Shown here: positions 1 to 64,000 of the stretch, piece after piece
Numbering within the stretch: the first letter of the stretch is position 1
How the letters are laid out: every line of letters begins with the position of its first letter
Origin: Rhodothermales bacterium
GTDB lineage: Bacteria; Bacteroidota; Rhodothermia; Rhodothermales; JANQRZ01
NCBI GenBank assembly: GCA_965215165.1
Contig: CBDCCX010000006.1
Span: 524,181 to 588,180, forward strand
DNA length: 64,000 nucleotides
Reading direction: 5' to 3'
The notes under the pieces: generated by a model
What the model saw: the letters and a program-made list of their open reading frames with translations, nothing else
The model's database searches: none
What the model was told of the DNA's origin: nothing
Program-made: the position numbers and the translations under genes

Positions 1-38
1 GGTATCTTCGGCGAGGACCTTTCGCACGCCACCGACCG

Positions 39-395
39 ATGCACCTCGACGCGTTCCGCTCCGCCTGCCTCGCCCTGCCCGAAGCGACCGAGGACCAACC
101 CTTCGGCCCCGACACCCTCGTCTTCAAAGTCTGCGGCAAGATGTTTGCCCTGCTCGGCCTCGACGACGTGCCACCGCGCGCGAGCCTGAAGTGCGAGCCC
201 GAGCGGGCGGTCGAGCTGCGCGAGCGCTACGCCTCCGTCCTTCCCGGCTACCACATGAACAAGCGGCACTGGAACTCGCTTGTCCTGGACGGTGAGGTGC
301 CGGTCGCCCTGGTCCGCTCCATGATCGAGGACTCGCACCGCCTCGTCGTCGCGGGCCTCCGCAAGGCGGACCGGCAGCGGATCGAGACTCGCTGA
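39..395 (+). CDS. MmcQ/YjbR family DNA-binding protein
   Basis: 118 aa with family-typical motifs PFGPDTLVFKVCGKMFA, LKCEPE and PGYHMNKRHWNS. Confidence 0.9.
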   Translation: MHLDAFRSACLALPEATEDQPFGPDTLVFKVCGKMFALLGLDDVPPRASLKCEPERAVELRERYASVLPGYHMNKRHWNSLVLDGEVPVALVRSMIEDSHRLVVAGLRKADRQRIETR

Positions 396-507
396 GAGGC
401 GAGACGCTGCCCACGGCCATTTCATTTTAGCGCCATACCAAGACCGTATCTTCTGCCGTATCTCCTCTCCGAGTGCGTCCCCGACGGTCGAGCGGTCCCC
501 CTCCCCT

Positions 508-975
508 ATGTCGCAACCTTTATCGCTTCCTAGGAAGATCGCGCTCCTGCTGCTCTGCTGCGTGGCGGCCCTAACGCTGGTCACCGTATGGCAGTTCGTG
601 CGGTTTCCTCCGGACTTCTCGGACTTCAAGCTGACGAGAGGGCAGTCCGTGCTTCTGGTCGGCATGGTCGCCGGGCTGGCCTTGGGCGGCGGCTTGGCGC
701 TGCGGATGCGGCGGCAGCTCCGCACGCGGTCGCGCTACCTCCTGTGGACGGCGGCGTGCGTCTACTTCTTCGCCGGCACCCTCCTGGCGCTCGTCTTCGG
801 CCGGTGGACGGTCTCGTCGGTCGCCATCGGCGTGGGGTGCATCGTGGCGTTCGGCATCGCGCTCTGGGGGGCGACGGCCGAGCGGCAGCGGACGATCGAG
901 TACACGCTCTTCCCGCGCGCGCCCCGGAAGGCGGGGCCGGGCAGGAAGGCACCCGTGGCGAAGCAGGGGGTCTGA
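508..975 (+). CDS. Hypothetical membrane protein (about 4 TM segments)
   Basis: 155 aa ORF with four hydrophobic stretches and a basic C-tail; C-rich start context; TATCTT at 447-452 upstream. Confidence 0.65.
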   Translation: MSQPLSLPRKIALLLLCCVAALTLVTVWQFVRFPPDFSDFKLTRGQSVLLVGMVAGLALGGGLALRMRRQLRTRSRYLLWTAACVYFFAGTLLALVFGRWTVSSVAIGVGCIVAFGIALWGATAERQRTIEYTLFPRAPRKAGPGRKAPVAKQGV

Positions 976-1128
976 CGTGTCGTCGGCTGGCTGCCGCCGG
1001 CTAGCGGCGGACGGAGGTGGAAGCGGGAGGAGGTTCTCCAGCGGTCCGAACTTCGGGAAGCCTGCTCTCGTTAGCAAGCCGGAGGCTATGCCTCTATCCT
1101 CTCTCGTCTCACTTCTTCCTACGCCGCC

Positions 1129-1839
1129 ATGCCTTCCCTCAATACGCTCCACCGCACGGCCCTGGGGGCCCTCTGCCTCCTGGCCTTCGCCGCCTGTTCG
1201 ACGACCGAGCGCGCCGCCGACGCGACAGCCGACGCTGCCGAAGACGTAGCCGACGCGACCGTCAGCGCTGCCCAGGAGACCGGCGAGTTCGCCGCCGATG
1301 TGGGCACGACCGTCTACGACGCCGCCGGCTCCGCCTGGGACGCCACGACCGGTCTTTTCGACGACGACGACGACCTCGACGCCGCTGCGCTCGTCCGCCC
1401 GACCTCAGCCGGATCGGTTCAGGGCACGGTCAAAATGTACGAGACGGATGACGCCGTCCGCTTCACCGTCAGCCTCCGCGACCTCGATCCGGGTATGCAC
1501 GGCTTCCATGTTCACCAGAACCCCTCGTGCGCTGACGCCGACACCGACGGCGACGGGCAGATGGAACCCGCTGGTGCCGCCGGCGGTCACTGGGACCCCC
1601 ACAACACCAACAATCATGGTGCGCCGACCGAGAACATGAACGACAAGCATGCCGGCGATCTGGGCAACATCGAGGCCGGCTCCGATGGGACCGCAACGGC
1701 GACGTTCACCGTTACCGACTTCGACCACGACATGGACGGTCGCGCCATCGTCGTCCACTCGGGACGCGACGATCTGGAGTCGGACCCCGCCGGCGGCTCC
1801 GGCACACCTGTCGGCTGCGGCATCATCATGGACCGCTAG
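1129..1839 (+). CDS. sodC: Cu/Zn superoxide dismutase family lipoprotein
   Basis: Lipobox LAFAAC; metal-ligand motifs HGFHVH, GGHWDP, NHG, HAGDLGNI, AIVVH; C-terminal GCGII. Confidence 0.9.
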   Translation: MPSLNTLHRTALGALCLLAFAACSTTERAADATADAAEDVADATVSAAQETGEFAADVGTTVYDAAGSAWDATTGLFDDDDDLDAAALVRPTSAGSVQGTVKMYETDDAVRFTVSLRDLDPGMHGFHVHQNPSCADADTDGDGQMEPAGAAGGHWDPHNTNNHGAPTENMNDKHAGDLGNIEAGSDGTATATFTVTDFDHDMDGRAIVVHSGRDDLESDPAGGSGTPVGCGIIMDR

Positions 1840-1863
1840 TGGGACGCAGGCCTCTGCAGGGTC

Positions 1864-1905
1864 CGCGCCCGCTGCCACGATGCTGGCAGCGGGCGCGCGT
1901 ATTTT
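1864..1905 (+). terminator. Intrinsic terminator-like hairpin after sodC
   Basis: Perfect 14-bp stem CGCGCCCGCTGCCA/TGGCAGCGGGCGCG (1864-1877/1884-1897) followed by CGTATTTT. Confidence 0.65.
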
Positions 1906-1933
1906 CAAGCTCTGACCCTCGCCCCCGAGCACG

Positions 1934-4663
1934 ATGCCCAAGGAGACCCCGACCTTGTTCCCGCTCTCGAAGGAACAGAAGAAGGAGCGCCGGAAGAAGG
2001 CCGCCACGCCGCTGATGCGGCAGTACTGGACGATCAAGGACCGCCACCCCGGCGCGCTCCTGCTCTTCCGCATGGGCGACTTCTACGAGACCTTCGAGGA
2101 GGACGCGCGCATCGTCTCGGACGTGCTCGGCATCACGCTCACCAAACGCTCGAACGGGGCCGCCGAGGACGTGCCCCTCGCCGGTTTCCCGCACCACGCG
2201 CTCGACCAGCACCTCCCGAAGCTCGTCCAAGCCGGCTACCGCGTTGCCGTCTGCGAGCAGCTCGAAGACCCCAAGCACGCCCGGACGGTCGTCAAGCGCG
2301 ACGTGGTCGAGGTCGTCACGCCGGGCGTCTCGTTCCGCGACGTGCTCCTCGCGCCGAAGCAGAGCCACTACCTCGCCGCCGCCGCCTGGGGCCGGGAGCG
2401 CGGCGACCAGGGCCGGGTCGGCTTCGCGTTCGTCGACGCCACGACGGGCGAGTTCTTCGTCACCGAGGTCGCCGAGGCGCGCTTCGAGGAGCTGCTGCTG
2501 ACCGTTGCCCCGGCGGAGCTGCTGGTCGACAAAAGGCAGAAGGACGAGGCCCAGCGGATCCGGGGCGCGCACTTCGCCTTGACGCCGCAGGAGGACTGGG
2601 TGTTCGGCTACGACTTCGCCTACGAGACCCTGCTGCGGCACTTCCAGACGCACTCGCTCAAGGGCTATGGGGTGGAGGACCTCCGGCTCGGGCTCGTCGC
2701 GGCGGGGGCGGCGCTCTACTACCTCGGCGAGACGCAGAAGGGCCGCGTCCCCCACGTCCGCCGCATCCAGCGCTACGCCGCCGACGACTACATCGCGCTC
2801 GACCCCCAGACCAAGCGCAACCTCGAGCTCGTCTCGTCGATGCAGGGCGGGCGCGAAGGCTCGCTCGTCCAGATCCTCGACCGGACCCTTTCGCCGATGG
2901 GCGGGCGGATGCTCCGGGCGTGGCTGGTGCGCCCGCTCCGCGCGGTCGAGAAAATCACCCAGCGGCTCGACGCCGTCGACGCCCTCTTCACCAGCGCTCG
3001 CTTGCGCCGAACCCTCCGCGACGAGCTGAAGCACGTCGGCGACCTCGAGCGGCTCGCGGCGAAGGTCTGCACCGGCCGCGCCACGCCGCGCGACCTGGTG
3101 ACGCTCAAGCTCACCCTCCGGCAGATCCCGCTGCTCAAGCAGGCCCTCGAGGGCGAGGCGTGCGAGACGCTCGCCAAGATCCGCGACGGCCTGACGCTGT
3201 GCACCGACCTGGTGGACCGGATCGGCGCGGCGCTGACCGACGAGCCGCCCGCCAAGATGGACGGCGGCGGCTACATCCGCGCGGGGTACTCGGACGAGCT
3301 GGACGAGCTGCGGACCGTCGCCTCGTCGGGCAAGGAGACCCTCGCCCGGCTCCAGGCCGAGGAGAGCAAGCGGACCGGCATCCCGAGCCTCAAGGTCGGC
3401 TACAACAAGGTCTTCGGGTACTACCTCGAGATCACGAACGCCCACAAGGACAAGGTTCCGGACGACTACATCCGCAAGCAGACCTTGGTCAACGCCGAGC
3501 GTTACATCACGCCGGCGCTGAAGCAGCACGAGGAGCGGATTCTGACGGCCGAGGAACGGATGGTCGAGCTCGAGAGCCAGCTCTTCGCCGAGCTTCGGAT
3601 GGAGGTCGCCGAGGCCGTCGAGCCCGTGCAGCGCAACGCCCGGTTCCTCGCGCTGCTCGACGTCTTCTGCGCCCTGGCCGAGGTCGCCGAGCAGCACGGA
3701 TACGTTCGGCCGGAGGTGGACGAAGGCGACGCGCTCGACATCGCCGACGGCCGGCACCCCGTGGTCGAGCAAGCGCTCGCCGCCGGCGAGGCGTTCATCC
3801 CCAACTCGGTCCGGCTCGACGGCACCGGTGAGCCGGGCGCGCAGATCCTCCTCATCACCGGGCCGAACATGGCAGGCAAGAGCGTCGTGCTCCGGCAGGT
3901 CGGGCTGATCGTGCTGCTGGCCCAGGTTGGGTCCTTCGTGCCGGCGGCCCGCGCCCGCATCGGGGTGGTCGACAAGATTTTCACCCGCGTCGGGGCGTCG
4001 GACAACCTGGCGGCGGGGGAGAGCACGTTCCTTGTCGAGATGAACGAGACGGCGAGCATCCTCAACAACGCCACGCCGCGCTCGCTCATCCTGCTCGACG
4101 AGGTGGGGCGCGGGACCAGCACGTTCGACGGGCTGAGCATCGCGTGGGCCATCGTCGAGCACCTGCACGAGCGGCCGGAGGTGGCGGCGCGGACGCTCTT
4201 CGCCACGCACTACCACGAGCTGAACGCCCTAGCCGAGCGTCTGGGGCGCGTCCGCAACGCGCGCGTGCAGGTGCAGGAGCACGACGGCAAGGTGATCTTC
4301 CTGCGGACCCTAGTCCCCGGCGGGGCCGACCATTCCTACGGCATCGAGGTGGCGCGCATGGCGGGCCTGCCCGAGGCCGTGATCCGCCGGGCGAAGGAGG
4401 TGCTCGGCTACCTCGAGGCCCACAACGCCGCCGTCGAGATCGTGCCCGGAGAAGCGGACGCGTCGGGGGACGGCGCGTTGCCCGCTGCGAAGTCGGCCGC
4501 GGCCTACGTCGCCCCGCCGGCGCCGGCGCTCCCCGTCGCCGCTCCGTCCGACCCCGTGCTGATCGAGGTCATGGACCGGATCGAACGCCTCGACCCAGAC
4601 CGGATGACGCCGATCGAGGCGCTGATGGCGCTGGCCGAGATCAAGAGGCTGGCGCGGGGGTGA
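1934..4663 (+). CDS. mutS: DNA mismatch repair protein MutS
   Basis: 909 aa; TPLMRQY, FRMGDFYETF, Walker A TGPNMAGKS, GESTFLVEM, LDEVGRGTST, FATHYHEL, SYGIEVA. Confidence 0.98.
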   Translation: MPKETPTLFPLSKEQKKERRKKAATPLMRQYWTIKDRHPGALLLFRMGDFYETFEEDARIVSDVLGITLTKRSNGAAEDVPLAGFPHHALDQHLPKLVQAGYRVAVCEQLEDPKHARTVVKRDVVEVVTPGVSFRDVLLAPKQSHYLAAAAWGRERGDQGRVGFAFVDATTGEFFVTEVAEARFEELLLTVAPAELLVDKRQKDEAQRIRGAHFALTPQEDWVFGYDFAYETLLRHFQTHSLKGYGVEDLRLGLVAAGAALYYLGETQKGRVPHVRRIQRYAADDYIALDPQTKRNLELVSSMQGGREGSLVQILDRTLSPMGGRMLRAWLVRPLRAVEKITQRLDAVDALFTSARLRRTLRDELKHVGDLERLAAKVCTGRATPRDLVTLKLTLRQIPLLKQALEGEACETLAKIRDGLTLCTDLVDRIGAALTDEPPAKMDGGGYIRAGYSDELDELRTVASSGKETLARLQAEESKRTGIPSLKVGYNKVFGYYLEITNAHKDKVPDDYIRKQTLVNAERYITPALKQHEERILTAEERMVELESQLFAELRMEVAEAVEPVQRNARFLALLDVFCALAEVAEQHGYVRPEVDEGDALDIADGRHPVVEQALAAGEAFIPNSVRLDGTGEPGAQILLITGPNMAGKSVVLRQVGLIVLLAQVGSFVPAARARIGVVDKIFTRVGASDNLAAGESTFLVEMNETASILNNATPRSLILLDEVGRGTSTFDGLSIAWAIVEHLHERPEVAARTLFATHYHELNALAERLGRVRNARVQVQEHDGKVIFLRTLVPGGADHSYGIEVARMAGLPEAVIRRAKEVLGYLEAHNAAVEIVPGEADASGDGALPAAKSAAAYVAPPAPALPVAAPSDPVLIEVMDRIERLDPDRMTPIEALMALAEIKRLARG

Positions 4664-4900
4664 GGGGCCCTGTGCGGAGAACGGGAGAATGCGGGATGGG
4701 GGCTAAAGGAGTGAGGGGTACCGCCGATATGGGGAGCGCGAGCCGCTTTTCCCTACCGGCTCGACACCCCTCCGTCCTCCTGTGTCCCACCCTGCCTAGC
4801 GCTCCGCCCAACGACGCCGGGCGCTCTGCTTCTTAGCCAGCGTCCCCCCGTCGGGGAGCGTCTGTGGCTAGGGTGGAGACGAGACCAGCTACCCTCTCCT

Positions 4901-7900
4901 ATGTCCAGCGTTACCCTCCTGTCCTACGTGTCCGCTCCCGTGCGGGCCTTCCTCCTCACCCTCGGTCTGCTGCTCGCCCCCGGCGCGCTCGCAGCCACCA
5001 TCACGGTCACGACGCTCGCTGACGAGCTGAACACCGACGGCGACTGCTCCCTCCGCGAGGCCGTTCAGGCAGCGAACACCGACGCGGCCGTCGACGCCTG
5101 CCAAGCGGGCCAGGCCGGAGCCGACGACGTCGTCTTCTCCGCCGCCCTCGCCGGAAGCGGGGCCACCATCAACCTGGTGCTCCGCCGGATCAGCATTACG
5201 CAGCCCCTCACCGTAGACGGCACCATCGGCGTCGGCGGCGAGACCGTCACCGTGGACGGGGGCGGAAACGGCGGTGTCTTCGGCGCGACCGTGAACGCCG
5301 GGGCCGTTACGCTCCGCAACCTCACCGCGACGAACGGCCTCCGCACCCTAGGCGGCGCGATCCGTGGCCGAACCGGCACGACGCTCACGCTCGAGAACGT
5401 CACCGTCAGCAACAGCGTCACCCCGACGAGCGGCGGCGGGATCTACTTTCAGGGCGACACCCTCGTGCTGAGGTCGTGCACCGTGCAGGGCAACGAAGCC
5501 CGAGGCGACAACTCCACCCAAGGTGGCGGCGGCATCTACGTCGAGCGCGGCACAGTCGAGATCGAGGACACCATCATCGACATGAACGAAGCCTCGGGCG
5601 TGTCCGGCTCGGGCGGCGGGATCTTCGTGTTCGCCGGCACCGTCACCATCAACGGCTCGGCCATCAGCGCCAACACCGCGAGCCGCGCCGGCGGTGGTAT
5701 TGAGGTGGTGGACGGCGAGGTGTCGCTCGACGGGGTCGTCGTCGAAGCAAACGACGCCGGTCTGAACCCAGGCAACGGCGGCGGGCTCCACATCGGCGGC
5801 GGCACCGTGGCCCTCGACAGCAGCAGGGTCGCGAGCAACGTAGCCGTCGAAGGCGGCGGCCTGTGGTCGGCCAGCTCGCTCAGCCTCGATGCGACGACGG
5901 TCGAGCTGAACATCGCTACCGGCGACGACGCCATGCAGGGCGGCGGCGGGATCTACCTCGAAAGTGGCTCGCTCGCCGTTGACGGCTCGGTCATCGCCAC
6001 GAACCAGGCGACGGGCGTCTCCGGCTCCGGCGGCGGCGTGTTCATCCTCGCCGGCACCGTCACGTTCACCGGATCCGCCATCAGCGCGAATGCTGCTAGC
6101 CGCGCCGGCGGCGGCATCGAGATCGTCGACGGCGAGGTGTCGCTCGACGGCGTCACTGTTGAAGCAAACGACGCCGGGGTGAATCCCGGCAACGGCGGCG
6201 GCCTCCACATTGGCGGCGGCACGGTGGAGATCGACGGCGGCTCGTTCAACGCCAACACCGCCGTTGAAGGGGGCGGCCTGTGGTCGGCCGGAACGCTCAA
6301 CATCGAAGGCACCCTGCTTGCCGAGAACATCGCCAGCGGCAACGAGGCCGACCAGGGCGGCGGCGGGGTCTACGTCCAGGCTGGCACGCTCGACGTCGAC
6401 GACTCGGTCATCAGCACGAACCAGGCGACGGGCGTCTCCGGCTCCGGCGGCGGCGTGTTCATCCTCGCCGGCACCGTCACGTTCACCGGATCCGCCATCA
6501 GCGCGAATGCTGCTAGCCGCGCCGGCGGCGGCATTGAGATCGTGGAGGGGGCCCTCGCGGTGGTCGACTCCGACCTCGGCGAGAGCGGGGAGGGCGACGA
6601 CGCACTCGACGGCAACACGGCCACGACCAACCCCGGCAACGGCGGCGGCCTCCACGTCTCGGGCATGGCGGCCGTCACGTTCGAGGGCGGCACGGTCAAC
6701 GGCAACGGCGCGGCCCTCGAAGGGGGTGGCATCTGGAACCAGGCTGGCACGAAGGTCCGCATCACCGGCACCGAGATCGCTGGCAACGGCTCCGATGGCG
6801 CGGCGGCTGACGACGGCGGCGGTGGCATCTTCAACAACGGCGGCGAGATCGACCTGACCGACGTCACGCTGAGCGAAAACACCGCGAAGGGCGAAGCAGC
6901 CTCGGGCGGTGGCATTCTGACGCTCGGCGGGGTCGTGGTGATTGCGGGCGGCGAATTGGTCGGCAACGTCGCGCAGCGCGCCGGCGGCGGCATCGAGGTA
7001 GTCGACGGCGAAGTGACGCTGACCGACGTGGTGGTCTCGGCCAACGACGCGGGCTCGAACCCCGGCAACGGCGGCGGCCTCCACATCGGCGGCGGCACCG
7101 TCAGCATCGACAGCAGCACGGTCTCGGGCAACACCGCCGTCGAGGGCGGCGGCCTGTGGAACTCGGCCACCGGGACGCTCACCGTCCGAGTCAGCTCCGT
7201 GATGGACAACATGGCGACCACGACCGGTGGCGTCCATAACTCCGGCGATGGCGGCACCATCACCATCGAGCGGAGCACTGTCTCGGGCAACGTCGCCGAC
7301 GAAGGGGCCGGCGGCCTCTTCTCCGAGGGCGGCGCGCTCAGCCTCGCCAACAGCACGGTCTCCAGCAACCGAGGCGACATCGGCGGCGGGATCTGGGCCA
7401 CGGACGGGACGGTGATGCTCAACAGCGTCACCATCGCCCTCAACACGGCCTCCACGAACGGCGGCGGCGTGTCGAGCGCCCCCGACAACGAGTTCCGCTT
7501 CGTGAACACGCTCCTCGGCGACAACACCGCGCCGGAGAAGCCGGACTGTGCCGGCGTCCTCGTCTCGGAGGACTACAACCTCATCGAGGACCTGGGCGGC
7601 TGCACGCTCGACGGCGAGACGGAGAACGTCATCGAGGGCGTCGACCCGGGGATCGGCCCGCTCGCCGACAACGGCGGGCGCACGATGACGCACGCGCTGC
7701 TCGACAGCAGCCCGGCCCTCAGCGCCGGCCTCGCCATGCTCGCCACGGACCAGCGCGGGGCCGAGCGCGAGGAAGGCACGGCGGACATCGGCGCGTTCGA
7801 GTCCAGCGCGATGCCGTCGAGCAGCGAGGACGACCCGTCGGCGGTTGCAATGCCGAACGGCTACCTCCTCGGCTCGGCCTACCCGAACCCGCTCCGCGAC

Positions 7901-8122
7901 CGCGCGACGCTCCGCTTCGGCGTCCGCGAGGCGCAGCCGGTCGAGGTCGTGCTCTACGACGTGCTCGGCAAGCAGGTGGCCGTGCTCCACCGAGGCCCTC
8001 TCGCCGCCGGCTCGGTGCAGGAGGTGCAGATCGACGCCGGTAGCCTCGCCAGCGGCCTCTACTTCGTCCGCCTGACGGGGGACGAGGTGCGCGCCACGCG
8101 CCGCCTCTCGGTGGTCCGGTAG
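4901..8122 (+). CDS. CSLREA / choice-of-anchor Q beta-helix repeat protein with T9SS type A C-terminal sorting domain
   Basis: Signal peptide; DGDCSLREAVQAAN; many GGGI(Y/F) repeats; GPLADNGG-THAL-SPA-DQRG-DIGAFE; CTD AYPNP...YDVLGKQVAVL...SGLYFVRL. Confidence 0.9.
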   Translation: MSSVTLLSYVSAPVRAFLLTLGLLLAPGALAATITVTTLADELNTDGDCSLREAVQAANTDAAVDACQAGQAGADDVVFSAALAGSGATINLVLRRISITQPLTVDGTIGVGGETVTVDGGGNGGVFGATVNAGAVTLRNLTATNGLRTLGGAIRGRTGTTLTLENVTVSNSVTPTSGGGIYFQGDTLVLRSCTVQGNEARGDNSTQGGGGIYVERGTVEIEDTIIDMNEASGVSGSGGGIFVFAGTVTINGSAISANTASRAGGGIEVVDGEVSLDGVVVEANDAGLNPGNGGGLHIGGGTVALDSSRVASNVAVEGGGLWSASSLSLDATTVELNIATGDDAMQGGGGIYLESGSLAVDGSVIATNQATGVSGSGGGVFILAGTVTFTGSAISANAASRAGGGIEIVDGEVSLDGVTVEANDAGVNPGNGGGLHIGGGTVEIDGGSFNANTAVEGGGLWSAGTLNIEGTLLAENIASGNEADQGGGGVYVQAGTLDVDDSVISTNQATGVSGSGGGVFILAGTVTFTGSAISANAASRAGGGIEIVEGALAVVDSDLGESGEGDDALDGNTATTNPGNGGGLHVSGMAAVTFEGGTVNGNGAALEGGGIWNQAGTKVRITGTEIAGNGSDGAAADDGGGGIFNNGGEIDLTDVTLSENTAKGEAASGGGILTLGGVVVIAGGELVGNVAQRAGGGIEVVDGEVTLTDVVVSANDAGSNPGNGGGLHIGGGTVSIDSSTVSGNTAVEGGGLWNSATGTLTVRVSSVMDNMATTTGGVHNSGDGGTITIERSTVSGNVADEGAGGLFSEGGALSLANSTVSSNRGDIGGGIWATDGTVMLNSVTIALNTASTNGGGVSSAPDNEFRFVNTLLGDNTAPEKPDCAGVLVSEDYNLIEDLGGCTLDGETENVIEGVDPGIGPLADNGGRTMTHALLDSSPALSAGLAMLATDQRGAEREEGTADIGAFESSAMPSSSEDDPSAVAMPNGYLLGSAYPNPLRDRATLRFGVREAQPVEVVLYDVLGKQVAVLHRGPLAAGSVQEVQIDAGSLASGLYFVRLTGDEVRATRRLSVVR
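5521..6545 (+). repeat. Intragenic tandem repeat, 417-bp (139-aa) period, about 2.5 copies
   Basis: Equivalent GGGGIY codons at 5521, 5938 and 6355; a block of about 115 bp starting GAACCAGGCGACGGGCGTCTCC is identical at 6001 and 6418. Confidence 0.9.
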
Positions 8123-8160
8123 CCCGGCTCCGCCAGCGCGTCCCGGCTCAGCCGGACCAG

Positions 8161-8197
8161 GCGAGGCCTCCCACTTCTTCGGAAGGGGAGGCCTCGC
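8161..8197. terminator. Hairpin between convergent genes (probable bidirectional terminator)
   Basis: GCGAGGCCTCCC-A-CTTC[TTCG]GAAG-GGGAGGCCTCGC: 16-bp stem with one bulge and a C(UUCG)G tetraloop. Confidence 0.75.
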
Positions 8198-8257
8198 TGC
8201 CTCGGGAGCTTCCGGCGTGCCCGCTCTACGTCTAGTTGCCTGGCACCTTCGTTGAGT

Positions 8258-9355
8258 TCAGCCCCTAGTCAGTCCGTTCGGCGCGTCCGAGTCGCCGGCC
8301 TGCTGCGCGGCGAGGGCACGGGGGATGTTGCCCGGCTCGGGGGGCGCGTCGCCGGTGGGCCAGCCCTCGCGCTGCCGCGTGCGGTCGCCGTCGGTGGCTT
8401 CGGTCTGGTCGTGGAAGAGGATCTGCTGGGTCGGGAAGGGGAGGTCGATCCCGGCGGCCAGGAGCGCGCCCGAGACCGCCTGGAGCACGGCGTCCCGGAG
8501 GTGGACCACCTCGCCGCGCACCGGCTTGCTCCACCACCGCACCCGGAGGTTGACCGAGCTGCCGGCGAGGTCCCACGTCAGCACGTCCGGGGCCGGGGTC
8601 TCGCGCACGCCCTCGATGCCCCGGACGGTCTCCAGCGCGATCCGCTTGGCCTCGGCGATGTCGTCGCCGTAGCCGATCCCGACGTCGTACTGGCTGCGGA
8701 CCATGTCGTAGGCCGTGATGACGGTCACCGGGTCGGTGTAGATGTTGCTGTTCGGGACGATGACGCGCCGCCCGTCGTAGGTGCGGATGAACGTCGCCCG
8801 CGTCTCGATGGCCTCGACGGTGCCGGTGTACTGGCCGGAGGTGATCTCGTCGCCGACGCGGAACGGCTCGCGCAGCAGGATCAGGATGCCGGCCAGCAGG
8901 TTCTGGAAGATGTCCTGAAAGGCGAAGCCGATCGCCACGCTGCCGATCCCGAGCAGGCCGACGAGCTCGCTGACCCCGACGCTCGGCGCGACCACCCCGA
9001 GCGCGACGAAGAGGCCAAGCAGGACCGTCAGCGCGTAGGCCAGCCGCCCGAGCACGATCCCGATGTTCGAGTTCGTCGGCCCCGGCGTCACGCGGTGGAC
9101 GAAGCCGCGTACTCCGCGCGCGACGAGCCAGAACAGCGCGAACAGGAGGACCGCGAGGACCAGCTTCGGCAGGACCGCAAAGAACCCATCGACGAGCGAG
9201 TCGACGGTCCGCCACGCGTTCGAGACCTCCGCCTCGATGCTGACCCCGGCGGTGTCGGGTGCGGCAGCGGGCGCGGCGGTGGAGTCGAGCGCGTCGGCGG
9301 CGGCACCGAGGGCAGCGGCCGCCGAGTCGAGGGCGGCGGCAGGAGCAGGTTGCAT
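8258..9355 (-). CDS. Small-conductance mechanosensitive channel (MscS family)
   Basis: LGIGSVAIGFAFQDIFQNLLAGILILLREPFRVGDEI, TFIRTYDGRRVIVPNS; start moved to ATG 9355. Confidence 0.9.
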   Translation of the reverse strand: MQPAPAAALDSAAAALGAAADALDSTAAPAAAPDTAGVSIEAEVSNAWRTVDSLVDGFFAVLPKLVLAVLLFALFWLVARGVRGFVHRVTPGPTNSNIGIVLGRLAYALTVLLGLFVALGVVAPSVGVSELVGLLGIGSVAIGFAFQDIFQNLLAGILILLREPFRVGDEITSGQYTGTVEAIETRATFIRTYDGRRVIVPNSNIYTDPVTVITAYDMVRSQYDVGIGYGDDIAEAKRIALETVRGIEGVRETPAPDVLTWDLAGSSVNLRVRWWSKPVRGEVVHLRDAVLQAVSGALLAAGIDLPFPTQQILFHDQTEATDGDRTRQREGWPTGDAPPEPGNIPRALAAQQAGDSDAPNGLTRG

Positions 9356-9604
9356 GGGCGAGGGCAGAAGAGATGAGAGGCGGAACGCGAGAGAAGATAG
9401 GCTCAGCGGCGGGAGGCTACGGGAGCGCCGGTGCGGAGAAGCGAGCGGCACCGACCGGAGTGAGCCTTTGGAACATCTCAATGGGGAGCTATGGATTTAT
9501 TGTTTTCGCGGCTGGCTTTTCTCCGTTTTTTGTGTTTCCTTACAGACTCGTTTGCCTAAGCCCTGGTGGCCCCCGGCTCCTTCCCAATCCTTACTCCCCC
9601 TACC

Positions 9605-10960
9605 ATGTCTAACACACTACGTGTGCTCTTCGTGGCGGCGCTCTTCACCGCGCTCAGCCCGTTCACCCTGGCCCAGAACCGCACGGCGGCTCCCAACCCC
9701 TCCGTCGACCGGGCCATCCCGTCGTCGGTCGAGGTGCTCTCCGAGCGCGGTGGAGCCGACGTCTTCACCACCCGCGCGGCCTTCGTCGGCGAGTGCGGTG
9801 CGAACCTCTCGACCGAGACCTTCGAGGAGGCCAACATCGCCTCGGGCGAGTTCGACGTCGTCGGCGCTCCGCTTCCGCCCGAGGACGGCGTGATCTTCCC
9901 CGCCGGCTCCATCGAGGACGGCCTCACGCTCACCACGACGACCGTCTCCGGCGCCGGCGATGACCTCTTCGTCTCCGGCGAGGGCTTCTTCGGTGCCCCG
10001 TCGGTCCAGGTTGGCAACAACCGGAACACGGACGACTTGTTCGCCAACTTCAGCCCGGCCGTCGACTGCGCCGGCTACGACGTGGACCTCAACAACGCCG
10101 GTACGGCCACGACGATCGAGGCGCGCGACGCCTCGGGCAACGTGCTCGGCTCGGCGATCATCACGGGCTTCGACACGCAGTTCGTCGGGTTCAAGTCGGA
10201 CGGCGCGGCCATCGCCTCGATCGTGGCGCTCGCCTCGGTCTCGGTTGAGTTCGTCGACATCGACAACGTCTCCTTCGGCGACGTCGACGGTGGTGGCGAT
10301 CCCATCGAGATCACCGCAGGCCCGGGCGCACAGTCGGTGGCACGCGGCGGCCGGGCGTCGTTCACCTACATGGTGACCAACAACCTGCCCAACTCCGTCT
10401 CCGGTGTCGTGTTCTACGAGGTCTTCCGCGGCCCCAACCGCGTCGTCGGTCCGGTCCAGGTCCAGACCGGCACCGTGCCGGGCAACTCGAGCACGCCGCA
10501 GCTCACGTTCGGCGTGAATGTGCCGGGCGGTGCCCCGCTCGGTACCTACCGCGTGGCGATCAGCGCGGGTCCGAACACCAGCAACGCCCTCGCTACGGCC
10601 AACGTGAACGTCACGGTGACGGCTGCCCGCGTGGCCGGCTCGGCGACGACGTGGTCGCTCGCGGACGCCGCGCCGTGGCCGACGCTCGAGGCCGCTGCCC
10701 GCACCAGCGAGATCGGGGCCTACCCGAACCCGTTCGCGCGCAGCACCGAGATCGGCTTCTCGCTCGAGCAGGCCGCTAAGGTGTCCCTCACCGTCTACGA
10801 CGTGCGCGGCCGCGAGGTCGCTGTGCTCGCCGACGGCACGATGGAAGCCGGCCAGCACAGCATCACGTTCGACGCGGCGAGCCTGCCGAGTGGCGTCTAC
10901 GTCTACCGTCTGACGACGGGGGCGCAGGTCGAGACCGGCCGGATCACGCTGGTGAAGTAA
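9605..10960 (+). CDS. Secreted protein with Ig-like domain and T9SS type A CTD
   Basis: Signal peptide MSNTLRVLFVAALFTALSPFTLAQ; CTD AYPNPF...YDVRGREVAVL...SGVYVYRL. Confidence 0.85.
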   Translation: MSNTLRVLFVAALFTALSPFTLAQNRTAAPNPSVDRAIPSSVEVLSERGGADVFTTRAAFVGECGANLSTETFEEANIASGEFDVVGAPLPPEDGVIFPAGSIEDGLTLTTTTVSGAGDDLFVSGEGFFGAPSVQVGNNRNTDDLFANFSPAVDCAGYDVDLNNAGTATTIEARDASGNVLGSAIITGFDTQFVGFKSDGAAIASIVALASVSVEFVDIDNVSFGDVDGGGDPIEITAGPGAQSVARGGRASFTYMVTNNLPNSVSGVVFYEVFRGPNRVVGPVQVQTGTVPGNSSTPQLTFGVNVPGGAPLGTYRVAISAGPNTSNALATANVNVTVTAARVAGSATTWSLADAAPWPTLEAAARTSEIGAYPNPFARSTEIGFSLEQAAKVSLTVYDVRGREVAVLADGTMEAGQHSITFDAASLPSGVYVYRLTTGAQVETGRITLVK

Positions 10961-11003
10961 GTGCGGTGTAGCCCCTCCCCACGGAGGGCGCTGCACAGAC
11001 TAG

Positions 11004-11044
11004 GCGGGGGCGGTCCGGCAACGGGTCGCCCCCGCTTTGCGTTT
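11004..11044 (+). terminator. Intrinsic terminator
   Basis: GCGGGGGCGGTCCG[GCAA]CGGGTCGCCCCCGC: 14-bp stem with two G-U pairs, GNRA loop, then TTTGCGTTT. Confidence 0.75.
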
Positions 11045-11065
11045 ACGCTTGGCGTCTAGAGGGGG

Positions 11066-11115
11066 TTGACAACGACGGATCGAATCCGTATCATCGTACA
11101 TCGTAGATATACGAT
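11066..11115 (+). promoter_or_regulatory. Sigma70-type promoter and putative ArsR operator
   Basis: TTGACA (11066-11071), 17 bp, TATCAT (11089-11094); inverted repeat ATCGTA-GATA-TACGAT (11100-11115) plus an extra ATCGTA half-site at 11093-11098. Confidence 0.75.
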
Positions 11116-11122
11116 AATCCGA

Positions 11123-11470
11123 ATGCCCACAGCCACGCCCGGCCCGTTCTCGCGCGCCGACCTCGCCCTCGCGGCGCAGCTCAAGGCGCTCGCCCACCCG
11201 GCCCGCCTCGCCATCCTCCGCACGCTCGCCGAGCGGACGACCTGCCTCTGCGGCGACCTCGTCGAGGTCCTCCCGCTGGCGCAGGCTACCGTCTCGCAGC
11301 ACCTGCGGGCGCTGCGCGAGGCCGGGCTGATCCGGGGCGAGACCGATGGCCCGCGCTCGTGCTACTGCCTCGACCCGGACGCGCTCCGGCGTGTCCACGA
11401 GGCGGTGGAAGCGCTCTTCGGCGGGCTGGACTGCTCGTGCGACGGCTGCTGCGGCTCTCCATCCAACTAA
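11123..11470 (+). CDS. arsR: ArsR/SmtB family metalloregulator
   Basis: LKALAHPARLAIL, CLCGDLVEVLPLAQATVSQHLRALREAGLI; Cys-rich tail CSCDGCC; leads the aquaporin-arsC operon. Confidence 0.92.
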   Translation: MPTATPGPFSRADLALAAQLKALAHPARLAILRTLAERTTCLCGDLVEVLPLAQATVSQHLRALREAGLIRGETDGPRSCYCLDPDALRRVHEAVEALFGGLDCSCDGCCGSPSN

Positions 11471-11484
11471 ACACGAGGTGTGTC

Positions 11485-11553
11485 ATGAACACGCTCCATG
11501 CTTGCTGCGACTGCGATTGCGGCGGCGACGGTTGCTGCTGCTGTGGCTGCTAG
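11485..11553 (+). CDS. Putative 22-aa Cys-rich micropeptide (metallothionein-like)
   Basis: MNTLHACCDCDCGGDGCCCCGC* (9 Cys); GAGGTG at 11475-11480; fills the gap between arsR and the aquaporin. Confidence 0.6.
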   Translation: MNTLHACCDCDCGGDGCCCCGC

Positions 11554-12226
11554 CGAACCGCCGCTCAAGAACCCCCGCCGGGCGCTGATCGCCGAGGGCG
11601 TTGGCACCTTCGCGCTGGTCTTTGCCGGCACCGGGGCCATCGTCGTCGACGCGGCGTTCGGCGGGGTGCTTACGCACGTCGGGGTCGCCCTCACGTTCGG
11701 CCTCGTCGTGATGGCCGTGATCTACGCCGTCGGCGAGGTCTCGGGCGCGCACATCAACCCGGCGGTCACGGTCGGATTCTGGCTGGCGGGGCGGTTCCCC
11801 GGCGGGTACGTCTTGCCCTACGCCCTCGCGCAGACGGCGGGTGCACTCGGTGCGAGTGGGCTGCTGTGGCTGCTCTTCGCCGGACCCGAGACCCTCGGCG
11901 GGACCTACCCGGCCGGTCCGCTCGGGCAGAGCCTCGCGCTGGAGCTCGTGCTCACGTTCTTCCTCGTGTTCGTCATCCTGTGCGTCGCCGTCGGCGCGAA
12001 GGAGCAGGGGCTGATGGCGGGCATCGCCATCGGCGGGACGGTCGCGCTCGAGGCGCTGGTCGGCGGCCCGGTCAGCGGGGCCTCGATGAACCCGGCCCGC
12101 TCGCTCGCGCCCGCACTCGTGGCGGGGGACCTGACGGCGCAGTGGCTCTACGTCGTCGGCCCGCTCGTCGGCGCGGCCCTCGCGGTGGCGGTCTACTTCA
12201 GCGTCTACGGACGCGCTCGCTCCTAA
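11543..12226 (+). CDS. MIP family aquaporin/aquaglyceroporin (ars-associated, AqpS-like)
   Basis: SGAHINPAVT and GASMNPARS NPA motifs, six TM segments; GTG 11543 preferred over ATG 11498 (start uncertain). Confidence 0.9.
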   Translation: MAASEPPLKNPRRALIAEGVGTFALVFAGTGAIVVDAAFGGVLTHVGVALTFGLVVMAVIYAVGEVSGAHINPAVTVGFWLAGRFPGGYVLPYALAQTAGALGASGLLWLLFAGPETLGGTYPAGPLGQSLALELVLTFFLVFVILCVAVGAKEQGLMAGIAIGGTVALEALVGGPVSGASMNPARSLAPALVAGDLTAQWLYVVGPLVGAALAVAVYFSVYGRARS

Positions 12227-12238
12227 CTCCATCGAACC

Positions 12239-12691
12239 ATGCGTACTTCCGAAGCTCCCCCGACCCGTATCCTGGTGCTCTGCACCGGCAACAGCTGCCG
12301 CAGTCAGATGATGGAGGGCTGGCTCCGCCACTTCGCGGGGCCACGCGTCGAGGTCGCGAGCGCCGGGGTCGAGACGCACGGCGTCAACCCGCGCGCGGTC
12401 GCGGTGATGCGCGAGGCCGGGATCGACCTCTCCGGGCACACCTCGAACCACATCGACGAGTATCGGGAGCAGAGGTTCGACGTGGTGATCACCGTGTGCG
12501 ACTCGGCGCGCGAGCGGTGCCCGTGGTTCCCGGCCGAGGCCGAGCGCCTCCACCGCAGCTTCCTCGACCCGGCGCAGACCACCGGCACCGAAGAGGAAAT
12601 CCTCGCCGCCTTCCGCGCCGTCCGCGACGACATCCGCGCGTGGGCTGAGGGATTCGTGGTCGAGCGGACGGGAGGCCCGGTGGGGCGTTAA
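12239..12691 (+). CDS. arsC: Arsenate reductase, LMW-PTPase (thioredoxin-coupled) type
   Basis: P-loop LCTGNSCRSQM plus VITVC and CPWFP redox cysteines. Confidence 0.93.
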   Translation: MRTSEAPPTRILVLCTGNSCRSQMMEGWLRHFAGPRVEVASAGVETHGVNPRAVAVMREAGIDLSGHTSNHIDEYREQRFDVVITVCDSARERCPWFPAEAERLHRSFLDPAQTTGTEEEILAAFRAVRDDIRAWAEGFVVERTGGPVGR

Positions 12692-12765
12692 TGGAAAGGT
12701 AACAAACGGGCTGCGCGGGGCGGGCTAGGTTGCACAGGTCGTTTCTCCTCTAACCTCGCACGCTC

Positions 12766-15081
12766 ATGTCCCGCCTGCTTCGCCTCGCCCTCCTCGTCTG
12801 TTTCGCCACCCCGCTCGCCGCGCAACCGAGCCTCACGCTCGACCTGCTCGGCACCTACGCCACCGGCCTCTTCGACGAAAGCGCGGCCGAGATCGTCGAT
12901 TACGACCCCGCCTCGCAGCGGCTCTTCTTCGTCAACGCCGCCGACGCGACCGTCGTGGCGCTCGACATCGCGGACCCGGCCAGCCCGGTCGAGGCCTTCA
13001 CGATCGACGCCTCCGCGTTCGGCGGTGGGGCCAACAGCGTGGCGGTCCAGAACGGGATCGTGGCCGTGGCCGTGGAGGCGGAGGTGAAGCAGGAGCCGGG
13101 CCAGGTCGTCTTCTTCGACGCGGACGGAAGGCTGCTCGGTGCGGTTCCGGTGGGTGCGCTGCCGGACGGCCTCGCGTTCTCCGCCTCGGGCCGGTATCTC
13201 GTCGTGGCAAACGAGGGCGAGCCGAACGACGACTACACCGTCGACCCCGAGGGTTCCGTCACGGTCATCGACCTGAGCGGCGGGGTGGCGGGCGCGAGCG
13301 TGGCGACGGCGAGCTTCGAGGCCTTCAACGAGGGAGGCCCGCGCTTCGGCGAAATCGCGGCGTCCGGCGTCCGCATCTTTGGTCCCGGCGCGAGCGTGGC
13401 GCAGGACCTCGAGCCGGAGTTCGTCACCGTCGAGGGCGATGAGACGGCCTTCGTGACGCTCCAGGAGAACAACGGCCTGGCCGAGATCGACCTCGCCACA
13501 GCGACCGTCACGTTCGTCTACGGCTTCGGGCTGAAGAACCACAACATCCCCGAGAACGCGCTCGACGCCTCGAACCGCGACGATGGCATCAACATCCGGC
13601 CGTGGCCGGTCGTCGGGCTGTTCCAGCCGGACGCGGTGGCGAGCTACCAGGCCGACGGGCTAACCTATCTCGTGACCGCCAACGAGGGCGACGCGCGCGA
13701 CTACGACGGCTTCAGCGAGGAGGAGCGCGTCGGGGACCTCGACCTCGACCCGGCGGCCTTTCCCGATGCCGCGACGTTGCAGCAGGACGAGAACCTCGGC
13801 CGTCTCAAGATCACCACCACCGAGGGGGACCCCGACGGCGACGGCGACTACGACCGGCTGTTCGCCTACGGCGCGCGCTCGTTCAGCATCTTCCTGCGGG
13901 GCAACGCCCTCGTGCTGCGCCCCGTCTTCGACAGCGGCGACGACTTCGAGCGGATCACCGCCAGCCGCCTGCCGGACTTCTTCAACTCGGACAACGACGA
14001 CAACGACTCGTTCGACAGCCGCAGCGACGACAAGGGGCCGGAGCCGGAAGGCGTCGCCCTCGGCGAGGTCGGCGGCCGGACCTACGCCTTCATCGGCCTC
14101 GAGCGGATCGGCGGGGTGATGGTGTACGACATCACCGACCCCAAGGCCCCGCGCTTCGTGGATTACGTCACCAACCGCGATTTCTCCGGCGACCCGGAGG
14201 CCGGCACGGCGGGCGACCTCGGCCCCGAGGGCCTCCTGTTCGTCCCGGCCGCCGACAGCCCGACCGGGCAGCCGCTGCTCGTCGTCGCCAACGAGGTCAG
14301 CGGGACGGTCTCGATCTACGGCTTGGCGGCAGCCGGCGGCGTGGCGATCGAGATCGTGCCGGACGGGCCGCCCGTCGTGGTTCCGGCGGAGGGTGGCCGC
14401 TTCGCCTTCACGGCCACGCTCACCAACACGACCGGCGAGGCGCAGACCGTCGAGGCGTGGACCGAGGCGACGTTCCCTGACGGCTCGGTCAAGCAGCCCG
14501 ACGGGCGCAACGACCTGCTCGGGCCCGTCGCCGTCACGCTCGCGGCCGGGCAGACGCTCACGCGCTCGCTCGTGCAGGAGGTGCCCGGTTCGATCCCGGC
14601 AGGCGAGTACGTCTACACCGCGCTGCTCGGCGACTTCCCCGACGCGCCGGTCAGCCGCAGCCGCTTCTCGGCGGTGAAACGACCTGGCGAGCGCGGCGCA
14701 CCGACCGTCACAGCGTGGCGCCTCCTCGATGCCGAGACCGGCTCGCCCATCGAGGCCGGGGCGCATTGGAAGGCAGCGGCGGACGCTCCGGCCGCAGCCT
14801 CGGCGGCGGGGGTGCCCTCGGCGTTCGCGCTCTCGGCGGCCTACCCGAACCCGTTCCGGCAGGCAACGGTCCTCACGGTCGACCTGCCCCAACCCTCGGC
14901 GGTGACACTCGCGGTCTACGACGTGCTCGGCCGCCGGGTGGCAGTGCTCGTCGACGGCGCGCTGGAGGCGGGCTCGCACCGCGTCGCCTTCGACGGGCGC
15001 GACCTGCCGAGCGGGGTGTACCTGGTGCGGGCCGAGGCCGAGGGCTTCGCCGCGACGCAGCGCGTGACCCTCGTGCGCTAG
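12766..15081 (+). CDS. Choice-of-anchor I beta-propeller protein with Ig-like domain and T9SS CTD
   Basis: ANEGEP, DLEPE, TLQENN, ANEGDARDY, GARSFSI, RSDDKGPEPEG, GLERIGG, DLGPEG, VANEVSGT; CTD AYPNPF. Confidence 0.88.
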   Translation: MSRLLRLALLVCFATPLAAQPSLTLDLLGTYATGLFDESAAEIVDYDPASQRLFFVNAADATVVALDIADPASPVEAFTIDASAFGGGANSVAVQNGIVAVAVEAEVKQEPGQVVFFDADGRLLGAVPVGALPDGLAFSASGRYLVVANEGEPNDDYTVDPEGSVTVIDLSGGVAGASVATASFEAFNEGGPRFGEIAASGVRIFGPGASVAQDLEPEFVTVEGDETAFVTLQENNGLAEIDLATATVTFVYGFGLKNHNIPENALDASNRDDGINIRPWPVVGLFQPDAVASYQADGLTYLVTANEGDARDYDGFSEEERVGDLDLDPAAFPDAATLQQDENLGRLKITTTEGDPDGDGDYDRLFAYGARSFSIFLRGNALVLRPVFDSGDDFERITASRLPDFFNSDNDDNDSFDSRSDDKGPEPEGVALGEVGGRTYAFIGLERIGGVMVYDITDPKAPRFVDYVTNRDFSGDPEAGTAGDLGPEGLLFVPAADSPTGQPLLVVANEVSGTVSIYGLAAAGGVAIEIVPDGPPVVVPAEGGRFAFTATLTNTTGEAQTVEAWTEATFPDGSVKQPDGRNDLLGPVAVTLAAGQTLTRSLVQEVPGSIPAGEYVYTALLGDFPDAPVSRSRFSAVKRPGERGAPTVTAWRLLDAETGSPIEAGAHWKAAADAPAAASAAGVPSAFALSAAYPNPFRQATVLTVDLPQPSAVTLAVYDVLGRRVAVLVDGALEAGSHRVAFDGRDLPSGVYLVRAEAEGFAATQRVTLVR

Positions 15082-18000
15082 AGACCTGCGCTGGCGGTCT
15101 CGTCGCGCTCCTCTGCGGCCCGGCCGACGAGGCGGCGGAGGAGCGCGCGCCAGCTCGCAAAGTCGGTCTCGTAGCCTAGCCCGGCCCCGTACGCGTCGTA
15201 CGGCGTCGCGCTCAGACCGGTGCCGAGCAGCACGTCGCCCTCGCGCCGGTAGAAGACCTCGAGCGAGACCGAGGGCGTGAGGCGGACCTCGACGGCGACT
15301 TCGCCCTGGAGCTCCTCGCTCACGGGCCGGTCCACCAAGCGCTGGTAGAGGCCCTCGCCCCGGATCACCAGGCGCTCGTCGAGCAGGCGCAGCGCCACGC
15401 CGTAGGTCAGCCCGAGGTCGTCGGCCGTCGCGCCCTGCTGCACGCCGAGGGTCACGTCGAGGTTGTCCGAGGCTAGGGCGTCGCTGAGGAAGAGGTTGAG
15501 CCGCGTCGAGACGAGCTGGGAGAGCGAGGTGAAGAACAGCTCGTCAGCGGCGGTGCGGATGGACTCCGGGGTCTCGGAGGGGGCAAGCAGGAACGAGTTC
15601 GTCAGCAGCACACTCGTGGCGTACTCCGCTTGGCGGTCGGCCTGGTTGAGTTGGCGGCGGAGGGCCTCGGCCCCGGCGATGTCGCGGTTGGTCTCGTCGA
15701 GCGCGATCGAGAGGTCGACGAGCGGGCTCGTGACCTGGCCGCTCACGTCGAGGCCAATCACGAGTGGGACGCGTCGGGACGGATCGACGCCCGGCAGGTC
15801 GAGGCCGGCGAGCGAGGCGCGCGTGCGGTAGGCCGCCGGCAGGTCGAGGCGCGCGTCGATGGGGTCGCCGCTCCAGCGGAGCGTGCCGCCCGGCTCGAGG
15901 CCGAAGCGCCGCGTGAACACGTCGCCGGCCGTGAAGAGGTAGTCGCCGCGCGCCACGTCGAAGGTGCCGAAGGTGCGGAACTCGCCCTCCTGGATGGCGA
16001 GCTGCAGCCGCGCGCTCCCGACCGCCGTGATCTCGTCGCCGACGCTCGGGTCGAAGACGAGGTGGACCGTCGAGCCGGGCGGGGCGACCACGCCGAGGTT
16101 CATCTCGAGGCCGTCGAGAAAGGCGCGCTCCCCCTCGGGCCGCGACGAGATCAGACTCTGCCGCTCCTCCGCCTCGGGAAGGTTGCCGAGCGAGTCGGCA
16201 AAGACGAGGAAGCCCGCGTCGCCGGCCGGCCCGGACGCGGTGACGGGGATGAACATCTCGCTGTCGGGCGTCGTCTGCGCGCCGACGGCCCGGAGAAAGA
16301 CGTTGTCGAGCGGGCCGGTGAGCGTCGCCGAGCCGGTGGCGCGGATGTAGCCGTAGAACGGCAGGTCGCGCGACTGCGGCACGTCGATGATCTCGACCTC
16401 GGCGAGGTCGGCCGCGAGGTCGAGCGAGAAGTACCGGTAGTCGTTAAAGAGCACGTCGCCCCGCACGAGGCCGAGGCCGCCGGCCTTGTCGGTGAGCTGC
16501 ACCGAGCGCAGGTGGAACCCCTCGCGGTCGACCGTCACGCGGCCCTCGGCTTGGAGGGCGAGGCCGAAGGCGGGGACGCGGAACGCGCCCTCGCGCACCG
16601 CAAGGTCGGCCTCGAAGTAGGGGACGCGCGGGGTGCCGGTGATGCGGCCGGTGCCGGCGGCGTAGCCCGTCGTGCCGCTGACGATGGCGGGGAAGAGCCA
16701 GTCGAAGACGAAGAGGTCTAGCCGGTCGAGGTCGAGCGCGAGGTCGAGCGCGCCGGGGTCGCGCGCGCCGCTGTCGGTGGTGCCGGGGAAGCGTACGGTC
16801 CCGGTGATGCCGAGGTCGTTGGCGAGCGAGACGCTGTCGGGCCGCAGGCGGAGGTCGACCGTCACGCCGTCAGTCACGCCCGAGACGCCGGGCACGTAGC
16901 GACTCGTCAGGTCCACGCGCCCGACGCGCCGCCCCGCGAAGGCGAAGGCCTCGGCCGTCGCTGTGCCGACGACCGTCGGCTGCCGGAGCACGCGCGCCAC
17001 GGCCACCTCGGCGTCGAGCCGCCCGCCGAACCGGAGGCGCGGGCCGAGCACCGCCGAGAGCTCGCCGAGGTCGAGCGCGGTGGCGTCGACGTGGAGGCTG
17101 TCCGTGTCGCGCGTCGAGAGCGTGCCGTAGAGCGCGAGGCGAGGCGGGGTCCCGTCGTCCTGCACGCGCTCGAAGGCCAGGTCGTGGAGCTGGATCGCGT
17201 CGGCGTACAGGTTCAGGGTCTGCGGCCCGGTGCTCGCCCACTGCTGCCCTTCGACGTCGGCCTCAACGCGGCGCAGCGTCACGCGCGTGCCCCTGGCACG
17301 CAGGTCGACGCTGGCGTCGAGCGCAAACGGCCCCGCTTCGCCGACGTGTGCGCTCCGCAGGCGCAGTTCGCCGGCCGGGCCGCGCAGTCGGAACGTCGCC
17401 GTGGCATCGGCGAGGCGGCCGATGGGTACCCAGAGCGGGTCGGCGCGCAGGTCCAGGTCGAGCGTGCTCTCGCCGAGGAGCGTCGGCCCGTAGGGGGCCT
17501 CGAAGGCGAGCGACCCGTCGAACGCCCCGGCGCGGAGGCCGGGCACGCGGAGCGAGTCGCCCCACGCCGTCGCCGTGAGCGCGAGCGAGCCGGGCGCGAG
17601 CCGGGCCTCGACGTCGAGCGTGGTGCCGGGCGCGAAGCCGGGCAGGCCGGGCACGAGCGCCCGCAGCGCGGCGGGGTGCCGAATCTCGACTTTCAGCCCC
17701 ATCGCTTGCGGCACCGCTGCGGCTGGCTCGGGCAGGGCGGTAGCAGCGGCGCGCAGGCTGTCCGGTAGGCGGAGGGTCTTGGCGCGCTCGGCCTGCACGG
17801 TCCGCGCCACGGCCTCGGCCCACTGCCCGGCGAGGGCCGCCATGCCCCGAACGTCGAAGTCGCCCGTCGCCTGGAGCGCGGCGAGGTCGCCGTCGAGGTC
17901 GAGCCGGACCTCCGAGCCGGCCGGCCGAAGGCGGAGCGTGGCGTCGTGCGCGGCGATGGGCCGCGCTTCGCCGGCGAGCGTGAGCGAGGACGCCCCGAAG

Positions 18001-19658
18001 GCCACGTCGAGGTCGCCCGCAAACGCGTCGATCTGGGCTCCGGCTCCGGTGAGCGTAGCCTCGGCCGTGAGGTCCGTCTCCGGCGACCCGTCGAAGAGGC
18101 GGTGCAGGTCGAGCCCGGCGGCGCGGAGGGCGAGGTCGAACGCGGGCACCTCCGCCGAGAGGTCGACCTCGCCGTCGAGGTGGAGCGTCCCCCCGGCGGT
18201 GAGGTCCAGCGTCCCGGAGAGCCGCCGGCCATCCACCGCGAGGTCGGTGCGGAGGGAGTCGACCGTGCGCCCGGCGAAGCGCGACTCGGTGAGGGCGAGG
18301 CGGAGGGTGGCTGCGAGGTCGTCTCCCGTGCCGATGGCGTCGAGGGCGACGCGGCCCGAGAGGTCGCCGCTGAGGGCCGGGTCGCCGAGCGCGAGGCCGG
18401 GGTCGAGATGAGCGGCTCTCCCGTCGAAGGCGATGGACAGCGGCTGCCCGCGCCGGTGCCCGAGGCGAAGGTCGCCTACCACCCGCCCGGCGTCCGTGCG
18501 CGCGTCCACCTCTGACCGCACCACCACCCGGCCGTCGCCGACGGTGCCCGACGCGTCGAGCCGCACCGCCGCCGTGCCCAGCCCGCTCAGGTCGGGCAAG
18601 CGGAGCGTGGGCCAGACGGCCTCCAGATCCCGCTGCCGGAGCGTCGAGGGCGCGAGGGCGACGGTGAACGCAGCGGCGTCGGGGAGGCCTCGGACGCTGC
18701 CCGACGCACGGACCGCCGTCGCCCCGCGCTCCAGCGTCAGCGCCGACACCGCGAGGTCGTCCAGCGGACCGCTCACGTGGGCCGACAGGTCGAGGACGTC
18801 AGCCATCGGGACGGCGGGAACCACGCGCGTCAGCTCAGCCCCGTCGAGCCGGCTCGGCGCGAGGGTGAGAGACAGACGGGCCGGCTCGTTGTCGGCCGAC
18901 AGCAGGGCAAAATCGCCCTCGATCCGGCTGCCGTCGGTTTCCAACACCACGTCGCGGAGCCGGAGGTTGCCGCCGCTCAGGTCGAGGCGGGCGTCGAGCC
19001 GGTGGACGGTGAGGTCTTGCAAGGGGAGCCGGGCGGACCCCTCGCGGAGCCGGAGCCGGCGCTGCGTGCGCGTCCAGTCTAGCTCGGCGTGGAGGGTCAG
19101 GTCGGTGACGGTGGTCTCGGTGTAGTCGAACACCATTTCGTTTCGGACCGCGCCCGGGGCCTCGCCCTCGCGCCGCGTCGTGAGCGTTCCGTCGAGAATG
19201 CGTAGCTCGGGCGCGCGCACGTCGAGGGGCTGACCTGCCTCGGTGGAGGGCGTGCGTGGCACGAAGACATCGGCGAGGTTCCAGCGTCCGGCGGCATCGC
19301 GGACGAGGGCGATGCGGGGCCGCACGAGCGTCGCCTCGTCGATCACGAGCCGCCGCCGGAGCAGCCCGCCCCACGTCGGCGCCAGCACCACCGAGTCGGC
19401 GGCGAGCACAACGCGCCCCTGCCCGTCGCGGAGCCGCACGTCGGTCGCCCAGAGGTCGTAGACCAGGTTTCCCGCGAGGGTGCCGATCTCCAAGGACCCC
19501 TCGAACTGACGGTCGAACGCCGCCACGATCTGCCCTCGCAGCCCGTCGCGCCCGACCTCGGTCCGCGTCAGACCGAAGAACAGCAGCACGAGGGCGACGG
19601 CGAGGAGGGCCGCTGCTTGGGCCAGCCGGACTACGAAGCGGAGGAAAAGGAAAAGCAA
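15078..19658 (-). CDS. tamB: Translocation/assembly module TamB (DUF490) family protein
   Basis: 1526 aa; N-terminal anchor helix, long beta-taco-like repeats, C-terminal GGTLRWSGDPIDARLD and RLLDERLVIRG; TTG start uncertain. Confidence 0.85.
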   Translation of the reverse strand: MLFLFLRFVVRLAQAAALLAVALVLLFFGLTRTEVGRDGLRGQIVAAFDRQFEGSLEIGTLAGNLVYDLWATDVRLRDGQGRVVLAADSVVLAPTWGGLLRRRLVIDEATLVRPRIALVRDAAGRWNLADVFVPRTPSTEAGQPLDVRAPELRILDGTLTTRREGEAPGAVRNEMVFDYTETTVTDLTLHAELDWTRTQRRLRLREGSARLPLQDLTVHRLDARLDLSGGNLRLRDVVLETDGSRIEGDFALLSADNEPARLSLTLAPSRLDGAELTRVVPAVPMADVLDLSAHVSGPLDDLAVSALTLERGATAVRASGSVRGLPDAAAFTVALAPSTLRQRDLEAVWPTLRLPDLSGLGTAAVRLDASGTVGDGRVVVRSEVDARTDAGRVVGDLRLGHRRGQPLSIAFDGRAAHLDPGLALGDPALSGDLSGRVALDAIGTGDDLAATLRLALTESRFAGRTVDSLRTDLAVDGRRLSGTLDLTAGGTLHLDGEVDLSAEVPAFDLALRAAGLDLHRLFDGSPETDLTAEATLTGAGAQIDAFAGDLDVAFGASSLTLAGEARPIAAHDATLRLRPAGSEVRLDLDGDLAALQATGDFDVRGMAALAGQWAEAVARTVQAERAKTLRLPDSLRAAATALPEPAAAVPQAMGLKVEIRHPAALRALVPGLPGFAPGTTLDVEARLAPGSLALTATAWGDSLRVPGLRAGAFDGSLAFEAPYGPTLLGESTLDLDLRADPLWVPIGRLADATATFRLRGPAGELRLRSAHVGEAGPFALDASVDLRARGTRVTLRRVEADVEGQQWASTGPQTLNLYADAIQLHDLAFERVQDDGTPPRLALYGTLSTRDTDSLHVDATALDLGELSAVLGPRLRFGGRLDAEVAVARVLRQPTVVGTATAEAFAFAGRRVGRVDLTSRYVPGVSGVTDGVTVDLRLRPDSVSLANDLGITGTVRFPGTTDSGARDPGALDLALDLDRLDLFVFDWLFPAIVSGTTGYAAGTGRITGTPRVPYFEADLAVREGAFRVPAFGLALQAEGRVTVDREGFHLRSVQLTDKAGGLGLVRGDVLFNDYRYFSLDLAADLAEVEIIDVPQSRDLPFYGYIRATGSATLTGPLDNVFLRAVGAQTTPDSEMFIPVTASGPAGDAGFLVFADSLGNLPEAEERQSLISSRPEGERAFLDGLEMNLGVVAPPGSTVHLVFDPSVGDEITAVGSARLQLAIQEGEFRTFGTFDVARGDYLFTAGDVFTRRFGLEPGGTLRWSGDPIDARLDLPAAYRTRASLAGLDLPGVDPSRRVPLVIGLDVSGQVTSPLVDLSIALDETNRDIAGAEALRRQLNQADRQAEYATSVLLTNSFLLAPSETPESIRTAADELFFTSLSQLVSTRLNLFLSDALASDNLDVTLGVQQGATADDLGLTYGVALRLLDERLVIRGEGLYQRLVDRPVSEELQGEVAVEVRLTPSVSLEVFYRREGDVLLGTGLSATPYDAYGAGLGYETDFASWRALLRRLVGRAAEERDETASAGL

Positions 19659-19802
19659 GACGGTGGGACGATGTGAGGCGGCTCAATCTACCGAGGCCGG
19701 CACTCGGGCCGACCGGCGGGCGGCCAAGCGGTGGGCAAACGAACGGTGAACGAATAGACAGGATGCCTGCCGCCAGCCCGCCCACGCCGTATTGCCTGAA
19801 TC

Positions 19803-20888
19803 TTACCCAGCCCGCGCCGCCTCCCACGCCGCCGCCACGGCCTCGGGCGTCACATCGTCCGTGACGGAGGCGCGCCCGACGGCATCGAGCACCACGAAGC
19901 GCAGCCGACCGGCGCGGCGCTTCTTGTCCGTCGCCATTGCGGCCGTGAGCGTCTCGGTGGGCAGCCTGAGGGGCGGGGCCGGCAGCCGAGCGAGGAGAGC
20001 CTCGGCCCGGCCGAACGACACGTTCGGCGCGAGGCGTTGCGAGAGGTGGAGCGCGGCGCGCATCCCGAGCGCGACGGCCTCGCCGTGGGTGAACGCTCCG
20101 TACCCGGCGGCCTGCTCCACGGCATGGCCGAACGTGTGGCCGAAGTTGAGCAGCGCCCGCCGCCCCGTCTCTCGCTCGTCTTCGGCCACGATCCCGGCTT
20201 TGATCGCCGCCGTCCGCCGCACGAGCGCTGCCACGACCGATGGCTCGCGGTCGAGTATGGTCTCCCACCGGGTGCCGAGCCAGTCCACGAACGCCGCGTC
20301 GGCGATGAGGGCCGACTTGACGACCTCGGCCAGCCCGCTCGTCCAATCGCGCTCGGAGAGCGTTCGTAGCGTGCCGGTGTCGGCGAGCACGAGGCGCGGT
20401 TGCCAGATCGCACCGATCAGGTTCTTGCCCGCCGGATGGTTGATGCCGGTCTTGCCGCCGATGGCGCTGTCGGCCTGCGCGATGAGCGTTGTCGGAAGCT
20501 GCACGAGCGGGAGGCCGCGCAGGAGGGTAGCCGCCGCGAAGCCCGCCAGGTCGCCGACGACCCCGCCGCCGAGCGCGAGGAGGGGTGTGGCCCGGTCGAT
20601 CTCGAGGCCGAGCGCCCAGTCGTAGAGCGTCCCGAGGTGCGCCGAAGATTTGCTCGCTTCGCCGGGCGGGATAGCCTGGGCATGGACCGTCCAGCCATCG
20701 GTTTCGAGGGCGGCACGCAGCTCGTCGAGGTAGAGCGCGGCCACCGTCTCGTCGGTCACTACGAGGCCGCGGCCAGGGGCGAGACCGGCTTGGCGCAGCA
20801 CGGTGGGCGCGTCGGCGAGCGGGCGGAGGTGGACGGCGTAGGCTCGCCCGTGCGGGAGGGCGACCGGGACGGGGAGAGGGGAGGGCAT
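19803..20888 (-). CDS. aroB: 3-dehydroquinate synthase
   Basis: GEASKS, LALGGGVVGDLAGF, QLPTTLIAQADSAIGGKTGIN, GKNLIGA, LNFGHTFGHA, HGEAV. Confidence 0.97.
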   Translation of the reverse strand: MPSPLPVPVALPHGRAYAVHLRPLADAPTVLRQAGLAPGRGLVVTDETVAALYLDELRAALETDGWTVHAQAIPPGEASKSSAHLGTLYDWALGLEIDRATPLLALGGGVVGDLAGFAAATLLRGLPLVQLPTTLIAQADSAIGGKTGINHPAGKNLIGAIWQPRLVLADTGTLRTLSERDWTSGLAEVVKSALIADAAFVDWLGTRWETILDREPSVVAALVRRTAAIKAGIVAEDERETGRRALLNFGHTFGHAVEQAAGYGAFTHGEAVALGMRAALHLSQRLAPNVSFGRAEALLARLPAPPLRLPTETLTAAMATDKKRRAGRLRFVVLDAVGRASVTDDVTPEAVAAAWEAARAG

Positions 20889-20916
20889 CGCCGAAGCTAC
20901 CGATGGACCAGACGCA

Positions 20917-20951
20917 CCGACGCCCCCAGAGCTAGGCTCCAGGGGCGTCGG
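20917..20951 (-). terminator. Hairpin downstream of the 20992-22644 gene
   Basis: 10-bp stem CCGACGCCCC/GGGGCGTCGG with inner GAGC/GCTC; no clear U-tract. Confidence 0.5.
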
Positions 20952-20991
20952 ACGTTCAGCCTAGCCGGCCGAACGGGTCGGACCGGACGGC

Positions 20992-22644
20992 TTAGTCGAG
21001 CACCGTGATCCGCCCGCTCTGCACCGTGTCACCCACCTGCAGGCGGTAGATGTACGTGCCGGAGGCGAGACCCTGCGCCTCGAAGCTCGCGGTGTGCGCG
21101 CCAGCCTCGACGGGTCCGTCGGTGAGGACGGCGACCGTGCGGCCGAGCACGTCGTAGACGGCGAGGCGCACGTCAGCCGCCTCGGCGACCTCGTACTGGA
21201 TCGTGGTCTGGCCGCGGAACGGGTTCGGGAACGCCACGACCTCGGCCGCAGCGGCCGTCGCTGCCGCTTCGAGCGTGGGCCACGCCTGGGCGTCCACGAG
21301 CGTCCACGAGGTGGCGGTGCCCACCGGGCGCGCCGTCGCGGTCACCGTGACCGTGTTGGTGGACGAGGCGATGGCCGTGCCGTTGCTCGGGCCGGCGCTG
21401 ACGACGAGGTCGTAGTCGCCGAGCGGGGCTCGGGCCGGCACGTTGACCGTGAAGCGCAGCGTCGGGGTGCACGAGTTGGCCGGGACCGTGCCGGCGGCGA
21501 CCTGGCGCGGGCCGACGACCTGGTTGCCGTTGCGGAACACCTCGTAGAAGGCGACGCCGCTCAGCGGGGCTGGCGTGTTGTTGCAGACCTCGTAGGTGAC
21601 CGTCGCCTGCGAGCCCTGCGCGTAGGTCTGCGAGTCGGTCGAGGACGAGACACCGAGCGGGCCGTCGGCCTCGGCGGCGAAGAGCTCGATGTACTGGTTG
21701 CCCGAGCCGAAGTCGCGGACGAGCATGTCCGCGCGGGTGATCTCCTTGACCGAGCTGCCGGAGGTCACGAGGATGTTGCCGTTGGGCAGCTCGTAGACCC
21801 CGCGCGAGCCGGTGACGGCACCGAAGGAGTTGAGCAGCGTGCCCGAAGCGTCGTACTCGTAGACGCCGGTGGATCCGGTGAACTCCGCGACGAGCACGTT
21901 GCCGCCGCTGATCTCCTGCGCCTGCTCCGGGAACGAGACCGTGTTGCTCTGCCAGGCTCCCAGGAAGTTGCCCATGAAGTCGTACTGGTGGATGTTGTCC
22001 GACGTGATGGCCGGCACGAGGATGTCGCTGTCGCGGACGAGCACGTCGAACGGACCGTCGAGGCCGCCTTCGCCGTTAGCAACGATGTTGCCGAGGTAGG
22101 TGCCGCTCTGGTCGAAGCGGGCAATCGCGTCAGCGTTCGCGCCGCCGGTGACGGCCGCCCAGAGCTCGGTGCCGTCCGGGCTGTAGTCGATGGCGATGGC
22201 GTTGTCGAGGACGGCCGTGTTGACGCCGCCGGCCGGCGCGAAGAGCCCGACGAAGTCGCCGTTGCAGTCGTACTCGTAGACACCGTCGGTGAGCTGGTCG
22301 ATGACGAAGATGCCGTCGCCGTCAAAGTTCGGGATGGCGTTCTTCGGCGTCGAGAGGTTCGCCGAGTCGGAGATGAAGTCGTCGATGACGAGGTCCCCCG
22401 TGTCGGGGTCGTGGACGTCGACGCCGTCGGAGCCGGAGTCGGCGATCAGCAGGACGTCGTCGACGCAAACCTCGAGGCCGCCGCGCGTGGCGACGGGCGC
22501 GTCGGCAGGCCGCGCCGTGGCGGCCTCGATGCCGAGGGCCTCGGCGTCTTCCGGGGCGAGCTGCTGCGCCTGGGCCGTCGTCGCCCAGCCGGTTCCGGCC
22601 AGGACGAGCGCGAGCGCAAAGCGAAGTAGAGAGGGGGTATACAT
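20992..22644 (-). CDS. Secreted beta-propeller (NHL-like) protein with Ig-like domain and T9SS CTD
   Basis: Signal peptide ending AQAQ; repeated V(Y/H)xYDxxGxxL/F blades; CTD AFPNPF...YDVLGRTVAVL...SGTYIYRL. Confidence 0.85.
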   Translation of the reverse strand: MYTPSLLRFALALVLAGTGWATTAQAQQLAPEDAEALGIEAATARPADAPVATRGGLEVCVDDVLLIADSGSDGVDVHDPDTGDLVIDDFISDSANLSTPKNAIPNFDGDGIFVIDQLTDGVYEYDCNGDFVGLFAPAGGVNTAVLDNAIAIDYSPDGTELWAAVTGGANADAIARFDQSGTYLGNIVANGEGGLDGPFDVLVRDSDILVPAITSDNIHQYDFMGNFLGAWQSNTVSFPEQAQEISGGNVLVAEFTGSTGVYEYDASGTLLNSFGAVTGSRGVYELPNGNILVTSGSSVKEITRADMLVRDFGSGNQYIELFAAEADGPLGVSSSTDSQTYAQGSQATVTYEVCNNTPAPLSGVAFYEVFRNGNQVVGPRQVAAGTVPANSCTPTLRFTVNVPARAPLGDYDLVVSAGPSNGTAIASSTNTVTVTATARPVGTATSWTLVDAQAWPTLEAAATAAAAEVVAFPNPFRGQTTIQYEVAEAADVRLAVYDVLGRTVAVLTDGPVEAGAHTASFEAQGLASGTYIYRLQVGDTVQSGRITVLD

Positions 22645-22899
22645 AACGAGGGGGGTTGAGGTGGAGGAGAAAGAAATGCACGGACGTGCATGTTCACAGA
22701 ATATGAACGTAACCCCACAAATGCAAGCGTCTGAAGGGATGTTGATAAAAAAGAGGATGGAGGCCGATGCGCTGTAAAAAGAAGGCGGTCGGCAGGCACG
22801 GTGGGCCGGCCGCGCGGTCTCCTCTGGATTCGGCTACCTGCACCAACTGCGTGCGCGGCCGAGCCAGGTATATTTCCCTCTCCCTCGGCCCCGCCTCCT

Positions 22900-24747
22900 A
22901 TGCCCCCGATCCGCTGCTTCCTCCTCGCGCTCGCGGTCCTGCTCGCCGCCGGATGCGCCGGCACCGACCCCGCCGCGCCTGCCTCGTCGGGTGCCGCGAC
23001 GCCAGACGACGCCCGTGCCGACGTCCAGGCGTTCCTGGATGACTACCACGCGACGATGCAACCGCTCTACGCCGCCTCGTCTGAGGCCGAGTGGGCGGCC
23101 AACACCCGCATCGTAGAAGGTGACGCCGAGACCGGCGCGCGGGCACGCGCCGCGAACGAGGCCGTCGCGGACTTCACCGGCAGCGTCGCCACTATCGAGG
23201 CCGCCCGCGCCCACCTCGTCCGCCGCAGCGAGCTCGACCCGCTCCAGGTCCGCCAGCTCGAGGCGATCCTCTACAAAGCCGCCGCGAACCCGCAGACGGT
23301 GCCCGAGCTGGTCAGGGAGAAGATCGCCGCCGAGACGGCGCAGACCGAGAGGCTCTACGGCTACACGTTCACACTCGGCGGCGAGGAGGTCACCCCGAAC
23401 GAGATCGACGAGACGCTGCGCGAGGCCGAGGACGTGGAGACCCGCCTCGCCGCCTGGGACGCGTCGAAGGCCATCGGGCCGACGCTCACCGGCGGCTTGC
23501 AGGCCCTCCGCCGCCTCCGCAACGAGACCGTGCAGGCGCTCGGCTACGACGACTACTTCGCCTACCAGGTCTCGGACTACGGCATGACGACCGCCGAGAT
23601 GATGGAGACGATGGCGCGGCTGGGTGAGGAGCTGCGCCCGCTCTACCGCGAGCTCCACACCTGGGCGCGCTACGAGCTCGCCGCCCGCTACGGCGAGCCG
23701 GTCCCGGACCACCTTCCGGCGCACTGGCTCCCCAACCGCTGGGGCCAGGACTGGAGCGCCCTCGTCGAGGTCGAGGGCCTGGACCTCGACGGTGCCCTCG
23801 AGGAGCGCACGCCGGAGTGGCTCGTCGAGCAGGCCGAGCGGTTCTACGTCTCGCTCGGGCTGGGCGCGATGCCCGAGAGCTTCTACGAGCGCTCGTCGCT
23901 CTACCCGCTCCCGCCGGGCGCGGACTACAAGAAGAACACCCACGCGAGTGCCTGGCACATGGACCTCGAGGCGGACGTCCGCAGCCTGATGAGCGTCGAG
24001 ACCAACCGCGAGTGGTACGAGACGACGCACCACGAGCTGGGCCACATCTACTACTACCTCGCCTACACCACCCCCGACGTGCCGCCCGTGCTTCGGGGCG
24101 GGGCCAACCGCGCCTTCCACGAGGCCGTCGGCAGCCTGATGGGCCTGGCCGCGATGCAGCCGCGCTTCGCCGCCTCGGTGGGCCTGGTGGAGACGGGCGA
24201 AGACCTCGGGCCGGACCCGCTGCAGGCGCTCTTGCAGGAGGCGCTCAACTACGTCGTCTTCATCCCATGGAGCGCCGGCGTGATGACCGAGTTCGAGCAC
24301 GACCTCTACGCCGAAGGGCTGCCGGCCGAGCGCTGGAACGAGCGCTGGTGGGCGCTGGCGAAGGAGCACCAGGGCATCGTCCCGCCCGACCCCGCCCGCG
24401 CCGCCGTCGGCGCACCGTTCAACGACGCCGCCACCAAGACGCACATCAACAACGACGCCGCGCAGTACTACGACTACGCCCTCAGCTACGTCCTCCTGTT
24501 CCAGCTCCACGAGCACATCGCGCGCGAGATCCTGAACGAGGACCCGCGCGACACCAACTACTACGGCCGCACCGAGGTCGGCGACTTCCTCCGCGACCTG
24601 CTGGCACCCGGCGCGACCGTCGACTGGCGGACGCTGCTCCAGGAGACGGTCGGCAGCGACATCTCGGCCGCACCGATGCTGGCCTATTTCGAGCCGCTGA
24701 TGGGCTGGCTCCAGCAGCAAAACGAAGGCCGCACGCACACGCTCTGA
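22900..24747 (+). CDS. M2 family metallopeptidase (ACE/peptidyl-dipeptidase A-like), lipoprotein
   Basis: Lipobox LLAAGC; HHELGH zinc motif, GANRAFHEAVG, HASAW, WLPNRWGQDW. Confidence 0.92.
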   Translation: MPPIRCFLLALAVLLAAGCAGTDPAAPASSGAATPDDARADVQAFLDDYHATMQPLYAASSEAEWAANTRIVEGDAETGARARAANEAVADFTGSVATIEAARAHLVRRSELDPLQVRQLEAILYKAAANPQTVPELVREKIAAETAQTERLYGYTFTLGGEEVTPNEIDETLREAEDVETRLAAWDASKAIGPTLTGGLQALRRLRNETVQALGYDDYFAYQVSDYGMTTAEMMETMARLGEELRPLYRELHTWARYELAARYGEPVPDHLPAHWLPNRWGQDWSALVEVEGLDLDGALEERTPEWLVEQAERFYVSLGLGAMPESFYERSSLYPLPPGADYKKNTHASAWHMDLEADVRSLMSVETNREWYETTHHELGHIYYYLAYTTPDVPPVLRGGANRAFHEAVGSLMGLAAMQPRFAASVGLVETGEDLGPDPLQALLQEALNYVVFIPWSAGVMTEFEHDLYAEGLPAERWNERWWALAKEHQGIVPPDPARAAVGAPFNDAATKTHINNDAAQYYDYALSYVLLFQLHEHIAREILNEDPRDTNYYGRTEVGDFLRDLLAPGATVDWRTLLQETVGSDISAAPMLAYFEPLMGWLQQQNEGRTHTL

Positions 24748-24750
24748 GCT

Positions 24751-24827
24751 TTTGGTTTGTAGTTTCTCGTTTCTGGTTCGGCACATCCAGTCGTTCCTAC
24801 TCAACCAGAAACCAGGAACTAGAAACC
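24751..24827. repeat. Heptamer-periodic inverted-arm element (GTT/AAC type)
   Basis: TTTGGTT TGTAGTT TCTCGTT TCTGGTT, 24-nt spacer, AACCAGA AACCAGG AACTAGA AACC. Confidence 0.8.
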
Positions 24828-24892
24828 CCGCTAGGGCACACCCGTTTGCCACGGGCATGTCCTCCCCCCCCCCTCTTCAGACACCAACTCCT

Positions 24893-25366
24893 ATGGGACT
24901 CCTCGATTTTCTCAAAGACGCTGGCGACGACCTCTTCGGCGGCAAGAAGGGCAACGAATCCGACGCCATCCGCGACAAGCTCAAGAAGGAGCTGGGTAGT
25001 AGCATCGACAACCTCGGCGTGATGTTCAAGGACGGCCGCGTTGAGCTGCACGGCACCGCCCGCTCGCGCGCCGCGCGGGAGAAGGCCGCCCTCATCGCGG
25101 GCAACGTCAAGGGCGTCACCTACGTCGACGACGACCACCTCAAGGTCGCCGGTGAGGAGGAGGCCAAGGCCCGCGCGACCACCGCTGCCGCGCCGAAGAC
25201 GCAGTACTACACCATCGAGAGCGGCGACACGCTCTCGAAGGTCGCCGACCGCTTCTACGGCGACCCGCAGAAGTACCGCGCCCTCTTCGAGGCCAACAAG
25301 GAGGTGATCCAGGACCCGGACAAGATCTACCCCGGCCAGAAGATCCGCATCCCGCAGGACGCCTAG
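24893..25366 (+). CDS. BON + LysM domain protein (YgaU/Kbp-like)
   Basis: MGLLDFLKDAG start; BON segment ending AGNVKGVTYVDD; LysM YTIESGDTLSKVA...IYPGQKIRIP. Confidence 0.92.
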   Translation: MGLLDFLKDAGDDLFGGKKGNESDAIRDKLKKELGSSIDNLGVMFKDGRVELHGTARSRAAREKAALIAGNVKGVTYVDDDHLKVAGEEEAKARATTAAAPKTQYYTIESGDTLSKVADRFYGDPQKYRALFEANKEVIQDPDKIYPGQKIRIPQDA

Positions 25367-25387
25367 CCTCTGGCCCGATTCGGTCCC

Positions 25388-25419
25388 GCGCGGCGCTCCG
25401 ATTCGTTGGGGCGCCGCGC
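25388..25419 (+). terminator. Hairpin after the LysM gene
   Basis: 9-bp perfect stem GCGCGGCGC/GCGCCGCGC; weak T-tract. Confidence 0.45.
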
Positions 25420-25437
25420 TCCGTTTGGCTCGCTCCG

Positions 25438-26175
25438 ATGCCCCTCCCGTTCCCCGACCTACCGCCCGACGCTGAACTCCAAGCGAAGGCGCTCACCGTC
25501 CACGAGCGCTTGTGCGAGGCGTACGACTGCCCCATCGCGTTCTTCTCCGACAAGGACCCGCTCAGCGAGCTGGTCTCGGCGCTCCTCTCGCACCGCACCA
25601 AGAACCGCGACTCCGGCCGCGCCTACACCCAGCTCCGCGACCGCTTCCCAACGTGGGAGGCCGTCCGCGACGCGCCGACGGCCGAGGTCGAAGCCGCGAT
25701 CTCGCCGTGCACGTGGCCCGAGCAGAAAGCCCCGCGCCTCCAGGCCGTGCTCCGCACCATCACCGAGGCGCGCGGCGGCGACCTGCACCTCGACTTCCTC
25801 GCCGGCCTCGCGGTGCCCGAGGCGCGGGCGTGGCTCGAGCAGATCAAGGGCGTCGGCCCGAAGACGAGCGCGGCGACGCTCCTCTTCAGCACGCTCCGCC
25901 GCCCGGCGATGCCGGTCGACAGCCACCACCACCGCGTCGCCCAACGCCTCGGGCTGATCCCGGAGGCGATGCCGGTCGGTCCGGCGCACGACGCGCTCGC
26001 GGCTTTTGTCCCGCCGGAGTGGGACGCCCAGGCCGTCTACGACCACCACGAGGTGTTCATGCTCCACGGCCAGAAGTGCTGCTTCTGGAAGAACCCGGCG
26101 TGCGGCCGCTGCCCCGTGCTCGACCTCTGCCCGACGGGGCAGGCGCGGCTCAGCGGGGCGCGCGGCGGCGGATGA
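25438..26175 (+). CDS. Endonuclease III family (HhH-GPD) Fe-S DNA glycosylase
   Basis: HhH IKGVGPKT, PVDSH, Fe-S motif CCFWKNPACGRCPVLDLC. Confidence 0.9.
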   Translation: MPLPFPDLPPDAELQAKALTVHERLCEAYDCPIAFFSDKDPLSELVSALLSHRTKNRDSGRAYTQLRDRFPTWEAVRDAPTAEVEAAISPCTWPEQKAPRLQAVLRTITEARGGDLHLDFLAGLAVPEARAWLEQIKGVGPKTSAATLLFSTLRRPAMPVDSHHHRVAQRLGLIPEAMPVGPAHDALAAFVPPEWDAQAVYDHHEVFMLHGQKCCFWKNPACGRCPVLDLCPTGQARLSGARGGG

Positions 26176-26320
26176 TTGCGGCGGCGCTGACGAGGACCGC
26201 GCCGAGCACGACTGAGGCCAGGGCGAAGCGCCCGACCTGCACGGCTTGTTGAAGCGCGTGGCCGAGGAAGAGGACCCCGCCGACGGCGGCGACGAGAGCG
26301 ATGAGTCGGTTCGTATCCAT
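26150..26320 (-). CDS. Putative 56-aa two-TM small membrane protein (not in the ORF track)
   Basis: MDTNRLIALVAAVGGVLFLGHALQQAVQVGRFALASVVLGAVLVSAAAIIRRRAPR*; GC3-rich codons; overlaps the endonuclease III 3' end by 26 nt. Confidence 0.6.
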   Translation of the reverse strand: MDTNRLIALVAAVGGVLFLGHALQQAVQVGRFALASVVLGAVLVSAAAIIRRRAPR

Positions 26321-26326
26321 CGCTCA

Positions 26327-26486
26327 GAGACTGTTTGGATGTGCAGCGAGAAGGCGAGAGCGAGCGAGAAACGGCGGGCCGAGGCGCGCGAAGAAGGCGA
26401 TGCGCCAGCATCGGCGATGCAGCGCCACGCGGGAGCGCCGCTTCGTAGCCGCTCGCAGCCTACGGTTGGGAATCCCAAACAGTCTC
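26327..26486. mobile_element. 160-bp MITE-like element, copy A
   Basis: Perfect 12-bp TIR GAGACTGTTTGG/CCAAACAGTCTC; TCA directly flanks both ends (26324-26326, 26487-26489); central hairpin CGATGC-GCCA-GCATCG. Confidence 0.85.
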
Positions 26487-26915
26487 TCAGACGATGCCGG
26501 AGGCGGGGAGGTGCTTCCGGTCCTCCCACGCGCGGTAGCGCTCGAGCTCGGCGTGGAGCGTCCGCAGCACGTAGCCGAGCACCGCCGCGTCGTCGAGGTA
26601 GCCGATCACCGGGATGAAGTCCGGGATCAGGTCGAGCGGGTTGAGGAAGTAGAGGACCGCGGCGACGATCAGCACGATAGCCTTGAGCGGGACGCGGCGG
26701 TACTCGCCGCCGAGCCACGCCCGCACCAAGCGCAGCAGCACCGGCAGGTCGGTGCGGATCTGCCCGATCTCGTCGCTGTGCTCGGCGATCTTGTCGTAGG
26801 CGTCGCGGACGACTTTGCGGACGTGCTTCGGGCTGCGCGTGATGCGCTCGGCCTGGGCGCGGAAACGTTCGAAGCCGAGTGGCGGGTCGGTCGAGGGGGG
26901 CAGCGTGTCGGGCAT
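26487..26915 (-). CDS. YkvA/DUF1232 family protein
   Basis: AVLYFLNPLDLIPDFIPVIGYLDDAAVL signature. Confidence 0.92.
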   Translation of the reverse strand: MPDTLPPSTDPPLGFERFRAQAERITRSPKHVRKVVRDAYDKIAEHSDEIGQIRTDLPVLLRLVRAWLGGEYRRVPLKAIVLIVAAVLYFLNPLDLIPDFIPVIGYLDDAAVLGYVLRTLHAELERYRAWEDRKHLPASGIV

Positions 26916-26995
26916 CGGAAGACGGGGCGGTCGGAAGTGGGGCGGCGGTCCTATGTTTCGGGAGACCCGCCGCCAAGATACACGCGCCCACCGCC

Positions 26996-29953
26996 ATGCT
27001 CCGCCGCCTCCTGCTCGCCCTCGCGCTCGCCGCGCCGGCCGCCGCACAGCCCGTCGTGCAACCCACCGCCGACCGCGCCGAGACCGCGCCGAACCCCGTT
27101 GCCCCGACGCCCGCCGCCGAGCGCCTCGCCGGCTTCGAGGCCCGCGCGGCGCTCGCCGACCGCTCGCTCCTGTCGAACGTCGCCTTCCGCAGCATCGGCC
27201 CGGCGGTGATGAGCGGGCGCGTCACCGACGTCGACGTCTCGCCGACCGACCCGGCGACCTTCTACGTCGCCTACGCCTCGGGCGGGCTGTGGCGCACCAC
27301 GAGCGGCGGCGCGTCCTTCGAGCCGCTCTTCGACGACCAGGCCGCGATGACCCTCGGCGACATCGCCGTCGACTGGCGCGACGCGGAGGGCGACGGCGTG
27401 ACGATCTGGGCCGGCACCGGCGAGAACAACTCGAGCCGCTCGTCCTACGCCGGCACCGGGGTCTACAAGTCCACCGACGGCGGCCGGGCGTGGCAGCACC
27501 TCGGCCTCGGCGAGACCCACCACACCGGCCGCATCGTCCTGCACCCCGACGACCCGGAGACGGCGTGGGTCGCGGCGCTCGGCCCGCTCTACTCGCCCGG
27601 CCCGGACCGGGGCGTCTACAAGACCACCGACGGCGGCCGGACCTGGACGCAGACGCTCTTCGTGAACGACGACACCGGCATCGTCGACCTCGTCCTCGAC
27701 CCTCAGCGCCCGGACGTGCTCTGGGCCGCGGCGTGGGAGCGGACGCGCCGCGCGTGGGACTTCACCGAGGCCGGCGACGGCTCGGGCATCTACAAGAGCA
27801 CCGACGGCGGCGCGACCTGGGACCTGCTCACGACCGAGGGCAGCGGCTTCCCGACGGGCGCGGCCGTCGGGCGGATCGGGCTCGCCGTGTACCCCGGTAA
27901 CGGAGAGACCATCTTCGCCTCGCTCGACAACCAGAGCCGGCGGCCCGAGGAGCCGGACGACGACGCCCCAGCGCTCACGAAAGAGGCGCTCCGCACGATG
28001 AGCCGCACGGCCTTCCTGGCGCTCGCCGAGGACGCGCTCACCGACTACCTCGACCGCAACGGCTTCCCGCTCTCGTACACCGCCGAGTCGCTCCTCGAGA
28101 TGGTGAGCGAGGGCACGCTGGAGCCGGTCGCCCTGGTCGAGTACCTCGAGGACGCCAACCGGCAGCTCTTCGACACGCCCGTCGTCGGGGCCGAGGTCTA
28201 CCGCTCCGACGACGGCGGCCGGACGTGGAGCCGCACCCACGCCGACCACCTCGACGACCTGTTCTTTTCCTACGGCTACTACTTCGGCGAAGTCCGCGTC
28301 GCGCCCGGCGACCCGGACCGGCTCTACCTCCTCGGCGTCCCGCTCCTCGCCTCCAGCGACGGCGGCGCGACGTGGGCCTCCCTCAGCCAGGAGCACGTCC
28401 ACGCCGACCACCACGCGCTCTTCGTCAACCCGAACCGACCGGGCCACCTGGTCAGCGGCAACGACGGCGGGGTCAACGTCTCGTTCGACAACGGGCAGTC
28501 GTGGTTCAAGGCCAACAGCCCGGCCGTCGGGCAGTTCTACACCGTGGCCGTAGACGACCGGGATCCCTACCACGTCTACGGCGGCTTGCAGGACAACGGC
28601 GTGTGGGCCGGGCCGCACACCCACACGCCCGGCCCCGGCTGGCGCGCCTCGGGCGACTACGACTGGGACTGGATCATGGGCGGCGACGGGATGCAGATCG
28701 CCGTCGACACGCGGACCAACAACACCGTCTACACCGGCTTCCAGTTCGGCAACTACTTCCGGCTTGACCGCCCCGCGCCGGGGGCCGACTACGAGCGGAC
28801 CCGCATTACCCCAAGCCACGACCTCGGCGAGCGCCCGCTCCGCTTCAACTGGCAGACGCCGGTCGCGCTCTCGCGCCACAACCAGGACATCCTCTACCTC
28901 GGGTCGCAGCGCCTGCACCGCTCGCTCGACCGGGGCGAGACGTGGCAAGCGGTCTCGGGCGACCTCACGCGCGGCGGGCGTCGGGGCGACGTGCCCTACG
29001 GCGCGCTGACCTCCATCGCCGAGTCGCCGCTCCGGTTCGGGCTCCTCGTGGTGGGGAGCGACGACGGGCTGGTCCACGTCACCGAGGACGGCGGGCACGG
29101 GTGGGCCGATGTCTCGGCCGGCCTGCCGCCGGACCTCTGGGTGAGCCGGGTCGTCGCCTCGCAGCACGACATGGCCCGGCTCTACGTCGCGCTCAACGGC
29201 TACCGCTGGGACCACTTCGAGGCGCACGTCTACCGCTCCGATGACCTCGGCCGGACGTGGCAACGCCTCGGGACCGATCTCCCGGCCGAGCCGGTGAACG
29301 TGATCGTCGAGGACCCAGAGAATCCCGATCTCCTCTTCGTCGGTACCGACCACGGGCTCTACGCGAGCCTCGACGGCGGCGCGTCGTTCATGACGATGAT
29401 GGGCGAGCGCACCGAGGGCGGGCTGCCGAACGCGCCGGTCCACGACGCCGTAGTCCATGCGGGTGCGCGCGACCTGGTGGTCGGCACCCACGGCCGGTCG
29501 ATCTGGACCGTAGGCCTGGAGCACGTCGAGGCGCTAACGCCGGCGGTGGTGGCGGGCGGGCTGCGGGTGTTCGAGCTCGAGCCGGTGCAGCACGCGGAGG
29601 ACTGGGGCAGCCGGGGCTGGGCGTGGGACGAGCCGACGGTGCCCGAGTCCGCAGTCACCTACTTCGCGCCCGCCGCCGGTCAGGCCACCGTGACGGTGAC
29701 CGACTCCGCCGGCACGCTCGTGTGGGCCGGCTTCGACGAGGCCGAGCGCGGGCTGAACGTCGTCGCCTACGACCTGACCGTCGACCCCGACGAGGTCCGC
29801 GAGGGCAACGAGCGCGCCGACGACGGCCGAGTGTATCTCATCCCTGGTCTCTACACGGTCACGGTCTCGCTCGGAAGTGAGACGGCAGGTGAGACATTGT
29901 CCATCGAAGCAGACAAGGCAGCGCCCACGCGAGAACGGAAGAAGATACCATAG
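26996..29953 (+). CDS. BNR/Asp-box (VPS10/sortilin-like) glycosyl hydrolase-family secreted protein
   Basis: Signal peptide; FRSIGPAVMSGRV, many (K/R)S(T/D)DGGxTW Asp-boxes, HADHHA, GGLQDNG, RFNWQTP; FlgD-like C-terminus. Confidence 0.9.
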   Translation: MLRRLLLALALAAPAAAQPVVQPTADRAETAPNPVAPTPAAERLAGFEARAALADRSLLSNVAFRSIGPAVMSGRVTDVDVSPTDPATFYVAYASGGLWRTTSGGASFEPLFDDQAAMTLGDIAVDWRDAEGDGVTIWAGTGENNSSRSSYAGTGVYKSTDGGRAWQHLGLGETHHTGRIVLHPDDPETAWVAALGPLYSPGPDRGVYKTTDGGRTWTQTLFVNDDTGIVDLVLDPQRPDVLWAAAWERTRRAWDFTEAGDGSGIYKSTDGGATWDLLTTEGSGFPTGAAVGRIGLAVYPGNGETIFASLDNQSRRPEEPDDDAPALTKEALRTMSRTAFLALAEDALTDYLDRNGFPLSYTAESLLEMVSEGTLEPVALVEYLEDANRQLFDTPVVGAEVYRSDDGGRTWSRTHADHLDDLFFSYGYYFGEVRVAPGDPDRLYLLGVPLLASSDGGATWASLSQEHVHADHHALFVNPNRPGHLVSGNDGGVNVSFDNGQSWFKANSPAVGQFYTVAVDDRDPYHVYGGLQDNGVWAGPHTHTPGPGWRASGDYDWDWIMGGDGMQIAVDTRTNNTVYTGFQFGNYFRLDRPAPGADYERTRITPSHDLGERPLRFNWQTPVALSRHNQDILYLGSQRLHRSLDRGETWQAVSGDLTRGGRRGDVPYGALTSIAESPLRFGLLVVGSDDGLVHVTEDGGHGWADVSAGLPPDLWVSRVVASQHDMARLYVALNGYRWDHFEAHVYRSDDLGRTWQRLGTDLPAEPVNVIVEDPENPDLLFVGTDHGLYASLDGGASFMTMMGERTEGGLPNAPVHDAVVHAGARDLVVGTHGRSIWTVGLEHVEALTPAVVAGGLRVFELEPVQHAEDWGSRGWAWDEPTVPESAVTYFAPAAGQATVTVTDSAGTLVWAGFDEAERGLNVVAYDLTVDPDEVREGNERADDGRVYLIPGLYTVTVSLGSETAGETLSIEADKAAPTRERKKIP

Positions 29954-30145
29954 ACAACTGTTAACAATGGAAATGCAGATAAAATGAAGCGATGGAGAGA
30001 TTTTTGAGCTATCCTTGTGCAGAGGTTAAGCAAGCGAGCATAGTGTGCTATTCAGGTGACTACGTCCGCACTTAACAGACTGTGGCATGCTTCTCTTGGC
30101 ACTGCCGCTCGAACAACCGATCCCTACCATTCGAAAGGTTGACCA

Positions 30146-30808
30146 ATGTCCTACTCCCGACCTCTCCACAGAAGCTCGCGCGTCCAGCACTTCGGTGCCG
30201 GGGCCGCCGCCTCGTTCCTCCTCCTCACGTTCCTGCTCGGCTTCATCGGGTGCGACCGTGAGCTCGCCGAGCGCGACGAGCGCGGCGTGGACATCGAGGT
30301 GGATGTCCGTCCCGCCCCGTGTGACAGCACCCGCTACGACGAACCGCCCGTCTCGGAGCGCCGCGAGGTGGACCCGAGTGGCAACGTCCGGGTCAAGGTG
30401 ACGGTGCGGACCTGCTGCTGCTGCTGCGGCGACGGGATCAGCGGCCGCACGGGCTACGTCCCGCCCTCGCCGATCACCGGCACCGGCCCCGGCGGCCCGC
30501 CCTCCACGATCACGCCGCCGAGCGTCGTGCCGCCCGCCGACCTTCCGCCGATCGCCGCGCTCACGCCCGTGCCGCCTGCTGCGCCGGCCCCGCCGCTCCA
30601 GGTCACCCCGCCCGTCGCGGGCGCCTTCCCCGGCGGCGTTCCCGGCCCGCCCATCGCGCCTCCGGCGCAGGCGGGCCTCCCGTGGTGGCTCGGTCTGCTC
30701 GGCGCGCCGCTGCTCGTGCTCACCCTCGACAACGACATGCCCGACGGCGTGATCTGCGGCGACGACTCCGGCCTGCCGACCGGCCCGGACCGCCCGCGCT
30801 GCAACTGA
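30146..30808 (+). CDS. Hypothetical lipoprotein-like protein with penta-Cys motif, Pro-rich linker and C-terminal TM helix
   Basis: LLGFIGC lipobox-like; RTCCCCCG; Pro-rich tract; LPWWLGLLGAPLLVL; high GC3. Confidence 0.65.
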   Translation: MSYSRPLHRSSRVQHFGAGAAASFLLLTFLLGFIGCDRELAERDERGVDIEVDVRPAPCDSTRYDEPPVSERREVDPSGNVRVKVTVRTCCCCCGDGISGRTGYVPPSPITGTGPGGPPSTITPPSVVPPADLPPIAALTPVPPAAPAPPLQVTPPVAGAFPGGVPGPPIAPPAQAGLPWWLGLLGAPLLVLTLDNDMPDGVICGDDSGLPTGPDRPRCN

Positions 30809-30857
30809 TCGGCGCTGCGACTGATCGGCGTTCCCGCCCGTCCCCTTTGGCCCGGCC

Positions 30858-31439
30858 TCAGTCCGTCTGAGTCTGGGCTTTTCTGTCTACGGGAATCCAC
30901 TCCGCCTCGGCCACCCCGGCGCGCCGGTTGACCCAGCGGGCGAGCACGAAGAGCAGGTCCGAGAGCCGGTTGAGGTAGCGCGCGGCGTGCTCGCTGACCG
31001 GCTCCTCCGCGGCTAGCTCGACGGTGTGGCGCTCGGCGCGGCGGGCGACGGTGCGGGCGACGTGGAGCGCGGCTCCGGCAGGCGATCCGCTCGGGAGGAT
31101 GAAGTGCTTCAGCGCGGGCAGGTCCTCCTCGAGCGCGTCGATCTCCCGCTCCAGCCGGTCCACGTGCTCCTGCTCCAGCCGGGGCACCGGGTATTTCGTC
31201 TCTGCGGGCGCGGCCAGGTCGCCGCCGAGGACGAACAGCTCCTGCTGGAGACGGCCCAGGAGGGCGTCGGCGCGGTCGAAGCCGGGGGCACCGACGCCGA
31301 GCGCGCGGACGAGGCCGAGGGCGGCGTTGGCTTCGTCGACGGTGCCGTAGGCCGTGATGCGCGGGTGGGTCTTGGCGACGCGGTCGCCGCCGAAGAGGGC
31401 GGTCGTGCCGGCGTCGCCGGTGCGGGTGTAGACTTTCAT
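30858..31439 (-). CDS. ATP:cob(I)alamin adenosyltransferase (PduO type)
   Basis: MKVYTRTGDAGTT, AYGTVDEANA, FILPSG, LHVARTVARRAER, YLNRLSDLLFVLAR. Confidence 0.95.
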   Translation of the reverse strand: MKVYTRTGDAGTTALFGGDRVAKTHPRITAYGTVDEANAALGLVRALGVGAPGFDRADALLGRLQQELFVLGGDLAAPAETKYPVPRLEQEHVDRLEREIDALEEDLPALKHFILPSGSPAGAALHVARTVARRAERHTVELAAEEPVSEHAARYLNRLSDLLFVLARWVNRRAGVAEAEWIPVDRKAQTQTD

Positions 31440-31440
31440 G

Positions 31441-31531
31441 GGGTTGCTAGTTTGCAGTCTCTGGTTTCTAGGTAGGCGAGAGGATCGTGTGTGCCCAACT
31501 AGAAACCAGAAACCAGGAACGGAAAACTCAA
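31441..31531. repeat. Heptamer-periodic inverted-arm element (GTT/AAC type)
   Basis: GGGTT GCTAGTT TGCAGTC TCTGGTT TCTAGGT, spacer, AACTAGA AACCAGA AACCAGG AACGGAA AACTCAA. Confidence 0.8.
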
Positions 31532-32298
31532 ACGGGCGCGAGGTAACGAATCTCGAGCGCCCCATCTGGTGAGTCGAGCAGGTCGGCCTCCATGCGGAAC
31601 ACGTCGCGGAGGAGGGCGGACGTGAGCACGTCGCGCGGTGGGCCGTCGGCGACCAGGCGGCCGGCGTCGAGCACGAGGAGCCGGTCGGCGTAGCGGGCGG
31701 CGAAGGCGAGGTCGTGGAACGCGGCGGCGACGGTGCGGCGGGGGGCAAGAGTCGCCACGCGGTCCATCCCCCCGAACTGGTGGTGCACGTCGAGGTGCGC
31801 CGTCGGCTCGTCGAGCAGGAGAACGCCCGCCTCCTGGGCGAGGGCCTGGGCAAGCTGGACGCGCTGCTGCTCGCCGCCGGAGAGCGTGCCGAGCGAGCGC
31901 CCGGCGAAGCCGCCGAGGTCGAGCTCGGCGAGCGCAGCCTCCGCCAGGGCGCGGTCGGCAGCGGCGAAGCCTTCGAGCCAGCCCCGGTGCGGCGAGCGCC
32001 CGAGCAGCACGAACTCCTCGACCGTGAAGTCGAACGCGAGCGCCGGACGCTGCCGGACGAACGCGAGCCGCCGCGCCAGGTCACGTGGGGTCCACGCCCG
32101 CACCGGCCGGCCGTCGAGTGCGAGCGTCCCGGTGTGCGGCAGCAGCCCGCCGAGCGCGCGCAGCAGCGTCGTCTTCCCACTCCCGTTCGGCCCGACGAGC
32201 GCCACCCACTCGCCGGGTTCGACGGTGAAGCGCAGGCCGTGGAGGACGGGGCGACCGCCGAGGGCCACGCCCAGGTCGTCGGCGCTGAAAACGGACAT
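31528..32298 (-). CDS. ABC transporter ATP-binding subunit (FepC/BtuD/HmuV-like)
   Basis: Walker A GPNGSGKTT, signature LSGGEQQR, Walker B LLLDEPTAHLD, H-loop AFHDL. Confidence 0.92.
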   Translation of the reverse strand: MSVFSADDLGVALGGRPVLHGLRFTVEPGEWVALVGPNGSGKTTLLRALGGLLPHTGTLALDGRPVRAWTPRDLARRLAFVRQRPALAFDFTVEEFVLLGRSPHRGWLEGFAAADRALAEAALAELDLGGFAGRSLGTLSGGEQQRVQLAQALAQEAGVLLLDEPTAHLDVHHQFGGMDRVATLAPRRTVAAAFHDLAFAARYADRLLVLDAGRLVADGPPRDVLTSALLRDVFRMEADLLDSPDGALEIRYLAPV

Positions 32299-32370
32299 GG
32301 GGAGGAGGACGAGGAGGGGAACCGGAGGCGCGTCGCGTCGGTGCATCGCCGCCCACCGCCGCCGCGCCCG

Positions 32371-32862
32371 ATGATACGACTGCCGATCGCTCTCTCTGCC
32401 GTGCTCGCCCTGCTGCTCGTCGCCCTGCCGGGCTGCGACACCGTCGAAGGGCAGGACCTGTTCTTCGAGCAGTCCGAGCTAGACCCGCGAGGATTCACCG
32501 AGACCGGAGAAGACGGCGAGGTGGTCAGCGAGGACCCCGACGACTGGCGCGTCGCCCCCTTCTTCGCCAACCAAGTTGACGTGCGGCCCGCCTCGCCGAA
32601 CCCCGTCGCCCGCAACGGCCTCGTCACGCTCACCGTGCAGGACATTTTTGGCACCTTCACGGGGGAGCTCAGACTCAGCGGCATCGGCGACGGGCGTCAG
32701 TTCGTGTTGCTGGACGAAGATGCCGGCCCGGACTTCTACACGTTCACCTTCAATCCCACGCGCCTCCGAATCAGCAGCGGCGAGGGGCCTCGGCTCTACC
32801 GCGTTCGGGTCCTCGACAGCCAGAGCCGGATCGTCACCTACGGCGATATCCTCGTACAGTGA
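32371..32862 (+). CDS. Hypothetical lipoprotein with CTD-like C-terminal domain
   Basis: Lipobox LVALPGC; DPDDW; PASPNP...LYRVRV...GDILVQ. Confidence 0.7.
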   Translation: MIRLPIALSAVLALLLVALPGCDTVEGQDLFFEQSELDPRGFTETGEDGEVVSEDPDDWRVAPFFANQVDVRPASPNPVARNGLVTLTVQDIFGTFTGELRLSGIGDGRQFVLLDEDAGPDFYTFTFNPTRLRISSGEGPRLYRVRVLDSQSRIVTYGDILVQ

Positions 32863-32920
32863 GGCGTGTTGTGTGCTCCGCCTCGCGGGAGTACCTAGTC
32901 TCACGCACCACGTTTCACGA
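32859..32920. repeat. Heptamer-periodic inverted-arm element (GTG/CAC type) between convergent genes
   Basis: GTGAGGC GTGTTGT GTGCTCC, spacer, CTCACGC ACCACGT TTCACGA. Confidence 0.6.
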
Positions 32921-35900
32921 CCCGCCGTTGCGCTGCTGGAGGAGGTCGAAGTAGCGCTTGATCATCTCCTGGTAGTCCGGCGCGTAGCCGCTCTCGAGCG
33001 CGCGGATCAGGTCGCGCCGGAGGCGGTCGACCTCCTCGGTCTCGGGGAGCGCGTCCGGCGTGTCGGGCGGGCGGTCCTGGCCGGTCTGGCTCTCGCGCTC
33101 GCGCTTCTTGCCGCGCTGGTTGATCGACTCCCGCGCCTCCAGGAGCCGGGTGAGGATGTTCTCCTGGCGCTCGCGCAGCTCGCGGTCGATCTGGCCGCTC
33201 TCTAGGCGGCGGGCGGCCTCCTCCATCTGCTCGGCGATGCGCTGGAGCTGGCTCTTGCCCTGCCCGTCGAGCGCCGGGTTCTGGGACATCTCCTCAAGCT
33301 GCTGGCGAAGGGCCTCCTGCTGCTGGCGGAGCTGCTGCATCCGGCCCTGCTGGTCTTGGGAGAGGCGCTGGCCCTGGGCGTCGTTGAGCATCTGCTGAAT
33401 CTGCTGATTCATCTGCTGCTGCTGGCCGGACATCTGCTGGAGCTGCTGCATCATCTGCTGCATCGACGGCGAGCCGCTGCCCTGGCCGGAGCTGGGGTTC
33501 TGCATCTGGTCCATCAGGTCCGAGAGCAGGAGGGCGAGGTCGTTCAGGCTCGTCATCGACGCCTTCTGGTGGCCGGCGGCCTGGGGCACGCGCCGCTCGG
33601 CGAGCTCCTCGACCGACGCGCCCATCTCGCGGAGCGCCTCGCCGGTGCGGCGCTGGATCTCGACGTCCATCTGCGGGATCTCGCGGGCGAGGCTGCGGAG
33701 CGAGTCGCTGACGGTCGCGAGGCCGGCCGAGAGCTCGACCTGCTGCGCGGCGTTCGGGCGGATGGTCGGGCTGTCCGACGGTTGGCCGGCGGTCTCGGCG
33801 CGGAGCGACTCCTGCTCGTAGGAGAGCGTCAGCACGTCGTCGAGCGCGCGGCGGAGGCCGGCGAGGTTGGCCTGCTGCTGCTGGCCCGACATCTGCTGCT
33901 GCATCTGCTGCATCTGCTCGGCCATCTGCTGCATCTGCTGCTGCATCTGCTGCTGGCCCTGCTGCGCGTCCTGGAGCTCGTTCTGCCGCATCTGCTCGGA
34001 GTTCTGCTGCTGCTGCTGCTGCATCTGCTGCATCTGCTCGGCCGCGTCCTGCATCTGCTCGGCGGCGTCCTCCGCGCTCTTCATGCCCTCTAGCTGCTCC
34101 TGCATCTCGCGCATCATCTCCTCGAGCGCCTCGGCCTCCTGGCGGGCCTGGTCCTGCTGCTCAGCTAAGCGGTCCTGCTCGGCCTGCGACTCCTCGGCGC
34201 TGAGCTCGCCGTTCTCCTGCTGCTGCTCCAGCTCCTCGGTCTGCTCCTGCAAGGCGCGCTCCTGCTCGGCCAGGGCCTCGGCGCGCTTCGCCGCCTCGTC
34301 GAGCTTCTGGGCGACCTGCATCTTCTCCAACAGCTCCAGCGCCCGCTCGATCCGCTCGCGGAACTGCTCCTCGTTGAACTCGAACTCCTCCATCGCCTCC
34401 ATCATCTGGGGCAGGTCGAGGTTCTCCATCGCCTCCTGCAATTTCTGCAGCGCCTCGCGCATCTCGGGCGTGGCGATCTCCTCCATCACGCGCTGCATCT
34501 CTTGGTACTGCCGCAGCGTCTCCTCGCTCACCAAGTCGTTCTCCTGCATCTGCTCCAGCAGCTCCTGCATCTGCTCTGCGCCCTGCTCGACCTGCTCCTC
34601 GAGCTGCTGCTGGCGCTCCTGCAGGTTCTGGAGCTGGCGCTGGTCCTCCCAGTCGGCGTCCTGCTTGCGGCGCAGCTCGTCGCGCAGCTCCTCGAACTGC
34701 TCGCGCGTCTCGGCCTCGTCGCGGAGCAGCTCCTCGAGTCCCTCCTCGGTGCCGTCCTGCGCGTCGTCGAGCTGCTCGTACTGCTCGGCGAGCGACGGGA
34801 AGCGGAGCGTGAACGTCGGGGTCCGGGCCGATTTGTAGCCGGCCACGGCGTCGTTGTCCCAGACTTGCAGGTAGTATTCCACCACATCGCCGGGCGCGAG
34901 GCCGGGGGCGACGGAGCGGAGGAACCACTCGTGCGCTACGTCCTGGTCCAGCAAGCGCGGCTGCACGGAGAGGTCGAGCGATTCGAAGTCGGCCTCGGCG
35001 GCGTCGGTCCCAGGCTCGCCTGCGACGCGCCAGTAGAGCCGGAGCCGGGCGAAGCCGAAGTCGTCGGTGACGCGGGCGGCGACGCGGGTCTGGAGCGCCT
35101 CGGTCAGGTCCACGTCCGCGCCCGGCGCGAGCAGGCTGATCTGGGGCGGCGCGTCGGAGAGGAGCTGGAGCGTGTAGGCGATGGGGTCGGCGTTCTCGGT
35201 GCCGTTCGCGCCGTGCAGACGCAGGCGGTAGCTCCCCTCGCGGCGGAGCCGGAAGGAGCCGGTCGCGGCCGTGCCGTCGAGGGTGAGCGGGACGGCCTCG
35301 CCGTCGTCGAAGACGACGAAGGCCGAGTCGACCGGCGCGCCGCCGACCTCGGCCTCGACCGAGACGGTCGTCCCCGGCAGCCCGGTCACGTCGCCGACGT
35401 TGGGGGCGAGGCGCTGCGGGGCGAGGCGCGTGTAGCGCGGCGGCGTCGCCGTGATGCGGAGCGCCTGGACCGCCGGCCGCACCACGACCGTCGCCGTAAA
35501 CCAATCGGTCTCGACCCCCGAGGCCTCGACGCGGTAGCGGAGCGACTCGCGGAGGTTCGTCGCCGTGTGGCGGAAGGTGCCCGACGAGTCGGCGAGCAGG
35601 CGGACGGCGGTCGTGCGGTCCTCGCCGGGCCGGCCGAGCCAGAGCGTGGCCTCGCGCGGCAGCGCCCGGCCCCGCGCCCGGACCTCGACGGTGAGGTCGC
35701 TGCCCCGGACGATCTCCGCGTCGCCCGGCGCGACGAGCAGGCTGAACGGCGCGGGCGGCGCGAAGGTCTCGGTCGGGGAGAAGAGGCGGTGGACGGCCCC
35801 GGTGAACGCCGCCGGCGCGAGCAGCCCGAAGAGCGCCAGGCCCAGGATGGGCACCGCCGCGACCGGCGCGGTCCGCCGGGCCGGGCCGAGGTCCTCGACC

Positions 35901-36349
35901 CGTTCGAACGGCACCGGCTCGATCTCGCGCCCGAGCATCTGCACCGCGCCGTCGAGCAGCGGAGCCGGGGCGTCGGAGGCGCGCCCGTCGGCCAGGTCGA
36001 GGAGGTTCGTCAGGCGGTCCGAGACCTCGGGGAAGCGCCGCCCGATGCGCGCGGCGAGGGCTTGGTCGCCGAGGCCGGGGAGCACCCCGAAGTAGACCAG
36101 CAGCGGCCGGACCACGAAGACGCCGACGAGGCCGAGCGCGGCGAGCAGGAAGGCGACGTAGAACAGCAGCCGCGTGGCCGTCCCCATCCACAGCCCCGCC
36201 TCGGCGGCGGCCCCGATCCCGAGCGCGGCGGCGAGCACGCCGAGCGTGAGCGCCGCGCCGAAGAGCAGGTCGGCGGTCAGCACGCGGCGGCGCGCGCGGG
36301 CGAGGCGGGCGCGCAAGGCGTCGAGAAGCTGTCGGCTCTGCTCACCCAT
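32915..36349 (-). CDS. DUF4175 family membrane-anchored protein with Gln/Glu-rich coiled coil
   Basis: N-terminal TM helices, ISRRFPEVSDRL-like segment, Ig-like region (YYLQVWDND), long Q/E/M-rich helical tail ending GYAPDYQEMIKRYF. Confidence 0.82.
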   Translation of the reverse strand: MGEQSRQLLDALRARLARARRRVLTADLLFGAALTLGVLAAALGIGAAAEAGLWMGTATRLLFYVAFLLAALGLVGVFVVRPLLVYFGVLPGLGDQALAARIGRRFPEVSDRLTNLLDLADGRASDAPAPLLDGAVQMLGREIEPVPFERVEDLGPARRTAPVAAVPILGLALFGLLAPAAFTGAVHRLFSPTETFAPPAPFSLLVAPGDAEIVRGSDLTVEVRARGRALPREATLWLGRPGEDRTTAVRLLADSSGTFRHTATNLRESLRYRVEASGVETDWFTATVVVRPAVQALRITATPPRYTRLAPQRLAPNVGDVTGLPGTTVSVEAEVGGAPVDSAFVVFDDGEAVPLTLDGTAATGSFRLRREGSYRLRLHGANGTENADPIAYTLQLLSDAPPQISLLAPGADVDLTEALQTRVAARVTDDFGFARLRLYWRVAGEPGTDAAEADFESLDLSVQPRLLDQDVAHEWFLRSVAPGLAPGDVVEYYLQVWDNDAVAGYKSARTPTFTLRFPSLAEQYEQLDDAQDGTEEGLEELLRDEAETREQFEELRDELRRKQDADWEDQRQLQNLQERQQQLEEQVEQGAEQMQELLEQMQENDLVSEETLRQYQEMQRVMEEIATPEMREALQKLQEAMENLDLPQMMEAMEEFEFNEEQFRERIERALELLEKMQVAQKLDEAAKRAEALAEQERALQEQTEELEQQQENGELSAEESQAEQDRLAEQQDQARQEAEALEEMMREMQEQLEGMKSAEDAAEQMQDAAEQMQQMQQQQQQNSEQMRQNELQDAQQGQQQMQQQMQQMAEQMQQMQQQMSGQQQQANLAGLRRALDDVLTLSYEQESLRAETAGQPSDSPTIRPNAAQQVELSAGLATVSDSLRSLAREIPQMDVEIQRRTGEALREMGASVEELAERRVPQAAGHQKASMTSLNDLALLLSDLMDQMQNPSSGQGSGSPSMQQMMQQLQQMSGQQQQMNQQIQQMLNDAQGQRLSQDQQGRMQQLRQQQEALRQQLEEMSQNPALDGQGKSQLQRIAEQMEEAARRLESGQIDRELRERQENILTRLLEARESINQRGKKRERESQTGQDRPPDTPDALPETEEVDRLRRDLIRALESGYAPDYQEMIKRYFDLLQQRNGGS

Positions 36350-36351
36350 GC

Positions 36352-36389
36352 GAGGGTCGGGAGGTCGAGGGGTCGGAGGTCGGGGCGTC
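36352..36389. repeat. Five 7-8-nt G-rich...GTC tandem units just upstream of the DUF4175 start
   Basis: GAGGGTC GGGAGGTC GAGGGGTC GGAGGTC GGGGCGTC. Confidence 0.6.
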
Positions 36390-36607
36390 GAACATACCAC
36401 CGCGCGCGGCGGAGGATTCAGAACGCGAGGCGAGACGGGAGATTGTCTCGGGGCGATTCGAAGTGCGCCTGGCTCGGCCCCGATTCGGTTCTCGGTAGAT
36501 TCCATCCTCCCTCAGACCTCGGTGTGGCCGCCCCCCGTTGCCCCGACGCGCACAATTCTTGTAGCGCGGCGCGGTTGTTCCGCTTTCCACCGCTCACCTC
36601 CTCGTTC

Positions 36608-38620
36608 GTGCTCCCCATCCTGAACCATCGCCGCCTCGCGTGGACGCTGTGTGTCGCGCTGACGGCAGCCAGTCCTGCCCTCGCCCAAACCCCAGCAGAC
36701 TCGCTCCGGCAGTACGATCTCGGCGAGGTCGTCGTCGGCGGCGGCAAGGCGGCGCAAGCGCCGTCGCCCTCGACGGTGCAGCGCATCCCGCTGGCGCAGA
36801 TCGACCGGCTCGACGCGCCGAGCGCGGCGGACGTGGCGCGGCTCGTCCCGGCGGCGCACGTCCAGACCAACTCGCGCGGCGAGACCCTCGTCTACCTCCG
36901 CTCGGCCGGCGAGCGGCAGGTCGCGCTCTTCTTCGACGGCGCGCTCGTCAACATCCCGTGGGACAACCGGGTCGACCTCTCGCTGCTGCCGGCGGGCGTG
37001 ATCGGCGGGGTGACGGTGGCGAAGGGGGTGCCGTCGGTGCTGTGGGGGGCGAACGTGCTCGGCGGGGCGATCAACATGGTCTCGCGCGGGCTGGAGGGCG
37101 AGGGGGCCGTCACCGAGGTCACGGCGCAAGGCGGCTCCCAAGCCTTCGGCCAGGGCACGGCAACGCACCTCGGCCGGCGCGGGCCGCTCGCGTGGGTCGG
37201 GTCCGCCGGGTTCGCCCGGCGCGCCGGGTTCGCGCTGCCCGGCGACCGGGGCGAGGCGGGCCTCGAGTTCAGCCAGCCCTCGGCGAGCGTCCGCACCAAC
37301 ACCGACTACCGCCTCGCCAGCGGCTTCGCCCGCGTCGCCTTCGAGCCGTCGCCGGCCGCGCGCTTCGGCGTCTCGCTCCTGCACGTCGACAGCGAGAAGG
37401 GCATCGCGCCGGAGGGCAACCGCGACCCGGCCGAGCGCCGCGTCCGGTTCTGGCGTTACCCCGAGTGGCGGATGACGATGGCGACGCTCAACACCGAGAA
37501 CGCGCTCGGGGCGAGAACGACGTTTCGCGGCGCGGTGTGGGGCAGCCGCTTCACGCAGGAGATCGACCAGTACGGCGGGGCCGACTACGCCCAGGTCGAC
37601 GAGCGGCAGGAGGACGAGGACCTGACGGTCGGGACGCGGGGCGTACTCGAGCACCGGTTCGCGCCGGCCACGCTCCGGCTCGCCGTCAACGCGCTCGGCT
37701 CCACGCACTGGCAGCGGGAGGTAGGCTTCGAGGAGGGACGGGCGAGCGCCGCGCCGCGCCAGACCTTTCGCCAGACCCTGACGAGCTTGGGCCTCGAGGT
37801 CGAGACCGCACCGCGCCCGGCGCTCACGCTCACCGCCGGCGCGAGCCTCGACGCGCTCGGGACCCCGGAGACGGGCGACAAGCCCGCCCGCGACGGGTTC
37901 CTGGACTACGGCCTGACCGGCGGGGCCGTCTACCGGCTCAGCCCGGCGTGGACCGTCAACGCCTCGGCCGGCCGCAAGACGCGCTTCCCGACACTCCGCG
38001 AGCTGTTCGGCGAGGCCCTCCGGCGGTTCGCGCTCAACCCCGACCTCCGGCCCGAGTCGTCACTTCTGGCCGAGGTCGGCGTGCGGCACGCGGGCGAGGT
38101 GGTCTCGGGCGGGGCCACGCTCTTCCTCAACCGCACCGACGACACCATCGACCAGGAGGACCTCGAGGACGGGAGGCGGCAGCGGGTCAACCTGGACGGC
38201 AGCCGCGTGGTGGGCGTCGAGGTGGCGGGAGCCGTGCGCCCTCTGCCGCGCGTCCGGCTCGACGGGCACCTGACGGTGATGGACGTGCGCGGCTTCGAGG
38301 ACGGGCGCACGACGCGGCTCTCCGAGAAGCCCGAGGCCATCGGCCGCCTGGCGGCGAGCTACACGCGGGGCCGGGGCCTGAGCGCGACGGCCGAGGCGGT
38401 CTACACGGGCGTCGCCTTTTCGAAGGACGAGGGCGACTTCGTCCGGCTCGACCCGTCGCTCGCGCTCAACCTCCGGGCGAGCTACCGGCTGACGGTCCGC
38501 GCCGTCTCGGCCGAGGTCTTCGCCCGCGTCAACAACCTCACCGACGCCGTCGTGCTGCCGCAGCTCGGCCTGCCGGGGCCGGGCCGCGAGCTCCAGGCCG
38601 GTCTCAAGCTGGCCCTGTGA
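36608..38620 (+). CDS. TonB-dependent receptor
   Basis: Signal peptide ending ALAQ; TonB-box-like LGEVVVGG; plug FDGALVN...GANVLGGAINMV; C-terminal RVNNLTD...GRELQAGLKLAL; GTG start at 36608 inferred. Confidence 0.9.
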   Translation: MLPILNHRRLAWTLCVALTAASPALAQTPADSLRQYDLGEVVVGGGKAAQAPSPSTVQRIPLAQIDRLDAPSAADVARLVPAAHVQTNSRGETLVYLRSAGERQVALFFDGALVNIPWDNRVDLSLLPAGVIGGVTVAKGVPSVLWGANVLGGAINMVSRGLEGEGAVTEVTAQGGSQAFGQGTATHLGRRGPLAWVGSAGFARRAGFALPGDRGEAGLEFSQPSASVRTNTDYRLASGFARVAFEPSPAARFGVSLLHVDSEKGIAPEGNRDPAERRVRFWRYPEWRMTMATLNTENALGARTTFRGAVWGSRFTQEIDQYGGADYAQVDERQEDEDLTVGTRGVLEHRFAPATLRLAVNALGSTHWQREVGFEEGRASAAPRQTFRQTLTSLGLEVETAPRPALTLTAGASLDALGTPETGDKPARDGFLDYGLTGGAVYRLSPAWTVNASAGRKTRFPTLRELFGEALRRFALNPDLRPESSLLAEVGVRHAGEVVSGGATLFLNRTDDTIDQEDLEDGRRQRVNLDGSRVVGVEVAGAVRPLPRVRLDGHLTVMDVRGFEDGRTTRLSEKPEAIGRLAASYTRGRGLSATAEAVYTGVAFSKDEGDFVRLDPSLALNLRASYRLTVRAVSAEVFARVNNLTDAVVLPQLGLPGPGRELQAGLKLAL

Positions 38621-38924
38621 CGGCCCCCGCAATCGGCCCAACCTTGACGTGCTGGCTGTGGGCGACGGTCGGCGCGGCGAAGCCCGGCTTCGTCTTGGCC
38701 CAGGTCGCGCGGAAGAGGTCGCTGTGGCGGTAGGCGTCGAGCGCCTCGGCGCTGTCCCACTGGCTGTAGGTGGTGAGGATGGTGGGGTAGCGCGCGTCCT
38801 CCCACAGCTCGAGGTGGCGGCACCCGGCCACCGCCCGAATCTGCGGCGCGACGGCCTCGAACATCGCGAGGAAGGCCGGCAGGGCGTCAGGCCGAAAGGT
38901 CATGCGGACGGTGCGGAGGAGCAT
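38604..38924 (-). CDS. Antibiotic biosynthesis monooxygenase (ABM) family protein
   Basis: MLLRTVRMTF, GCRHLEL, TTYSQWDSAEALDAYRHSDLF. Confidence 0.85.
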   Translation of the reverse strand: MLLRTVRMTFRPDALPAFLAMFEAVAPQIRAVAGCRHLELWEDARYPTILTTYSQWDSAEALDAYRHSDLFRATWAKTKPGFAAPTVAHSQHVKVGPIAGAVTGPA

Positions 38925-39055
38925 GGGATAGAGGGCGGAGGGCAGACCAAGCTGGCAAAGGTACCGACCGTGGCCCCATCTGCCTGTGGGAGCGAACGAC
39001 GTTCGCCCGGCACCCGAGGAGGTGCTGCGACCGAGCCTCGGCTAGATCGGTCCCG

Positions 39056-40489
39056 CTACCGTTCAGCCACCGCCCACTGCCCGACCGGGCACGTCAGGCA
39101 CCGGCCCTCGGTGCAGCGCGTGCGGTAGAGCTGGTGCAGGCCCTGCGCTTCGAGCGCGCTCCGGGGCGCGGTGCCGAGGCGCTCGAAGTGGCGCGTAACC
39201 TCGTCGCTCGTGGCCGGCAACTGCCGGTAGAGGTCGAGCAGGCGGGCGTCGAGCGGCGTGTCGTCGGTCTGCTCGGCCCAGAGCAGGAGGACGGGGAGGA
39301 CGGCGTTCGTCAAGATGTCGTCGGCGCGGCGGCGGCCGAGGCCGGCGGACATCGGCTTGCACGGACGGTCGAGGCGGACGTGGGTCGCCCAGAAGGGACC
39401 CGGCACCGTGTCAGTCAGCAGACGGCGGAGCGCGGCGAGCGGGCGGGCGGTCCGTGCCGCGTCGGCGAGACGGACGACGGGGTCGCGGCGGAGGAGGCCG
39501 CCGGGCGCGGCGAGGGCGGCGGCCTGCGCGATGCGCCGGGCGGGCAGGCTCGGGGCGCGGAGGCGCGCGCGCGTCCACGCCGTCGGGTTCATCGGCTGGG
39601 CCGGTTCGGTCGCGGTCAGGGTGTCGAAGCGGGTGCGGAGGTTCGCCATATAGGCGGCGGTCTCGGTGTCTTCGATCCCGCCGCGCGGCAGCAGGCCGGC
39701 GGCCCCGAAGAGCAGCGCCTCGGCGTCGCGCCGGTCCGGCAGGGCGCGGAGGCGACGTAGCGGCACGCGACGGGCGAGTCGCTCCATCGGCTCGGCGTTT
39801 TTGGCGTAGCCCAGGGCGCGCAGCGTGCGCTCGTAGAGGAGCTGCTCGAGGTCGGGCGAGGTCAGGAACGCTTCGGCGAGGGTGGCGCGGCGGGCCGCTA
39901 GGCGCTCGGTGCCGCGGTCGTGGACGAGGGTGCGGCGCATCGCCTCGGGGGCCTTGGGCCAGTGAGCAGCGCAGGGGAGGTCGGGCGTCGGCGTGGCGTA
40001 GAAGCGGTGGAGGAGCGCGCGGAGCGAGTCCTGGAGGCGCGGGTAGAGTACGACCTCAGGGAGCACGGTCCCGTCGCTGCGCCGGAGGCGGCCGGTGTGC
40101 CGGTCTGCCACGAGCGTGACGTGGAGCACGACGCGGTCGTAGCGCGGGTCCTGGTCGTGGCGGTGCTCGATCCACTCGCCCGAGGTGCGGTGCACCTCCA
40201 CGTCGCCCGACCACGCCAGCGCGCCGACGTGCAGCCGCGCCCCGGTGAAGTCTGGCCCGGCGTCGGTGTTGAGCGCGCCCGGGTGCCAGACCTCGACCGG
40301 CTCGCCCTCGGACGTGCGGAGGTCGGCGTGGCGAAAGCGGAGGCTGCGCCAGATGCCCTGGATGACGGCCTCGGGGACGTGCTGCACCCGGGCGTCCGGC
40401 TCGTGGAGGACGACGAGCCGGTCGTCGGCAGAGCTTCGGGTCGAAGTGTCGCGGTAGGCAATCGGAGGCGGTTCGAGGACGGCGAGCAT
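39056..40489 (-). CDS. DUF2851 family protein
   Basis: HPGALNTDAGPDF, WSGDVEVH, HRHDQDPRYDRVVLHV, NAVLP, QGLHQLY...CLTCPVG. Confidence 0.88.
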   Translation of the reverse strand: MLAVLEPPPIAYRDTSTRSSADDRLVVLHEPDARVQHVPEAVIQGIWRSLRFRHADLRTSEGEPVEVWHPGALNTDAGPDFTGARLHVGALAWSGDVEVHRTSGEWIEHRHDQDPRYDRVVLHVTLVADRHTGRLRRSDGTVLPEVVLYPRLQDSLRALLHRFYATPTPDLPCAAHWPKAPEAMRRTLVHDRGTERLAARRATLAEAFLTSPDLEQLLYERTLRALGYAKNAEPMERLARRVPLRRLRALPDRRDAEALLFGAAGLLPRGGIEDTETAAYMANLRTRFDTLTATEPAQPMNPTAWTRARLRAPSLPARRIAQAAALAAPGGLLRRDPVVRLADAARTARPLAALRRLLTDTVPGPFWATHVRLDRPCKPMSAGLGRRRADDILTNAVLPVLLLWAEQTDDTPLDARLLDLYRQLPATSDEVTRHFERLGTAPRSALEAQGLHQLYRTRCTEGRCLTCPVGQWAVAER

Positions 40490-40544
40490 GGCGCGAGTCG
40501 GAAGGTGGAGACTCCCTAGACGCGCAGCCCCGCCCCGCGTAACC

Positions 40545-41357
40545 TCACCCGGCCGGGTCGCCGAGCGCGTCGCGCAGCGCTTCGGCCGCGCGGCGGGCCG
40601 CCTCCGCGAAGTCGTCGCCGCCCGAGGCGTAGAGGATGCCTCGGCTGCTGTTGACCAGCAGCGGCCCGGAGCCGGCGGCCGCCACCACCGCCGCCGCATC
40701 GCCCCCCTGCGCGCCGACGCCGGGGACGAGGAACGGCGCGTCGGGATAGGCGGACCTCAGTTCGGCCAGCAGCCCCGGCCGCGTCGCGCCCACGACGAAT
40801 CCGGCCTCGCCGGGCCGGTCGGCCGCGGCCTCGACCGCGAGCCGCGCCACGCGCCGGTAGACCGGCTCGCCCTCGGCGACCAGGTCCTGCACCTCCGCGC
40901 CGCTCGGGTTCGAGGTGGCGACGAGCACGAACGCGCACCGGCCCTCCTGTTCGAGAAAGGGGACCACCGAGTCCGTGCCCATGTACGGCGCGACCGTCAC
41001 CGCATCGGCGGCCACGCCCTCATAGAAGGCGTGAGCGTACTTCCGCGCCGTATTCCCGATGTCGCCCCGCTTGGCGTCGGCGATCACGAGGCGGCCGTCG
41101 GGCACGGCGGCGACGGTCTCCTCGAAGACCCGCCACCCCTCCGCTCCGAGGGCTTCGTAGAAGGCGAGGTTCGGTTTGAAGGCGCAGGCGACCTCCGCCG
41201 TGGCCTCGATGACGGCGCGGTTGAACGCGAGCATGGCCTCGGCTGCGGGCCGGTCGCGGAACGGGCGCGGCAGCCGCGCCGGGTCGGGGTCGAGGCCGAC
41301 GCAGACGCGGGAGCGCGTGGCGGCCTGAGCGGCGCGGAGTCGGTCGGTGAAGGACAC
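40545..41357 (-). CDS. pyrF: Orotidine-5'-phosphate decarboxylase
   Basis: VCVGLDPD, FKPNLAFYEALG, DAKRGDIGNTA, TSNPS, LVPGVGAQGG, NSSRGILYAS. Confidence 0.96.
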   Translation of the reverse strand: MSFTDRLRAAQAATRSRVCVGLDPDPARLPRPFRDRPAAEAMLAFNRAVIEATAEVACAFKPNLAFYEALGAEGWRVFEETVAAVPDGRLVIADAKRGDIGNTARKYAHAFYEGVAADAVTVAPYMGTDSVVPFLEQEGRCAFVLVATSNPSGAEVQDLVAEGEPVYRRVARLAVEAAADRPGEAGFVVGATRPGLLAELRSAYPDAPFLVPGVGAQGGDAAAVVAAAGSGPLLVNSSRGILYASGGDDFAEAARRAAEALRDALGDPAG

Positions 41358-41375
41358 GGGCGAGGGTGGAGGTTA

Positions 41376-41535
41376 GGCTGTGTCCGGTGATTCAGACCGA
41401 AGGCGAGCCTGAGCACGCCGCGATCTCAGCCAGGCGTGCGAGAAGCCAGATGCCGTAGCATCGGGCGATGAGCACAACGCGGCTGCGGCCGTCGAGGGCC
41501 GGGCGCAGGCCGTGGTGGATTCACCGGACATGGCC
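41376..41535. mobile_element. 160-bp MITE-like element, copy B
   Basis: TIR GGCTGTGTCCGGTGATTC vs GGCCATGTCCGGTGAATC (15/18); TTA flanks both ends (41373-41375, 41536-41538); hairpin GATGC-CGTA-GCATC exactly central. Confidence 0.82.
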
Positions 41536-42321
41536 TTAGAGCTTGATGAGTTCCGCTTGTTCGTAGCGGCGGTCGGCTCCGGCCACGAGGTCGGCCTCGC
41601 GGTCGCGGCGCTTGAGCAGGCCGGGCAGGCCGCGGTTTTCCCACAGCCGCTTCATCGCCCGGATCTGCTCGGCGATGCCGCCGAGGTCGCCGTTCCGCAC
41701 GAGCGCTTCGAGGGCTTTCATCTCGCGGCGTCGCGCGCCCGACTTGCTCGCGCCCCGGTTGTAGACCAGCGACAGCAGCGCTGCCTGGGCGTCGGCCGGA
41801 AGTTCCTCGATGCCCGGATAGGCGCGGCGGGTGAGCCGGGCGAAGCGCGGCAGCGTCGAGGTGTAGAACACGACCTTCGCCGCCTCGAACGGCACCGTGA
41901 CGTGACTGACGCCGTCGCGGGCCTGGTTGGCCGCCTCGCCCTTCCTCCCCACGATGGTCAGCAGGCTGGCGAGGTCGGCGTCGGTGATCCGCCCGCGCCA
42001 GTCTTTCTCGATCTGCCCAGCGGGGGTGTGCCCGAGGTCGTACCCGATGCCGACTGTGAGGCCGCTCTCGCCGCCGGGCCAGACGGGGTGCGTGAGGCTC
42101 CGCCGGTAGAACGCCTCCGACGAGATCTCCTCGCGGACGATCAGGCTCAGCCCGCGCTGCGACACGACGAGGTTGGCCGGCTCCTCGTCGAGCGGTCCGA
42201 GGCAGCTCGTCAGCACGGCTTCGAGCCGGGTGAGCGAGACGGGGCCGAGGAGGCCGTCAGCCACGACGCCAAGGCGGCGCTGCACGGCCTGGATGCGCTC
42301 CTTGATGGTCAGGGTGCTCAT
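41536..42321 (-). CDS. Peptidoglycan-binding, pesticin/lysozyme-like muramidase
   Basis: N-terminal QRRLGVVADGLLGPVS (PG-binding); VWPGGESGLTVGIGYDLG; ALLSLVYNRG; GLLKRRDRE; no signal peptide. Confidence 0.8.
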   Translation of the reverse strand: MSTLTIKERIQAVQRRLGVVADGLLGPVSLTRLEAVLTSCLGPLDEEPANLVVSQRGLSLIVREEISSEAFYRRSLTHPVWPGGESGLTVGIGYDLGHTPAGQIEKDWRGRITDADLASLLTIVGRKGEAANQARDGVSHVTVPFEAAKVVFYTSTLPRFARLTRRAYPGIEELPADAQAALLSLVYNRGASKSGARRREMKALEALVRNGDLGGIAEQIRAMKRLWENRGLPGLLKRRDREADLVAGADRRYEQAELIKL

Positions 42322-42347
42322 GGCGCGGAGGAATGGCGGATCGCAAA

Positions 42348-43322
42348 CTACGGCGTAGCGTGGCGTAGCGTCTCGGCGAAGCGCTCCGGCAGCCGCCAGG
42401 GGTCGCGGCGGACGCGGCTCCACTCGAAGCGTGCGACGAGCGCGGCTGCCGACACCGGCTTCGGCGCATCGCTCAGCCCGAGCGAGTGGGCGAGCGCCCC
42501 GACGAGCGCCTCGGGCGCAACCCCTGCCTCGCGCAGGCTGCGGAGCGTCAGGCCGGCGTCGCGCTTCGAGAGCTTCTCGCCCTCGGCGCTGAGCACGAGC
42601 GGGAGGTGGGCATACGCCGGCACCGTTCCGCCGAGCGCCTCGAGGAGCTGTACCTGCCGCGCCGTCGAGTCCAGCAGGTCCGCCCCGCGCACGACCTCGG
42701 TGACGCCCATCGCGAGGTCGTCCACGACCACGGCGAGCTGGTAAGCATAGAGTCCGTCGCGCCGCTTGAGGACGAAGTCGCCCGTCGTCTCGCTGACCGT
42801 TTCGGTGACGACGCCTTGCACCCAGTCCTCGAACGTCACGGCACCGTCGCGGACCAGGAAGCGCAGTGCGGCATCGGGGTGCGCGCCGAGCCGGTCGAGC
42901 CAGTCCGGGGCGAGGGCGCTCGGCCGGAGCGACGCAGGGTAGGGTGGGAGGCCGGAGCCGCCGTGCGGGGCCGAAGCGATTTCGCGCAAGTCCTTCCGTG
43001 AGCGGCGACACGGGAACAGCCGCCCGGCCTCAGCCAGCCGGTGCAGCGCGGCCTCGTAGAGCGCAGACCGCTCGCTCTGCACGTAGGGCGCGTGCGGGCC
43101 GCCCACGTCCGGTCCCTCGTCCCAATCTAGCCCGAGCCACCGCAGGTCTTCCAGCGCGGCCTCGGCGGTGCCGGCGACAGCGCGCGGCGGGTCGAGGTCC
43201 TCAATCCGCCAGACGAACGCCCCGCCCCGGCGTCGCGCCGAGAGCCACGCCGCCAGTGCCGTCCGCGCGCTGCCGACGTGGAGCAGCCCCGTCGGGCTCG
43301 GCGCGAACCGGCCGCGCGGCAT
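42348..43322 (-). CDS. gluQ: Glutamyl-Q tRNA(Asp) synthetase
   Basis: GRFAPSPTGLLHVGS, RIEDLDPPR, DFVLKRRDGLYAYQLAVVVDD, RGADLL, KLSKR; no anticodon-binding domain. Confidence 0.93.
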   Translation of the reverse strand: MPRGRFAPSPTGLLHVGSARTALAAWLSARRRGGAFVWRIEDLDPPRAVAGTAEAALEDLRWLGLDWDEGPDVGGPHAPYVQSERSALYEAALHRLAEAGRLFPCRRSRKDLREIASAPHGGSGLPPYPASLRPSALAPDWLDRLGAHPDAALRFLVRDGAVTFEDWVQGVVTETVSETTGDFVLKRRDGLYAYQLAVVVDDLAMGVTEVVRGADLLDSTARQVQLLEALGGTVPAYAHLPLVLSAEGEKLSKRDAGLTLRSLREAGVAPEALVGALAHSLGLSDAPKPVSAAALVARFEWSRVRRDPWRLPERFAETLRHATP

Positions 43323-43348
43323 GGTGTCCCTCAGCGCAGCCGGAGGCG

Positions 43349-43678
43349 TCACGGCAGAAAGACGTCGAAGGCCGTGCCCACGAGGGTGTCGAGCAGCGCC
43401 GAGCGGAAGCGGTCGAGCCGCGCCAGGCCCAGCCCGAGCTGCTTCAGCGACTCCAGCTCGGCCAGGTCGCGCTTGCCCTGCACGAGCCAGGTGAAGTCCT
43501 CGGGCGTCAGCGCACCGGCGGCGAGCAGCTCGGTCCAGCGCACCAAGTCAGCCTCGGCTTGGTCGACAAACGCGAGGCCGTCGCCGAGGGCGGCGTCGCG
43601 GACCTCGGCCCACTCGTCGAGCGCGATCGCCCTGAGGCGGTCGAGAAACGTATCGCGGAAGGTGTCGAAACCGGGCAT
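43349..43678 (-). CDS. Hypothetical 109-aa helical protein
   Basis: Acidic/Leu-rich ORF with normal codon bias; starts 5 nt after the lipoprotein stop. Confidence 0.75.
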   Translation of the reverse strand: MPGFDTFRDTFLDRLRAIALDEWAEVRDAALGDGLAFVDQAEADLVRWTELLAAGALTPEDFTWLVQGKRDLAELESLKQLGLGLARLDRFRSALLDTLVGTAFDVFLP

Positions 43679-43683
43679 GGCAG

Positions 43684-44112
43684 TCACTCGAGGTCGTCGG
43701 GCCGGAGCTTGCCGCTCTCCAGCCCGATCACAGTGTCGAAGGCGTCGGCAACGACCCGCTGCGCCTCGGCGACGAAGACGGGGGAGAGGGTGCCCTGCGC
43801 TTCCCACCGGGCGAGGAAGCCGCCGAGCAGGTTGCGGTCGGCGGCGGTGAGGATCGCCCACTGCCGGGCGCTGATCTCGTTCTGGGGACGCCCGAGCGCG
43901 AACTCGTAGGCTTTCTCCAGCTCCAGCCGCAGCGCCTCGACGGCGTCGCGGTGCGCGTCGAACGGCTCCGTCGCCGCCCCCATCAGCGCCAGCGACTCGA
44001 CCTTGAGCGACACGGCCTGCTCGTAGGCCGCTTCGCTGAACGGCGCAATCGTCGGCGCGCACCCGGCCAGGGCGAGCAAGGCCAGAAGCAGAACCGGTCG
44101 GGGGTGTCGCAT
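43684..44112 (-). CDS. Hypothetical helical lipoprotein
   Basis: Lipobox LALAGC; TATCTT -10-like element at 44136-44141 on the minus strand. Confidence 0.8.
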   Translation of the reverse strand: MRHPRPVLLLALLALAGCAPTIAPFSEAAYEQAVSLKVESLALMGAATEPFDAHRDAVEALRLELEKAYEFALGRPQNEISARQWAILTAADRNLLGGFLARWEAQGTLSPVFVAEAQRVVADAFDTVIGLESGKLRPDDLE

Positions 44113-44213
44113 GGCTGCAAGCGTGTCGAGCGAGAAAGATAGGGCTGCCGCTGAACTCTGGCCTGCCCAGCCGGTAACATGCGATCCTTTCTTTCCACCT
44201 CTCCCTTCCCGTC

Positions 44214-44423
44214 ATGGCCGACCAGAACCCCGAGCGTAACCTCCGCGAACGTGACCCCGCTGAGGTCGCGCAGAACCGCGCCAGCGGCACCAGCGCCGAC
44301 AACTCCGACCGCGATCAGACCGGCGACGACAACGTCAAGCACGGCCGCCGCAAGCAGCAGGACGACATCCAGGGCGGCGGCGGCGGCAGCAAAGGCGGCG
44401 GCGGCGACAAGAAGGACAGCTAA
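44214..44423 (+). CDS. Small hydrophilic Gly/Asp/Lys-rich protein (hydrophilin-like)
   Basis: 69 aa, no hydrophobic core; typical C-rich start context; high GC3. Confidence 0.6.
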   Translation: MADQNPERNLRERDPAEVAQNRASGTSADNSDRDQTGDDNVKHGRRKQQDDIQGGGGGSKGGGGDKKDS

Positions 44424-44425
44424 CC

Positions 44426-45814
44426 TCAGCCGAGCAAGACGCCGGCGATGGTGGCCGTCATCAGATTCGCGAGCGTCCCGGCGAGCACCGCGCGCAGGCC
44501 CAGCCCCGCGATCTCGCCCGTCCGCTCCGGCGCGAGCGGCCCGATCCCGCCGATCTGGATCCCGATCGAGGACAGGTTGGCGAAGCCGCACAGCGCGAAC
44601 GTCGCCATGACGATGGTCTTGGGGTGGAGCGTGCCGGCCCCGATGGCGTCGGCGAACTGGCTGTAGGCGACGAACTCGTTGGCGATGACCTTCGTCCCGA
44701 TGAAGCCGCCGAACGTCGTGATGTCGGCCGTCGGCACGCCGATGAGCCACGCGACGGGCGCGAGGACGGTCCCCAGGATCAGCTCCAGGGTGATCTCCAG
44801 GCCGACGAAGCCGAATGCCCAGGCGATGACCCCGTTCAGGATGGCGATGAGCGCGAGGAACGCGATCAGCATCGCGCCGATGTTGAGCGCCAGGCGCATC
44901 CCGTCGGACGCACCCGTCGCGGCGGCGTCGATCACGTTCTTCGGGCCGGGTTCGGTGACAGCCTCGACGGCCGCCTCGGCCGCCTCGTCGCTCGACGTGG
45001 CCGGGAGCGTCGCCTCGTCCGCGTCGGTGACGGGCAACGCGGCGTCGAGCACGGGGCGCGTCTCGGGGATCAGGATTTTGGCGAGGACCAGCGCGGCCGG
45101 CGCGGCCATCACGCTCGCCCCGAGGAGCTGCTCGGCGAAGAGCTGCTGCCCGGCCTCGACCGCGATCCCGGCGACCGCCGCGTAGCGCTCGCCGAGGAAG
45201 GCCACGTAGCTCGCCAGCACGCCGCCGGCGATCGTCGCCATGCCGCCGGTCATCACCGCCATCAGCTCGCTGCGCGAGAGCGTCTTGATGTAGGGCTTGA
45301 TGACGAGCGGCGCCTCGGTCTGCCCGACGAAGATGTTGGCGCTCACGCTCAGGCTCTCCGGCCCGCTCGTCCCCAGCGCCCGGCGGACAACGTAGGCCAC
45401 GCCGCGCACGATCACCTGCATGATGCCGAGGTAGTACAAGATCGCCATGAGCGAGGCGAAGACCACGACCGTCGGCAGGACGTAGGCGAAGAAGAAGAAC
45501 CCGAGCGAGCCGTCCGCGCCCGGCGGCAGCCCGAGGCTGCCGAAGATGAACGTCGCCCCGACCTCGACGGCCCCGAGGAACTTGACGAACAGCCCGGCGA
45601 CCCAGGCGAAGGCCAGCTTGGGCCAGCCCAGCGGCGCGAAGACGGCCGCCATGTCGTCGCCCTTGAGGATGACGACGGCGAAGACGAGCTGGAGCAGCAG
45701 CCCGGCCCCGATGGTCCGCCAGCGAACCCCGCGTCGGTCCGAGGAAAACGCGAAGGCGATTCCGAGGATCGCAACGAGGCCGAGGAGGCCGCGCAGGAGG
45801 GAGACGAGGTCCAT
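44426..45814 (-). CDS. Concentrative nucleoside transporter (CNT/NupC family)
   Basis: ESLSVSANIFVGQTEAPL, MTGGMATIAG, GTKVIANEFVAY, FALCGFANLSSIGIQIGG. Confidence 0.95.
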   Translation of the reverse strand: MDLVSLLRGLLGLVAILGIAFAFSSDRRGVRWRTIGAGLLLQLVFAVVILKGDDMAAVFAPLGWPKLAFAWVAGLFVKFLGAVEVGATFIFGSLGLPPGADGSLGFFFFAYVLPTVVVFASLMAILYYLGIMQVIVRGVAYVVRRALGTSGPESLSVSANIFVGQTEAPLVIKPYIKTLSRSELMAVMTGGMATIAGGVLASYVAFLGERYAAVAGIAVEAGQQLFAEQLLGASVMAAPAALVLAKILIPETRPVLDAALPVTDADEATLPATSSDEAAEAAVEAVTEPGPKNVIDAAATGASDGMRLALNIGAMLIAFLALIAILNGVIAWAFGFVGLEITLELILGTVLAPVAWLIGVPTADITTFGGFIGTKVIANEFVAYSQFADAIGAGTLHPKTIVMATFALCGFANLSSIGIQIGGIGPLAPERTGEIAGLGLRAVLAGTLANLMTATIAGVLLG

Positions 45815-45997
45815 GCAGGCGGGTAGAGGGGCGCGCGGCCCGCAAGCGCGCAGCCCGGTGGGAGCAGCGCTGGCCCGCTTGTGCCGGCGCTGCCGAGGGT
45901 CGGCCCCGTGGGATCGGGCCGCGCCAAGATATTCCCGCCGGACGGAATTATGCCTTGTTCCCCACTACACCGGGCGAAGGCAACGAGGTACCGCTGC

Positions 45998-47158
45998 TCA
46001 CCGTGGTCGGCTGATGGCGTAGAGCGTTGTGCTGCTCGCGCTGACCATAATGCGGTCCCCAACAGCGATGGGGGCTACGACCGAGTCGCCGTCGGGTTTG
46101 CCTCGGTGGATCAGCTCTCCATTGTCTGCCTCGAGCACCCAGGCTGAGCCCTCGAAGGGGCTGGTGAAGAAGATGCGGCCTTCTTCAAGCACAAGCGGCG
46201 TCGAAAGCGTGCCCGATACGCGCGTGGACCAGTCGAGCGACCCCGTAGCCAAATCCAGCCTGTAGACTTGCTCCTGGATTGAGCCGACGTACACGGCGTC
46301 ACCAGCTATAGTCGCACCAGCATCGAATGCGTCATCAGCGACATGGTGCCCCCACGTCACGTTCCCTTCCTCAATGTTGAGCGCGTAAAGCGTATGTCCC
46401 ACAGGAGCAGCCACTAGCTCATCGGTAGCGTCCAGGCCATAGACCGCTGTACCGGTCGGCCTCGTGCTACCATCGGGAAGTTCGAACGTCCCTGGAGGCG
46501 GATCGAATGCCCACAGCAGCTTACCTGACAGAGCATCGAAGGTGAAGACGAAGCCCTCGGTAGCCTCGGCGTCGGGGATGTAGTAGCCCGTGGGGACGAA
46601 GAGCTTGCTGCCGTCCGGCGAGAGGTCCACATCATAAACCAGGTGCTCAACTCCTTCGGGGACGAACGAGCTTACATCGAGTCTGAGGTCGATGGTACCG
46701 TCGGACTTGCGCACGCGGACGACCTCGCCGCTGCGTCCCAAGAAGAGGTGTGTCGCGTTCTGCACCATGCGGTTCAGGCTGACGTTCCTCTCGAAGTCGA
46801 GCGGGGCGGTCCACACCACATGGCCGTCGGACTTGCGAAAAGCTCTGATCCAGGTGAGGTAGTTGAGGTAGACCACGTCGCCGCCGTCGAGGACGGTGCC
46901 GGCGACGCTGCTCCGGCCGAGCGGGACGGTCCACAGCACGCTCCCATCGTCGGCATCGACCGCGCTGAACTGCTCGCCGAAGGCGGCAAAGACACGGCCA
47001 TCACTTATGAGGGGTTGGGTTTGCGACACAGCACGCGAAGCCGCTTTGACTGACCACACCACCTCGCCTGATTCGGCTTCATTCGAGTCGCACGCTGGCA
47101 GGGCGAGGCTGCTAGCTGCGCATAGTATAGCCACCAAGAAATGGGAGGCACGTCTCAC
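45998..47158 (-). CDS. PQQ-like beta-propeller repeat lipoprotein
   Basis: Lipobox LALPAC; repeated A(L/V)DAxxGxxxW blades; lower GC than neighbours. Confidence 0.85.
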   Translation of the reverse strand: MRRASHFLVAILCAASSLALPACDSNEAESGEVVWSVKAASRAVSQTQPLISDGRVFAAFGEQFSAVDADDGSVLWTVPLGRSSVAGTVLDGGDVVYLNYLTWIRAFRKSDGHVVWTAPLDFERNVSLNRMVQNATHLFLGRSGEVVRVRKSDGTIDLRLDVSSFVPEGVEHLVYDVDLSPDGSKLFVPTGYYIPDAEATEGFVFTFDALSGKLLWAFDPPPGTFELPDGSTRPTGTAVYGLDATDELVAAPVGHTLYALNIEEGNVTWGHHVADDAFDAGATIAGDAVYVGSIQEQVYRLDLATGSLDWSTRVSGTLSTPLVLEEGRIFFTSPFEGSAWVLEADNGELIHRGKPDGDSVVAPIAVGDRIMVSASSTTLYAISRPR

Positions 47159-47200
47159 GAGAGAGAGGGTCTACACGGAGGTGGAAAATAAACGGACCGG

Positions 47201-49189
47201 TTAGCGCCGCATCGTGCCGTCACTCCAGACGTCGTTCGCCTCGTCGGTGTCCGGCAGCACGTCGTCCGGGTCGAGGCGGACCGAGGCCACGCGGCTGGTA
47301 CCGGGGACCGCCATCTCGAACGTGTCGCTCTTGAAGAACGCCTCGACCGGGACGCGGACGCGCTCCGCCGTGCCGTCCTCATACGTCACCTCCAGATCGG
47401 CCGGCATCACGAGTCCGCCGAGGTTCTCGACGGTGACGACGGCTCCGCCCTCGGTCTGCTCGACGCCCGCGACGGCCTGGTCGAGCGTCTCGGTCGACAT
47501 CAGCCAGCCGCGCCAGAACCACCCCAGGTTCTCGCCGGACACGTCCTCCATCGTGCGGAAGAAGTCGGCCGGCTGCGGGTGCTTGTAGGCCCAGCGCCGG
47601 ATGTACTCGAAGAACGCCGCGTCGAACCGCTCCGAGCCGAGCACGGCGTCGCGCAGGATCAAGAGACCTTTGGCCGGCTTGCGGTAGGCGAGGAAGCCCA
47701 GCGACGGGCGGCGGACCTGGTCGGCCGGCGTGAGCACGGGCTGGTCCTGCATCGCCGTCTCCTGCATCCGCCCGGCGACGTAGGGCGAGCGCGTCAGCCG
47801 GACCATCCGCACCTGGTCGCCCTGGCCGTAGCCGGCAATCGTCGGGTCGGGGTTCTCGTCGTAGAAGGTCTTGCCGGAGAAGGTGTTGAGGAACGAGGTG
47901 AAGCCCTCGTCCATCCAGGCGTGCCGCCGCTCGTCGGAGCCGACGATCATCGGGAACCAGTTGTGCCCGATCTCGTGGTCGATCACGCCCCAGAGCGCCA
48001 TCCCGCGCGCCTCGACCGACGAGAAGTGCAGCATCGGGTACTCCATCCCGCCGACCACGCCTGCCACGCTGATAGCCACCGGGTAAGGGTAGGGCAGCCA
48101 GCGCGAGTTGTTGAGGACCGAGGCGCGGCCGAACCGTGTGGCCTCCTCCCAGCCGGGCTCCTCGGTCGTCCCGATGCCCTCGGGCGGGTAGGCCGACAGG
48201 ATGAGCGTGTTGCCGGCCTCGGTCTCGGCGCTGGCGGCGTCGAGGATGAAGCGGTTCGAGGCGGCCCAGGCGACGTCGCGGACGTTCTCGGCCCGGTAGC
48301 GCCAGGTCGTGGTCGCGCTCTTGTGCGGGTGTGCCCGGCCCAGCTCGTCGGGGGCGATGACGTAGACGCGCTCGGCGCTCGTGCGCGCCTCCGCCAAGCG
48401 CGCCTGCTGCTCGGCAGTCCAGACCTCGTCCGGGTTCTGGAGCGTGCCGGTGGCGACGACCGTGTACGGCGTCGGGACGGTGATCGCGACGTCGAAGTCG
48501 CCGTATCCCAGATAGAACTCGCCCTGGCCGAGGTACGGCAGCGCGTTCCAGCCGTTGACGTCGTCGAAGACGACCATCTTGGGGTACCACTGCGCCAGCT
48601 CGTAGACCGTCCCGCCCTCGACGTCGAGCCGCCCCATCCGGTCGGAGCCGTACTCGGGCACGACGAAGCTCCACGCGATGGTCAGCTCGAGCACGCCGCC
48701 GTTCGCCGCGAGCGGCTCGGCGAGGTCAATCCGCATCCGGGTGTCATCCACGAGATACTCCGGCGTCGTCGTCCGGCCGCCGTGCGCGACCTCGACCGAT
48801 CCGAGCGTCAGACCGCCCTCGGCGAACGAGCCGCGCCACCGGCTGCCGGCGGGCGTGAGCGCCGCGCCCCGGCTGCCGGGCGCGAAGAGGTTCTGCTCGA
48901 GGTGGAGCCACAGGAAGTCCAGCGCCTCGGGGCTGTGGTTGGTGTAGGTGATCGTCTCCTCGCCCGTGACGCGGTGGGCGTCGGGGTCGAGCCGGACAGC
49001 GATGTCGTAGTCGGCGCGCTGCTGCCAGTAAGCCGGGCCAGGCCGGCCAGAGGCCGAGCGGTACTCGTTCGGCGCGGGCAGGTCGAGCGGGGCGAAGGCA
49101 TCGGCGTTCGTCGGGGCGACGGGTTCGGCATCGTCCTGCGCCCAAGCAGGCGCGGCGACGAGGAGAGCAGCTAGGAAGAGCAATCGCAT
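47201..49189 (-). CDS. M1 family metallopeptidase
   Basis: GGMEYPM, HEIGHNWF, WMDEG, PGPAYWQQRADY; start moved to ATG 49189. Confidence 0.93.
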   Translation of the reverse strand: MRLLFLAALLVAAPAWAQDDAEPVAPTNADAFAPLDLPAPNEYRSASGRPGPAYWQQRADYDIAVRLDPDAHRVTGEETITYTNHSPEALDFLWLHLEQNLFAPGSRGAALTPAGSRWRGSFAEGGLTLGSVEVAHGGRTTTPEYLVDDTRMRIDLAEPLAANGGVLELTIAWSFVVPEYGSDRMGRLDVEGGTVYELAQWYPKMVVFDDVNGWNALPYLGQGEFYLGYGDFDVAITVPTPYTVVATGTLQNPDEVWTAEQQARLAEARTSAERVYVIAPDELGRAHPHKSATTTWRYRAENVRDVAWAASNRFILDAASAETEAGNTLILSAYPPEGIGTTEEPGWEEATRFGRASVLNNSRWLPYPYPVAISVAGVVGGMEYPMLHFSSVEARGMALWGVIDHEIGHNWFPMIVGSDERRHAWMDEGFTSFLNTFSGKTFYDENPDPTIAGYGQGDQVRMVRLTRSPYVAGRMQETAMQDQPVLTPADQVRRPSLGFLAYRKPAKGLLILRDAVLGSERFDAAFFEYIRRWAYKHPQPADFFRTMEDVSGENLGWFWRGWLMSTETLDQAVAGVEQTEGGAVVTVENLGGLVMPADLEVTYEDGTAERVRVPVEAFFKSDTFEMAVPGTSRVASVRLDPDDVLPDTDEANDVWSDGTMRR

Positions 49190-49419
49190 GGACAGGAGGG
49201 GAGATCGAGGGGAGAGAGCGGCGGGAGTATAGGGCATCTGGTCGGACGGGCACAACGGGGGAGCGCAGGGCGGATTGCGCCGGTCCAGATGCCGTATCCG
49301 CTAGACAGACGGAAAAAAGTTTTCGAGTGGTGTCGCGCGGCAGGCGAGTTTTGCGATAAAGATAGGTGGAGGCTGCCTTCATCTCTCTGGACAAATCCGA
49401 CCACCATCCTGGTCTAGCC

Positions 49420-50847
49420 ATGACGATCTGCTACCGTTTCTCCGCGCTCGCCGTGTTCCTGACACTCTGCGCCCCGTCCGTGACGGCCCAGCACACGATT
49501 CCGTACACGGACTACCTTCCGCTCGCCGAGGGCTACCGTTGGGAATACAGTCAGAACGTGTTTGGCACGCCAGGCACGCGCTACGTCTTTCGCGAAGTCA
49601 CCGGAGACACCCTCATTGACGGGCAGAGCTACTACCTCATCGAGGAGCAGCAGACCACGACCGGAGGGGAGCCACTGGCGAACGGCCGGTGTGCCCTGCG
49701 AGTGGAGGACGACTCCTTCGACCGTGTGGTGCTGGACGACCCGTGCTTCGAGCCTATCGAGGGTCCCTGGTTTCCAGACGCCGAATACCTCGATCGAGTG
49801 GTGACGGTCGGAGGGATTGAGTACGAGGTGGACGGAGAGCTGGAGTATTTCAGCAAGTATCCCGGAGACGGAGGGACGTTCTTCGTCAACATCAGGAGGG
49901 TAGCCAGCGGCATAGGCCCCATCTCCGAGCTCGACGAAGGTCCATCGGGGTCGCAGAGCGAATCGCTGCGCTACGCTGAGGTGGGCACGCTCTACGGGAC
50001 GCCGATCGTCTTCGACGACGAGGTGAGCTTCCGGCGGTTCTACCCGCTCGCGGTCGGGGACACCTGGGTCTACGAGTCCTGCAACACGTTCGACCCCGAG
50101 AATCCCTGCACCGAGGTGTCGCTTAGCCGCCGGACGGTCGTCGGGGACACGCTCATCGGCGGGGTCGAGCACGCACTCGTCGAGACCACGAGCGGGCTGG
50201 ACGGGGAGAACCCGCAGCGGTGCGCCGAGCGGCTCTCGGAAACCGGCGAGATTGTGTGGCTCGGTGGCCCGAACTGCCGCCCGCCCGCTGCGCTCGGCCT
50301 CAACCTGCGCGATCCCGGACCGGCAGCCGTGGCGACCTATGGACCCGAGGTCGATATCGGCGGCGAGACCTACGAGCCGGACTCGCTCGTCTGGTTCGTG
50401 GACTGGGAGCAGGGGACCTACGAGCACGACGTGCTCTTCGCCTCCGACATCGGCTTCGTGAGCGATTCCTACGACTTCATGGGGCCTGGCGACGTAGGCT
50501 ACGTCGAGCTGCGCTACGCCGAGGTCGGCGGAGAGACCTATGGCAGCCTGCCCACCGCTAGCGAAGGCGACGGCGCAGTGTCCGCCTTCACACTCGGCGC
50601 GGCCTATCCGAACCCGTTCCGCGCGTCTACCACGCTTATGCTCCGTCTTGCGACCACCGGGACGGTGACCGTCGAGGTCTTCGACGTGCTTGGCCGCCGT
50701 GTGCTGGAGCGCTCGCTCGGTGTGCAGCCGGCCGGACAGCAGCCGGTGCGGCTCGACCTCGGGGCGGTGCCCGTGGGCGTCTACTTCGCCCGTGCGACGA
50801 CGGCTTCGGGTCAGCAGGCCACGCGGCGGATCGTCCGCGTCGAGTAG
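49420..50847 (+). CDS. Secreted protein with two tandem homologous domains and T9SS CTD
   Basis: Signal peptide; YLPLAEGYRWEY and FYPLAVGDTWVY repeats; CTD AYPNPF...FDVLGRRVL...GVYFARA. Confidence 0.85.
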   Translation: MTICYRFSALAVFLTLCAPSVTAQHTIPYTDYLPLAEGYRWEYSQNVFGTPGTRYVFREVTGDTLIDGQSYYLIEEQQTTTGGEPLANGRCALRVEDDSFDRVVLDDPCFEPIEGPWFPDAEYLDRVVTVGGIEYEVDGELEYFSKYPGDGGTFFVNIRRVASGIGPISELDEGPSGSQSESLRYAEVGTLYGTPIVFDDEVSFRRFYPLAVGDTWVYESCNTFDPENPCTEVSLSRRTVVGDTLIGGVEHALVETTSGLDGENPQRCAERLSETGEIVWLGGPNCRPPAALGLNLRDPGPAAVATYGPEVDIGGETYEPDSLVWFVDWEQGTYEHDVLFASDIGFVSDSYDFMGPGDVGYVELRYAEVGGETYGSLPTASEGDGAVSAFTLGAAYPNPFRASTTLMLRLATTGTVTVEVFDVLGRRVLERSLGVQPAGQQPVRLDLGAVPVGVYFARATTASGQQATRRIVRVE

Positions 50848-50864
50848 TCCGCGTCGATTGAGCG

Positions 50865-51944
50865 CTACCACCGCTTCGGCGTGAGCACCGCGCCGAGCGG
50901 GGCGAGGAGGGTGTTGTAGAGCGCATAGCCCGCATCGAGCAGCGGCTGCGGGAGCATCAGGTCGGTCTCGCCGAACGACTGGGCTGCGTCGCGGAGCACG
51001 GCGCGCTGCACCAGGAACCGCGCCGCGAGCAGACCCGCGCCCGTCCACCCGAGGAAGAGGGGCGCGAGCCAGGCGACCAGGTTCGAGCCGTGAAAGACGG
51101 CGAGTGACGCCTGCACGCCCGGGCCGTAATGTTTTCCGGCGGACGCGTGGCGGAGCTTCTGACGCGCCCACGCCCGCCACGTCGCGGGGGCTTCGCTCGG
51201 GACGAACGAGGCCGGATCGAAGACGAAGCGGACCGGTGTGCCGTGCCGGTGCGCGGCCTGGACCAACAGGTCGTCGTCGCCGGAGAGCACGCTGAGCGTG
51301 GGCGCGCCTTCGAGGCGTTCGAACACCGACCGGGGATAGCTCAGATTCCGTCCGACAGCCATGTACGGTCGGCCGAGGCCGACGGCCGCTGCGGTCAGCA
51401 CGGCTGTCACGAACGTCTCGTACCGGACGAAGGCGTTGAGCGTGCCCGGCGCTTCGCGGTACGGTCCGTAGCCGACGAGCACCGCGTCGGGCGCACGCGC
51501 CGCCTCGGCCGCGAGAGCGGCGAGCCAACCCGGCGGCGGCGTGCAGTCGGCGTCGGTGAGCGCGAGGCGCTCGTGGCGGGTGGCCGCGATGCCGAGCGCG
51601 AGCGCGTGGTTCTTGCGCGGCTCGCGCGGCTCAGCGACACGCACGAGCCGGAACCGGCCATCCCGAGCGGCGAGGGCCTCGACGAGGGCGGCCGTCGCAT
51701 CTTGCGAGGCGTCGTCCACGACGACCACCTCGAAGTCGGGGTGCGATTGGGCGGCGAGCGCAGCGAGGAGAGCCGGCAGCCGGGCCTCTTCGTCGCGGGC
51801 GGCCACGACGACGGACACGGGTGTGCCGGGTGCCGCCGCGAGGAGTGTCGCCGAGGCGAGACGGTGGGCGCGGCGCAGCCCGAGACCGAGGAGGAGCCAG
51901 CAGCCGAGGTGCACGGCGAGCGCAGCGGCGAAGAACGGGAGCAT
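50865..51944 (-). CDS. Family 2 glycosyltransferase, membrane-bound
   Basis: VVVAARDE, VVVVDDAS, TDADC, SGDDDL, QKLRH; TM helices at both ends. Confidence 0.9.
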   Translation of the reverse strand: MLPFFAAALAVHLGCWLLLGLGLRRAHRLASATLLAAAPGTPVSVVVAARDEEARLPALLAALAAQSHPDFEVVVVDDASQDATAALVEALAARDGRFRLVRVAEPREPRKNHALALGIAATRHERLALTDADCTPPPGWLAALAAEAARAPDAVLVGYGPYREAPGTLNAFVRYETFVTAVLTAAAVGLGRPYMAVGRNLSYPRSVFERLEGAPTLSVLSGDDDLLVQAAHRHGTPVRFVFDPASFVPSEAPATWRAWARQKLRHASAGKHYGPGVQASLAVFHGSNLVAWLAPLFLGWTGAGLLAARFLVQRAVLRDAAQSFGETDLMLPQPLLDAGYALYNTLLAPLGAVLTPKRW

Positions 51945-52076
51945 AGAGGCACGAAGTGTGATAGGCAAAATAGCCCGTGAGAGCCGACCGGGAGACAGGC
52001 CCCTACGGCCGAGTCGTCCCCTGAGCCTCGCGCAGCCCCACCGTATCTTCCCCGCCGTTCCTCCGTCCCGCTTGGT

Positions 52077-52760
52077 ATGCCCGCCTCCCCGTCCCCTGCT
52101 CCTCCCTCCGGATTCCCCGACCTCGGCCGGTTCTGGACGGCGGCCAACGGCCTGACGCTCGTCCGCGCCGCGCTCGTCGGGCCGATTGCGGTGCTCGTGT
52201 ACCGGGGCGAGCCGTTCGCCTGGCTGATGGGCCTGCTGCTCTTCGCCGTCCTCACCGACTGGCTCGACGGCAAGATCGCCCGGTGGAGCGGCACCGTCTC
52301 CGAGTGGGGCAAGGTCCTCGACCCGACGGCGGACAAGCTCGCCGCCGCCGCCGTGACGCTCGCCCTCGTCCTGCGCCCGGCGTCGCTCGGCCCGTCGCTG
52401 CCGGCGTGGTTCGTCGGCTGCGTGATCCTGCGCGACGCCGTGATCGCCACCGGTGGCCTAATCCAGACGCGGCGGTTGGGCTACGTGATGATGAGCCTGT
52501 GGAGCGGCAAGGTCGCCGTGACGGCCCTCGCGGTCACGATCGTGGCGGCCCTCCTCCGGGCCGACGCGCCCGTGCTGGCGGCCTGCGTCTGGACCACGAC
52601 GGCGCTGCTGGTCTACTCGCTCGCCCGCTACCTCCACCGCTTCGCCCTCGTAATGCGCCTCGGCCGCGCCGTGCCCGTGGACGACCGCGACCGCGTCCTC
52701 GCGGCCCATCTCCCTGGAAACGTCCCTGCCGTGCAGCAGGAAGACCACGTCGCCGGCTGA
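52077..52760 (+). CDS. CDP-alcohol phosphatidyltransferase
   Basis: TDWLDGKIARWSGTVSEWGKVLDPTADK signature. Confidence 0.93.
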   Translation: MPASPSPAPPSGFPDLGRFWTAANGLTLVRAALVGPIAVLVYRGEPFAWLMGLLLFAVLTDWLDGKIARWSGTVSEWGKVLDPTADKLAAAAVTLALVLRPASLGPSLPAWFVGCVILRDAVIATGGLIQTRRLGYVMMSLWSGKVAVTALAVTIVAALLRADAPVLAACVWTTTALLVYSLARYLHRFALVMRLGRAVPVDDRDRVLAAHLPGNVPAVQQEDHVAG

Positions 52761-52879
52761 GCGGATTCGGAAGAAAGAGTGGGGAGAGGCGAGAAGGTTC
52801 TCTCGTGGTGCGGGGTTGCTCCTGGGAGGGCTAGATTCCCACCCACGCAATCAGCGAATCACCCACCCGCCCCACAGCC

Positions 52880-53833
52880 ATGGCTCTATTCGGATTCGGC
52901 AAGAAAGAAAAGGAGAAGGAGCGCCTCGAAGAAGGCCTCGAAAAGACGCGCTCCAGCCTCTTCGGCAAGCTCACCCGCGCCGTCGCCGGCAAGGACCAGG
53001 TCGACGAGGAGGTCCTGGACGACCTCGAAGAAGTCCTCGTCACCAGTGACGTGGGCGTCAAGACGACGGTCGACATCATCCACCGGATCGAGGCGCGCGT
53101 GGCGCGCGACAAGTACGTCTCGACGAGCGACCTCAACGGCCTCGTCCGCGCCGAGATCGCCGAGCTGCTGCTCGCCACCGCGCCGGAGCGCCCAGCCGAC
53201 TTCGCCGCGCCGCTGCCGAACCACCCCCACGTCATCATGGTGGTCGGCGTCAACGGCGTCGGCAAGACGACCTCGATCGGCAAGATCGCGCACCGCTACA
53301 AGGAGGCCGGGCGGTCGGTGCTCTTGGGCGCGGCCGACACGTTCCGCGCCGCCGCCGCCGAGCAGCTCGAGGTCTGGGCCGAGCGGGCCGCCGTCCCGAT
53401 CATCCGGCAGCACCACGGGGCCGACCCGGCGGCCGTGGCCTTCGACACGCTCGCGGCGGCCACCTCGCGCGGCTCCGATGTGGTGCTGATCGACACGGCC
53501 GGGCGGCTCCACACCAAGGGCGGGCTGATGGACGAGCTCGCCAAGGTCAAGCGCATCATGGACCGCCAGGTCCCCGGCGCGCCGCACGAGGTGCTGCTGG
53601 TCCTCGACGCCTCGACGGGCCAGAACGCCATCCGCCAGGCCGAGGAGTTCACCAAGAGCGTCGACGTGACCGGCCTGGTGCTCACCAAGCTCGACGGCAC
53701 CGCCAAAGGGGGCATTGCGATTGGCATTTCCAACGAGTTCCAGATTCCCGTAAAGTACATCGGCGTCGGCGAGAGGCTGGGCGACCTCCAGGTGTTCGAC
53801 CGCGCCGCGTTCGTCGCCGCCCTGTTCGACTAG
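52880..53833 (+). CDS. ftsY: Signal recognition particle receptor FtsY
   Basis: GVNGVGKTTSIGK, ADTFRAAA, DTAGRLH, LVLTKLDGTAKGG. Confidence 0.97.
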   Translation: MALFGFGKKEKEKERLEEGLEKTRSSLFGKLTRAVAGKDQVDEEVLDDLEEVLVTSDVGVKTTVDIIHRIEARVARDKYVSTSDLNGLVRAEIAELLLATAPERPADFAAPLPNHPHVIMVVGVNGVGKTTSIGKIAHRYKEAGRSVLLGAADTFRAAAAEQLEVWAERAAVPIIRQHHGADPAAVAFDTLAAATSRGSDVVLIDTAGRLHTKGGLMDELAKVKRIMDRQVPGAPHEVLLVLDASTGQNAIRQAEEFTKSVDVTGLVLTKLDGTAKGGIAIGISNEFQIPVKYIGVGERLGDLQVFDRAAFVAALFD

Positions 53834-54066
53834 CCGGCGAGGCGGACGGTCCCGTTCGGGCGGCACCTGCGACCGTTCGTCGGCACCGCGCGACCACGCG
53901 GAGACAACCTCTTTCTTTTGCGCTTCGCCCCCTGCACCTTTACTCTATGAAACACCGTCCGCACCGGACGTTGCGGAACTCACCCGCGCGCGTATCATAA
54001 GCGAGTCGGATGGTCCGCGGTCGCCCCGGCCGCGGGTCTAGAACAGCCGAACGGAGGCCGAAGCCT

Positions 54067-55431
54067 ATGGGTTGCCTTGTCACACATCGCCGGACTGCAC
54101 GCCTCGTGGCGCTCGGCGTCCTGCTCACCACGCTCGCCGGCTCCAGCGTCCACGCCCAGGTGGCGTACCAGCCCGAGTTCGACGTGGACGCCGTCAGCGT
54201 CCGAGGCGAGGCGGCCGGGGGGAGAGGGGAGACCCGGGTCGACGTCTACACCAAGATTCCCTACCAGAACCTCCGCTTCCTGAGCCGTAACGACGGCTTC
54301 GGCGCGCGCTACAGCGTCTCGGTGGACGTCTACCGCACGAACGCGGAGGGCAAGGTGCAGGGCCTGGTCCGAAGCCGGATGTGGGAGCGCACGGTCACCG
54401 CCCCGACCTACGAGGGGACGCAGTCGGACACGCTCTTCGACTACGCCACGCAGTCGCTCGAGCTGGCCCCCGGCTCTTACGCGCTCGAAGTCCAGGTCGA
54501 GGACGCGGCGTCTAGCCGGACGTTCGTGCGCGAGAAGCCGCTCCACGTGCGCTCGCTCAGCGCCCCGCTCGCGATGAGCGACCTGCTGCTGGCCGACCGC
54601 TACGACGCCGCCGAGCAGGTCCTCTTCCCCAACGTCTCGAACGCCATCGGCACCGACAAGCCTGAGTTCACGCTCTTCTACGAGATCTACGCCGACCGCC
54701 CGCGCCCGCTCCGGGTGCACTACGAGATCGTCAAGCAGAACCGCGAGCGCCGCCGCCCCGAGGTGCTCCGCCCGCTGCTCGGCCTCCCGAAGCGCTCCGA
54801 GACCGAGGCCGACCCCGACTTCAGCACGGCCGAGACGCTCACGGTCCGCGCCGGCCGCAACCCGGCCACGCTCACGCTCGACACCGACCGCTTCACCTCG
54901 GGCGAGTACGTGCTCCAGGTCCGGCTCGAGAACGAGGCCGGCTCCGTCCTCGCCGAGGCGTCGAAGGACTTCACCGTCCGCTGGATGGGGCTCGACGAGC
55001 AGATCGCCGACCTCGAGAGCGCGGTCGCGCAGCTTCGCTACATCGCGAAAGACCGGGAGATCAAGGCCATCAGAGAGGCCGCCACCTCGGAGGCGCGCTT
55101 CGACCTGTTCGAGCGCTTCTGGAGCAAGCGCGACCCCACGCCCGGCACGCGCCGCAACGAGCGCATGGAGGAGTACTACTTCCGCGTCTCGTTCGCCAAC
55201 CGCAACTACGGCCGGTTCGAGGACAACGGCTGGAACACCGACCGCGGCGAGGTCTTCATCCGCTTCGGCGAGCCGGACTTCGTCGAGCGCCACCCGTTCA
55301 GCTACGGCGACAAGCCCTACCAGGTGTGGTACTACAACCGCATCGGCCGCCGCTTCATCTTCATCGACGACACCGGCTTCGGCGACTACGAGCTCCTGGT
55401 GCCGATCTGGGACGAGCGCACCCGGATGTAG
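54067..55431 (+). CDS. GWxTD domain-containing protein
   Basis: FWSKRDPTP, YYFRVSFAN, GWNTDRGEVFIRFGEPD; start uncertain. Confidence 0.92.
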   Translation: MGCLVTHRRTARLVALGVLLTTLAGSSVHAQVAYQPEFDVDAVSVRGEAAGGRGETRVDVYTKIPYQNLRFLSRNDGFGARYSVSVDVYRTNAEGKVQGLVRSRMWERTVTAPTYEGTQSDTLFDYATQSLELAPGSYALEVQVEDAASSRTFVREKPLHVRSLSAPLAMSDLLLADRYDAAEQVLFPNVSNAIGTDKPEFTLFYEIYADRPRPLRVHYEIVKQNRERRRPEVLRPLLGLPKRSETEADPDFSTAETLTVRAGRNPATLTLDTDRFTSGEYVLQVRLENEAGSVLAEASKDFTVRWMGLDEQIADLESAVAQLRYIAKDREIKAIREAATSEARFDLFERFWSKRDPTPGTRRNERMEEYYFRVSFANRNYGRFEDNGWNTDRGEVFIRFGEPDFVERHPFSYGDKPYQVWYYNRIGRRFIFIDDTGFGDYELLVPIWDERTRM

Positions 55432-55457
55432 GTAGAAACAGCCTCCTCCGATCTGAA

Positions 55458-55495
55458 AAGCCCTGCGCTGCCGATGCGGCGCGGGGCTTATTTTT
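55458..55495 (+). terminator. Intrinsic terminator
   Basis: AAGCCCTGCGCTGC[CGAT]GCGGCGCGGGGCTT stem with G-U pairs, followed by ATTTTT. Confidence 0.7.
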
Positions 55496-55537
55496 GCCTC
55501 TCCGCTCCCGCGTCCCGTTCGCCCTGCTGCCGCTCCG

Positions 55538-56473
55538 ATGCCTGACTCCCCCCGTCTCGTCTTCATGGGCACGCCCGCCTTTGCGGTGCCGTCGCTCGAT
55601 GCGCTCGTGGCCGCCGGGATGCCGCCGGTGGCCGTCGTGACGGTGCCGGACCGGGCGCGCGGGCGCGGGCAGCAGGTCCAGCCCTCGGCCGTGAAAGAGG
55701 CCGCCGACCGCCACGGTCTCCCCGTGCTCCAGCCCGAGAATCTGCGCGCGCCCGGCTTCGTCGCCGAGCTCGAGGCGCTCGCCCCCGATCTGATGGCCGT
55801 CGTGGCCTTCCGCATCCTGCCGCCCGAGGTCTACGGCCTGGCCCGGCTCGGGGCGTTCAACCTCCACGCCTCGCTGCTGCCGCAGTACCGCGGCGCGGCC
55901 CCGATCAACCGCGCCTTGATGGCCGGCGAGATCGAGACCGGGGTGACGACGTTCCTCCTCCAACCGAAGGTCGACACCGGCGACACCCTCCTGGTGCGCC
56001 GGCTCGGGATCGGGCCGGACGAGACGGCGGGCGAGCTGCACGACCGCCTGGCCGTGCTTGGGGCTGAGGTCGTCGTCGAGACCGCCGAGCACCTCGCGGC
56101 CGGGACCGCCGAGGCGCTGCCGCAGGACGAGCGCCGCGTCAGCTACGCCCCGAAGCTCTTCAAGGAGGACACCGAGATCGACTGGAGCCGTCCGGCCGAG
56201 GCGGTGCACAACCTGGTGCGCGGCCTGTCGCCGTACCCGGCGGCGTGGACGCACCACGGCGATACGCTCCTGAAGATCTACCGGACGCAGCCGGCGAAGG
56301 GCGCGGGCGAGCCGGGCGAGGTGATCGAGGCCGAGGGCGAGTGCCTCGTCGTGGCCTGCGGCGAGCGGGCCGTCGAGATCGCCACGGTCCAGCGCGAGGG
56401 CAAGGCGAAGATGAGCACCGAGGAGTTCCTGCGCGGGTACAGCTTCCGCCCCGGCGACAGACTTGGTACGTGA
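55538..56473 (+). CDS. fmt: Methionyl-tRNA formyltransferase
   Basis: VFMGTPAFA, PDRARGRG, NLHASLLPQYRGAAPI, ETGVT, YAPKL. Confidence 0.97.
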   Translation: MPDSPRLVFMGTPAFAVPSLDALVAAGMPPVAVVTVPDRARGRGQQVQPSAVKEAADRHGLPVLQPENLRAPGFVAELEALAPDLMAVVAFRILPPEVYGLARLGAFNLHASLLPQYRGAAPINRALMAGEIETGVTTFLLQPKVDTGDTLLVRRLGIGPDETAGELHDRLAVLGAEVVVETAEHLAAGTAEALPQDERRVSYAPKLFKEDTEIDWSRPAEAVHNLVRGLSPYPAAWTHHGDTLLKIYRTQPAKGAGEPGEVIEAEGECLVVACGERAVEIATVQREGKAKMSTEEFLRGYSFRPGDRLGT

Positions 56474-56550
56474 TGCGTGAAACGTGATGCGTGAGGAGGC
56501 CCGCTGAAGCGTCGAAAACAAACATCACGGATCACGCAACACGAATCACC
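56469..56550. repeat. Heptamer-periodic inverted-arm element (CGTG/CACG type)
   Basis: CGTGATG CGTGAAA CGTGATG CGTGAGG, spacer, CATCACG GATCACG CAACACG AATCACC. Confidence 0.82.
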
Positions 56551-56556
56551 TCTCCC

Positions 56557-57552
56557 ATGACTGAGACCGAGATCACCGAGCTGGCTGGGCGCGTCGAACG
56601 CGAGAGCGCCTTCGTCAACGCGCTCACGGCCGAGGTGCACCAGGTCGTGGTGGGGCAGCACAAGCTAATCGAGCGGCTGCTGATCGGGTTGCTCAGCGGG
56701 GGGCACGTCCTGCTCGAGGGCGTCCCCGGCCTCGCCAAGACCCTGACCGTCTCGACCCTCGCCCAGGCCATCCGCGCGCACTTCCAGCGCATCCAGTTCA
56801 CCCCGGACCTGCTGCCGGCCGACCTCCTCGGCACGCTCGTCTACAACCAGCGCGAGGGCGACTTCTCGATCAAGAAAGGCCCCGTCTTCGCCAACCTCAT
56901 CTTGGCCGACGAGATCAACCGCGCCCCGGCCAAGGTCCAGAGCGCGCTCCTCGAGGCGATGCAGGAGCGCCAGGTCACGATCGGCGAGACGACCTTCCCG
57001 CTGCCCTCGCCGTTCCTAGTGCTCGCCACCCAGAACCCGGTCGAGCAGGAGGGCACCTACCCGCTGCCCGAGGCGCAGCTCGACCGCTTCATGCTCAAGG
57101 TGGTCGTGGGCTATCCGACGCGGGAGGAGGAGCTCGAGATCATGCGCCGGATGGCGGCCCCGGACGCGGTGCCCGCCGCCCGGCCCATCGCCGAGCCGAG
57201 CCAGATCCTGGCGGCCCGCCGGATGCTCGCCGAGCTGTACGTGGACGCCCGCGTCGAGGAGTACGTGGTAGATCTCGTCCTCGCCACCCGAGAGCCTCGG
57301 CGCTACCAGCTCGCCGATGCCGACGCGCTCATCGCCTACGGAGCCTCGCCCCGCGCCTCGATCTACCTCAACCGGGCCGCGCGGGCCCACGCCTTCCTCC
57401 ACCGCCGGGCCTACGTCACGCCCGAGGACGTCCGCGCCGTCGCGCTCGACGTGCTCCGCCACCGCGTCAGCGTGACCTACGAGGCCGAGGCCGAAGAGGT
57501 CACCGCCGAGATGCTCGTCCGCCAAGTCCTCGACGCGGTCCAGGTCCCCTGA
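56557..57552 (+). CDS. MoxR family AAA+ ATPase
   Basis: [67 protein letters not shown]. Confidence 0.95.
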
Positions 57553-57561
57553 TCTTAGAGG

Positions 57562-57657
57562 GGGGATTGTGGGTTTCGGATTTTCCGGCAAGCATGACCC
57601 GCGAGCCAATCCAGAACCCGAAGGCTCGGCGAAGCCAATCCAAAATCAGAAATCCGA
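57562..57657. repeat. Heptamer-periodic inverted-arm element (GATT/AATC type)
   Basis: GGGGATT GTGGGTT TCGGATT, then AATCCAG AACCCGA, then AATCCAA AATCAGA AATCCGA ending 1 nt before the hprK ATG. Confidence 0.75.
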
Positions 57658-57658
57658 C

Positions 57659-58690
57659 ATGAGAAGCCCGAAGCCGTTCAAGAAAGAGTCGATCTCCGTC
57701 GCGTTCATGGTGGAGCAGCTCCGCGAGCGCGTTGGAATTGAGGTGGAGGACATAAACCGGCTCGACGCCTCGGAGCGCGCCGTGGTCGAGAGCAGCCTGA
57801 ACCGGCCGGGCCTCGCGCTCGCCGGCTACACCGACCTCTTCACGCACCAGCGCGTCCAGGTGCTCGGCAACACCGAGAGCCAGTTCCTCGCCCACCTCGG
57901 CGAGGACGCGCGGCGCGCGGCGTTCGCCCACCTCGTGCAGTTCGACGTGCCGTGCCTCTTCCTGACCGAGAACAACGGCCTGCCCGTCGAGCTCGTCCAG
58001 ATGGCGACCGCCCACGGCATCCCGGTCTACTCGACGCTCGCGCCCTCGACCGAGTTCATGCACCACCTTCGGGACTTCCTGGAGGACCAGTTCGCGCTCC
58101 AGCAAACCCTCCACGGCTCGCTCGTGGACGTCTACGGAATCGGCCTGCTGCTCGTCGGCCGCAGCGGGATCGGCAAGTCCGAGGTGGCCCTCGACTTGGT
58201 CGAGCGCGGGCACCGGCTGGTGGCGGACGACGTGGTGGTGGTGACCAAGAAGAGCGAGGGCGTGCTGATGGGGTCGGGGACGGAGCTGACGCAGCACTTC
58301 ATGGAGATCCGCGGCCTCGGGATCGTGGACGTGCGCGCGATGTTCGGCATCCGGGCGATCCGCTTCCAGAAGCGCGTCGAGGTGCTCGTTGAGATGGAGG
58401 AGTGGGAGCGGGGCAAGGAGTACACGCGGATCGGGATGGTCGAGGCCGAGCAGGAGGTGCTCGGCGTGCCGCTGCCGCTGGTGCAGCTCCCGATCGTGCC
58501 GGGCAAGAACGTGACGGTGATCTGCGAGGTGATCGCGATGAACCACCTGCTGCTGCACTACGGCTACGACCCGGCGCAGGTCTACGCCCGCCGCCTCGCC
58601 GACCGCATCCGCTCGAAGAGCGCCACCGCCGAGGCCAGCCCCTCCCGCCCGCGCCGCAGCACGGAGTGGTTCGAGCACGACACGGAGTGA
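57659..58690 (+). CDS. hprK: HPr(Ser) kinase/phosphorylase
   Basis: NRPGLALAGY, HGSLVDVYGIG, GRSGIGKSE, GHRLVADD, MEIRGLGI. Confidence 0.95.
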   Translation: MRSPKPFKKESISVAFMVEQLRERVGIEVEDINRLDASERAVVESSLNRPGLALAGYTDLFTHQRVQVLGNTESQFLAHLGEDARRAAFAHLVQFDVPCLFLTENNGLPVELVQMATAHGIPVYSTLAPSTEFMHHLRDFLEDQFALQQTLHGSLVDVYGIGLLLVGRSGIGKSEVALDLVERGHRLVADDVVVVTKKSEGVLMGSGTELTQHFMEIRGLGIVDVRAMFGIRAIRFQKRVEVLVEMEEWERGKEYTRIGMVEAEQEVLGVPLPLVQLPIVPGKNVTVICEVIAMNHLLLHYGYDPAQVYARRLADRIRSKSATAEASPSRPRRSTEWFEHDTE

Positions 58691-58849
58691 AGCTCAGGGG
58701 CTGGAATCCAACCGCGCAAGCGGCCCAGATCCTCGTGTCCTGATCGTGCGAGCGCGCCGCCTAGCGCCCGAAGGCCGACGCCCATCGCTGCACCGAAACG
58801 GTCGCCACATAATTACGTGCGAAGTTTCTGTCCTGACCCGTCGGTGCGG

Positions 58850-58879
58850 TTGACTACGTAGGGTTAACCCCGATATATT
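58850..58879 (+). promoter_or_regulatory. Sigma70-type promoter
   Basis: TTGACT (58850-58855), 18 bp, TATATT (58874-58879). Confidence 0.65.
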
Positions 58880-58884
58880 GTCTA

Positions 58885-59110
58885 CGCAGGTGTTCCCGAT
58901 GTGCATGGTGAAGAGGGTCCCTGACTGAGAGCAGTGCGCTCTGCCGGAGGAGCCGGGCTTTGGGCCCGGCTTTTGTCCGTACCGGCAGAGGGTCATTCCC
59001 GGTCGTCACACACCCTGGAGTTGCCGTGCCCGACCCCTGCCCCTTCGTGCTGAGCGCGCCTCGGCTGGCCCACAGGTTCCCCCGCCTGCGGCCGCGCGCG
59101 CTGAGCACGG
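58885..59110 (+). ncRNA. Candidate structured sRNA or regulatory leader of the M23 gene (family unidentified)
   Basis: Follows the promoter; terminator-like AGCCGGGC/GCCCGGCT plus TTTT (58951-58974) nested in CTCTGCCGG/CCGGCAGAG; second large stem 59046-59109; no substantial ORF. Confidence 0.4.
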
Positions 59111-59153
59111 AGAGCGAGCTTTCCACCACAACCTCCTAGCCGCTCGCCCGTCC

Positions 59154-60131
59154 ATGGCACGAAACAGCTATTACTACTACGACCACGAGGCCTGCGCCTT
59201 CGTCGAGGTCCAACCCCAGCGCCGCAAGCTCGTCTTCCAGTCGGCCCTCGTGCTCGGACTCGCCCTCGTCTTCGCCGGCGTCGGGATGTGGGCCGTCTAC
59301 GAGACCTCCTCGACCCCCAAGGAGGTCGCCCTCGTTCAGGAGAACCGCGCGCTCCAGCACCAGCTCGAGGCCAACGGCCAGCGCTTCACCGCGCTCTCGG
59401 ACCGCCTCGACGACCTCGCCGAGACCGACCGCGACCTCTACCGCACCATCTTCCAGGCCGACCCGATCCCCGACGAGGTCCGGCAGGTCGGCGTCGGCGG
59501 TGCGATGTCGGCGGCGTTCGACGGCTTCAGCGAGGACGCGGGTACGCTGCTCCGCGACAACGAGGCGACGCTCGACAAGCTCGAGCGCCAGGTGACGCTC
59601 CAGCGCACGAGCTACGACGAGCTGCTCACGCTCGCCTCGCAGCGCGCCGAGGCCATCCCGCAGATGCCGGCCATCCTCCCAACCTCCGGCCCGCTCACGA
59701 GCGGCTTCGGAATGCGCCGCCATCCCATCCACCGCGTGTTCAAGATGCACGCCGGGGTCGACTTCCTGGTCCCGGTCGGGACGCCGGTCTACGCCACCGG
59801 CGACGGCGTGGTCGCGTTCGCCGGCGTCAGCTCGGGCTACGGCCAGAACGTCCGCATCCGCCACCCGAAGGCGAAGCGGGCGACGCGGTACGCCCACCTC
59901 TCGCGCATCCCCGACGGGGTCCGCGCGGGCGTGCCCGTCGAGCGGGGGGACGTGATCGGGTTCAGCGGCAACACCGGCCTGTCGACGGCCCCGCACCTCC
60001 ACTACGAAATCCGACGCTTGGGCGACGACGAGCCGGTCAACCCGGTCTACTCGTTCGCCCCCGGCGTGCGGCCCTCGGAGTATCAGGAGCTGGTCCGCAT
60101 CGCCGAGAGCAGAACTACTCCGCTCGACTGA
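59154..60131 (+). CDS. M23 family metallopeptidase with N-terminal TM and coiled coil
   Basis: TSGFGMRRHPI, HAGVDF, YAHL, GLSTAPHLHYE. Confidence 0.95.
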   Translation: MARNSYYYYDHEACAFVEVQPQRRKLVFQSALVLGLALVFAGVGMWAVYETSSTPKEVALVQENRALQHQLEANGQRFTALSDRLDDLAETDRDLYRTIFQADPIPDEVRQVGVGGAMSAAFDGFSEDAGTLLRDNEATLDKLERQVTLQRTSYDELLTLASQRAEAIPQMPAILPTSGPLTSGFGMRRHPIHRVFKMHAGVDFLVPVGTPVYATGDGVVAFAGVSSGYGQNVRIRHPKAKRATRYAHLSRIPDGVRAGVPVERGDVIGFSGNTGLSTAPHLHYEIRRLGDDEPVNPVYSFAPGVRPSEYQELVRIAESRTTPLD

Positions 60132-60153
60132 GCGAGACGCCAGACAGAATTCG

Positions 60154-60195
60154 GCGGGGCGGGCGCATGGAGCGCTCGCCCCGCTCTCGCTTTCG
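60154..60195 (+). terminator. Intrinsic terminator-like hairpin
   Basis: GCGGGGCGGGCGC/GCGCTCGCCCCGC 13-bp stem followed by TCTCGCTTT. Confidence 0.6.
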
Positions 60196-60220
60196 GTCTA
60201 GCTAGAAATTTCATTTAGGC

Positions 60221-60250
60221 TTGCACATTGATGACCGGTTGCCCTATCCT
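60221..60250 (+). promoter_or_regulatory. Putative promoter of the S8 gene
   Basis: TTGCAC, 18 bp, TATCCT; GGAGG at 60274-60278 precedes ATG 60284. Confidence 0.5.
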
Positions 60251-60283
60251 TGTACATACATCCGCTCAAACCGGGAGGTCGTC

Positions 60284-63200
60284 ATGTTTACGCACTACGC
60301 CACCGAACGCCGTCACAAAAATAAGGGGGGGGGGGCCAATCTTCCCGTGCCGCTGCCTCTCCTGGATCGTAGCGGTCGCGCTGCTAGCAATGGTGCCGAG
60401 CACAGCGCTGGGGCAAACGCTGACTCCCATCGACCTATCTGAAAATGCTGTAGCCGAAGCGCCGATCTTCGAGGACTCTCTGGGTAATCGGTACTCAACG
60501 CTCGTCCGGGTCAAGTTCGGTGAGTACGTTTTCGACGTGCCGCAGGGACAGAAGACGGCTCCGCTGGCAAGCATAAGAACGGGGTACGGAGGCGTCATGA
60601 GCTTCTTCAATCAGCTTGAGACAGACTACGGTCCGTTTGCGCTAGAGAAAATGGCTCCGAGCATCGTGTGGGGTGACACCCTCCGCGTGAACAAGCGTAC
60701 TGGAGCGACCGTCTCAATCTCCGACTATTCGCAACTCATCGAAGTCTGGTTCGATGCTCCCGTACCGCTCGATGAGGCAGTGGCCGAGTTTGAAGCGCTT
60801 CCCGAAGTGGACTATGCTGAGAGACCGCTAGTGATCTCCCATGCTGGCGGTACGTTTGGCTCTATCGGAGAGCCAGACGATCCAGAGTACACAAGCGGCA
60901 ATCAGTATAGTCTTCAGCTTATCGACGCTGCGAAAGCTTGGGGGCTCACACGCGGTGTGGGTATAGAACGTCCAGTAGGGATTGCTATCACAGATAGCTT
61001 CAGTTGCAATTTGTCCGGTGCTAATGGACGTCCTTTGCATCCAGACCTAAGGGATAAAATGGAGGTTCTAGACTGTTCCCTCCCCATGTTTGGAACTTCC
61101 CATCATGGACCTTCTGTGGCTGGCCTAGCCGGGGCAGAGACCGACAACGGCGTAGATGTAGCGAGTCTTGGGTGGGACACAAAGCTATACGGATTTGACG
61201 GCAGGGCTCAAGGGCTGATGAAGGTTTTTGAGGCAATAGCAGACCCGTCTAGCCCTGCCTACGAAAGCATCGATGTGGTCAACTGTAGCTGGACCATTGG
61301 CAAGGAGAACTATGAAAATGACCTAGGAACCCCGCGTCGTCTTATAAGGAGTCTGCTGAACGTTGGCATCGTCGTCGTGGCAGGTTCAGGAAATGGATTA
61401 CACTCAACTGGTGGTTGTCGGTCCTCTGAAATTCCTTGTGTGCGATACCCAGCGGCCTTCAACTATGACGATCTCGACGCTGGAGACGGTACCACATATG
61501 AAGGACAAGTCATCGCTGTCACCCTAACTGACGAGGACGACGAGTTTTTCGAGGGCGTGAACTACAGCCCCGGTACGAATCCCCTCTCTGAGCCTGACTC
61601 AGCGTACATCGATGTCGCAGCACCTGGTTATAACGTGAGAGTTTTGCGGTCAAGTTCGGATGGGAGCGGAGGGTGGAATCATGGGAGTGTAATTGGATCG
61701 GGGACCTCCTATGCCTCGCCTATAGTGGCAGCGCAGGCGGCGCTCGTGCTCTCACTCAATCCGACCCTCCGCGTCGATGAGGTTTACGAGGTTATCACCC
61801 GCTCAGCCCAGAAGGTCGATTCGCTCGAACACTCCGATCTCTTCTTCTACACCGACACCGAGACAGGTGAGAGTCTCGGCTGGAACCAGTTCACGGGCTA
61901 CGGTCGCATCAATGCTGTGGAAAGGCTTCGAGCTCTTCGGCGATGGCTCACGTTTCGATGGCGTCATGATCAAGGATGCCGAGGTCGGCCTCCGCGTGCG
62001 TGCCAAGTATATCAGCGTGCGCCGCAGTCAACTCACGGCCAACAGGGTCGGTGTGCTCACAGACTTCATCCCGGCGTGCACGGGCAACGTCTGCATCGAG
62101 GGAAGCTTGCGCTCATCGGTGTTCCTCGACAGCGTGCTCGTCGACAGCAGCACGCTCTACGGCCTCTACCTCCGCAACACCGACGCCGGTCTCGCCGCCT
62201 CGACGGTGCGCGCGAGCGGTCGGCACGGCGTCGTCTTCACGAACGCGACAGCGACGGCGTTCTACGACAACGTCATTGAGGGCAACGGACCGAGTGGGTC
62301 GAGCTACGACGGCCTCCGCATCGGGGCTAACGGGAGTGTCTACTCCGGCATCCGGGGCGATATCGTCGGACTGCCAGGGCACAACCGCTTCGCCTTCAAC
62401 GCCGACCATCAAGTGGTGTACCTCGATGGTGGTTACCTTTTTCTCGGGAGAGCCGGCGGCGGGCAGAACACGATCACCGAGGCCGGCACGGACTGCCATG
62501 TGTTCGTCGACTCAACGAACGAGCTCGACGCCGAAGACAACTTCTGGGGAACCACCTCGGCTCCGTCGCCGAGCTTCTTTTGCGGCGGCGGGAAGGTCGA
62601 TGCCGACCCCTTCTTGACTTCGGACCCGACGGGTGGCTCCGGTGGGGGCTACCGGCCAGGGCCGGGCAACACGCCACTGCTGGCAAACGCTCGCCCCGTG
62701 CAGACTGGAGTCGGGCAGCGTGAGGTCGGCGGCGGCTACACGCCGGAGGAACTCGCGGCCGAGGAGGAACTCGCGGCCGAGATCGCAGCGGTGCGGGCGC
62801 AGGTGGATGCTGATCCCGGAGCACCGGAGGCGGCTGGGTTAGTTCGGCGGTTGGGCCTGCTGCACCGGCTCGACGAGGAAAATGTGACGGGCGAACTAGG
62901 CGCAACGAGCGCGCTCCTCGAAATCCTTCGCCAGAGCCTCTCTGGCAGTGGAGGTCTCAATCCGGACTACCGGCGAACGGCCGAAGGAGCGCTCCTGGTC
63001 GAGGTAGAGTTCGCGCTCACGGCTGAATCGTATGATGTGGCAGAAGGATTGATCACGGCGTCGGGTGCGCTCGTCGAGGGCGACGAAGTGGCACGAACGC
63101 TCGCTATCAGCCACGTCGCGCTCGACGATGCACAAGCCGACTATGCCTCGGCGTTGAATCGGCTGGACGCACTCCTGGCTGAGGTCACGGATGCCGAGCT

Positions 63201-63618
63201 AGCCGAGGACCTAGCGTTCATGGCCGACGAGATCGCAGCGAAGGCTGGGATCGAAGCGGTTCAGGGCGAAGGTGGAGGCGCGGCAGGCGAAGGGAAAACA
63301 AGCGCCACGGCGAGCAAGACTGACGGCACAGCGCTCCCGACGGCGTTTGCGCTCCGACCGGCCTACCCCAACCCGACGGCGCGAGCGGCAACGGTGCCCT
63401 TCGACTTGCCGGAGGAAGCTGAGGTCCGGGTCGTGGTCTACGACTTGCTCGGGCGCGCAGTGGCGGTGTTGGCTGAGGGTCTTCACGAGGCGGGCCGTCA
63501 CGAGGCGGTCTTCGAGGGCAGGCGGATGAGTGCGGGGGTCTACGTCGTCCGGGCAGAGATCGCGCCGGTGGGTGGTGCGCTACGGGCCTTTACGCAGAAG
63601 CTCACGCTGCTCCGCTAA
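60284..63618 (+). pseudogene. S8 (subtilisin) peptidase + beta-helix + helical region + T9SS CTD, interrupted by two frameshifts
   Basis: Triad motifs AITDS, HHGPSVAG, GTSYASP and GSGN in the 60228 frame up to GYGRINA (61916); CTD-bearing part (AYPNP...YDLLGRAVAVL) is in the 61777 frame from W at 61918; ATG 60284 is out of frame across the G11 tract. Confidence 0.75.
60325..60335 (+). repeat. G11 homopolymer in the signal-peptide-coding region
   Basis: AATAA-G11-CCAATC; confirmed by translations of three overlapping ORFs in the track. Confidence 0.95.
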
Positions 63619-63634
63619 ACGACACGTCTCAAGG

Positions 63635-63680
63635 CGGAGGGGGCCGCTCGCCGTAGGGACGCGCCCCCTCCGTTTCTCTG
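63635..63680 (+). terminator. Intrinsic terminator
   Basis: CGGAGGGGG/CCCCCTCCG 9-bp stem (63635-63643/63664-63672) followed by TTTCTCTG. Confidence 0.6.
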
Positions 63681-63710
63681 TGAACTCCATCGATCTCGTC
63701 AGGCTCTCTC

Positions 63711-64000
63711 ATGCGCTACCTCTTCCTGTTCTCGCTCGCACTCCTCCTTTCAGCACCGAATGCACAGGCGCAGCCCGATGGCGCGTGGACCGGCAGCTTC
63801 GCCCTCCCGGGCATCCCCGGTGGTAGCGCGATTGCCTTAAGCGACGGACGGCTCTACGTGGGAACCGCCGCGCAGTACGCCGGCACTGCCGGACCCGCCG
63901 ACCTCGTCTATTATGATTTCGCCGAGGCGACGTGGGGGACGCTCGACCCGCCGAGGGGCGCGGGGAAGATCGGTGCGCTCGCTGTGGGGCCGGCTGGGCA
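63711..64000 (+). CDS. Secreted protein, N-terminal fragment (runs off the window)
   Basis: MRYLFLFSLALLLSAPNAQAQPDGAWTGSFALPG... open to the window end; clear signal peptide. Confidence 0.75.
   Translation, partial: MRYLFLFSLALLLSAPNAQAQPDGAWTGSFALPGIPGGSAIALSDGRLYVGTAAQYAGTAGPADLVYYDFAEATWGTLDPPRGAGKIGALAVGPAG

Follow-up and report, generated by a model that had tools for sequence, protein, structure and literature searches.

A cysteine-rich micropeptide gene behind arsR in Rhodothermales and its putative role as an ArsR-controlled thiolate sponge

Analysis of a 64,000-nucleotide stretch of Rhodothermales DNA (as a whole, the window) revealed, between arsR and the gene of a NIP-like aquaporin, a short open reading frame (sORF) of 22 codons, nine of them for cysteine, that is very probably a real gene. 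Its product, MNTLHACCDCDCGGDGCCCCGC, is 41% cysteine, and on comparative grounds we favor the reading that it is a metallothionein-like thiolate sponge, derepressed through ArsR, for As(III) or other soft metal(loid)s. Bacterial arsenic resistance, as described in textbooks, comprises the ArsR sensor, the ArsC reductase, efflux through ArsB, Acr3 or a channel, the ArsD chaperone, and methylation; chelation by cysteine-rich peptides such as phytochelatins and metallothioneins is credited to eukaryotes. Were the favored reading true, bacterial ars regulons would gain a means of sequestration in the form of a conserved, ArsR-controlled, gene-encoded cysteine micropeptide, and the peptide would be among the shortest metallothionein-like products known. 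At 22 residues it is cheap to synthesize and might find use as a compact tag or biosorbent that binds As, Sb or Cd.

The micropeptide gene within the arsR operon

The sORF runs on the forward strand from ATG 11485 to a TAG stop at 11551-11553 (gene, 11485..11553), after a 14-nt spacer from the arsR stop. A 22-residue, nine-cysteine frame hidden between arsR and the aquaporin gene had been proposed in the initial annotation, and reading of the sequence bears this out. Within the spacer lies a Shine-Dalgarno (SD) box, GAGGTG (11475..11480, forward strand), with its GAGG core 6 nt before the ATG, and the genome's 16S rRNA 3' end carries the anti-SD ...GGAUUACCUCCUA. SD enrichment is absent genome-wide (SD cores stand before 13% of 361 well-defined starts versus 17% of random positions), and the initial annotation was thus also right to describe this SD as an exception in a genome otherwise without them.

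The operon opens with a sigma-70-type promoter, TTGACA-17-TATCAT (11066..11094, forward strand), that matches the consensus at 11 of 12 positions, where 0.1 sites of this quality are expected in shuffled sequence; the relatives examined have the TTGACA/TATCAT pair before arsR as well. The -10 box is immediately followed by the palindrome ATCGTA-GATA-TACGAT (11100..11115, forward strand), the presumed ArsR-binding operator. Of the 13 loci of the family described below, most have its general form, ATCGTA-N4-TACGAT, without mismatch and three have it with one base off; the distance of the palindrome from the -10 box is constant across these loci, and the arsR start lies 5-7 nt beyond it in most of them. 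The gene arsR itself (11123..11470, forward strand, stop TAA at 11468-11470) lacks an SD and encodes an ArsR/SmtB metalloregulator of 115 aa (NCBIfam NF033788, 76 bits against a cutoff of 55; Pfam HTH_5 and HTH_20 also match). The protein ends in ...GGLDCSCDGCCGSPSN and has the Cys-rich C-terminal tail DCSCDGCCGSPSN, in agreement with the cysteine-rich ArsR ending noted in the initial annotation. Close ArsR homologs end in ...DC[SR]C..CCG followed by the stop, and the window gene is 4 codons longer because the usual TGA has been lost.

Downstream, the gene of the NIP-like (AqpN-type) aquaporin (11543..12226, forward strand), counted from its most likely start, overlaps the end of the sORF by 11 nt. 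In the +1 frame relative to the sORF there are two candidate starts upstream of the MIP domain, ATG 11498 and GTG 11543. Synonymous codon choice favors the Cys frame over the aquaporin-frame extension: in this genome of 3.67 Mb, 69.6% G+C and a median GC3 of ~0.92 in long ORFs, the Cys frame has a CAI of 0.55 and a GC3 of 0.77, and the Ala-rich extension 11498-11545 has a CAI of 0.21 and a GC3 of 0.50 (3rd percentile of gene starts), with GCT used for 7 Ala codons against a genome-wide GCT share of Ala codons of 4.7%. Only these synonymous measures separated the frames; a whole-codon likelihood comparison was non-discriminating because cysteine is rare in the proteome (0.6% of protein residues). 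The second line of evidence comes from one relative, locus L334, whose aquaporin is 79% identical to that of the window (the closest pair found): both proteins begin with GTG and read M-A-A-S. Since this N-terminus is kept in L334 and codon usage is poor from 11498 to 11542, GTG 11543 is the most likely start of the aquaporin. Gene callers hide genes such as this sORF, as they would start the aquaporin at ATG 11498, on top of it.

The overlap of the sORF end with GTG 11543, to which the initial annotation had drawn attention, is real and reads GTGGCTGCTAG. Relative to the sORF stop, the GTG stands 8 nt upstream in the window and 6 nt downstream in L334, and because of the overlap in the window the aquaporin is likely to be translationally coupled to the sORF by termination-reinitiation. 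The aquaporin matches Pfam PF00230 (MIP) at 1e-49, with the domain starting at residue 27 of the 11498 ORF, and its best solved relative is the plant NIP2;1 (1e-38), ahead of AqpZ. It is probably an As(OH)3 channel, in keeping with reports of bacterial NIP-like channels that conduct arsenite and are encoded in ars operons. The next gene, arsC (12239..12691, forward strand), encodes a thioredoxin-coupled arsenate reductase of the LMW-PTPase type (TIGR02691, 4.8e-46; Pfam LMWPc). Neither arsA nor arsD is present in the window operon.

Other accounts of the overlapping frames were considered. A programmed +1 frameshift or a sequencing error fusing the peptide to the aquaporin was rejected, since the sORF occurs without an aquaporin in 11 relatives, UGC-UAG is a poor shift site, and the L334 aquaporin has its own GTG past the sORF stop. 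Likewise rejected was descent of the sORF ATG ('MNT') from an ancestral aquaporin start followed by a later insertion, as might be suggested by the aquaporins of loci L082 and L083, which start with MNQ/MNT: M-[NDPS]-T is conserved at the start of the sORF peptides, and the aquaporin's own MAAS is kept in L334. The position of that GTG-MAAS outside the sORF also weakens the idea that the aquaporin 'borrowed' the sORF start after an insertion.

A family of cysteine-rich sORFs behind one ArsR clade

Following the ArsR clade through metagenome contigs, a genome collection and the window's relatives yielded 13 distinct Cys-rich sORFs (window included) at the same place in Rhodothermales, behind ArsR proteins that are 67-87% identical. 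The check for cysteine conservation in relatives that the initial annotation had put forward thus came out in favor of the gene, with 12 further relatives keeping a Cys-rich sORF at the same spot. The sORFs begin 14-60 nt after the arsR stop and encode peptides of 20-42 aa with 25-49% Cys, the number of cysteines ranging from 6 to 19; their cores consist of ~50% C, 21% G and 18% D. In addition to the window peptide, the family comprises MLKRICAAVCCRACCCCGCCCCCCCGDDGRCDCDCSECC (L102, genome G001), MLNHTQAATCDCECDCCADDCCGGNGCDCDCC (L103, G003), MLKRICAAVCGCCDEGCCGGGCGC (L105, G002), MPTLLPTRCCDCDCCDCGGDCDCDCCGDGCC (L186), MDTMMLDACTCDCGCCDDTCCGGDCDCGCC (L266), MDTLMHPTCCDCCDCGCGDECDCVGCC (L267), MNATLNGCCCPDCGGGCCGD (L269), MSTLTMDPCCCPDCGGGCCGD (L271, G006), MSYQPLSVCCCCGDCCGDGCGCCDCCGC (L281, G007), MNTIQKSCCCPDCGCCGECCGDDSCCRD (L332), MNTPVPDACCCDSDCGCGGGCGGD (L333) and MPTPLPHPAPCDCGCGCDCCDDGCCGGGGCDCGCDCGCGCAC (L334).

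Of 10 genomes in the window's taxonomic family, 6 carry the sORF, as against none of 30 genomes from the order's other families; one related MAG is labeled Rubricoccaceae. Same-genus syntenic loci (recX-arsR-...-arsC-choice-anchor protein) have no aquaporin but do have a Cys-rich sORF ~30 nt after arsR, preceded by GAGGTA. No such sORF was found behind more distant ArsRs at ~190 other loci, and a scan of genome contigs for the operator pattern added no members. Aquaporin orthologs of other Rhodothermales (L082-L085, 69-73% identical) lie in arsR-aquaporin operons without a Cys-rich ORF, and among 101 loci with aquaporin orthologs an adjacent sORF was seen only in the window itself and in the unrelated L048. 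The latter, an ars operon of Fimbriimonadaceae (Armatimonadota; L048/L302), has arsR, then MIVVNQVPVCDCGTCCDCSNCNCC, then arsC; its sORF is missing from the nearest Fimbriimonadaceae relatives and starts at the position of their arsC ATG, and it appears to have arisen independently of the Rhodothermales family.

The surroundings of the family members share one conserved unit, made up of the sigma-70 promoter, the ATCGTA-N4-TACGAT operator, an SD-less arsR, an SD-bearing sORF and a GC-rich hairpin. The hairpin (stem 11-16 bp) lies 10-25 nt after the sORF stop in every relative but L334. The gene beyond it is arsC in L102, L105, L266, L281 and L332; in L103, L186 and L267 it is an unrelated gene of the same orientation, at a distance of some hundred nt. 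L269/270, L271 and L333 have nothing but a convergent gene there, so that arsR and the sORF form the entire operon and the peptide is its only possible cargo. In the window and L334 the sORF runs directly into the NIP-like aquaporin gene, and arsC comes next. Overall, 7 of 13 loci have arsC after the sORF, 2 have the NIP-like channel, and 6 lack an adjoining arsenic gene. From the 14-60 nt spacing and the placement of the hairpin only after the sORF, we infer that the sORF is co-transcribed with arsR.

All 13 sORFs begin with ATG, and a GAGG box precedes it by a few nt in 12 of them, the SD of L334 being degraded. The box mostly reads GAGGTA, the exact complement of the 16S tail UACCUC. Because the peptides have in common an N-terminus of the type M-[NDPS]-T, found in all 13, and a central C-G-G-[D/G] motif that recurs across members, their likeness reflects homology and goes beyond composition. 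Constraint on the Cys core is visible at the protein level when its codons are compared. For example, the 13-codon Cys cores of L269 and L271 share 10 identical codons and differ by three synonymous changes and no non-synonymous one, while the spacer and N-terminus of the two diverge freely. The TGC/TGT, GGC/GGT and GAC/GAT switches in the cores are all synonymous, and the cores consist nearly entirely of C, G and D, with the one-step neighbors of TGC (Arg, Ser, Tyr, Phe, Trp) almost absent; there is a single Tyr among the 13 peptides, and His is confined to the N-termini. Core glycines are encoded by GGC, GGT or GGA only, GGG making up 26% of Gly codons genome-wide. The peptides change rapidly in sequence and in length (22 to 42 aa) and seem prone to slippage, which would also fit weak constraint outside the Cys codons. 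Taken with the conserved start and ribosome-binding signals, these patterns suggest that the sORF is a translated gene, the second cistron of an autoregulated arsR operon.

Such a frame is also rare. At least nine cysteines within 22 residues occur in 4 of ~86,000 stop-to-stop segments of the whole 3.67-Mb genome, and the other three segments are 247-501 aa long, Arg/Ser/Ile-rich or of repeat type, and not short intergenic ORFs; one of them, within the window, proved on inspection to be an antisense frame of a gene for a Gln/Met-rich protein. A strict scan of 271 loci for ORFs of 12-60 aa with at least 6 Cys and at least 25% Cys returned the arsR-adjacent sORFs and two in-gene alternative-frame matches, and nothing else.

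Function of the peptide

Three functions had been offered in the initial annotation, namely a chelator, a shuttle to the channel and a Cys-sensing leader, and of these the chelator best fits the comparative data. The genes are arranged according to what reads as a repressor-plus-cargo logic, with the repressor as invariant partner, a strong ribosome-binding site on the sORF and none on arsR, and the peptide as sole non-regulatory product in three loci. In composition the peptides resemble metallothioneins, being smaller than ~10 kDa, with at least 25% Cys, CxC/CC motifs and almost no aromatic residues. A link of the family to arsenic is suggested by the arsC or aquaporin genes in 7 of 13 loci and by the occurrence of the same operator, ATCGTA-N4-TACGAT, before arsR-arsM in Ignavibacteria. 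It is because of this layout (as in SmtB-SmtA and AzuR-NmtA), the metallothionein composition and the arsenic links that we prefer a thiolate sponge. Points against the sponge are that a free peptide of 22 aa might be unstable in vivo, that the peptides belong to no recognized metallothionein family, that they vary rapidly in sequence and length, that the SD of L334 is degraded, and that 6 of 13 loci are without a neighboring arsenic gene.

According to the proposed mechanism, ArsR would occupy ATCGTA-N4-TACGAT just past the -10 box and repress the operon; uptake of As(III), or of some other thiophilic metal(loid), by this Cys-rich protein would relieve the repression. The SD-less arsR would presumably then be translated sparingly and the sORF, with its rare strong SD, heavily. 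The Cys/Gly/Asp peptide could act as a minimal metallothionein whose nine thiolates might hold up to three As(III), and would buffer free arsenite, feeding back on ArsR. In the window and L334, where the channel GTG overlaps or directly follows the sORF stop, respectively, synthesis of the channel is probably coupled to that of the peptide. Delivery of arsenite to the channel, as envisaged in the initial annotation, fails as the core role of the family because the aquaporin is absent in 11 of 13 members; in the window and L334, channel shuttling could have been added as a local extra. A bolder version of the sponge, which we regard as rather doubtful, is that Cys/Gly/Asp micropeptides of 20-42 aa are regular members of ArsR regulons, L048 included, and act as gene-encoded, arsenite-inducible 'phytochelatin substitutes', the window peptide releasing As(III) beside its coupled channel.

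The alternative that the peptide is a regulatory partner of ArsR, which hands As(III) to the repressor or strips it and so sets the induction threshold or resets the repressor, seems to us improbable. It would account for arsR being the only invariant neighbor of the sORF, co-cistronic with it in 13 of 13 loci, and for the Cys motif of the peptide, which is of the same kind as that of the ArsR tail (DCxCxGCC); in the window, 7 of 9 codons are identical between DCSCDGCCG of the tail and DCDCGGDGCC of the peptide. However, a strong SD on the sORF and none on arsR suggests a large excess of peptide, which fits a buffer better, and a range of 6 to 19 cysteines is unexpected for a specific partner. 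The partner and sponge models also overlap, since any sponge feeds back on the sensor, and are inseparable on these data.

We likewise give little credence to a Cys-codon leader or attenuator, in which ribosomes stalling when Cys-tRNA or free thiol runs low, for instance under arsenite, would alter termination at the downstream hairpin or translation of arsC or the aquaporin, the peptide itself being irrelevant. Precedent exists in mycobacterial polycysteine sORFs, which are cysteine-responsive attenuators (10.1101/834739), and the arrangement is partly suitable, in that the hairpin stands between the sORF and a co-oriented gene in 8 loci (arsC in 5) and that in the window and L334 translation of the aquaporin would begin across the sORF stop or right next to it. 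Against this, in L269/270, L271 and L333 nothing comes after the sORF but a hairpin and a convergent gene, which leaves no co-oriented gene to control, and where genes do follow they are not genes of cysteine metabolism. The sORF is a second cistron with an SD and not a leaderless first ORF, and its Gly/Asp spacers and N-terminus are conserved at the protein level. Thermodynamic predictions point the same way: the minimum free energy folds of the 9 relatives examined keep the terminator hairpin and show no antiterminator in common, and the window region folds no better than shuffled sequence (z = +0.6). The reading of the region as an RNA element was rejected on this folding result for the window and because Rfam gave nothing beyond a single hit at E = 0.57.

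It is harder still to regard the sORF as a near-neutral by-product, a slippage-prone TGC/GGC/GAC tract derived from a duplicated arsR 3' tail and open by chance. The low complexity, the very variable length and the likeness to the arsR tail would be explained, and chance can produce poly-Cys readings in alternative frames of the window's genome. Yet the ATG and SD persist across ArsR divergence down to 67% identity, and do so in operons where the sORF is the only other cistron; the core has changed synonymously only and nearly lacks one-step neighbors of TGC, and no comparable intergenic ORF was found elsewhere in the 271 loci scanned. Some other role, as a thiol or redox buffer, an electron or thiol donor to ArsC, or the precursor of a RiPP-like or exported product, is barely credible: the high thiol content would suit redox chemistry and arsC is a frequent neighbor, but conserved modifying enzymes, transporters and a signal peptide are absent, and ArsC is of the thioredoxin-coupled type (TIGR02691) and missing from 6 loci.

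Comparison with known systems

Database searches returned no relative of the peptides. Pfam gave no match for 11 family members at E values up to 10 bar one chance hit, PDB chains did not match the peptides, and NCBIfam did not match the window peptide. None of the 8 peptides looked up (of 14 sequences) was present by exact match in a catalog of 15 billion proteins, a family profile had 0 matches among 1.84 billion representative predicted proteins, and there was no significant match to recognized metallothionein families, including the bacterial PF02069. In the literature we found no description of ArsR-linked Cys micropeptides.

Thiol-based protection against As(III) is familiar from ArsD, a 120-aa metallochaperone with a thioredoxin fold that partners ArsA and feeds efflux, and from phytochelatins, (gamma-Glu-Cys)n-Gly chelators of As(III) that are made enzymatically and are not gene-encoded. 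The window peptide would share with both the protective binding of As(III) through thiols, which for it is putative, and with phytochelatins also its shortness and richness in cysteine. At 22 aa it differs from ArsD, which is defined by a thioredoxin fold, a length of ~120 aa, Cys12/13/18 and an arsA partner, and it does not qualify as an ArsD. Among the smallest metallothioneins, fungal Cu-metallothioneins such as that of Neurospora crassa have ~25 aa, and the mycobacterial MymT has 53 aa (PMC11672702). The window family resembles them in being very short, mainly of Cys/Gly/Ser/Asp-type composition, with CxC/CC motifs and nearly without aromatic residues; there is, however, no detectable sequence relationship, and those proteins bind Cu(I), none being known from an ars operon or from behind arsR.

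The mycobacterial polycysteine sORFs resemble those of the window family in that they are short, lie within operons, contain runs of Cys codons and lack annotation. They are leaderless first ORFs upstream of cysteine-metabolism genes, in which an RNA duplex hides the next ribosome-binding site and the peptide is dispensable (10.1101/834739), whereas the sORF of the window family is a second cistron with an SD, is sometimes the last gene, and is conserved at the protein level.

A parallel in logic is offered by the cyanobacterial systems SmtB-SmtA, BxmR-BmtA and AzuR-NmtA, in which a repressor of the ArsR/SmtB family controls a bacterial metallothionein (PMC8790569). The window family has in common with them an adjoining ArsR/SmtB-family repressor, a promoter palindrome and a small Cys-rich product that would sequester metal, and in both cases derepression by metal would yield a chelator that feeds back on the sensor. 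SmtA and BmtA are proteins of ~55 aa with a zinc-finger-like fold, His ligands and a Pfam family (PF02069), and are encoded divergently from the repressor. By contrast, the peptides of the window family have 20-42 aa and neither His ligands nor a Pfam match; their genes are co-cistronic with that of the repressor and lie behind it, in surroundings that point to arsenic and not to Zn or Cd. The concept of a repressor paired with a Cys-rich chelator is thus already known, but not this family, with peptides in this size class, a co-cistronic arrangement and a link to arsenic.

A control frame and the operator outside the sORF family

The richest poly-Cys frame genome-wide, with 13 Cys in 22 residues, lies at 33867-34838 on the plus strand of the window, inside a gene on the minus strand (32915-36505). 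The product of this gene has 1196 aa and carries long repeats of Gln, Met and Glu (QQMQQ...); the poly-Cys frame is simply its antisense and serves as a useful negative control for poly-Cys ORFs. The exact combination of -10 box and presumed ArsR operator (ATCGTA-N4-TACGAT) was also found upstream of the arsR-arsM operons of two Ignavibacteria/Melioribacteraceae MAGs (L321, L328), and in a Rhodothermales MAG (L318) ahead of a gene for a PP2C-type phosphatase, with no arsR downstream.

Thiol motifs and the aquaporin

Outside the Rhodothermales family, an Armatimonadota ars locus from a Fimbriimonadaceae MAG (L048/L302) carries its own Cys-rich sORF (395..321 of L048, minus strand; MIVVNQVPVCDCGTCCDCSNCNCC, 24 aa, 8 Cys) in the gene order arsR, sORF, arsC, with the aquaporin divergent from this operon; the sORF has the SD GGAG, its start overlaps the end of arsR, and there is a TAG-ATG junction. 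Because the sORF is absent from L303 and L304, the nearest relatives of L048, and its ATG occupies the position of the arsC ATG in both, it looks like an independent and recent acquisition by insertion into the 5' end of arsC.

At L334, the only other locus with the window's arsR-sORF-aquaporin-arsC order, the 42-aa sORF and the aquaporin share one frame (1568-1700), separated by TAG CCC CAG before the GTG start of the channel, and TAG readthrough would therefore give the channel a Cys-rich N-terminus; the SD of this sORF is degraded (ACGGACCC). Several ars-linked NIP-like aquaporins from Planctomycetota and Armatimonadota (L003, L020, L064 and L048) have Cys-rich C-terminal tails, with endings such as ...VACRCSRPAGCCDGRCSPESP and ...ELEGCC, which hints that thiol motifs adjoining the channel are useful in themselves. 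In the same-genus genome G001, the place of the window's aquaporin, between the hairpin behind the sORF and arsC, is taken by a 17-nt unit repeated in tandem about five times (CGCCTCTCTTTACGCCT; L102:3620-3700).

Translation of arsR and the sORF

The window's ArsR is four residues (SPSN; 11456-11470) longer than its relatives, which end in ...CCG*: the TGA that usually follows GGC is gone (GGCTGATCC... has become GGCTCTCCATCC...), and reading continues to a TAA inside a spacer otherwise homologous to theirs. At the other end of the gene (11100-11125), the 5' UTR is A-rich and very short, with 7 nt between the operator and the ATG and no SD, and the arsR mRNA is probably translated as near-leaderless. 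The 16S rRNA 3' end (C6:3140342; tail GGAUUACCUCCUA) retains the anti-SD CCUCC, yet no enrichment of SD cores was found upstream of 361 well-defined starts across the whole genome. As in Bacteroidota, SD-led initiation seems to be kept for a few genes, the window's sORF among them.

Follow-up and report, generated by a model that had tools for sequence, protein, structure and literature searches.

Two segments of 160 bp, called copy A and copy B here, lie in the window (the whole stretch of 64,000 nucleotides of Rhodothermales DNA that was analysed). They carry similar centres between dissimilar inverted ends, which raises the question of whether they are mobile elements of one kind, what would have moved them and why the centre is kept.

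The two copies in the window

[quoted passage not shown]

26324..26326, no strand: left TSD of copy A, TCA, a direct repeat of 26487-26489, read from the sequence
26327..26486, + strand: copy A, 160-bp MITE with end type A (GAGACTGTTTGG) and core allele II
26327..26338, + strand: left TIR of copy A, GAGACTGTTTGG, the perfect complement of 26475-26486
26382..26432, + strand: conserved apical core of copy A, allele II, ...GCGCGAAGAAGGCGATGCGCCAGCATCGGCGATGCAGCGCCACGC
26475..26486, + strand: right TIR of copy A, CCAAACAGTCTC, read from the sequence
26487..26489, - strand: right TSD of copy A, TCA, read on this strand as TGA, the stop codon of the DUF1232 gene
26487-27047, - strand: DUF1232 gene upstream of copy A (Pfam PF06803, 7.7e-15)
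26150..26320, - strand: small ORF downstream of copy A, 56 aa, its ATG 6 nt from the copy

The corresponding features of copy B are given below.

41373..41375, no strand: left TSD of copy B, TTA, read from the sequence
41376..41535, + strand: copy B, 160-bp MITE with end type B (GGCTGTGTCCGGTGA) and core allele I
41376..41390, + strand: left TIR of copy B, GGCTGTGTCCGGTGA, complementary to 41521-41535 at 13 of 15 positions
41432..41482, + strand: conserved apical core of copy B, allele I, CAGGCGTGCGAGAAGCCAGATGCCGTAGCATCGGGCGATGAGCACAACGC
41521..41535, + strand: right TIR of copy B, TCACCGGACATGGCC, read from the sequence
41536..41538, - strand: right TSD of copy B, TTA, read on this strand as TAA, the stop codon of the lysozyme-domain gene
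41536-43011, - strand: lysozyme-domain gene upstream of copy B (Pfam PF00959, a weak match, 9.6e-5)
40545..41357, - strand: pyrF (orotidine 5'-phosphate decarboxylase) downstream of copy B (PF00215, 8.4e-30)

Both copies are 160 bp long and are flanked by TNA duplications, TCA/TCA for copy A and TTA/TTA for copy B, as the original prediction had described. The other details of that description are also found in the sequence: GAAGGCGAG is present at nucleotides 24-32 of both copies, as is the GATGC-N4-GCATC hairpin; 42 of 53 columns of the cores align (blastn E-value 6e-6 in a 160 x 160 search); and the two copies carry different inverted ends. Overall, A and B have 85 of 161 aligned columns in common. 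The RNA folds on the + strand reach -84.5 kcal/mol for copy A (z -5.57) and -87.6 kcal/mol for copy B (z -4.78), and on both strands each copy folds better than 200 of 200 shuffles (z -5.6 and -4.8 on the + strand). The likeness of A and B and their folding are far beyond chance.

Family size and distribution

The covariance model used throughout (CM R1) was built from 22 genomic copies; copy A scores 123.6 bits (E-value 8.5e-26) and copy B 127.9 bits (E-value 9.1e-27). A search of the genome that contains the window gives 70 matches, compared with about 13 full-length blastn copies of A and 41 matches of an iterated nhmmer search with the core. The closest other copy to copy A in this genome is 91% identical to it. 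The two segments had been presented as the same element found twice; they do belong to one family, of about 70 copies, but represent different subfamilies of it. A set of 22 copies with about a dozen end types can be aligned from end to end almost without gaps; they share one homologous body. Lengths range from 156 to 191 bp with a mode of 159-161, and nearly all copies have TIRs of 12-20 nt. Some copies are inserted next to each other, and there is no apparent link to position along the chromosome. The sequencing runs that contain these genomes are all of metagenomic DNA, and the depth of DNA on the contigs is flat.

Concerning other genomes, CM R1 finds carriers in 22 of 41 Rhodothermales genomes, which belong to 14 GTDB families, with copy numbers from 0 to at least 72 per genome, also among close relatives. 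Outside Rhodothermales, none of about 280 genomes of the phylum contains a CM R1 match. An exact 24-mer of the core is found in one further Rhodothermales MAG, and in no viral contig and no JGI metagenome contig. None of the 4227 families of Rfam 15 matches the window at gathering score, or either copy at E-values up to 10. The elements are prokaryotic MITEs by the usual description, being shorter than about 300 bp, non-coding, bounded by TIRs and TSDs, and dispersed in variable copies. They are an undescribed family of small mobile elements of Rhodothermales bacteria.

Insertion sites and mobility

Perfect 3-bp direct repeats flank 18 of the 23 GAG-ended copies (2.1% by chance), among them one copy with the non-consensus repeat ATA/ATA, and the target context of this group is C-TNA-G. 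D-type copies also have a TNA duplication, while TA flanks type C copies, the majority of type B copies and several further copies with GG ends on both sides. An ORF stop codon adjoins 35 of 66 copies. With a strict stop-codon test, 21 copies are antisense and 10 sense to the upstream gene (p = 0.07); a first crude count of about 16:4 in favour of antisense shrank under this stricter test and is not relied on. If the antisense bias is real, read-through transcripts would usually carry the weaker-folding strand.

The orthologous site in congener G004 is without copy A: the neighbouring genes are 13 nt from each other and TCA occurs once, and the 56-aa ORF, for which a Pfam search gives no match, is kept. 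The start of pyrF is 19 nt from copy B, and the region upstream of pyrF contains no copy B in eight relatives. The view of these segments as non-autonomous transposable elements agrees with the approximately 70 copies, the 18 of 23 perfect repeats and the absence of copy A in the congener. Other copies exist, an empty site exists, and no described family gives an exact match. The units are not of the REP/BIME (RAYT) class, as they are 160 nt long with TIRs and TSDs and singly dispersed, and are not palindromes of 20-40 nt.

Ends and partner insertion sequences

Approximately 20 end types are present in the genome that contains the window. Six of them match, over 15-20 bases, the ends of intact IS5-family insertion sequences (ISs) of 850-1080 bp in relatives. 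The partners are listed below.

L037 and L023: partner ISs of end type A
L034: partner IS of end type A2
L035: partner IS of end type C, 873 bp, TA duplication
L036: partner IS of end type D
L020: partner IS of the GAGGCTGACTATGAA end type
L032: partner IS of the GAGGCTATTGCA end type

Matching ISs and MITEs have identical ends and the same type of duplication; for example, one end of L037, an intact 869-bp IS of congener G001, begins with the same 12 nt as the left TIR of copy A. An autonomous element with the same ends is thus found for six end types but not for that of copy B: no intact IS with copy B's ends is found in 21 relatives, where matches stay at background level. The likeness is confined to the ends (16 nt by blastn; for the L020 and L032 types, inspection by eye extends it to about 20 nt at most). 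A blastn comparison of the MITEs with all nine ISs matches the ends alone, without any interior likeness, and the core is not found in the IS loci L017, L020 and L023. Since the interior of the ISs is unrelated to that of the MITEs, the latter are not simple internal-deletion derivatives.

The partner transposases are 27-68% identical to one another. All six of the proteins or ORF halves searched (from four of the partner ISs, L037, L017, L035 and L036) match the IS5-family model NF033580 (1e-73 to 3.6e-30), and PF13586 is present at partner IS loci. The MITE ends start with GAG or GG and are accompanied by a TA/TNA duplication of 2-3 bp, which is the IS5-family (IS1031/IS427-type) pattern. 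According to the ISfinder family table, GAG ends with a 3-bp repeat and one ORF are presumably IS1031-like, and GG ends with a 2-3-bp repeat and two frameshifted ORFs are what we take to be IS427-like. The assignment of copies A and B to the IS5 family, IS1031 type, which had been made from the ends and the TNA duplications, is supported by the intact ISs of relatives, as these have the same ends and TNA/TA duplications and their transposases match NF033580. The suggestion that several transposases moved the element is also supported, in that six end types match six different ISs, all of one IS family. An IS630/mariner (Stowaway-like) origin of the TA-flanked types was considered and rejected, because L035 (type C) encodes an IS5-family transposase.

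It had been noted that the window contains no transposase. This is correct, and it extends to the whole assembly: searches with PF01609, PF13586 and, by tblastn, ten IS5-type ORFs find no IS5-family transposase. The sole IS-like repeat of this genome is a 1.34-kb rve/IS481-like one with four copies, whose ends are unrelated to those of the MITEs. A scan of the same genome for end pairs 600-6000 bp apart gave mostly noise. The relatives are for the most part represented by fragmented MAGs, and assemblies of this sort often lack multi-copy ISs; in one of these fragmented assemblies (G015), the sole PF13586 locus (L024) does not have the ends of that genome's abundant MITE subfamily. The identical ends suggest that the copies were mobilised by the matching ISs.

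Core alleles and modularity

The central core of about 50 nt occurs as three alleles in the genome that contains the window, and the matrix of alleles by end types is nearly full. The core alleles are thus spread combinatorially over the end and arm types, which indicates that core and ends are exchanged as modules. For instance, the copies at 2205152 (type A) and 1417518 (type C) are 97% identical in the core and 37% in the outer arms, whereas those at 3148318 and 2425663 (both type A) are 92% identical in the outer arms and 51% in the core. Discordant pairs of the first kind, with similar cores and dissimilar arms, number 11, and those of the second kind, with similar arms and dissimilar cores, 23. 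The F-type copy at 3286676 has 91% identity to copy B in the core and 35% in the outer arms, and the core of D-type copies, whose arms are unrelated in sequence, is essentially allele II of copy A. An optional extra hairpin lies at one fixed position. Gene conversion between copies, instead of function, could account for part of the conservation of the core.

Hairpin structure and covariation

The whole element forms one long imperfect hairpin, in which the terminal repeats make up the closing helix. In the MAFFT alignment, 76.9% of the cells are paired (58% when shuffled, approximately 38% when slid) and 50 of 63 pairs show compensatory changes. The CM alignment across 12 genomes gives 82.9% paired (vs 57%) and compensatory changes in 59 of 62 pairs; its pair counts are inflated, as it is fitted to the model, but the independent MAFFT alignment gives the same result. 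Of the two possibilities offered for the ends, that they are swapped or that they covary, both apply: the ends covary as a closing helix, and core and ends are reshuffled between subfamilies.

There is also a difference between the strands. G·T pairs outnumber A·C pairs (250 vs 125) and G·A outnumber C·T (195 vs 63), with the same trends in this and in other genomes. The + strand of the element has the lower folding energy in 61 of 66 copies (p = 1e-11), and unpaired columns are rich in A/G. Mutation bias was rejected as the source of the asymmetry, since the direction that it predicts is wrong. In genomes of 49-57% G+C, CAAGG, GA, GCAACGC and the tip hairpin are kept while the stems have changed. 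Covarying helices, conserved unpaired bases and a preference for one strand form the generic pattern of a structured RNA, and the covariation and strand asymmetry support selection on a single-stranded fold.

Neither copy A nor copy B contains a sigma-70-type promoter or an intrinsic terminator. Other possible sources of the structure were discarded: the compensatory variation of the arms is not compatible with a small protein being encoded there; blastn and nhmmer match MITE copies alone, which argues against origin from a host RNA gene; and no 3-nt bulge, as a K-turn would have, accompanies the tandem G·A pairs.

Proposed mechanism and alternatives

The explanation that we favour, and consider probable as a whole, is that of a modular MITE mobilised by IS5-family elements, with a body selected as a single-stranded fold. 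The TIRs of 12-17 bp would be recognised by IS5-family DDE transposases that full-length ISs provide in trans, so that a single passenger could ride several transposases and each MITE type would behave like the intact IS bearing the same ends. GAG-ended types would insert at (C)TNA(G) with 3 bp duplicated, and several GG-ended types (C, most B) at (C)TA(G) with 2 bp duplicated. In this genome of 70% G+C such targets are mostly stop codons; the duplication regenerates the stop, which would explain why half of the surviving copies, A and B included, lie directly on the stop codon of a gene. The loss of every matching transposase from this genome would have left about 70 copies stranded. The body would be an imperfect hairpin kept by compensatory substitutions, along which purine-rich internal loops and a hairpin at the tip are conserved; it is taken to be a selected single-stranded fold because one strand folds better and G·T pairs are in excess. 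Of the earlier proposal of selection on an RNA fold, the single-stranded fold is supported, by the covariation and the 2:1 ratio of G·T to A·C; this single strand would most likely be RNA, transcribed through or from the element. Our best guess at its role is a cis-acting hairpin, which may be a signal that protects or processes transcript ends or a platform for protein binding, and which would make the insertions tolerable or useful. We also advance, tentatively, the possibility that rod (160 nt) and conserved tip (50 nt) together form a functional structured RNA, a passenger repeatedly re-fitted with the ends of different IS5-family transposases and with its core traded between backbones.

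The main alternatives differ in what the fold is for. The rod and core might act in transposition as DNA: a 160-bp duplex is too stiff to join its ends, and a fold-back or cruciform would pair both ends into a transposase-binding duplex, with the tip nucleating extrusion or binding a bending protein, so that selection would act on the element's own spread and not on RNA. The closing helix is indeed formed by the terminal repeats, pairing is kept along the whole length, high copy number was reached with many different transposases, no promoter or terminator is detectable and orientation relative to genes is near-random. However, a cruciform draws on both strands alike and so predicts G·T equal to A·C, and we observe 250 vs 125 with 61 of 66 copies strand-biased; the asymmetric purine-rich internal loops are conserved, yet unnecessary for DNA; intact ISs with the same transposases do without the core; and the tip is not A+T-rich, which easy extrusion would favour. 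We find a role as DNA rather unlikely. A free-standing small RNA gene with its own promoter, acting in trans (for example in protein binding or transposase regulation) and packaged between the ends of several ISs, would explain the strand-specific fold, the covarying stems, the invariant loop bases, the hairpin at a fixed position and the movement of core alleles between backbones. As the strand that folds better mostly runs antisense to the neighbouring gene, such a gene would need a promoter of its own, but no sigma-70-type promoter is present (those of Rhodothermales may differ), none of 4227 Rfam families matches at E-values up to 10, and seventy dispersed copies are unusual for a trans-acting RNA, which makes this reading unlikely.

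Two further accounts dispense with a function of the core or with transposition. In one, the core is functionless and the most similar segment is homogenised by short-tract gene conversion or by template switching in gap repair, with drifting arms and with ends that follow the transposase that happens to be available. The discordant identities of core and arms do show exchange between copies, and 97%-identical cores are found in otherwise unrelated backbones of one genome; we nevertheless consider it quite improbable, given that CAAGG, GA and GCAACGC are kept across GTDB families from 49 to 70% G+C with covarying stems between them, that three alleles coexist in one genome and that the strand asymmetry is left unexplained. 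In the other, the copies are not transposons but structured RNA genes or regulatory hairpins, the 'TIRs' being the closing stem and the TNA flanks stop codons. It is true that every flank reads as a stop codon on one strand or the other, that half of the copies abut the end of a gene and that the ends covary like a stem. Yet in 18 of 23 GAG-ended copies the flanking triplets repeat in direct and not in inverted orientation, one pair being ATA/ATA, which is no stop codon; intact transposase-bearing ISs with the same duplications have identical ends over 15-17 nt; copy number varies from 0 to at least 72 among close relatives; and copy A is missing at a conserved site, while some copies are inserted side by side. 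We give this reading hardly any credence, and the sequence comparisons refute it for practical purposes.

Comparison with known elements

The closest likeness of the ends is to the IS1031 and IS427 groups of the IS5 family (NF033580, transpos_IS5_3), which have the same ends over 15-17 nt, the same duplications (TNA for GAG; TA/TNA for GG) and the same C-TNA-G/CTAG context. The ISs are 850-1080 bp long and encode a transposase, whereas the Rhodothermales elements are 160 bp long, encode none and have an unrelated interior.

[quoted passage not shown] The duplications of bcr1 are 5 bp long, and the account of it in the review names no IS partner (PMC3184786). It resembles the Rhodothermales elements in size, direct repeats and compensated structure, but differs in sequence and in phylum. 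To our knowledge, neither interchangeable ends matching several ISs nor modular exchange of a core has been reported for bcr1.

Correia (NEMIS) elements of Neisseria and ERIC/IRU elements of enterobacteria are TIR-bounded repeats of 100-160 bp inserted at TA. They are often co-transcribed with their neighbours, and their long RNA hairpins affect the processing and stability of transcripts, a working mode like the one proposed here. They differ in that they show no sequence likeness, belong to another host phylum and have one end type per family; we know of no transposase for them, whereas the Rhodothermales elements have partner ISs. The plant MITEs Stowaway and Tourist relate to their autonomous partners through TIRs and the TA/TNA duplication alone and are cross-mobilised by several mariner-like or PIF/Pong transposases. 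Apart from being eukaryotic, they differ in that cross-mobilisation relies on similar ends and not on one body with many sets of ends, and we know of no conserved, covarying, strand-specific core in them.

MITEs are usually seen as internally deleted copies of one IS, with the fold-back shape as a by-product. The family described here departs from this view: the ends of at least six different ISs, which belong to two IS5 subgroups, are found on a single conserved body that has no other likeness to those ISs, core and ends recombine as modules, and the body bears marks of a selected single-stranded fold, with loop bases invariant from 49 to 70% G+C. This raises the questions of what a transposase needs beyond the TIRs and whether a structured nucleic acid can persist by switching transposases. 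If the tentative reading as an RNA passenger is true, the element would be a mobile RNA exploiting a guild of transposases and not a decayed copy of a single IS. Among bacteria it would then be the first MITE chassis whose ends can be interchanged, and Rhodothermales would have a new structured-RNA class of their own. For annotation, a single covariance model accounts for about 70 intergenic segments in each genome of many Rhodothermales, and half of these segments lie on stop codons.

Copies A and B and their family

The two repeats in the window were read as follows:

Copy A, 26327-26486, 160 bp: TCA, GAGACTGTTTGG ... CCAAACAGTCTC, TCA
Copy B, 41376-41535, 160 bp: TTA, GGCTGTGTCCGGTGA ... 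TCACCGGACATGGCC, TTA

Both copies contain GAAGGCGAG at nt 24-32 and, in the middle, a GATGC-N4-GCATC hairpin. Their cores are identical at 42 of 53 aligned columns (blastn E 6e-6), and over the full length 85 of 161 columns are in common. The sequence agrees in all details with the original prediction (coordinates, length, duplications, ends, core and hairpin). Each element takes up the entire intergenic space of a minus-strand gene pair: copy A separates a DUF1232 gene from a 56-aa ORF, copy B a lysozyme-domain gene from pyrF. The upstream gene of each pair has its stop codon (TGA for copy A, TAA for copy B) in the right-hand duplication. No sigma-70-type promoter or intrinsic terminator was found for either copy.

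Rather than one element occurring twice, A and B are members, from different subfamilies, of a larger family. Genome-wide searching, originally proposed for the core, yielded further copies: about 13 full-length relatives of copy A (blastn, 70-91% identity), 41 core matches set between at least eight kinds of ends (iterated nhmmer), and 70 matches, all chromosomal, to R1, a covariance model made from an end-to-end alignment of 22 copies. This alignment is almost gapless across about a dozen end types, and the copies therefore share one homologous 160-nt body. R1 matches are found in 22 of 41 Rhodothermales genomes, in 14 GTDB families, with 0 to at least 72 copies per genome. In an even sample of the phylum (301 genomes), R1 matched only this genome and one other of the Rhodothermales, under strict filters which weak matches could escape. 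The proposed Rfam comparison gave no family resembling these elements, and our literature search gave no MITE report for the order. Two A-type internal-deletion derivatives outside the window (C6:609339-609432, 94 bp; 980807-980864, 58 bp) keep both ends and have lost the core.

Exchange of cores and ends

The core occurs as three alleles, I, I-long (with an additional 15-nt GGACGCGTCCCGTAG hairpin) and II, whose distribution across end types is combinatorial:

End type A: alleles II and I-long
End type C: alleles I and I-long
End type D: alleles I, I-long and II

Copies 2205152 (A ends) and 1417518 (C ends) have 97% identity in the core and 37% in the outer arms, whereas 3148318 and 2425663, both with A ends, have 51% and 92%, respectively. 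Eleven pairs are discordant in the first sense (core at least 90%, arms at most 55%) and 23 in the reverse sense (core at most 75%, outer arms at least 85%). It is implausible that identical alleles arose independently; therefore, stretches of sequence have passed from one backbone to another. This could plausibly have come about by template switching while the gap left by excision was repaired, or by short-tract conversion. Outside the window, family members with unlike ends are direct neighbours in two places, 1 nt and 4 nt apart (C6:1510873-1511195 and 2205152-2205505), and share or abut their TNA. The end of a resident copy thus seems to be a favourable target, and insertion beside such a copy might be one way in which ends are exchanged.

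Hairpin fold and strand asymmetry

The whole element forms one long imperfect hairpin, or rod. In the MAFFT alignment (63 pairs), 76.9% of cells are standard pairs, compared with 58% when columns are shuffled and about 38% when partners are slid, and 50 of the 63 pairs have compensatory changes. Of the 'swapped or covarying ends' suggested originally, both parts are found. In the model-fitted alignment (57 copies, 12 genomes), which leans toward the model structure, 82.9% are paired vs 57% when shuffled, with compensatory changes in 59 of 62 pairs.

The two strands differ. G·T is commoner than A·C (250 vs 125) and G·A than C·T (195 vs 63), at equal ratios in this genome and the others, and unpaired columns are A/G-rich. 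In 61 of 66 copies, A and B included, the core-sense strand has the more stable fold (mean -85.4 vs -74.4 kcal/mol, p = 1e-11). Positions conserved at 90% or more form three clusters: the tip hairpin, the purine loops flanking it (C-AAGG...GA...GA...GCAACGC) and a pair of arm islands (AGGCGAG..CGAGC opposite GCCG...GCAGCC). These are kept even where the copies have only 49-57% G+C, with differing stems in between.

In a cruciform the two strands would be equivalent, so the asymmetry argues for selection on a single strand. Exchange between copies may contribute to the uniformity of cores within one genome; however, it accounts neither for the strand asymmetry nor for identical loop bases being kept in different families. 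Judged from sequence, the body would be selected as a single strand, most likely RNA. The fold part of the predicted 'selection on an RNA fold' is supported by the compensatory changes, the G·T excess and the 61 of 66 copies.

Target sites

Perfect 3-bp direct repeats flank 18 of the 23 GAG-ended copies (TNA, plus one ATA/ATA; chance 2.1%), with C-TNA-G as the preferred context. The flanks are TA within CTAG for type C, most of type B and several other GG-ended copies, and TNA for type D. The E-type copy 379457-379620, outside the window, has three additional GTGCTGTGACAC+TCA units in front of its left end (C6:379415-379460), i.e. terminal repeat plus TNA, head to tail; these could stem from several aborted insertions, or from slippage at this end.

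Of the empty sites proposed originally as a check, one exists for copy A: at the orthologous site in the congener G004, the two genes are 13 nt apart with a single TCA. Copy B is missing upstream of pyrF in eight relatives. In one of them, G001 (locus L051, C9), a full-length 854-bp IS with GAGGCTGACTATGAA ends and a TGA target lies in the same gap, 65 nt upstream of pyrF, which makes the gap look like a recurrent landing site. In the congener G003 (L053, C21) a hairpin occupies this gap; its arms are built of short tandem repeats, with GGAGGAGTGGGA units facing CTCTGTC units.

Thirty-five of the 66 full copies lie directly at an ORF's stop codon, counting ORFs supported by third-position G+C (gene calls by a simple heuristic). 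TA and TNA targets would be concentrated at stop codons in a 70% G+C genome, and copies there presumably survive because the duplication restores the stop. Relative to the adjoining gene, 21 copies are antisense and 10 sense in this stricter count (p = 0.07), a bias which is suggestive at most; a stronger one from a cruder first count was overstated.

Partner insertion sequences

The window was predicted to hold no transposase; by PF01609, PF13586 and tblastn, none of the IS5 family was found in the whole genome. IS5-type transposases are present in 12 of the 22 carrier genomes, where intact ISs bear the same ends and duplications as the MITEs.

Partner ISs in relatives and the MITEs they match
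L035 (G006), 873 bp: CTA, GGGCGTGTGGACAAT ..., TAG; type C
L036 (G006), 943 bp: TTA, GGGCCTATCCGAAAAG ..., TTA; type D
L034 (G006), 884 bp: TCA, GAGACTGTTGAGGA ..., TCA; type A2
L037 (G001, same genus), 869 bp: TGA, GAGGCTGTTTGGTAA, other end GAGACTGTTTGGTAAG; type A, including the 12-mer of copy A
L020 (G001, 8 copies), 854 bp: ends GAGGCTGACTATGAA; four copies here and most copies sampled from G015
L032 (G007), 854 bp: ends GAGGCTATTGCA; the copy at 1511037

Beyond the outer 15-20 nt, MITE and IS no longer resemble each other, and none of the ISs compared contains the core. No IS with the ends of copy B was found in 21 relatives, mostly fragmented MAGs from which ISs may be missing. All partner transposases scanned match NCBIfam NF033580 (IS5 family), and the transposases are 27-68% identical to each other; with the shared ends and duplications, they support the predicted IS5 assignment. 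In ISfinder terms, the GAG-ended, single-ORF ISs with 3-bp duplications would be IS1031-like and the GG-ended, two-ORF (frameshift) ISs with 2-3-bp duplications IS427-like. By their duplications, their ends and the empty site, the 160-bp repeats are transposable elements, and we infer from the matching ends that these partners mobilise them. The 1080-bp IS L030 (G007:C1:2524400-2527900, with sister copies; ends GGCCGTGTGAGACAA) has two internal tandem-repeat arrays within its transposase reading frames, translating as repeated VALRD and AYDRA units, an unusual feature in ISs of such length.

Comparison with known elements

Plant Stowaway and Tourist MITEs have only their ends in common with the elements of their transposases, and Correia and ERIC elements work much as does bcr1, described below. 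MITEs with long RNA stem-loop folds are familiar. In behaviour, the nearest described analogue is bcr1 of Bacillus cereus, a transcribed repeat of about 155 bp that shows compensatory changes (PMC3184786; review PMC10969869). The Rhodothermales elements are of a known kind (MITEs), and their combination of swappable ends and core exchange appears to be new: we found no literature description of one conserved covarying body with many end sets matching different ISs and modular core exchange.

Other repeats in the genome

This genome has a single IS-like repeat, of 1.34 kb, whose 385-aa product resembles rve/IS481-type transposases; the ends of this repeat bear no relation to the MITE ends. Three of its copies are 99.7% identical and one 86% (C6:158503-159913, 1174704-1176042, 1242970-1244309 and 2927360-2928700). 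The small contigs C1-C4 (18-29 kb) contain exact 2.6-10.7-kb repeats, both internal and common to each other; they could represent a plasmid or phage rich in repeats, or else variant assemblies of a single replicon.

Follow-up and report, generated by a model that had tools for sequence, protein, structure and literature searches.

The IS1031-type insertion sequences of the IS5 family, together with their MITEs, are the bacterial counterpart of the plant Tourist and PIF-Harbinger elements. One of the two elements described here, copy A, resembles them in its 12-nt termini, its 3-bp T-N-A duplication and its palindromic C-TNA-G target, but the interior of the MITE is unrelated beyond about 16 nt, the studied genome is without such a transposase, and neither exact occupancy of stop codons nor an orientation linked to transcription was found in the description of that family. 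The other element, copy B, recalls the IS630 (Tc1/mariner-like) or Stowaway-like MITEs through the [C/T]TA...TA[G/A] flanks of its siblings; it differs in being flanked by TTA on both sides and in having a core that also occurs on the ends of another transposase family. Stop codons and orientation both go unmentioned in a 2024 review of prokaryotic MITEs (PMC10969869), and a search of the literature on bacterial MITEs that target stop codons returned no direct precedent.

The hairpin repeats BOX, RUP and SPRITE of pneumococci occur preferentially 3' of genes and in convergent gaps, an enrichment at 3' ends that has been read as insertion tolerance, and the BOX repeat encodes the stop codon of 36 pneumococcal CDSs (Croucher et al. 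2011, PMC3049150). Where BOX supplies a new stop at the extreme 3' end, in the Rhodothermales MITEs the duplication itself is the stop and the protein is unchanged, and the link to stop codons exists, unlike that of BOX, because of the TNA/CTAG target motif. The ERIC elements of enterobacteria and the Correia elements of Neisseria are likewise MITE hairpins co-transcribed in operons, and according to the account of De Gregorio 2005 reviewed in PMC2229807 the effect of ERIC on upstream mRNA stability depends on orientation. Their sequences are unrelated to those of the present family, which is without an Rfam match.

Two elements at stop codons

The window, that is the whole stretch of 64,000 nucleotides that was analysed (C6:524181-588180), belongs to a 3.67 Mb genome of 69.6% GC that is 86% coding. 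It holds copy A and copy B (Table 1), both of them MITEs, non-autonomous hairpin transposons of a 72-copy superfamily. The junctions read cgcTCA-GAGACTGTTTGG...CCAAACAGTCTC-TCAgac for copy A and aggTTA-GGCTGTGTCCGG...CCGGACATGGCC-TTAgag for copy B. A sequence-only reading of this DNA had proposed that at both copies the duplicated target is a stop codon, and this was borne out by the reading of the junctions, by the listing of open reading frames and by a codon-usage gene caller. It had also seen correctly that the two copies are co-oriented, each directly 3' of a minus-strand gene and with a co-oriented gene beyond the far end; the latter starts 6 nt past copy A (the 56-aa ORF) and 18 nt past copy B (pyrF). 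Its further claim, that copy B duplicates TTA, stands as far as the TTA/TTA flanks are concerned, but the siblings of copy B duplicate only the TA in [C/T]TA[G/A], and the 3-bp repeat of copy B may be TA with one extra T. In either case the reconstructed empty site would read ggaggTTAgagc, in which the stop codon would have overlapped the target. The two copies are of different mobilisation classes, copy A being of the IS5-family type with TNA duplication. Within the conserved cores, copy A has a covarying apical hairpin (GCGATGC-GCCA-GCATCGGC) and copy B the hairpin CCAGATGC-CGTA-GCATCGGG.

Table 1. Positions in the window of the two elements, their flanks and cores, and the adjoining genes
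Feature	Position	Strand	Remarks
MITE copy A, 160 bp	26327..26486	+ (model orientation +)	TIRs GAGACTGTTTGG / CCAAACAGTCTC; IS5-family (IS1031-like) end class
Left TCA of copy A's target duplication	26324..26326		3 nt to start codon of 56-aa ORF
Right TCA of copy A's duplication	26487..26489	-	TGA stop codon of DUF1232 gene
Conserved core of copy A	26380..26450	+	core HMM match, genome 550560-550630
DUF1232 (YkvA-like) gene, 142 aa	26487..26915	-	Pfam PF06803, 55 bits; own gene call; stop = duplication
56-aa hydrophobic ORF downstream of copy A	26150..26320	-	kept beside ykvA in congener G004, where copy A is absent
MITE copy B, 160 bp	41376..41535	+ (model orientation +)	TIRs GGCTGTGTCCGGTGA / TCACCGGACATGGCC; TA/CTAG end class
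Left TTA flank of copy B	41373..41375		15 nt to pyrF start
Right TTA flank of copy B	41536..41538	-	TAA stop codon of lysozyme-like gene
Conserved core of copy B	41431..41492	+	core HMM match, genome 565611-565672
Lysozyme/muramidase-like gene, 261 aa	41536..42321	-	Pfam PF00959 (Phage_lysozyme), 25 bits vs cut-off 22.3
pyrF (OMP decarboxylase), co-oriented, downstream of copy B	40545..41357	-	Pfam PF00215 (OMPdecase), 105 bits

The minus strand of copy B also holds a 52-aa open reading frame (41373-41531), whose ATG is made by a mismatch in the right TIR; it starts 4 nt after the lysozyme-like stop and ends on the far TTA (TAA), 15 nt before pyrF. This frame is not conserved in the other copies. 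A conserved ORF across the element was considered and rejected, as open frames are commoner on the pyrimidine-rich strand and the start codon is not consistent.

Other repeats were seen in the window. Several large genes for secreted proteins carry at their ends a 68-nt repeat (7947-8014, 10788-10855, 14909-14976 and 63431-63498) that encodes ...VYDVLGR.VAVL..., a motif typical of T9SS C-terminal sorting domains. A large ORF contains, at 5504-7403, four tandem copies of 417-459 nt, and a long low-complexity region of the CTGCTGCAT type occupies 33370-34665 in a 1144-aa ORF (gene 32915-36349, minus strand).

The element family and its end classes

Iterative nhmmer searches gave 78 hits, of which 72 elements were kept after their ends had been set by TIR and flank (TNA or TA). 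They are about 160 bp long (mostly 157-198 bp, range 58-335), contain no conserved ORF, and include internally deleted, nested, tandem and chimeric members. In the curated copies 10-16 of the 16 end bases are complementary. Two end classes can be told apart. The TNA class has the ends GAG[A/G]CTG... and GGGCCTATCC... (GGGCCT... class), with the same T-N-A triplet on both sides. The ends of the TA class are GGCTGTGTC..., GG[G/T]CGTGTGGAC..., GGCCTTGTTCGG... and GTGCTGCGACAC..., with [C/T]TA to the left and TA[G/A] to the right, that is, a TA duplication within CTAG or TTAG. The 3-nt flanks are identical in 32/72 copies, and the other copies of the TA class fit a duplication of TA. C at -1 and G at +1 are preferred by both classes, in stop and non-stop copies alike, giving the palindromic C-TNA-G.

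All subfamilies, including those with unrelated ends, have in common a core of about 70 nt with an apical hairpin, and this core was found in the genus, in the family and in one further family of the order. Its hairpin has undergone compensatory changes, with AU 21, UA 5 and GC 4 at one pair and UA 18, AU 6 and GC 6 at another.

Arrangements of several elements were also encountered. Back-to-back pairs sharing one TNA lie at C6:2205152-2205505, 3148317-3148650 and 1510873-1511195, and the element at 3148497-3148650 combines a GTGCTGCG end with a GGGCCTATCC end, a chimera that suggests recombination through the common core. At C6:379429-379619 the left end of one element (TCA GTGCTGTGACAC) is present in three tandem copies. 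A second, unrelated family of small elements of about 130-170 bp has the TIR TACCAAATCCGGTT, for which there were 17 hits in the genome (both ends, at most 2 mismatches), among them C6:989185-989519 and, for example, 1818082-1818236, 1829055-1829197 and 1974534-1974698; one of its copies is nested within a member of the 72-copy MITE family.

Candidate mobilising transposases and an empty site in relatives

A MITE without a transposase would move when an enzyme supplied in trans recognises its ends. The studied genome gave 0 matches to the PF01609 transposase and none above cut-off to the IS630-family model NF033545, and autonomous insertion sequences (IS) with ends of the family's types are present in relatives (loci L055, L056, L060, L103 and L120). 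Those of 869-888 bp have the ends GAG[A/G]CTGTTTGG (GAGACTGTTTGGGGAA or GAGGCTGTTTGGTAAC) and TGA or TCA duplications, and encode an IS5-family transposase of the NF033580 (transpos_IS5_3) type. The terminus of copy A, GAGACTGTTTGG, equals the ends of the 875-bp IS at L056 at 12/12 positions; that IS is flanked by TCA, and its transposase scores 220 bits on NF033580. The similarity between IS and MITE stops after about 16 nt, and the interiors are unrelated. By its ends, which are those of an IS1031-like IS5-family IS with a 3-bp T-N-A duplication and preferred flanks C-TNA-G, copy A is classed as an IS5-type ('Tourist-like') passenger.

The congener G001 carries three copies of a 1,235-bp IS630-family IS with the ends GTGCTGTGTCAC, which are near-identical to the GTGCTG[C/T]G... 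ends of MITEs and match the end of copy B at 9/12 positions. No exact match was found in the relatives for a partner IS with GGCTGTGTCC ends. Copy B, with ends of the class that duplicates TA in CTAG or TTAG, would most likely be mobilised by an IS630-family IS and is thus most likely an IS630-type ('Stowaway-like') passenger. Also in G001, an IS with GAGGCTGACTATGAA ends adjoins pyrF, and at L124 (G001:C15, ~493-494 kb) an IS630-family IS is directly flanked by two MITEs of different end classes, which suggests that TA sites beside element ends are re-used.

An empty site is available for copy A. Its flanks, when joined, correspond to one continuous stretch in the congener G004, where the element is absent and 10 nt separate the start of the small ORF from the stop of ykvA (TCA on the plus strand). 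The other relatives have neither copy A nor its synteny. For copy B no orthologous empty site occurs in the relatives, which keep pyrF without the lysozyme-like gene.

Stop-codon occupancy

A gene ends exactly at the junction in 42/72 elements (58%), and in three of the elements convergent genes end at both junctions. The stop codon at the junction is the flanking triplet or TA plus the element's first G, and in one case T plus GA; the 45 gene ends concerned comprise 26 TAG, 11 TGA and 8 TAA. Genes were called with our own codon-usage caller trained on this genome, and ten junction genes were checked against Pfam and found to be real, with full-length domains. This agrees with the expectation from the sequence-only reading that ORFs survive insertion undamaged, the stop being provided by the duplicate on the gene's side. 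The same reading had named a tabulation of the flanks of all genomic copies as a check, and a lack of stop-codon or orientation bias in the other copies as its refutation; the tabulation gave 42/72 copies at stops and an orientation of 30:9, so that the reading was supported and not refuted.

Taking all non-coding candidate sites as the null, availability predicts only 10-30% of copies at stops (p 2e-5 to 9e-17). For the TNA class the observed share was 19/42, against 10.1% for all TNA sites (p=5e-9) and 17.1% for C-TNA-G sites (p=2e-5); for the TA class it was 23/30, against 11.0% for all TA sites (p=9e-17) and 30.2% for CTAG sites (p=2e-7). Convergent gaps alone, which have no promoters, gave 7/8 versus 0.20-0.28 and 9/11 versus 0.25-0.53. 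Given that a gap is occupied, 39 of 68 copies were at stops against 28.6 expected (z=4.7); this null raises the expectation, and much of the stop effect is thus due to very short gaps in which the stop is the sole candidate site. The earlier argument that stops attract insertions through the scarcity of TNA sites does not hold genome-wide, where non-coding TNA sites number 13,191 and TNA stops 1,494, and is retained mainly for such short gaps.

In the genome as a whole, our calls gave 1348 TGA, 1156 TAG and 381 TAA stops. The 40% share of TAG is unusually high at 70% GC, and C-TAG stops make up 17% of all CTAG sites.

The ends of the two window copies differ in sequence yet stay complementary, which could resemble the covariation of a stem, and one might therefore think of structured-RNA genes whose end stems mimic TIRs, or of matches to stops that arose by chance. 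Such a reading has next to no probability: it is refuted by the genome-wide p values just given, by the transposase-bearing IS with the same termini in relatives and by the empty site in G004, and the identical or TA-compatible flanks and the internally deleted, nested and chimeric copies speak against it as well.

It may also be asked whether the transposases themselves prefer stops, be it by recognising a longer motif or by some coupling to where translated DNA ends, with orientation being set at insertion. Both classes exceed their motif-matched nulls 2.6-fold, an excess is seen also in convergent gaps, and local site choice beside existing duplications is strong (2205152/2205331 and 3148317/3148497). 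Against this, the palindromic C-TNA-G flanks are alike in stop and non-stop copies, three full-length IS copies lie 14-260 nt from the nearest stop with none on one, and one special preference would have to be shared by two unrelated families of transposase. The young family of G001, in which nearest-copy identity is 98% (86% in the studied genome, G000), is likewise close to what CTAG availability offers, as would be expected of insertions not yet exposed to selection, with 13/29 copies at stops (45%) where local CTAG sites would predict 33% (p=0.13). Its orientation is 7:6 for copies at stops and 8:4 over co-directional contexts, counts that cannot separate 1:1 from 3:1. Active targeting is accordingly considered improbable.

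A further genome, G015, had 6/14 copies at stops, and within G000 nearest-copy identity, used as a proxy of age, did not differ between stop and non-stop copies. With a baseline of about one third from CTAG availability, the higher share and the orientation bias of the older G000 family would fit, if weakly, a filtering after insertion; the contrast between old (G000) and young (G001) copies crosses genomes and subfamilies and is statistically weak.

Orientation and RNA folding

The asymmetric core served to define element orientation. Compared with the gene that ends at the junction, 30 elements are opposite and 9 the same (p=0.001), and across all co-directional contexts the ratio is 33:11. 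An orientation linked to replication was rejected: the count was 37:35, and the bias is present for genes of both replication strands. The model strand is purine-rich, with a GC skew of +0.12 in 71/72 copies, and folds better as RNA in 65/72 copies (-87 versus -74 kcal/mol). From the 30:9 orientation and this strand asymmetry it follows that the mRNA of the upstream gene usually has the pyrimidine-rich, weaker hairpin. Where the next co-oriented gene starts at most 30 nt past the far end, 9 of the 10 stop-junction copies are opposite and 1 is the same, and where it starts at most 18 nt past it all 8 are opposite. Whole elements fold far better than shuffled sequences (z -3.5 and -5.5).

These features raise the question of a domesticated RNA element, in which a transcribed hairpin would be useful at gene ends, where it might stabilise the 3' end, offer RNases a processing site, attenuate transcription or act as a stop-start relay at the hairpin base, and in which the orientation and the covarying core would have been selected for that role. 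An orientation that follows transcription and not replication, its strictness where the next gene is close, the folding in excess of shuffles, the core pairs kept by compensatory change (AU 21 / UA 5 / GC 4) and the recurrence of the same core in subfamilies with unrelated ends are all points in its favour, and there are precedents in ERIC, whose mRNA effects depend on orientation, and in the Correia elements, which RNase III cleaves (PMC2229807, PMC3049150). The best-folding strand, however, is usually antisense to the upstream gene, opposite to the prediction of selection for mRNA structure; 30/72 copies lie off stops, and 9 are in divergent gaps. Copy A is absent from the same locus in relatives with no obvious compensation, and in a palindrome compensatory changes can also arise at the DNA level. 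The sequence-only reading had suggested that the elements could tune downstream expression; scans for sigma-70-like promoters and for intrinsic terminators (a GC-rich hairpin followed by a U tract; 0 sites) were empty at both copies. Rfam had 0 matches in the window at gathering score, a permissive search reaching only chance level (E 0.3-0.8) at both copies, and when the flanks of the core hairpin were inspected by eye the defining motifs of hammerhead and other small-ribozyme cores were not matched. A domesticated RNA element is thus an unlikely, if conceivable, explanation.

A more specific proposal, which we regard as rather doubtful, is that the elements, beyond being tolerated at stops, were co-opted as RNA modules between cistrons or at 3' ends. 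The covarying core would then owe its spread to two or more unrelated transposase families, and copies would have been kept only in the orientation that places the upstream stop (the first copy of the duplication) beside a downstream start 1-18 nt past the second copy. If this were true, the arrangement would permit processing or stabilisation, or also re-initiation, across the base of the hairpin.

A probable role of target motif and selection

The explanation we favour, with a probability of roughly 0.7, is that the target motif together with purifying selection accounts for the excess at stop codons and for the orientation bias. Any stop codon can in principle be a target, since TAA and TGA fit T-N-A and a TAG preceded by C makes CTAG. 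Target duplication, or the restoration of TAG from TA and the first G of the element, leaves the gene with its in-frame stop and the protein unchanged. Insertions elsewhere in a genome that is 86% coding would split genes, promoters or terminators and be purged. Through this purging the survivors would pile up on stops, including the stop-to-start junctions within operons. Orientation would come under the same filter, with survival mainly of those copies that place the pyrimidine-rich, less tightly folding strand in the upstream transcript. The anatomy of the elements, their target duplications, the matching IS in relatives, the empty site and the excesses in stop-codon occupancy and orientation are shown by the data; that selection, and not active targeting, lies behind the excess is inferred, as is the reason why one orientation would be better tolerated. 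Two observations sit less easily with a target motif plus purifying selection: the excess remains in convergent gaps that are free of promoters, so that avoidance of promoters is not the whole filter, and the conserved covarying core and the strand-asymmetric folding hint at a function beyond pure parasitism.

Significance

The family offers a clean and quantifiable case of a transposon target motif interacting with the genetic code. Where a genome is GC-rich and densely packed with genes, its three stop codons would serve as safe landing pads for elements that seek T-N-A or CTAG, and hairpins would thereby reach gene ends and operon junctions with precision and with the proteins unaltered, which would explain why these repeats have the appearance of designed intercistronic elements. 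For annotation it means that the stop codon of many genes belongs to a mobile element, and that the element's first base can turn TAA into TAG. The 72 natural insertions, in two orientations, provide material on how a 160-nt hairpin bears on termination, mRNA decay and translational coupling in Rhodothermales.

Follow-up and report, generated by a model that had tools for sequence, protein, structure and literature searches.

The window analysed here, that is, the whole 64-kb stretch of DNA, has a G+C content of 70%, and its homopolymers do not exceed six bases except for a C10 run (24864-24873) and a G11 run (60325-60335). The G11 run lies near the beginning of a gene related to S8 peptidases, all features of which are on the + strand. 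A promoter-like region (60221-60250) consists of TTGCAC (60221-60226), an 18-nt spacer and TATCCT (60245-60250), and is followed by a Shine-Dalgarno sequence (GGAGG, 60274-60278) located 5 nt upstream of an ATG (60284-60286). The G11 run starts 41 nt downstream of this ATG, where it occupies codons 14-17 and encodes Gly-Gly-Gly in the n-region of a signal peptide. The rest of the signal peptide (PIFPCRCLSWIVAVALLAMVPSTALG, 60336-60413) is in the S8 frame, with a predicted cleavage site before the Gln encoded at 60414; the ALGQTLTPI motif at this site is conserved in homologs. It continues into an intact open frame for an N-terminal pro-region and a Peptidase_S8 domain (60414-61915, Pfam PF00082), which ends at a deletion junction (61915/61916). 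Beyond the junction, translation of the S8 frame gives a nonsense tail of ~120 aa (61916-62279), and an orphaned C-terminal part with a beta-helix, a linker and a T9SS type A sorting domain (~63364-63555) lies in frame 1 (61918-63618). Upstream of all these features, 3' of the stop codon of an M23 peptidase gene (59154-60131), we observed a G+C-rich inverted repeat (GGCGGGGCGGGCG...CGCTCGCCCCGC, window 60153-60186), which resembled a terminator with a weak T run and was not called by a consensus scan.

The S8 frame was called from a TTG at 60228 to 62279 and is one base out of register with the frame of ATG 60284. We rejected this TTG as the real start, as it sits between the aligned -35 and -10 boxes and homologs begin at the aligned ATG; the gene caller chose it because the frame happens to remain open upstream. 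In homologs, TTGCAC and TATCCT of 60221-60250 aligned with TTGACA-N17/18-TAnnnT, a GAGG-type ribosome-binding site and an ATG occurred at the aligned positions, and the aligned ATG was in frame with the mature protein in a gene of a related genome (G006:C7, with a G9 tract) and in one of two paralogs in the same genome (paralog B, with a G6 tract). Judged by this alignment, ATG 60284 is the true start codon. An earlier note on this DNA had assigned a promoter to this ATG and placed 60228 inside it. Position 60228 does lie between boxes aligned with those of homologs, but a strict sigma-70 consensus scan called no promoter at this copy, whose -35 box is degenerate.

Translated from ATG 60284, the sequence reads MFTHYATERRHKNKGGGANL... 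and terminates after 52 aa at a TGA (60440-60442), and both coordinates and translation agree with the claim of the earlier note that G11 puts this ATG out of frame. Its companion claim, that at G10 or G13 the ATG would read a clean signal peptide into the S8 frame, was borne out by in silico replacement, which gave MFTHYATERRHKNKGGG(G)PIFPCRCLSWIVAVALLAMVPSTALG followed by QTLTP.... This leader has a charged n-region, a hydrophobic core (Kyte-Doolittle values up to 2.76) and an A-L-G cleavage motif. The products predicted for G10 and G13 were 664 and 665 aa, respectively, and those for G9, G11 and G12 were 28-52 aa (28-29 aa for G9 and G12). The locus thus has the sequence features of an SSR contingency locus, i.e., a tract of at least ~8 nt in the 5' coding region whose change by one unit toggles the frame.

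A second lesion was found further downstream. Compared to every homolog, a net ~164 nt is missing at 61915/61916, which corresponds to ~55 linker codons and shifts the frame from 0 to 1 (junction ...ATCAATGC/TGTGGAAAGG...). Alignment of the DNA with the G004 homolog (L023) placed a 164-nt gap between ...ATCAATGC and TGTGGAAAGG..., and tblastn matches of paralogs and orthologs were split at the same position into HSPs in frames 3 and 1. Each homolog is a single protein of ~1100-1240 aa; this locus has two overlapping ORFs in different frames, one with the S8 domain (60228-62279) and one with the beta-helix and sorting domain (61777-63618). We also considered a homopolymer error as the source of this second frame break and rejected it: the longest run at the junction is 3, so the 164-nt gap represents a deletion and not a base-calling slip. 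The G10 product would be genuine protease sequence up to residue 544 (signal peptide, pro-region and S8 domain), would continue with 120 nonsense residues, and would lack the beta-helix and the T9SS sorting domain, such that even the ON length yields no full-length product from this copy. With its protease domain cut off in this way from the beta-helix and the sorting domain, this copy is a pseudogene even at G10. The data consequently do not support the claim that it is the tract which turns a T9SS subtilase OFF in this genome, since the deletion breaks the gene as well and restoring G10 gives a truncated product. For annotation, the lesson is that the TTG 60228 start is an artefact of the frame break and that the called 'gene' is a pseudogene in two pieces. 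The catalytic domain is intact and the orphaned C-terminal part is 68% identical to residues 578-1141 of the G004 homolog; therefore, the lesions of this copy are probably recent.

Family membership was evident from several domains. The S8 domain matched PF00082 with 77.7 bits (cut-off 21.8), and residues D220, H257 and S458 (numbering of the first sequence in the alignment) were invariant across the family; from their motif context (D-x-F, HG and GTS), they likely form the catalytic triad. The C-terminal part matched Pfam Beta_helix, and its terminal domain matched TIGR04183 (T9SS type A sorting) with 25 bits (cut-off 23), whereas the match to Pfam PF18962 (Por_Secre_tail, 23.3 bits) was under the cut-off of 27. 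The T9SS component searched for, SprA (TIGR04189, 1598.9 bits), was present in the genome as an intact frame of 2782 aa. In this gene, the start codon, S8 domain and sorting domain occur in three frames (2, 0 and 1), and since signal peptide, protease and sorting domain are not on one polypeptide, there is no functional T9SS cargo gene here.

By genome search, protein search and contig look-ups, we identified 13 members of the family defined by S8, beta-helix and T9SS sorting domains, all of them from uncultured Rhodothermales. A G run was present at the aligned position in nine family genes (this gene and eight others) from at least six assemblies, and its length varied from G6 to G11. Two genes were in frame, paralog B (G6) and G006:C7 (G9). 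The other seven were out of frame: this gene (G11, ON = G10 or G13), paralog A (G10), G006:C55 (G10) and G004:C171 (G11), each of these three with ON = G9 or G12, L110 (G8, ON = G9), and L112 and L113 (both G9, ON = G10 or G7). Thus, the relatives hold G6-G11 runs in mixed frame states, which answers favourably the check on tract length in related genomes that the earlier note had set. Considering only tracts of at least eight G and including this gene, one of eight was in frame and seven were out, a ratio which could arise from random states (P ~0.2 with 1/3 expected in frame) and which does not by itself speak positively for the use of ON states. Restoring the frame would take a shift of -1 in three of the seven genes and of +1 in the remaining four. 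Apart from this gene, all six out-of-frame genes had single open frames of 1079-1239 aa containing S8, Beta_helix and Por_Secre_tail, suggesting that their OFF states are recent or reversible. More distant members of the family (L024, L111, L114 and L115) had no tract and possessed ordinary in-frame signal peptides.

The G run was the only uninterrupted conserved block of the leader, in which mean column identity was 58%. Eight genes had an uninterrupted run of 8-11 G at one site; their proteins are now 45-60% identical, and their flanking leader sequences have also diverged. The tract-bearing genes were scattered over a clade whose terminal branches measure 0.2-0.5 changes per site. A conserved tract with varying length and mixed frame states is the mark that slipped-strand phase variation leaves in a comparison of relatives. 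The protein collection contained no homolog above 61% identity, an exact-flank search of JGI metagenome contigs gave no match, and a family-flank pattern gave only one match in metagenome contigs, which was unrelated and of low complexity. We also observed that the gene looks mosaic over 60414-63618 when compared with L021, L023 and L110. Its N-terminal half groups with G006:C7 and L110 (support 98/95), whereas G004:C171 is matched both by the C-terminal half (68% identity, compared with only 33% to G006:C7) and by the beta-propeller gene downstream. This pattern suggests recombination between family paralogs.

We further examined the occurrence of long G/C runs in the 3.67-Mb genome. There were 925 runs of 6 bases, 140 of 7, 29 of 8 and 4 of 9, a drop of ~5-6 fold per added base, from which ~1 run of at least 10 bases would be expected. 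Ten were present: five of 10 bases, one of 11, one of 12, two of 13 and one of 14. Two of these (C13) are one locus duplicated in a concatemerised contig (C4). Four of the ten runs are in T9SS cargo genes and one precedes a lipobox; the tract of paralog A (G10, C6:1172467) is at the gene start and out of frame. Related genomes of the same family contained many long tracts, for example ~25 in G007. Lost mismatch repair was considered as a source of tract instability and rejected: both MutS (MutS1) and MutL are intact, and the tracts are therefore not in a repair-deficient background.

Additional long tracts in this genome are described here individually. A C14 run (C6:1047553-1047566; L028, 554-567) lies between the ATG (MKTLYAPPPP...) and the signal-peptide core of a 1138-aa protein with a T9SS sorting domain; this gene is out of frame as assembled (ON = C12 or C15), and a TTGACT/TATAT promoter-like site and GGAGG are located upstream. 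A C10 run (C6:2086628-2086637; L029, 429-438) follows ATG-GCT-CAC and precedes the lipobox (LAVSLGAC) of a 407-aa lipoprotein. This gene is likewise out of frame in the assembly (ON = C11 or C8), and its protein also contains 11 consecutive glycines. Two other runs, both on the minus strand, are in frame: G12 (C6:199962-199973), which is in the middle of a gene for a beta-helix T9SS cargo protein, and G10 (C6:3034896-3034905), at residue 183 of an asparagine-synthase-like gene. A one-base slip would inactivate either gene. The C10 run of the window (24864-24873) is 20 nt upstream of an ATG (24894) whose gene begins MGLLDFLKDAGDDLFGGKKGNESD (BON/LysM-like by eye); its location in a 5' UTR or promoter suggests a possible effect of tract length on expression.

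On balance, we favour the interpretation that the G11 run represents a classical slipped-strand contingency tract which the S8/beta-helix/T9SS family has inherited and that this copy is a decaying pseudogene and not a working switch. In this uncultured Rhodothermales protease family, the tract follows the start codon and precedes the hydrophobic core of the signal peptide, so that one G more or less decides the frame of the ~1100-aa protein; gain or loss of one G at replication would bring the ATG in or out of frame with the whole protein. We infer that tract length changes at high frequency. In this genome, the tract is in the OFF register (ON = G10 or G13), and the gene also carries the out-of-frame deletion of ~164 nt at 61915/61916; the OFF state presumably preceded the deletion.

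Several other explanations have to be weighed against this one. A consensus error, in which the true tract is G10, the 5' end is in frame and nothing is off at the tract, is unlikely but deserves to be taken seriously, and the deletion would make the gene defective in this case too. The assembly has hallmarks of long reads, as it consists of only 6 contigs, one of 3.5 Mb, and includes a concatemerised small circle. Contig C4 (29487 bp) carries two copies of the C13 run at a distance of exactly 18404 bp, and the sequences flanking them are the same; C4 therefore represents ~1.6 copies of an 18.4-kb circular element. Contig C3 is 18411 bp long. Assembly concatemers of small circles are typical of long-read assemblers, and homopolymers of at least 10 bases are the hardest class to call, so a one-base miscall of an 11-mer is possible; in addition, all four N-terminal tracts of this genome are out of frame. 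A GC3-phase test found more frame changes at longer homopolymers. On inspection, however, those at 6-7-mers proved to be genuine boundaries between genes, where a new M-start follows closely on a G/C-rich ribosome-binding region, and we rejected general homopolymer indel errors in the assembly on this basis. The lack of frameshift errors at shorter homopolymers argues against a miscall, as do the two mid-gene tracts of this genome (G12 and G10), which are in frame. The same out-of-frame design was also found in G006:C55, G004:C171, L110, L112 and L113, i.e., in five independent assemblies from other populations, whose contig names suggest short-read assemblers. A miscalled G11 would alter the state of this allele and not the nature of the tract.

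It is also conceivable, with rather low probability, that the tract is a recoding site. The out-of-frame arrangement would then be normal, and RNA-polymerase stuttering or ribosomal slippage would provide some full-length protein and a constitutive low expression. The predominance of out-of-frame alleles among long tracts (7/8) and the long intact ORFs of the other six such genes are consistent with this idea, and an all-G run permits re-pairing of tRNA-Gly in either direction. However, programmed frameshift sites would not be expected to require different shifts among homologs, and the need for shifts in both directions fits random replication slippage better. Moreover, the in-frame fraction is not significantly below that expected for random states, and we found no convincing conserved structure downstream of the tract, where the consensus over 114 GC-rich columns was weak (-9.25 kcal/mol), giving no convincing stimulatory element. 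We give an equally small chance to a broader version, in which the out-of-frame tract would be the selected resting genotype, a slippage 'dimmer', in this lineage and perhaps widely in Bacteroidota T9SS cargo genes. If so, costly secreted proteases would be tuned by the minority of transcripts or ribosomes that slip, and there would be no heritable on/off switch. Plain gene decay, in which the G run is a neutral hot spot in a redundant multi-copy family and the two lesions here reflect no adaptive switching, is likewise improbable to our judgment. It would account for the two lesions and the degenerate -35 box of this copy, and it agrees with the presence of two more paralogs in the genome and with a G001 paralog split by a transposase-like ORF and a stop codon. 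Neutral decay is difficult to reconcile with runs of 8-11 G kept uninterrupted in eight genes while protein identity fell to 45-60% and the flanking leader diverged, with out-of-frame genes that are otherwise intact over more than 1000 codons, and with the concentration of long tracts in genes for secreted proteins. The G001 member, which belongs to a related genome (G001:C15:161000-165200; L025 and L036), is halved around the transposase-like ORF (DDE/IS5-like by eye) and contains an in-frame TAG; it is an independent decay of a paralog.

The contingency tract inherited by the family, with decay of this copy, is thus the explanation that we prefer. With respect to the proposal of the earlier note that the tract is a candidate for phase variation, the frame arithmetic, the site of the tract and the tracts of homologs support it for the family, but this particular copy is also broken by the deletion.

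Homopolymer phase variation is textbook biology in host-adapted pathogens, and N. gonorrhoeae pilC has a poly-G tract in its signal-peptide coding region. For prokaryotes in general, homopolymeric tracts are reportedly over-represented at the 5' end of genes (Orsi, Bowen and Wiedmann, 2010); there, as in our case, a genome-wide excess near gene starts is reported to be read as a mutational on/off device, although that work was statistical and covered many genomes. Poly-G/C contingency loci are present in Campylobacter jejuni, Neisseria and Helicobacter (PMC8355987, PMC5084427, PMC5953494). In these loci, too, genes for surface or secreted proteins have 8-14-nt G/C tracts in their 5' coding part, with several loci per genome and mixed frame states among relatives. 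However, these organisms are host-associated, and Campylobacter is without mismatch repair, whereas the present genome is environmental and has MutS and MutL. The closest analogue of the Rhodothermales protease tract appears to be NalP of Neisseria meningitidis, which is described, together with MspA, as a secreted protease of the subtilisin type that is phase-variable and has a homopolymeric tract inside its gene (PMC3723659). Like this family, NalP is an exported S8-type serine protease whose frame is set by an intragenic G/C homopolymer, and both ON and OFF alleles are found among NalP isolates as among the genes of this family. NalP differs in being a type V autotransporter of a host-adapted pathogen in which switching was measured; here, the protein is a T9SS cargo of environmental Rhodothermales and switching is inferred from sequence comparison. 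In addition, the tract described here is in the signal-peptide n-region, and this copy is also broken by a deletion.

A full-text literature search returned no study that connects slipped-strand phase variation with Rhodothermales or with T9SS cargo genes, and to our knowledge there are hardly any reports of homopolymer phase variation in free-living Bacteroidota and Rhodothermota or in T9SS cargo. The mechanism is known, and the taxon and the cargo class are new. The family has kept a tract whose length varies in the signal peptide of a secreted protease with several copies, and the genome has further tracts in other T9SS cargo genes. This pattern suggests that environmental Rhodothermales may bet-hedge on which secreted proteins are displayed, with phage, predators or public-goods costs as possible reasons.
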